NCBI GenBank assembly: GCA_951406725.2 | Contig: OX597828.1 | Span: 41,726,001-41,790,000 of the forward strand | Source: Octopus vulgaris | Lineage: Eukaryota | Length of the DNA stretch: 64,000 nt | Direction of reading: 5' to 3' | Part shown: positions 1 to 64,000 of the stretch, in pieces | Layout: every line of letters begins with the position of its first letter | Numbering within the stretch: position 1 is the first letter of the stretch | The notes under the pieces: model-generated | The model's input: the letters and a program-made list of their open reading frames with translations, nothing else | Database searches by the model: none | What the model was told of the DNA's origin: nothing | Program-made: the position numbers and the translations under genes

Positions 1-12568: not shown

Positions 12569-14112
12569 TCGTTCGACATAGGCCCACAGGTCGGAAATGG
12601 CTGGACACTGTACGAGTTCGTGCAGAACAGTTTCGTCGCTCTGACCGCATCTCGGGCAGGTCGGCCCCGTGTTTCTCGAGCCGTGTCTGTAGAGCTTATC
12701 CCGAACGGGTAACGCTTCTCCATAGCACTGCCAGGTCAGGGATCTCTGGAAGTTGTCCATAGGTCCCGGCCCGAAAGTCGTCTTGAACAGGCGGATCAGG
12801 TATTCTTCATCGACGCCCAGGTTTGCCCCGAGATCGTCGTTGTACCTTCCCTCCACTAATTTCTTAAAGAATGCTTGGGTTCAAGGTCAAGGTCGACCCG
12901 GGACGGCATAGTTGCTTGAGAGCAACGCGACACTCACGGTGCCATTCGCCCTTCCTCGGCCTCGTTTTGATCCTCGACTGTAGTTCGGTCATGGTGACGA
13001 GCTGCAGGAAAGCGCGCCTCACAAACGGCGATCACACCTGTTCACCGTCGTCTACGTAGAGCCGGAGATGTTGCAGTCTCAGCGCGTGTCTGCGCATCAT
13101 CAACCACGGCATGCCCTGCCCTCCTTTTAACGGTGTTTACAGCAAACGGATCACCTGACCATTGGAACTCATCCTTTCCACAAGAAGCGGAAGAGGATAC
13201 GTTCTAGTTTGGTGATGGTAGGGTCGGGACAAAACACGATGGTCAGGCGGTAGTTGATGACGGACGCGATGCACGTGTTCGCCACCAGCGCCCAACCTTT
13301 TAGGAACAGCTTCCTCTCGGCCCATTGCCGGGCGAGATTGACCACCCTACTCGTTATCTCGTTCCAGTTCTCCGTTTGGACATCCGGACCAAACCAGACC
13401 CCGAGCATCTCCACCGGATCGTCGGTCCAGCGTCCCACGACGTAGTCGCTGGTGGACGACATGGACTTGCCTCTCTAGGTGCCGAGCCATAAGCCCACTG
13501 ACTTTCCCCGGTTGATTTTCGCTCCTGTTACCTCTTCGTAGTCTTTCAGTGTCTCACCGACCAGCTCGATGTGTTTCTGGCTAGACATTATGACGGTGAC
13601 GTCGTCAGCGTATGCAGACATGCACGTCCCAATTCTCGCGGGATGCCCCTCAGCGTTGCTAGCTCCTGCAGTAGTGGCTCGAGAGTCAATACGTATAGAA
13701 GCGACGAGAGGAGGCATCCCTGATGGACCGAACGTGCAATATCGAAAGGTCTCGATAGATGTCAATTTACGCGAATCACCAAAACGGATGCCTCTGCACA
13801 AGGCAGCTATCCAGCCGCGGAAGACGGGACCGAAACCAGCCGCTATGAGGACAGCCTCCAAGTATCGATGGTCTACCCTATCGAAAGCATTGGATTTATC
13901 CAAGTTGATCAGGGCCCCACCCATGCCAGGTTTCTTAACTACTCTGTCTGTGATGCAGCGCATCAGATGGAGGTTGTCATGGGTGCTCCGGCCCGGCACG
14001 GCGCACGTTTGCGCCTTGTCGACCAGTTTCTCGATGACAAGCGCCAACCTCTTGGCTAACACCTTGGCCAAAATTTTCAAGTCTGCATTGAGCAGAGTGA
14101 TGGGCCTAAAGA
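12569..14112 (-). mobile_element. Tx1/L1-clade LINE ORF2 remnant (RT plus C-terminal Cys/His motif), frameshifted
   Basis: FRPITLLNADLKILAKVLAKRL, LINLDKSNAFDRVDH, SAYADDV, LGVWFG, ILFRFLWKG and CPRCGQSDETVLHELVQC spread over several frames. Confidence 0.9.
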
Positions 14113-14121
14113 TTACGTAAT

Positions 14122-14400
14122 TCAAAATATAAATAATAACAAGCCATAAAATAGATTTTTAGTTTTCAAAACGAAATATTTGAAAAGTTTCCTCCTACTT
14201 TTTGGAATGGCAAAGTCTTTGATCAGATCCTCAAAATTAATCTTAGGTAACACATCTGCCTCTATACTTAGTAGAGATAAAGGGACCCTGAATATTATTT
14301 TAGCAAATTTAATGTGATTTCTTTTGTGCCGTAAACCATTTACCATTTTTGTGATGCTCTAAGCACGTGCTTATTGTATTTAATGGTTAATCCAGCACTG
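14122..14400 (-). mobile_element. Internally deleted hAT DNA transposon derivative
   Basis: Terminus CAGTGCTGGATTAACCAT; encodes LSLLSIEADVLPKINFEDLIKDFAIPKSRRK, like the hAT C-terminal dimerisation region; second copy at 28953-29305. Confidence 0.7.
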
Positions 14401-14864
14401 GTTGAAGTCATAGTTGTGCTGATTGAGTTGGAGTGTAGATTGGCAGGAGTAAGCATGAGAGGGAGAGAAAGAGAGTGAGAGAGAGAGAGAGAGTGAGAGA
14501 GAGAAAGAGAAAGAGAGAGAGAGAGAGATAGGGAGAGAGAGAGAAAGTGAGGAATGGGGAGAAACAATGAAGAGAAGATAGATAAAGAAAGAGGGCTAAA
14601 TGATAGAGAGGAGGAGAGAGTGAAATAAAGAAAAAGAAAGAAATGATGGTAAGAAGAATATTACACTAATAAAAACATATATGTGAATTATGTTAAAGGT
14701 TATTATGACAATAAAATCTGAACATTTTTACCGCTTCAATTCTGATATCTTTGACAGACAATTATCAAATAGTGAAACATCAAAGTTAATGGAAATATTT
14801 CATACCGGAGAAGTTTAAAGATTTAAAAATTTCTTTCTTCTAAGTACTGAACCAAAAGAAATTT

Positions 14865-14899
<35 letters not shown>

Positions 14900-14921
14900 A
14901 TAAGAGATAATGGTGTCAATA

Positions 14922-15047
14922 AGAGAGACAGAAGATGGAAGATACAAGAATCTTTATTGATCACTACAATTGTTTTGACCCATCTAGCATCGAAACAATT
15001 GTAGTGATCAATAAAGATTCTCATATCTGCCATCTTTCATCTCTCTC
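14922..15047. repeat. Inverted repeat (29-bp perfect core, longer imperfect arms) within a TA-flanked island
   Basis: 14947-14975 is the exact reverse complement of 14993-15021. Confidence 0.9.
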
Positions 15048-15262
15048 ATTAATCAAATACCAACTAAGCCATTGAATATGCTTTACTGGCAAACTACCAT
15101 GCAATTTTTAAAACTATTAATATATATATATATATATATATATACATATTTATATATTTGTATATATATAGATATTTAGTTATTGTATATTCTGCTAGGA
15201 ACGTGGCAGAGTACAGTATAAAGCTCTTCAACCGTACTCCTTCTTGTTGACTCCAGTTTCTG

Positions 15263-15308
<46 letters not shown>

Positions 15309-15340
15309 AAATAATATGTTACAATTACTCAATAGTCAAG

Positions 15341-15400
15341 ATAAAACTCTGAGTTTCAGATGCCGAAGTGGAAATCCACAACACTATCTCTTCGGGTATA
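15341..15400 (-). ncRNA. Degenerate hammerhead-like motif with extended stem II
   Basis: Minus strand CCGAAGA-GAU...GUGG(AUUU)CCAC...AUC-U-GAAA-CUCAGAG-UU; homolog in the opposite orientation from about 29305. Confidence 0.35.
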
Positions 15401-15630
15401 TGGGTATGAGTGTCTGTGTGTCGGTATTTGACTCCACACCGCCACTTGACAACCGGTGTTGGTATATTTACATTCCTGTAACTTAGCGGTGTGGCAAAAG
15501 AGACCGATATAATAAGTACTATGCTTTAAAAAAATAAGTCCTAAGTCAATTTATTCGACTAAAATCCTTCAAGGTGGTGCTGCAGCATGGCCACGGTCGA
15601 ATGGCTGAAACAAATAAAAGAATAGAATAT
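15400..15630 (+). mobile_element. SINE family A-related, 3' half
   Basis: cttgacaaccggtgttgg...aacttagcgg...cagcatggcc...ctgaaacaaataaaagaat. Confidence 0.75.
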
Positions 15631-15849
15631 TGAACTCCCTTGTCGCCTCAACGAATGGGGGTCGAACAGGACACAACTGCAAAGTGCTCTCAATTCGATG
15701 TTTGCTGTGTCAATTCCTGTAGAAATTCAGATCAACCTGAAATTAGCAGATGTCGCAGATGGTACAGTTGTGGTCTCTGTCATTTGATGGTAGAATAGCC
15801 TCCCAACTCAATGCTAGGCTCTTTTCTTCTTCGGAGGGCAAGCTAAGGG

Positions 15850-16097
15850 AAATTGTACATGGGTTGAACCCCCGAAGAAGCCATGTAGCTGGTGCCGCTG
15901 ACACGTAACAGCACCCGTGCAGGTGGTGACACGTAAAAGGCATCTGCTACACTCGCAGAATGGTTGGCGTCAGGAAAAGCATCCATCTATAGAAACCAAG
16001 CCCAAATCAGACTGGAACCTTGTACAGCTCTTCAGTTTGCCAATTCCAGTCAAACCGTCTAAGCCCATGCCAGCAGCATGGAAAGCGGATACTTAAT
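15850..16097 (+). mobile_element. 3' UTR/tail of an RTE-type LINE or its SINE, followed by (GAT)n
   Basis: gttggcgtcaggaaaagcatcc...gtcaaaccgtctaagcccatgccagc...atggaaagcggatacttaatgat; same tail as 23762-23900. Confidence 0.65.
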
Positions 16098-16126
16098 GAT
16101 AATGATGATAATGATGACGATTACAG

Positions 16127-16160
<34 letters not shown>

Positions 16161-16165
16161 AATGA

Positions 16166-16202
<37 letters not shown>

Positions 16203-16329
16203 AATGATGACGATTACAGTGATGATGATGATGATGTTAATGATGATGATGATGATGATGATGATAATGATGATAATGATGACGATTACAGTGATTATGA
16301 TGATGATAATGATGACGATTACAGTGATT

Positions 16330-16390
<61 letters not shown>

Positions 16391-16445
16391 CGACGATGAT
16401 GATGATGATGATGATGATGATGACGGTGAGGAGGAAGATGATGAT
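16098..16445. repeat. (GAT)n microsatellite
   Basis: Direct reading. Confidence 0.95.
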
Positions 16446-16499
16446 CTTGGCTGTCTCAAAATTAGAGAAGGCTTGATAGCAAGAAACTCTCTACTGAGT

Positions 16500-16790
16500 A
16501 TTGTTGTGCTGCCATTCCCATACCTGCAGGATTGTCTTGCAGGTTTACAAGACCTTTAGAATGTCCTTCTATCAGAAAAAAATGATTGGCCTTGGTGCCT
16601 GCTGGTGGCCAAGCGAAGCTGACCACAAAAGAGAGTTTTAGGTAAGCGAGTGTCTTCCGTGCATACCGAGGGATTGTCTGTCCATGGTTGCTGAGCCTGC
16701 TAGAAAGAGCAGACATATATTCCTGAGATTACATTCCTCCTGTGTCTTAAATATAATCTGACATATTCTGAAAACAAGATCGAATGGCCA
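16500..16790 (-). mobile_element. Decayed RTE (BovB-like) LINE ORF fragment
   Basis: A minus frame reads EDTRLPKTLFCGQLRL, similar to the RTE M.D.RLPK.LFYGEL motif. Confidence 0.55.
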
Positions 16791-16812
16791 TGCATTAACA
16801 ACTTTGATTATG

Positions 16813-16894
<82 letters not shown>

Positions 16895-16934
16895 TAATAA
16901 TAATAATAATAATGATAATAATAATAATATATAA

Positions 16935-17660
16935 TGATGAAATTATTGTATACATTGCTCAGGTGCACTACAACTTGTCAAAAGTGTGTATAAAGCATAT
17001 GCAGTAATGTACAAATGTCTGGAAAGTGAACGGGCGCAGGAGTGGCTGTGTGGTAAGTAGCTTGCTAACCAACCACATGGTTCAGGGTTCAGTCCCACTG
17101 CGTGGCATCTTAGGCAAGTGTCTTCTGCTATAGCCCCGGGCCGACCAATGCCTTGTGAGTGGATTTGGTAGACGGAAACTGAAAGAAGCCTGTCGTATAT
17201 ATGTATATATGTATATGTATGTGTATGTTTGTGTGTCTGTGTTTGTACCCCTAGCATTACTTGAAAACCGATGCTGGTGTGTTTATGTCCCCGTTAATTA
17301 GCGGTTCGGCAAAAGAGACCGATGGAATAAGTACTGGGCTTACAAAGAATAAGTCCCGGAGTCGATTTGCTCGACTAAAGACGGTGCTCCAGCATGGCCG
17401 CAGTCAAAATGACTGAAACAAGTAAAAGAGTAAAGAGTAAAGAGAGTGTATGAGTCAGATACATGCTTGCATGTGTATGGAGGGGAGAAAATCAGGCGTA
17501 GTGTTGGCGAATCTCAGGAAGCATGGAAGTTTTGAAGGATGCAGTGCTCCGACAACTAACAACTGATGCCGGCAGTTTGTTCCATGCTTCAGCAACTCTT
17601 AGCGTGAGAAAATGTTTCTGAAAGTCATGGGAGCTGTGCTGTTTTCTGACTTTGTAAAAT
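16935..17660 (-). mobile_element. CR1/L2-type LINE 3' end interrupted by a SINE A
   Basis: Minus frame KVRKQHSSHDFQKHFLTLRVAEAWNKLPASVVSCRSTASFK; probable 3' UTR continues to about 16935. Confidence 0.75.
17032..17445 (+). mobile_element. SINE family A, full length
   Basis: Near-consensus copy from GGGCGCAGGAGTGGC to AAAGAGT repeats. Confidence 0.92.
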
Positions 17661-17779
17661 TATAGGTTTTCTCAATCTGGAAATGGCCAAGGGTTAAACG
17701 ATAATAATCATTTAGATGCTAACTAGTGTGTGTAATATGTGTGTATGTGTGTTCGTGTGTGTGTGTGTGTGTGTTTGTG

Positions 17780-18170
17780 TGTGTGTAGGTGAAAGTGTGT
17801 TTGTATGTGTATATACATGTCTGTGTTTGTGCGTGTGTGTGTGTGTACGTGTGTATGTATGTGTGCGTGTGTGTGTTTGTAGGTGTTAATGTGTTTGTAT
17901 GTGTATATACATGTCTGTGTTTGTGCGCGTGTGTGTGTGTGTACGTGTGTATGTGTGCGTGTGTGTGTTTGTAGGTGTCAGTGTGTTTGTATGTGTATAT
18001 ACATGTCTGTGTTTGTGCGTGTGTGTGTGTGTACGTGTGTATGCGTGTGTGCGTGTGTGTGTGTGTTTGTAGGTGTTAGTGTGTTTGTATGTGTATATAC
18101 ATATCTGTGTTTGTGCGTGTGTGTACGTGTGTGTGTGTGTATGTGTGCGTGTGTGTGTGTGTGTGTTTAT
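17780..18170. repeat. Higher-order ~94-bp minisatellite built from TG/TA repeats
   Basis: taggtg anchor recurs near 17786, 17880, 17972 and 18070. Confidence 0.75.
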
Positions 18171-18849
18171 ATAACACCCAGAAAAGCAGATGATAAATCT
18201 TTGCTGTTGTCATGTAGGTGTTTGGCATTAGGCGGTTCTTTTTCTTTTTGTTCTTTTTTTTTTTTTTGCATTTCTCACCTGCTCTTCTCCTTGTATAGAC
18301 AGGAGGTCTTGCCTGGCTCCCAAAAACTATCAACTACCTTCACTTAATGCTCCGTCACAACCACCACCACCACCACCACCACCACCACCAGCACCATCAT
18401 TATCTTCATCACCACTACCCCTCCCATCATCACGACGACGAAGCCGACCACCTCCACCACCACCACCACCACCATCACCACCATCAACATCGTTATCATC
18501 AACGTCGTCATCATCACCACCACCACCACCACCACCATAACCACTATTACAATCATCATCATCATCATCATCATCATTCTCACCCCTAACATCATCACCA
18601 TCACCACGTCGAGCACGATGAGGAAAACGATGACGTCGAAGCTGACGACTTAGACGACGACGACCACACCACCACCACCACCACATCCATCACCACCACT
18701 ACAACCGCCACCACAACCACCACCATCACCACCACCATGATGATCATCCCACTTCCCCTTCCATGTGTACACAACACTCCTTGCACAACTACCATCATCA
18801 TCTTCATCAGTACCACCCCATCCACCCACCATCATCACCGCACAACACT

Positions 18850-19240
18850 TCCGGACAATTGAGACTTCAGGTTCAATCCCATTGCATGGCACTGGACTGT
18901 CCCATTTACTATAGCTTCAGGCTGACGGAAACTGAATGAAGCCTCTGTGTATGTGTGTGTGTGAGGGCATGTGTAAGTGTGAGTGTTTGTGTGTGTGTGT
19001 GCGTTCATTTGTGGTCGTGTGCATATGTGTGTGCGAGCATATCTCCTAGTCTTGACGTCACGTGACTGTCGTAAACGAGTGTCGCTGTCATACAAGCAGA
19101 GTCATTCATTTCCAGGGGTCCCATGAATAGCCTGAACAGCCATGGGAGTAATACCAGCTTGATTGGGATATGGAGAAGATTAGCGGCAGGAAAGGGCATC
19201 AGGCTGTGGGGAATCTGGCATGGAAAAGGGGCCATTAAAT
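18850..19240 (+). mobile_element. Old SINE with A-like head and GAT-type tail
   Basis: ggttcaatcccattgcatggcac...gacggaaactgaa...(TG)n...ggcaggaaagggcatc...gcatggaaaag...ttaaatg, then GAC/GAT repeats. Confidence 0.55.
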
Positions 19241-19509
19241 GGACGACGACGACGACGACCGTGATGATGACGATGATGGTGATGATAACGGTGACGATGA
19301 AGATGACGACAACGACGACGATAATAAGAATGACGATAATGATAATGGTGATGATGACGATGATGATGATGTTGATGATGAAGATAATAATGATGATAAC
19401 AACGACGACGACGATGATGATAATGATGACAATGACGATAACGACGATGATAACGATGATGATGATGATGATGATGATGATGACGATGATGATTATGATG
19501 ATGATGATA

Positions 19510-19541
<32 letters not shown>

Positions 19542-19542
19542 T

Positions 19543-19578
<36 letters not shown>

Positions 19579-19925
19579 ATGATGATGATGGTGATGATGA
19601 CAACGACGATAACGACGATGATAACGATGATGATGATGATGATGACAACGACGATAACGACGATGATAACGATGATGATGATGACGATGATGATTATCAT
19701 GATGATGATGACAACGACGAAGACGACGATGATCATGATGATGATGACGATGACGATAATGATAATAGTGATGATGATGATAATGATGATGATGGTAACG
19801 ACGACGACGATGACGATGATGATGATGAGGACAATGGCGATAATGATAATAGTGATGATGATGATGATGATGATGATGGTAACAACGACGACGATGACGA
19901 CGACGACAACCATGACGAAGATGAT
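19241..19925. repeat. Long imperfect (GAT/GAC)n microsatellite
   Basis: Direct reading; source of the spurious poly-D/M/I/H ORFs. Confidence 0.95.
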
Positions 19926-21168
19926 GCTGGTGCTGGTGCTGATGAAGATGCTTATAGAAAGGCCTTTTTATAACATGACAATGTGTCAAGGTCGCCCCAC
20001 TTTTATTTGGGGTCCTTCATCTCCCACCGAAAACCTGTAACCTCTCACTCAGCACCCATGTCATGGGTTCCCTGCTAGTGTTCTAGTCTTTAATTTTACT
20101 TGACTTCGCTACACTACTTGAAGCGGCAGCTGGGGTGGTTGTGACGAGGGACCCGCCACTATAATTTAGGGCGTCAGAACATTTTGATTTCAAGAAAGGT
20201 GTGCAGCAAGGATTTGTGGTCATTAATTGGATTGCGCGACGCAAGAAGCAGAGGTGAAAGCTTGGGTGGATACAGGGGTACGATTGAGGGTGGGATGGGA
20301 AGTTCAACTGAGGGTGGGGGATTGAGGTGATGGGTGAGTGAGAAGGGTGGTGGGGTGGGGGACAGGGAAGAGGCTCAGTAACGTAAGAGAGCTGTCGAGT
20401 TAATTTGGATTCTAAAAAGGACTTAAGAAAGTAGATAATACAGGGTGGGGGAGGGTGATGGTGAAGGTGTGGTGGTGGTGGTGGTGGTGGTGGTGGTTGT
20501 GGTAGTGGAGATGGTGGTGACAGTGGAAGTAGAGATGGAGAGGGTAGAGGAGATGGAGGTGGCGATGGAGATGGTGATAGTGATGACGGTGGAGGTGGTG
20601 GTGGTGGTGATGGTGGAGGTAGTGGAGATAGTGGTGGTGGTGGTGGTGGTGGTGGTGGTGGTATGTTGGTGGTGGTGTTGGCATGTATCACAATGTATGA
20701 TTGATGTTGAATTTAAGGGTGGAGAGAATGATAGGTAGGGTGGTAGGGAGGTAGGGAGTTAGAGGTGATGAAGGTGATGATGATGATGATGATGATTATG
20801 ATGATGATGGCGATGATGATTGAGATCTTTGCTTTCTTTATAACTTACAATGGACGGTGATTATGATGATGATGGTGGTGACGGTGGTGGTGGAAAGGGT
20901 AGCAATGATTGTAAAGTCTGAAGGTGATGATGATGATGATGATGATGATGGTGGGAGTGAGGTATGATGATGGTGATGGTGATGGTGGTGAGTCACCATG
21001 AAGGTAGTATGCCCTTGTCCTCATCACAAAAGCATCAAAAACATTATTGTACCAGTCAGTAATTCACTGGGTCTGGGTAACAGGGGTGGGATGCGGGTGT
21101 GTGTGTGTGTGTGGGATGGGGGGCAGGGGCCAAACAGGGTATTTACCTTTATACTATTATTAGTAGTT

Positions 21169-21205
<37 letters not shown>

Positions 21206-21318
21206 GTGGTGGAGGAGTAATTAATACTCAAGCAAGGTAGCTAACCACATCCATTTTCTTTCCAACCACATTGATGACAATATTCACTTACTAAGGTGTG
21301 TGTGTGTGTGTATATCTA

Positions 21319-21397
<79 letters not shown>

Positions 21398-21482
21398 ATA
21401 TATATATATATATATATATGTAGAGAGAGAGAGAGAGAGAGAGATATAGATATATAGATAGATATACATATACACATATATA

Positions 21483-21563
<81 letters not shown>

Positions 21564-21597
21564 CCGATTCTACAGAAACAGAATCATGTTCGTGTGT

Positions 21598-21656
<59 letters not shown>

Positions 21657-21779
21657 CACACACATACATATACACACACATTCATAGGTGAATGAGTGAG
21701 TCTGGCTTTTATGAAAAGTTGCATGTGGGATGATACAGAACCACCAGAAGGAACAGGGGTGGGCTAGTGTACGTGTGTA

Positions 21780-21816
<37 letters not shown>

Positions 21817-22019
21817 ACGCGTGAAGGAGAAGGAGGGAGAGTTTGCTATTCTGCTTATTTCACAGCTACCCAGATTGTTGTAGTGGGACAGAACTGTACA
21901 CATGTATAGACATATACACACATAGGCATACACATACACATACACCTGGAGGTATATTGATACATGAAAACATACATATATACCTGCAAGGAGACACACA
22001 GTTACACATATCTACACAT

Positions 22020-22054
<35 letters not shown>

Positions 22055-22584
22055 TTCATACAAACATAACATATACATACATATATATGTATGTATATAT
22101 ATATATATATGTATACACACACACGCACACACACACACACATATATATATTCTAGATGTGTGTGTATGTTTTTGTCAGTGTATACACACGCACACATACA
22201 CACATATATATATATACTGACAAACACATACACACACACATCTAGAGGTAAACTTACACACACAAGCACACATATGCATTCAAAGAGATTGAGTTACCCT
22301 ATCTACACACACACACATACACACACACACACGCATGTTGTGTGTTAACAAAAGGCAGATCCATCAACAGTGACCCTTAAGAGGCAGATGTGAATTGTTA
22401 GATGTCCTGGTTAGGGGTATCTATCCCAGCAACGTTAGTTTAAGGATGGGCAGAGAGAATCTGTCATTGCTGTTTAACAATACCTCAAATGAATCTCCAT
22501 TGTTGCTTTCAATGATGACTATTACACCTTGAGTAAGTGGCCGAGTACTCCGTGGATGCACGTACCCTTAATATAATTCTCAGC

Positions 22585-22790
22585 TTAACCCTTTAGCATT
22601 CAGCTTATTCTGTCAAATGTAAGGCTTTTTTATTCATATCGCTTTGAATGAATCATGCATTGCCTTGTAACTTTGAGAATTTGATGAAGTAATTCTTTAT
22701 TTTTAGGACGATATTGTAGGGTAGGTGTGAGAGGCCGGATCTGGCTAGTTCGGACATAAAGCAGGTTGGATATTTTGTCGTGTCTAGGGA
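22585..22790 (+). mobile_element. piggyBac-like MITE left part
   Basis: Begins TTAA|CCCTTTAGC (TTAA target plus CCCT terminus); matching right end not seen. Confidence 0.4.
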
Positions 22791-23045
22791 GAGTCATTAT
22801 GCTAATATTATTAACCCACACACTGGTTCAAATCCATCCCTTTATTATTAGGCAATTGGTTATATACATTAAGAAATACACAAGAATGCACACACACAGA
22901 CACATATATATGCAGAAGAATACATACATACATACATACATACATACATACATACATACATACATACATACATACATCATCATCATCATCATCATCATCG
23001 TTTAACGTCCGTTTTCCGTGCTAGCATGGGTTGGACGGTTTGACT

Positions 23046-23392
23046 GTAAATGCGCCTGCGCGAGATATTTGAAAAATTATAGCATATAATGATGGGACAC
23101 GTCTTATCTTGTCTCTGAATTATAAGTTAGTTGTTTAGGCCGGTTACTGACGAGAATTCGCCTGGTAGATAAAGTGGTCTTGCTAAATTATCTATTAAAA
23201 GATGGCAAGCAATATTATTTGCTAAAGAAATTCGAAACCATGGTAGCACCGTTATATAACAAGGTAAAGGTTTTTATTTTTCATTGACTTCGAAATTTGC
23301 TATTAAATTGTGGTATTTGGCCGTGTTTGGCTGCTATTTCTAGCATGTAAAAATTACCTGTTAAAGGGTAATTTTCCATTTTGAAAAACGTA
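23046..23392 (+). mobile_element. Putative Penelope-like terminal repeat ending in (TA)n
   Basis: Contains a canonical hammerhead core and a terminal hairpin AAAATTACC/GGTAATTTT just before the (TA)n. Confidence 0.6.
23141..23251 (+). ncRNA. Hammerhead ribozyme motif, canonical core, ~70-nt branched stem II
   Basis: CUGACGA 23147-23153; stem II GAAUU 23154-23158 / AAUUC 23229-23233; GAAA 23234-23237; palindromic ACCAUGGU stem III; GUA triplet ending at 23245; stem I CGGU/ACCG with two junction mismatches. Confidence 0.7.
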
Positions 23393-23400
23393 TATATATA

Positions 23401-23464
23401 TAGGGAGAGTTTACGAAAAAAACAAAAGACGAAGACAGGTGGTGTACAAAACAAACAGATGTAT
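23401..23464 (-). mobile_element. Family E fragment in (TA)n
   Basis: caaaagacgaagacaggtggtgtacaaaacaaacagat matches about 11258-11290 and 43847-43885. Confidence 0.7.
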
Positions 23465-23476
23465 ATATATATATAC

Positions 23477-23526
<50 letters not shown>

Positions 23527-23732
23527 GTATATATATGTATGTATGTATGTATCTGTATATATTAGGTGCAGACGTGGCTGTGTAGTAAGGAGTTTGCTTC
23601 CCAACCATATGGTAATGGGTTCCTGACATAAAATCTAAGGACAAAAAATAAAAATTATAACTATTGGGATCAATTTCATCTTCTTCATCATCAACATCAT
23701 CATCATCATCATCATCATTGTCATCATCATCG

Positions 23733-23761
<29 letters not shown>

Positions 23762-23763
<2 letters not shown>

Positions 23764-24300
23764 TTAATGTTTGTTTTCCATGCTGGCATAGGTTGGATGG
23801 TTCGACAAGGAGGTGGCCAGCTGGGGAGCCGTTCAGACTCCAACTGTCTGTTGTGGCATGCTTTCTATGGTTGGATGCCCTTCCTAATTCCAACCACTTC
23901 ACAGAGTGAGCTGGGTGCATTTATGCAGCACCAGCATGAGTGCATTTTATGCAGCACCTGCACAAGTGCATATTATGTGGCAACAGCAACTGTAAAAGAC
24001 AAGCCTGTACGTATAGATGTGAGCAATTTTACTTAGCTTGAAACATCTCATCAAGTACAGCAAATCGCCATAACTCCTGGTCCCTTGTCTTCTCTTCAGG
24101 GACACCCAACCTCCAAAGATCCTTTCTCACCACTTTGTCTTCCTGGGTCTACCCCTTCCACAAGTTCCCTCCACAGTTAGAGCTCAGCACTTCTTTACAC
24201 AGCAGCCCTCATCCTTACGCATCATTTGTCCAAACCAGCACCGTCATCTCCCTTGCACACAACATCTGATATCTCTTATATATCTAGTTTTCCTCTGAAA
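23762..24300 (-). mobile_element. RTE-clade LINE 3' end with 3' UTR and (GAT)n tail
   Basis: Minus frames WFGQMMRKDEGCCVKKC, VEGTCGRGRPRKT, VVRKDL, TRDQELWRFAV; UTR ends ...gcatggaaaacaaacattaaatgatgat. Confidence 0.8.
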
Positions 24301-24389
24301 TCCTTTGCTCAATAAAAAACCCTTCAAGACAGTGTGTGCCCCAGCATGGGCACCAATTCCGACGAGAGAAACAAAAAAAAAAGACATGC

Positions 24390-24775
24390 CTACCAACCAC
24401 ATGGTTCTGGGTTCAGTCCCACTGCGTGGCATCTTGGGCAAGTGTCTTCTGCTATAGCCTCAGGCCGACCAATGCCTTGTGAGTGGATTTGGTAGACGGA
24501 AACTGAAAGAAGCCTGTCGTATATATGTATATATATGTATGTATGTGTATGTATATGTTTGTGTGCCTGTGTTTGTCCCTCTAGCATTGCTTGACAACCG
24601 ATGCTGGTGTATTTATGTCCCCGTCACTTAGCGGTTTGGCAAAAGAGACCGATAGAATAAGTACTGGGCTTACAAAGAATAAGTCCCGGGGTCGATTTGC
24701 TCAACTAAAGGCGGTGCTCCAGCATGGCCGCAGTCAAATGACTGAAACAAGTAAAAGAGTAAAAGAGTAAAGAGT
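24390..24775 (+). mobile_element. SINE family A, slightly 5'-truncated
   Basis: Near-consensus match. Confidence 0.9.
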
Positions 24776-39138: not shown

Positions 39139-39439
39139 ATTCTAAAGAATTGTATTAAAAAATTAAAATATTTTATGTATCGTTGAAGTAATAAACAATT
39201 TGCTCCACATAAATCTTAACAGCAAAATCTTATATAGACCCCCCACCCCCACAAGGTCCATATAAACCCCCACCAAGTTGAGAACCACTGGTGTAAAATG
39301 TGGTTTGAGAAAGATTTGGCTGTTATTTTTTGCGGCTTATGTGACCACATAGGGGTTGCTTCTCTGGTTTGTTTTCTATCAAGCTGTGGCTTCTGGTTGT
39401 AGATATTTTACCTTACTCCCCTACTTTAATGTCTTCGAG

Positions 39440-39585
39440 TAGGGATGAGTAACTTTTTCCGAGAAACGGGCCGCATGAGACATAGCTCACAATTAGATAA
39501 GCCGAATTACTAAAAAGGTTCGAATAATTTTCCATTTCGGCGTGCCATTCAGAAAGTCCTGCCGGTCGCTGGTTGCCCATAACTA
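39440..39585. mobile_element. Small hAT-type MITE
   Basis: Imperfect TIRs TAGGGATGAGTAAC / GTTGCCCATAACTA with subterminal GGGCCGCA. Confidence 0.5.
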
Positions 39586-41073
39586 TTTCAGAGAAAAGCA
39601 TGAATATCACAACATCAGCATCGCTTTCGATTAAAATAAGATATAAACAGAAGCTTTCATGCTTACCAAGAAATTGAAATGAGAAACCATTCCAGTTTTC
39701 TTTTAGAGTCGTTATGACATCATAGCATAGAAGGTTTGGAATTCGATATGGTTCTGAGGGAAAAGGGAGAAGGAAGAGAGATAAGGGGACAGGGAAGAAG
39801 AAGAAGAAGAAGAAGAAGAAGAAGAAGAAGAAGAGAGAGAGAGAGAGAGAGGGCAATTCAGGATCTTAATAATTATTAAAAGACCAAAAGAAGAAAGGAA
39901 AAACGGTAGAGGTGGTTGTAGTGGTGGTGGTGATGGGGGAGAAAGATATTCCTGAACATGGATACTTTCACTGAAGCAGCACTTCCCTTACCAATATCAA
40001 CGCCGCCGCCAATTCCACCACCACCACCATTACCGATACCACCATCAACTTTACGAATCTGAATAAAGAACTGATTGTGTCCATTTGAACTTTACTGATG
40101 CAAATAACATATGCAGAAATGAATGAAGAACTTTTGGACTTTCCTTACGAAAGAACGGTAGAAATTCTAACTGGCTACTTTATAGAGTTAATTTACACCG
40201 CTCTATAGATGCCTTTCATTAGAAACGCAAATGTGTTTTAGCTAGTTGTTCTTGTCATTTAATCAAAACCGAAAATCTTTATATTTCAGGTTGTAGACAA
40301 GTCATTTCTTCGGTGTTATCTCGTTATCAATCTTTAGGGAATGATAGCAAATGGTACATAAAAGTGCTGACTACCCATTTGTAAGATAATTGAGTTCTTG
40401 GGTCAAGTCAAATGTCTCCCTGTATTTCTATTCCTTTAATCTCTCTCTCTCTTACTCTCTCCATCACTCGCTCGCGCTCCGCTTCTGATTAAACTAAAGC
40501 TAATGGTTTTGCTGTCGCAGCTGAATACTAATGCTTTCAGGTTTGTGTTTTATATGCTAATGGCCTAGCGGCTCCTTTGTTACAAGGTCAAACAAGATTT
40601 TCTGATTTTCCAACATTCCATAATAAATTGTATCTAAAGATTCATAAACTATAAGCATGCTCCAACACCATAAATCTATATTTGATCAATGGGCATGTTT
40701 ATCATTTGTCGGCTTCTGTCCTGTATCTATTCAGAATCTATCCAAGCAATCATTACATGTTAATCCAAAATGTCAACATTTTCGGATTATCAAACCAACC
40801 AAAGTAAATAAAATATACAAAAAAAAAAAAAAGATAGAAAAACAACAAATCACCGGACTTGCTTCTTCTTTTTCTTCTTTTCTGTCTCTTTAATATGAAA
40901 TAGTTATGTTTGCAGGACTACCAGAGACGTGGTCAATACTGTAGCCTAGTTTTTGTTTTTCAATGAAGAGGTCTTCTGTTCAATTTCTACCTTAATCTCA
41001 GCAGTTCTAAAATGGAGAAATACCAGACCCCCGCCTCAGACATATATAAAATTCACGAATACACGCACGCACG

Positions 41074-41129
<56 letters not shown>

Positions 41130-41174
41130 CCACACCACACCACACCACACCACACCACACCACACACAAACTCA

Positions 41175-41571
41175 GAGGCGCAGGCGTGGCTGTGTGGTAA
41201 GAGGTTTGCTTTTCGGCCACATGAGTCTACGTTCAGCCTCACTCCGCGGTACCTTGGGCAAGTGTCTTCTACTATTGCCCCAGGCCGACCAAAGTCTTGT
41301 GGGTGGATTTGATAGCTGAAAACTGAAGGAAGACCGTTGTATATATGTACATGTATACGTCTATGTACGTGTGTCTTGTGTTTGTCCCCATCAACACCGC
41401 TTGACAATCGATATTGGTTTGTTTACATTCCCGTAACTTGGCGGATCGGCGGAATGAACCGATAGAATAAGTACCGGACTTATTCTGGTGTCGAATCGTT
41501 CAACTAAAACTCTTCAAGGAGATGCTTCAGCATGGCCACAATCTCATTACTGAAACAAGTAAACGATAAAA

Positions 41572-41572
<1 letters not shown>
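41175..41572 (+). mobile_element. SINE family A, diverged
   Basis: Head GGCGCAGGCGTGGCTGTGTGGTAAG through to tail. Confidence 0.8.
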
Positions 41573-41615
<43 letters not shown>

Positions 41616-42512
41616 TTGTAAAGATAAAGAGAAGAAAATGTTTTAAAGACATTGCCATGGCAAAAAGTGAAACAATGTCTTTATTTTTGAAACAAGCAGT
41701 TACAGGTTTCAATCGCATGAAGAAGACAACTTAATCCTGTTGAAAGAGAAGGAAAAATAAAATGAATTCAATTAATCTTTCATATTAGCCCTGGAAGTTC
41801 GCGTTTTTCTTATGGAAATCACACTGTGCTGTACTCCGCTTCGTTTTGATTGTTTCTGGGTAGCATACTCTAAAACATTAGAACAGTAATCTTTAGGAAG
41901 TTGATTGTTATGGTTGGTTAAAGAATGACAATTAGTTTCGCACCTATAAAGCATTTGGCCGTATGGGCGACTTGCCAGGCTCAAATGGCCGTAGGCAAAT
42001 AATCTCTCTACAACTGGAGAGAGAAAAACGCCATGATCAATTAGTTTTGTAACCAAAAGCAAATGTACAGCTGGAATGTCCGTGCAAGTGGTGTTTCAGG
42101 CGGGATGCCGTTATCTCCCTTACATAGGCGCCATTCGTGTCGATCTTCAGAAATGCTGTCTTGGTTCTATTCGACGAATGGAGAACTTCAAGCTTGTAAC
42201 TAGAGACGTCTCAGATGTGGACATTGACTACATGCTTCTTTCTTGGAATTTAAAAAGGATCCCAGGTCAAGCGAGTATTTCAGGATACTTGCTCTTTCTA
42301 CCAAATAAAAAATACATTATTTACTCCGTTTGTATATGTTCCAGGTGGTTCAGACGCTGCTTAAAAGAGCCCCACCCCCGGGTCAACCGACATATTTCTG
42401 TGTCTGCGCACTGAATATGCCACAGCCGATGATGTTTCGTTCGTTAACTCCTGGCCTGATGTCTTTGCTGTTGTTACTGCAAGTGTTATTCCTGGAGTCG
42501 CTGCCGTTGCTG

Positions 42513-42614
<102 letters not shown>

Positions 42615-43408
42615 TCATATATTTGGTGTGACGCTGAGAAGCGGTGTCCGGTACCAGAATTTTCGACTTGACCCGAATGTAACAAACTTCTCCAAACCAT
42701 TGTTACAGTATCTGCATAAGTGATGCCTTAACTGAGGAAGGTATAACGTAGTGGGTGCATTTCCTATTAGACATTACGCAAACCGGACGCACATACTAAA
42801 TGGTTTCAAAATATCACAATTTAGTCTAACTTCATTATTACAGCTATGTGTTTGTATGTATGTCTGTGTGAGTGTGTGTGCGTGTGTGCGAGAGTGCCTG
42901 TGTGTGCGCGTGTGTGTAAGTGATGTGTGTGGGACTGTGTGTATGTGAGTGTGTGTGTGCGCGCCCGTGTGTGTGTACGTATGTGTATGAGTGTGTGTGT
43001 GCGTGTGTGCGTGTATGCATGTGTATGTGTGTGTGAGTGTGTATGTGTGTGCGTGTGTGTATGTATGTGTGTGCGTGCCTGTATGTATGTGTGTGTGTGT
43101 GTATGTATAGTTCGTTCAAACAATTAAATTATCTGTTTCTGAATTAACGTGTAAACGGCTGAGATATTCCACAAGCACGTTGTCTTTTGGCGTAGTTCCA
43201 AACCAGAATCAGCGGGATTCAGTGTGTGACAACATCACATTTTTTAAATCCCAGCTGCAATCCATTACACGGTTCCATATAGTTTTCCAAATTCAGTCAC
43301 AATCTATGGCTCGACACGTGGCTAAAGAGAATATCGCTCACGCAAGAGAGTACGTCGTTTGGTGAACTACGAACTCATGGTTAAGAGGCGAACTTCTAAA
43401 ACATTCTA

Positions 43409-43453
<45 letters not shown>

Positions 43454-43471
43454 GTGAAACTGTGTATGAAT

Positions 43472-43539
<68 letters not shown>

Positions 43540-43663
43540 ATGTAAAACATATATTTAAGAAAATATACGCATGTATACTTACGTACATGCATATATATAT
43601 GTGTGTATGTATATGTGTGTGTGTATATATATATATATATAAATATGTGTGCGTGTATGTATA

Positions 43664-44073
<410 letters not shown>

Positions 44074-44700
44074 CCTGTCAACCTACCTAACTGTATACAT
44101 GTATTTTTATGTTTATAAGTGTGCCTCGCTCTCTTTCTCTCTCTCTCTCTCTCTCTTTACACACACACATATATTATACAATTTGTGTGTATACATCAAT
44201 ATATACACTCTGTATATACTAAGCTAACGCAGAAGAATTGATAAATATGATTCCTTGGTGCAAGTTTTCCAACAACCAGTTCATTAATCAAAGTTAATGA
44301 AGCAGCTAAAAACTTGTCTACTTTCACGCATTTACCGTCCCTAACCACCACCACCACCACCAATACCACCATCACCACCACCACAGCACACCCCAGACTA
44401 TCGCTACTACCACAGCCCCACCCCATTTAAGAACAGCATATTCATATTCCATCCAACCTACAATTCATTTAATCTCTTACACAAGTGATAATTAAATTTG
44501 ATATTCAAATTTGACCCGAACAGGTAAAACTCTTAACCTGCGATCTTTAGCGCTGATACTCTTCAACTTGGGAGCAAAGGCTGCGGTCTTTATCATCCAA
44601 GCTGTTACCGGTCGATCGATGAAATAAAGTTTAGAACTACTCAGATTTAATTGATTAACGCCAGTTGGCGATAAGTCGTCGAAAACTTCTTCTGCCATTA

Positions 44701-44779
<79 letters not shown>

Positions 44780-44781
<2 letters not shown>

Positions 44782-44949
44782 TAGTTTTATTTTTATAGTG
44801 TGCTTTCACTTCACTACCGAGCGCAGCTCTGTGTGCCTTGTGTATGTGCTGTGATTTATTGTGATGCTCTGATGGTTATTGTATGGAAAGTGGATGTGTG
44901 CAGTGCCTAGTAGTGCAATTTTCTGTATGTTATATGTGTTTGTATCTTC

Positions 44950-44950
<1 letters not shown>
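44780..44950 (-). mobile_element. R4/Dong-like LINE 3' end
   Basis: Minus TNTYNIQKIALLGTAHI; (TAA)n tail. Confidence 0.65.
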
Positions 44951-45008
<58 letters not shown>

Positions 45009-45009
45009 G

Positions 45010-45593
45010 TCATTTACTTTTAATCTGCATGTTTGATGCAATCACCTGCCGGGACACACCCAGCGCCCTAGGGCAAGTGAAGGTTAAGAGTTGTTGAAAT
45101 ATAGCTGAAAGCTTGGGTAGGGGAAGTAGAGATATATCTCCATGTAATGCAAACACAGACATTTACATTGATAGGGTTTTTCTAAGGATGTGGGCAGTAC
45201 TTGTTAGCACAATCTTTTGGATTTCCTTGAGACATGGTTTTCAGGGATATTGTCTAGGTGTTTCTGACATCCCTTTTTTATCATACCTAGGGCACCTACA
45301 ATAACAGGAACAGTTTTTGTTTTAAGATTCCACATCCTCTGTATTTCGATTTCCAGGTCCTTATATTTACTAAGTTTGTCAAATTCCTTGACAGATACAT
45401 TTTTATCAGTGGGGACGCTTACTTCTATTAGTCTGCAGGTATTTTCTTCCCTGTCTTTAACAATTATGTCTGGTCGATTAGCCTTGATCGTTCTGTCAGT
45501 GTTGACTGGAAAATCCCAGAGGATGGTGACATCTTTACCTTCAACAACTGGCTGAGGATGGTGTTCATACCAGTTAGCAGGAGTGTCGGATTT

Positions 45594-45594
<1 letters not shown>
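45010..45594 (-). mobile_element. R4/Dong-like LINE RLE endonuclease domain plus 3' UTR
   Basis: Open ~115 aa, not in the ORF track: NWYEHHPQPVVEGKDVTILWDFPVNTDRTIKANRPDIIVKDREENTCRLIEVSVPTDKNVSVKEFDKLSKYKDLEIEIQRMWNLKTKTVPVIVGALG; one frameshift near the end; TAA on both sides. Confidence 0.85.
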
Positions 45595-45669
<75 letters not shown>

Positions 45670-45671
<2 letters not shown>

Positions 45672-45880
45672 TCATTTGACTCGGGTTACAATCTCTAACC
45701 TTAGGTATCTACAGTCTTTCGACAGTCTTTCAAATGTTTACTTCTCTCTTGATAATCTTTTCTGTCCCTAAGAGGTAAATTTGCTACAGATGCTCTACAG
45801 GATATTCTATTCCAATCTCCTTCAATGATTTATCTGTATCTTTGCTTACAATTCCCAATGCACCAGTTACTACAGACACT
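45670..45880 (-). mobile_element. R4/Dong-like LINE 3' end (third lineage)
   Basis: Minus VVTGALGIVSKDTDKSLKEIGIEYPVEHL*QIYLLGTEKII. Confidence 0.65.
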
Positions 45881-46250
45881 GGCGGCAGGCTGGCAGAAAC
45901 GTTAACACGCCGAGCGAAATGCTTAGCGGTATTTCGTCTGCCGCTACGTTCTGAGTTGAAATTCCGCCGAGGTCGACTTTACCTTTCATCCTTTCGGGGT
46001 CGATAAATTAAGTACCAGTTACGCACTGGGGTCGATGTAATCGACTTAATACCTATGTCTGGCCTTGTTTGTCCCCTCTATGTTTAGCCCCTTGTTGGTA
46101 ATAAAGAAACAGGTATTTCGTCTGTCTTTAAGTTCTGAGTTCAGATTCCGCCGAGGTCAATTTTGCTTATCCTTTGAGGGTCAATAAATTAAGTCTCGAT
46201 TGGTCTCCTCCCCCAAAATTTCGGGTCGTGTGCCTAGAGTAGAAAATATT
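45881..46250 (+). mobile_element. SINE family B dimer (B1-B2)
   Basis: Two units joined at aaagaaacag|gtatttcgtctg. Confidence 0.88.
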
Positions 46251-46261
46251 ATAATCATTGT

Positions 46262-46760
46262 TGTTTTACTTCTCAGAACGTTCGCTCTTGTTTGTTCTGG
46301 TAGCTCCCATCAGAGCGGAGAGCAGCCTGACGTCAGAGGTCTCACAGTGTCTTTTTCCGCACATTATAAGCTTTGATATTTGGTTGTTAATTATCGTGTG
46401 AGAGGGAGAGACATTCAACATCTATGTACCAGTCTCAGAATCCTAGCTGTCCCCAGCAGAGCAGTTTTACCTGGAGATGTACGTTTAAGTGACAAAGAAC
46501 TAGAAAAGCTTGAAAAGTACAGACTACTAAAAGACCAAATTGCAATAACGTGGACTATGAGGAGATTGTTTGTCATTCCAGTAGTTGTAGGGGTGCTCGG
46601 AGCCCTAACAACCAAGTTCGAGTAATATGTCAGGGAAATTGGAATTGAGATGAGGGTAGAGCAAGCCCCCAAAACTGCTCAGCTGGGGACAGCTAGGATT
46701 TTGAGACTGGTACTTAGATATTGAATGTCTCGCACGATAATTAACAACCAAGTATCAAAG
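46262..46760. mobile_element. R4/Dong-like 3' end with an inverted segment
   Basis: Plus strand PGDVRLSDKELEKLEKYRLLK...VIPVVVGVLGAL...KTAQLGTARILRLVL; minus strand 46262-46468 KTALLGTARILRLV plus the UTR. Confidence 0.8.
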
Positions 46761-46812
46761 ATCCTCATCATCATCATCATCATCATCATTATTATTGTTA
46801 TTGTTATTGTTA

Positions 46813-46870
<58 letters not shown>

Positions 46871-47392
46871 GGCGGCTAACTTGGCAGAATCGTTAGCACG
46901 CCGGGCGAAATGTTTAGTGGCATTCCGTCCGCCTTGTCGTTCTGAATTCAAATTGCACCGAGGTCGACTTTGACTTTCATCCCTTCGGGGTCAGTAAAAC
47001 AAGTACCAGTTGAATACTGGGGTCGATGTAATCGACTAGTCCCTTCCTCCAAAATTTCAGGCTTTGTGCTTAAGGTAGAAATTCTTCTTCTTCTTCTTCT
47101 TCTTCTTCTTCTTCTTCTTCTTCTTCTTCTTCTTCTTCTTCTTCTTCTTCTATTATTATTATTATTATTATTATTATTAAAGCGGCGAGCTGGCAGAGTC
47201 GTTAGCTGCCAGGCGAAATGCTTAGCGCCATTTCCTCCATCTTTACGTTCTGAGTTCAAATTTAACCGAGGTTGATTTTACCTGTCATCTTTTCCGGGTC
47301 GATAAATCAAGTACCAGTGAAACACTGGGGTTGGCGTAATCTACTCGTCCCCTCCCTCAAAATAACTGCCCTTGTGGCAAATTTTGAAATGA
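46871..47392 (+). mobile_element. Two SINE B2 monomers separated by (CTT)n(TTA)n
   Basis: Heads at 46871 and 47181. Confidence 0.85.
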
Positions 47393-47413
47393 TAATAATA
47401 ATAATAATAATAA

Positions 47414-47572
47414 TAGGAGTGGTTGTGTGGTAAGTAGCTTGCTTACCAACTACATGGTTCCGGGTTCAGTCCCACTGCGTGGCATCTTGGGCAAGTGTCT
47501 TCTGCTATAGCCTCGGGCCGACCAAAGCCTTGTGAGTGGATTTGGTAGATGGAAACTGAAAGAAGCCTGTCG

Positions 47573-47607
<35 letters not shown>

Positions 47608-47840
47608 GTATGTGTGTGTATATGTTTGTGTGTCTGTGTTTGTCCCCCTAGCATTGCTTGACAACCGATGCTGGTGTGTTTACGTCTCCGTCACTTAGCG
47701 GTTCGGCAAAAGAGACCGATAGAATAAGTACTGAGCTTACAAAGAATAAGTTCCGGGGTCGATTTGCTCAACTAAAGGCGGTGCTCCAGCATGGCCGCAG
47801 TCAAATGACTGAAACAAGTAAAAGAGTAAAGAGTAAAGAG
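47414..47840 (+). mobile_element. SINE family A, full length
   Basis: Near-consensus match. Confidence 0.92.
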
Positions 47841-47984
47841 TAATAATCATTACTACTACTATCATTATTCACTGCAGAATACATAAAACATTTATTTGCA
47901 TCAGTTTGGTGCGTATTTGCGTTATTCATTTCATTCCAAGTTGTTCATACATGACCACCAGGAACCTGTTACTGGTTTTCTACT

Positions 47985-48677
47985 GTTGTGTAGCCCCTCA
48001 AGGGCCCACCAAATAAGTTCGGTGGGCGTTTAATTCAATTGAAACAAACACAACTCAACAAGATGGTTGAGCGCGTTTTGAAAGAGTTGAGAAAAAAATA
48101 AAAAAAACCTCTCCCATGAATCTGGTGACTACTGAAGATTTCCCTCCCTTCTCCCCCCCACCGTTATTGGCAACAATACAGGGAGAAGGAGAGGAAGAAG
48201 ATCGAGACAGTTACAGTACAAAGTCCACCTTGTAGTAACAGTAGTAGTAATAGTAATAGCAACAGTGGTAGCAGTGACAACAGCAGCAGCCGCAGGAGGC
48301 GCAATGGCCCAGTGGTTAGGGCAGCGGACTCGCGGTCGGAGGATCGCGGTTTCGATTCCCAGACCGGGCGTTGCGTGTGTTTATTGAGCGAAAACACGTA
48401 AAGCTCCACGAAGCTCCGGCAGGGGGTGGTGGTGACCCCTGTTGTACTCTTTCTCTCACTCTTTGTTCCTGTTTCTTGTCCCCGACTTCCTACGCCACCG
48501 TTGAGCCTGGATGCGCCTTCGTCCATCCGTCGATGCTCTCGGTGTCAGGGGTTGACCTACTTTCTCTTCTGCAGGTCTTACGAATAGCAAAGGACCACGT
48601 TTCGGACTTCTCCCAAGGACGAAGACCGCTTCGCTCAACAAACAAACAAGAAGCAGCCGCAACAGTGATAGCAGAAA

Positions 48678-48722
<45 letters not shown>

Positions 48723-50699
48723 CAACAAGAACAACAACGAAAGAGAGAGCAACTACAGCGGCAGTAGCGATAACAACAACAGCAACAACGATAGCAAAAG
48801 TGACAACAGCAACAACAACAAAACCAGTACCAACATCATCGACGTGAACAACGACAGCAACAATAACGGCAGCAGCAGTAACAACTGCAACAACATCAAC
48901 GAGAACATATCCAACAGCAAAAGCACGTCCGCGGCAGCAGCAGCGAAAAGAAACAACGCTTTACTGTAGACCTCACAAATAGGGACGAAATGCTAACGCA
49001 GCATGGAAACTAATTAAACAAGAAAAGACACGGGGGCCATTCTAACTATTCCGTCAGAGGCATTTGAAGCAGTGGAGAGAAGAACGCTGCTTTTCAGATG
49101 CATCTCAACAGAGACAAACATTACGGCTTTAATAGCACAAGTAGATCCTGAAGAGGCGCTGAGGTGCATCAGAGATGACATAGAGTACATAGCAAATGGA
49201 AAATAAAACAGCATCATTTCGGTACTGTTTAAGTCAGAAGATCTCGCTACGAACATTCAGTGAGCCATTGCAAAACCAGCAAAGTCATTATGTACCCCTC
49301 CCACCAGGTGAAATGTACAGCACGTGTCCGCATTCTTAGGATCCCACCAGGACTTGATATTTGGTGGCTTCTGGTATGCGTAATCGTGGAGGGGACGGAT
49401 ACTGTCCCGATAGAAGTAACAAGAACTGCCAGAGAGGACTGGTCCTATCTAGGATTTTCACTAGGAAAATAGATAGTAATAGTGTAGGATGTCCAGCCAA
49501 AATGGAGTGCCTCCTCTTCAAATTATTGTGGAGGGAACAGGTTCCATTGGTGAGGTGGCCTATCTGCTCCCAACACCCTCTACGTGGAGGACTGCGCATG
49601 CCGTGGCTAATGATGCGCAGACATGCACAGAGGTTGCGGCATCTCCAGATATTCTGCCTAAACGGTGAATAGGAGTTGTCGCCGTTTGCCAAACAGGCCT
49701 TTCCCCAGCTCGTCTCCTTGACTGAGCTGCAGTCCCGGGTCAAGAAGACACCGAGCTAGGGTGACTGGCATCTGGAATATTGCCAGGCACTCGCTGCCTT
49801 CTATCAGTCGGGCAATGCGATTAACGGAACATCCACTCTTGAATTCTATAGAGGGTTAGTGGAGGAAAAGTGCGATGACGCACTTGAAGAGACGTTAGGC
49901 GTTGACGAAGTCGAATTGACCAATCTGTTCAGGAGACTTTCGAGCCGGGGACGATGGATAACTTCCAGAAATCCCTAGCTTAGCAGTGCTACCGGGGTGG
50001 AGGGCACTGCCGTTTCGCGATAAACTCTACAGGCACGGAAGTGTTGTCAGACGGACCTGCCCGAGATGCGCGTTGAGCAACGAAACCGTTCTTCACGCAC
50101 TTGTCCAGTGTCTTGCATTACTGATTTGTGGAGTTATGTTGAACAGCTGTTATCACGTGTAGGATGGATCCGGCTATCAGCCGTGTCCATAGTGAAAGTC
50201 GATCCGCTGCCTTCCATTGGTCCAGAAGGGCAGGAAATTTTCCCCTGTCTGATAGCAGTAGCGAAAGAGGTTGTATGGTGGATCAGGTTGAAAAACTTGA
50301 AGATAGACACTTTTTTCTTCGGCCAATCCCTCATCAACTTTTTCAAATTTCACTTGGAACGGAAGATGAGGGAATAGAGGGGAGTGATGCCTCCCCGTAC
50401 ATTTTCTAAAAGGTGGGTGAATGTAGCGAAAATGGCCCATGTTAGTGGACCTACTCTAATAACGCGCCTGTAGGCTAGTGAATTTGAGAGGGAGAAGGGT
50501 GCTCTTCCCGGATGCCCTCGAAGCGTCGAGTGGCCCAGGATTAGTGGGGTACCTGAGCCAACTCCAGGAACTTTCATTGTTATATTTTTTGTTTGATATT
50601 ATTGTTATTATTTTAATTGTGTACTCGTTGTGTAAAATCCCCACTATCCATGTCTACTGTATTGTCCTCTATATGTCGGCCCTAGTAGCCAATAAATGA

Positions 50700-50770
<71 letters not shown>
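47985..50770 (+). mobile_element. Tx1-like LINE with probable internal deletion (putative ORF1 5' part joined to ORF2 3' part, TAA tail)
   Basis: 49500-50460 is homologous to 12569-13250 (LFKLLW, QHPLRGGLRMPWLMMRRHAQRLRHLQ, TCPRC); 48990-49440 is a decayed ORF1-like frame (ARVRILRIPPG); the 5' boundary is uncertain. Confidence 0.7.
48295..48651 (+). mobile_element. SINE C2 (family C tRNA head, different body and tail) with 10-bp TSD
   Basis: Head nearly identical to family C; diverges after about 48470; ends (AAAC)n; agcagccgca at 48285-48294 and 48652-48661. Confidence 0.85.
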
Positions 50771-50772
<2 letters not shown>

Positions 50773-51030
50773 TCTTTTATTGGCCACAAGGGCTGACAAA
50801 AATCAATTATCACATTAAGGGACAAAAACAGGACGAAAGGTTACAAAGGGTTTTGTCCGTTTGTAAAGTCGAGTAAAAAACAGTTTAACAGCGAAAGATT
50901 ATAACAATGAAAATCTCCCAAAAGGGGGAGGCGTTACGAAAGGTTCCTGGTGGAAAAAACCCATAAAAGCCAACGGGAGCCTGGTCAAAAAAAGGGGGGG
51001 GGGTAGAGAGCTCCTTTCTTCTTTTACTTT
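50771..51030 (-). mobile_element. Second Tx1-like 3' UTR, tail-to-tail with the preceding copy
   Basis: Minus strand ends cagcccttgtggccaataaaagaa, similar to cggccctagtagccaataaatgaa at 50677-50700. Confidence 0.55.
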
Positions 51031-51084
51031 ACCTTTTTTAAATCACAGGTATAATCTCAGAATGGAATTAGTAGCATGAATGCG

Positions 51085-51450
51085 GTCATCTGGCAGAATC
51101 GTTAGCCCCGCCGGGCAAAATGCTTAGCAGTATTTCGTCTGCCGCTACGTTCCGAGTTCAAATTCCGCCGAGGTCAACTTTGCCTTTCATCCTTTCGGGA
51201 TCGATTAAATAAGTACCAGTTACGCACTGGGGTCGATATAATCGACTTAATCCGTTCGTCTGTCTTTGTTTGTCCTCTCTGTGTTTAGACCCTTGTGGGT
51301 AATAAAGAAATAGGCATTTCATCCGTCTATACGTTCTGAATTCAATTTCGACTTTTATTATTTATCGTTTCAGGTAGATAAAATAAGTACCAGTTAAACA
51401 CTGGTGTTCCCGGAAATCGCTGGCCTTGTATCGAAATTTGAAACTGCTAT
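51085..51450 (+). mobile_element. SINE family B dimer
   Basis: Head ctggcagaatcgttagc; junction aaagaaatag|gcatttc. Confidence 0.8.
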
Positions 51451-51754
51451 TACTCATTCTGATAGAGCGACTGGTTAGAGTATGCTAGGTATGAAACATC
51501 TCACGTTTTTCGTACAGCGATATTGTATGACCTTTAAAGCGGAGAAGGCGGCGGTTGTTGATTTGACCTTTTAGTTCTTGGAAAGCATTCATTCATCAGC
51601 AGTTATAATGTATTCATAATTATTCAGGTCACCACTAGTAATTAAGTATGAAACCTCTGAGTGTGTATGTGTGTGTTTGTGTGTACGTGTGCATGTGTTG
51701 GGTTTGTGGGGTGTTTATGTGTAGGATGGGTGTGCAGGTGCGTATGACTGTATG

Positions 51755-51787
<33 letters not shown>

Positions 51788-51976
51788 GTGTGCGTGTGTG
51801 GGCATGTATGTGTGTGTGTTCGTGCGTACCTATGAGTGGTTATGAATGTATGAGTGTATGTACGTGTGTGTATGTATGTGTGTATGCGTGTTTGTGTGTA
51901 TATATATGGGTATGAATGACTGTATGTGTGTCTATGAATGTATGTGTGTATGTATGTATATGTTTGTGTTCATGTG

Positions 51977-52014
<38 letters not shown>

Positions 52015-52377
52015 GATATGTAGGAATGTGTGTGTGTGTTTTATACACATTCGTATGTGTTCGTGCGTCCGGTTAAGTTTGTATGTATGCGTGTGTATGT
52101 TTGTATTCATGTAAATATATTTGTATATTTATGCATATGCGCTTGTGTGTTTGTATACATACATACACACACACGCGCACATACACATATATATGTATGT
52201 GTATGAGTTTGTGTGTTTGTATGTCCGTGTGTGTGTGTCCCTGTGTTCGTATGCGTTTGTGGGAGAATTAATGAGTTTATATATATTCTTTTAATGTATG
52301 TATGCTCATGTGTAAGTGTGCACGCGCATGTATGTACACACACACAAGCAGTCATATATATATACACACACACACAC

Positions 52378-52423
<46 letters not shown>

Positions 52424-52503
52424 GTATGTATATACATACATATAAATGCATACACACATATATTTGTCTTCGTGCATTAAGCGTTGGCATTACAACCATC
52501 TAC

Positions 52504-52571
<68 letters not shown>

Positions 52572-52829
52572 CTAGTTTTCCAGATGCAACACTTCTCAAT
52601 AGAATAGGTCAGACTTAAGCTAAAACCAATATTGTGACACAATGAATCTGTTTGACATATTGTGACTGTGCCCCAATTTTTAAATATATCTTTTATCGGT
52701 GAAAGCTACACATATTTTGGAGAGAGAACGATCCTATAACTGGCTATAGTGTTAATGTCTGTGTATATTCAAACTATATTATTTGCAGAACTGTGTGTGT
52801 GTGTACACGGCTATTGAAGTCATTAAAAT

Positions 52830-64000: not shown

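Follow-up and report, generated by a model that had tools for sequence, protein, structure and literature searches.

A Damaged Copy of a Short, Noncoding Mobile Repeat with a Predicted Self-Cutting Hammerhead RNA in Octopus vulgaris

A 64,000-nucleotide stretch of the Octopus vulgaris genome (contig OX597828.1, positions 41,726,001 to 41,790,000; here called the window) holds a damaged copy of a small jumping repeat that encodes no protein and carries a predicted self-cutting hammerhead RNA. Quite probably, it belongs to a noncoding, Penelope-copied repeat of about 490 bases with a type I hammerhead, whose stem II was doubled by a template switch and is folded as a rod, and the hammerhead of the window copy is crippled. 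The repeat is of a known kind, either a nonautonomous Penelope element or a retrozyme; the new part is the traced duplication.

In the reading that we favor, a Penelope-like reverse transcriptase/endonuclease, probably of the Hydra or Neptune clade, would copy the repeat, whose hammerhead would cut after GUA chiefly in dimers formed through a palindromic stem III. Through a double template switch during reverse transcription, a 24-nt hairpin would have been copied a second time, and 15 nt taken from the 3' hairpin of the element itself would have been inserted. Both hairpin copies would zip into an unbranched rod without disturbing the core geometry, later master copies would have adjusted the rod through compensatory changes, and the window copy would then have been crippled by two private changes in stem I.

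Results

An earlier note on the window, made from its letters, had proposed a hammerhead, and all of the motifs that it listed were found in place. On the plus strand, the 5' strand of stem I (23141 to 23146) leads into the core CUGACGA (C3 to A9; 23147 to 23153) and the 5' strand of the stem II base, GAAUU (23154 to 23158), which pairs with the 3' strand, AAUUC (23229 to 23233); stem II is 80 nt long in total, with 70 nt enclosed. The core GAAA (G12 to A15.1; 23234 to 23237) follows, then the palindromic stem III, ACCAUGGU (23237 to 23244), which is predicted to pair between two molecules, the GUA triplet (23243 to 23245), the cut site after GUA predicted from the hammerhead consensus (23245 to 23246), and the 3' strand of stem I (23246 to 23251). 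Within stem II, UAGAUAA (23166 to 23172) and UUAUCUA (23188 to 23194), and AGCAA (23208 to 23212) and UUGCU (23219 to 23223), are present as complementary sequence. The motif has the core of a type I hammerhead (CUGANGA, GAAA, and NUH) and was the sole such site found in the window by a descriptor scan, which gave no hits in 40 order-2 Markov random windows at equal stringency. The folding z-score of the 141-nt region alone was unremarkable (−0.42). Rfam reported no hammerhead in the window at the gathering threshold and none over the motif in four family loci (L001, L006, L118, and L105) at an E value of ≤10; these misses are uninformative on stem II length, because a short-stem control (in L044) was missed too. 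As the note had anticipated, stem II exceeds the spacer (7 to 17 nt) allowed in the core-spacer search described in PMC8557442.

Stem I of the family majority is a perfect 6-bp helix. In the window, the first two bases of its 3' strand are GC for UA, and these changes break the two pairs adjoining the core. The mismatches noticed earlier were thereby confirmed; they are private to the window copy (1 of 29 copies), and, judged from its letters, this hammerhead is likely crippled and inactive, as had been suspected.

A BLAST search of the genome with 23046 to 23392 matched a dispersed family at 89 to 100% identity (1,113 candidates, 40 scored). The full unit of this noncoding repeat comprises 483 bases (L008:1436-1918), to which a short TA linker is added. 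The window copy (23041 to 23395, plus strand) is 5' truncated and tail-less and covers unit positions 61 to 415 of 483. Its 5' junction shows a 6-nt microhomology (23041 to 23046, plus strand) common to an upstream SINE-like repeat; near its 3' end stands the 9-bp 3' hairpin of the element (23350 to 23375, plus strand; arms 23350 to 23358 and 23367 to 23375), donor of the stem II spacer; and the end itself meets a (TA)n run (23391 to 23402, no strand assigned), the usual target of the family. Immediately downstream, positions 23403 to 23462 (minus strand) are the end of another repeat, relatives of which extend into a short hammerhead-like motif; the window copy stops short of that motif. Elsewhere in the window are broken non-LTR reverse transcriptase frames (12437 to 14158, minus strand), which we take to be L1/Tx1-like, as well as tandem SINE-like arrays (periods 190, 146, and 232) and a 78-bp satellite (2991 to 3463, 6185 to 6623, 31235 to 31671, and 37897 to 38555).

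Among 29 distinct loci, family copies end at unit positions 408 to 417 (18 loci), 481 to 483 (10 loci), or 424 (1 locus), which delimits an optional tail of about 70 nt, found at one end only, and the targets are TA. Upstream partial tandems occur in 10 of these loci and inverted arms, which are 5' truncated, in 9, with the tail on just one arm in all 9. PMC8557442 depicts such partial tandems and inverted arms, as well as the optional tail, for Penelope-like elements, the published tail length being 30 to 40 nt, and two reverse transcriptase start sites account for such tails in the in vitro work of PMC11167929. Full copies in all subfamilies are preceded by the unit's own tail; the unit is closed, because what lies 5' of its start is that tail. 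No reading frame was found in the repeat of about 490 bases. The note had proposed a search for copies joined to reverse transcriptase or GIY-YIG frames, which gave none in 120 family loci with 1- to 1.5-kb flanks, the exceptions near the unit being one neighboring fragment (L145) and one weak match (L125; E = 0.001); the unit is therefore nonautonomous rather than the end of a coding element. ARAGORN called no tRNA genes in 4 loci, a count that degenerate tRNA-like heads would escape.

The hammerhead has three stems, with stem I the open one, and both core and stems are conserved across subfamilies. In BLAST-picked copies, all 11 core bases are kept in 23 of 29, and core changes number 7 of 319, versus 353 of 8,352 elsewhere. 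Each of the 15 pairs in stems I to III is kept in all seven long-form subfamily consensuses, none of which breaks a pair, at a flank divergence of 13% between subfamilies. Compensatory changes are seen across subfamilies in stems II and III. In 14 of 65 rows, both bases of pair 2 of stem II (alignment positions 17 and 103; A-U/G-C) are changed, and this swap recurs in a separate short-form lineage, so that it occurs in two separate parts of the tree. The center of stem III, changed on both sides in 2 of the 65 long rows, reads CUAG in nearly all 40 short-form rows and in the first of the long forms, then CAUG in those that follow. Among the short-form copies, some carry GUC in place of GUA, or a stem I pair switched from U-A to C-G. 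Because the core is fixed in the pattern by which many rows were chosen, evidence is drawn here solely from double changes at the consensus level and from the BLAST-picked or downstream-anchored sets. RNAalifold on the 65 decayed copies recovered neither a stem II fold nor the hammerhead. The assignment to a type I hammerhead with a palindromic, dimer-type stem III in a Penelope-mobilized repeat is supported.

One strict pattern (control, 0 hits) retrieved 57 copies with a 38- to 42-nt arm (short form) and 51 copies mostly with a 77- to 83-nt arm (long form, including two deletion variants); both counts are lower bounds, the pattern being matched by about half of the BLAST-picked copies. In the window, stem II consists of a first hairpin copy (23163 to 23187), a 15-nt spacer from the element's own 3' hairpin (23188 to 23202; exact copy in L167), and a second hairpin copy (23203 to 23226), which would form the 5' side, apex, and 3' side of the predicted rod, respectively (all on the plus strand). 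The duplicate is near perfect in L167, where the arm is two 24-nt copies of the short-form hairpin (22 of 24 bases identical), the spacer is found again in the 3' hairpin of the element itself, 171 nt downstream, and both joints show 3-nt overlaps. By sequence comparison, then, the 80-nt stem II is derived from the 40-nt arm by duplication of a 24-nt hairpin around 15 nt of the 3' hairpin, and a double template switch during reverse transcription is the simplest and likely cause.

A flank-only tree (82 of 105 rows, with 23 dropped for short flanks and 3 odd rows excluded earlier; midpoint root; subfamilies assigned by hand) gave a ladder from the short form through the early long form to the window's subfamily. 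A clade of 56 rows (support, 99/92) includes one short revertant (L179:1060), a short-arm copy nested among long-arm copies that likely lost one duplicate, and the sole early long copy in the tree groups with a short copy. Divergence from the respective consensus is 7.3% in the short form, 6.1% in the early long form, and 2.7 to 4.8% in later forms. Because divergence falls along this series and the duplicate is most perfect at its base, the change probably ran from short to long.

With the hairpin duplicated, copy 1 can pair with copy 2, giving a rod. This unbranched rod is the predicted dominant fold in 57 of 65 copies and the lowest-energy fold of all seven long-form consensuses. Rod pairs 43-76 (U-A/C-G) and 55-66 (C-G/U-A) covary at subfamily level; 89.6% of cells pair in the rod model, and three rod pairs are broken in 21 to 34 of the 65 rows. 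Energy gave no significant sign of selection on the rod, with 27 to 108 of 500 random-mutation simulations equally good. The multibranched stem II proposed in the note did not hold up: it has no subfamily-level compensatory pairs, versus two for the rod, three of its 12 pairs are broken in 22 to 34 of the 65 rows, and it is fully pairable (12 of 12) only in the window's own subfamilies, at 3.8 and 6.7 kcal/mol above the rod. The long stem II is thus predicted to be one unbranched rod and not two branches.

Stem III has a predicted pairing probability of 0.01 in the monomer. When two molecules of an intact copy are cofolded, it pairs between them, 14 kcal/mol better than two monomers, with stem II in a shifted register; this predicted pairing matches the dimer model of PMC4209133, by which cleavage would occur in the dimer. 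If cut monomers served as templates, copies should start at the cut site, and only 2 of the first 100 of 200 listed downstream-anchored copies do so within 2 nt (by eye), which leaves no genomic trace of cut templates; the missing pileup neither proves nor excludes self-cleavage. A depth step just 3' of the cut site had been read as cut templates, a reading that the copy starts did not bear out. Contigs from two runs, taken for RNA by guess, span the motif with letters of the Y2 type and are given no weight as evidence. At most two hammerheads stand in a row, with consecutive units only in L006 and L012 of the 29 loci.

Two groups of Penelope-like elements in the same genome were compared with the unit as candidate mobilizers. 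In a Neptune-type family (L056 to L059), which looks recently active, intact 781-aa frames are numerous and nearly identical, a further frame of about 350 aa lies upstream, and the core is a U3-A8 variant; the hammerhead arms of this family are 20 nt long. Coding elements with RWK, DKT, CxCX5C, CxxC, and CxH, which are Hydra-clade marks according to PMC8557442, have as their 3' end an unrelated hammerhead family with a 59-nt arm. Its relatives (63 to 100% protein identity) keep 55- to 60-nt arms with covarying stems. This Hydra-clade family (L187 to L236; e.g., L217:2551-5391, minus strand) has 19,783 candidates, frames of up to 947 aa, and an Asn-rich insert, and its 55- to 60-nt arm II with covarying stems is unlike the Hydra motifs listed. 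The 57- to 60-nt stem II rods of Hydra-clade Penelope elements indicate that long arms are habitual in this genome. No sequence in common with the unit was found in 35 Neptune-type loci (a small part of 6,136 candidates) or in 51 Hydra-type loci (a small part of the 19,783), and a Hydra-type mobilizer would at most be plausible. A third, unrelated hammerhead (L071:6026, minus strand) has a 54-nt arm II, and a GIY-YIG exon in L048 presumably belongs to a host gene (SLX1-like) and not to a retroelement.

Discussion

The most serious alternative, to which we give somewhat less than even chances, is that the family is a circular-RNA retrozyme, in which tandem transcripts would be cut to monomers, ligated, and reverse transcribed around the ring. 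It is compatible with the favored reading and differs by making cleavage and circles essential. The closed unit with its own tail 5' of its start in all subfamilies, copies that run through the cut site and past one unit (L006), the core and stems kept across divergent subfamilies, and the retrozymes known from a mussel in PMC7229834 speak for it, but the 29 loci contain no long arrays, tandem transcripts would give identical copies without a circle, and the Penelope element tested in PMC11167929 did not need cleavage for insertion in vitro. If, instead, the hammerhead were a dead relic, carried passively without present selection, the lack of a pileup at the cut site would follow, and zero core changes in 11 to 13 positions are not significant alone at 13% flank divergence; we consider this improbable, however, given the pair 2 double changes in two separate parts of the tree, the replacement of one stem III palindrome by another, and consensuses that break none of the 15 pairs.

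That the unit is a clipped 3' end of an autonomous Penelope-like element yet to be found is the least probable reading, hardly to be expected; a similar-looking family with a 59-nt stem did turn out to form the 3' end of a coding element of the Hydra clade, but here 120 loci with their flanks show no attached frame, and full copies are preceded by their own tail. A stem II that is truly two-branched in the window's subfamily, or a rod/branch switch gating cleavage, is also unlikely. Along the ladder, the number of branched pairs that can form grows from 9 to all 12, the gap to the rod is only 3.8 kcal/mol in that subfamily, and the branched covariation score beats shuffles as well (2/500); against this, the gap is 15 to 24 kcal/mol in five other subfamilies, the branched fold disappears again in Y2, many rows break three of the 12 branched pairs, and the change by which the 5' hairpin of the branched fold becomes complete restores a rod pair as well. 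Equally little credence is due to a broader proposal, that a long rod stem II (40/80-nt, 57- to 60-nt, and 54-nt families) is a functional signature and docking arm for Penelope-assisted cleavage, here doubled via the captured 3' hairpin, refined by selection, and made into a rod/branch cleavage switch in the window's subfamily.

On the favored reading, a Penelope-copied repeat with a doubled, rod-shaped stem II, one genome offers a natural series of ribozyme arm growth, from the short form and the near-perfect duplicate to stepwise compensatory changes and a revertant, and six or seven natural RNAs would allow a direct test of what a long stem II costs or is good for. Hammerhead searches with a length limit miss part of the motifs in this genome, those of a large Hydra-clade family included. 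The link between ribozymes and Penelope elements is already known, so the surprise is modest. In the literature searched, which did not extend to Repbase, Dfam, or most supplements, neither this family nor a stem II of 80 nt in a hammerhead of an animal retroelement was described.

As described in Craig et al. 2021 (PMC8557442), the hammerheads of Hydra-clade Penelope elements are likewise type I with a 4-bp palindromic stem III (acca-a-tggt in Hydra-1_oBim), and the elements share (TA)n targets, a tail, and inverted truncated arms with the octopus repeat. They differ in that the octopus repeat has no reading frame, and the Hydra motifs listed there have arm II stems of 3 to 7 bp with loops of 3 to 10 nt, versus 40 or 80 nt here; two plant PLE-X motifs are flagged in that article as noncanonical with a long loop 2 (about 53 nt in PLE-X1_sMoe). 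The minimal Penelope hammerheads described by Cervera and de la Pena 2014 (PMC4209133) resemble the octopus motif in a weak palindromic helix III, presumed dimer activity, G10.1-C11.1, and many solo copies. Such hammerheads have an unpaired base between A9 and a helix II of 7 to 8 bp with a short loop; here, the weak stem III is palindromic and of the dimer type, whereas stem II, with no unpaired base before it, starts directly 3' of A9, the arm is far longer at 80 nt, and stem I has 6 bp. Metazoan non-LTR retrozymes, as presented in PMC7229834 and bioRxiv 10.64898/2026.07.22.740005, are also noncoding units with a type I hammerhead, tandem junctions, and proposed Penelope mobilization, and the unit length falls within their range of 51 to 972 bp; they form long arrays, whereas the octopus repeat is mostly dispersed as copies of 1 to 1.6 units with inverted arms. 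Poseidon of Anolis, in the experiments reported by Frangieh et al. 2024 (PMC11167929), encodes its own protein and has a shorter tail, and its hammerhead is without a long arm and needed protein to cut; with the octopus repeat it shares an optional tail delimited by two fixed 3' ends, AT-rich targets, and the lack of any trace of ends at the cut site.
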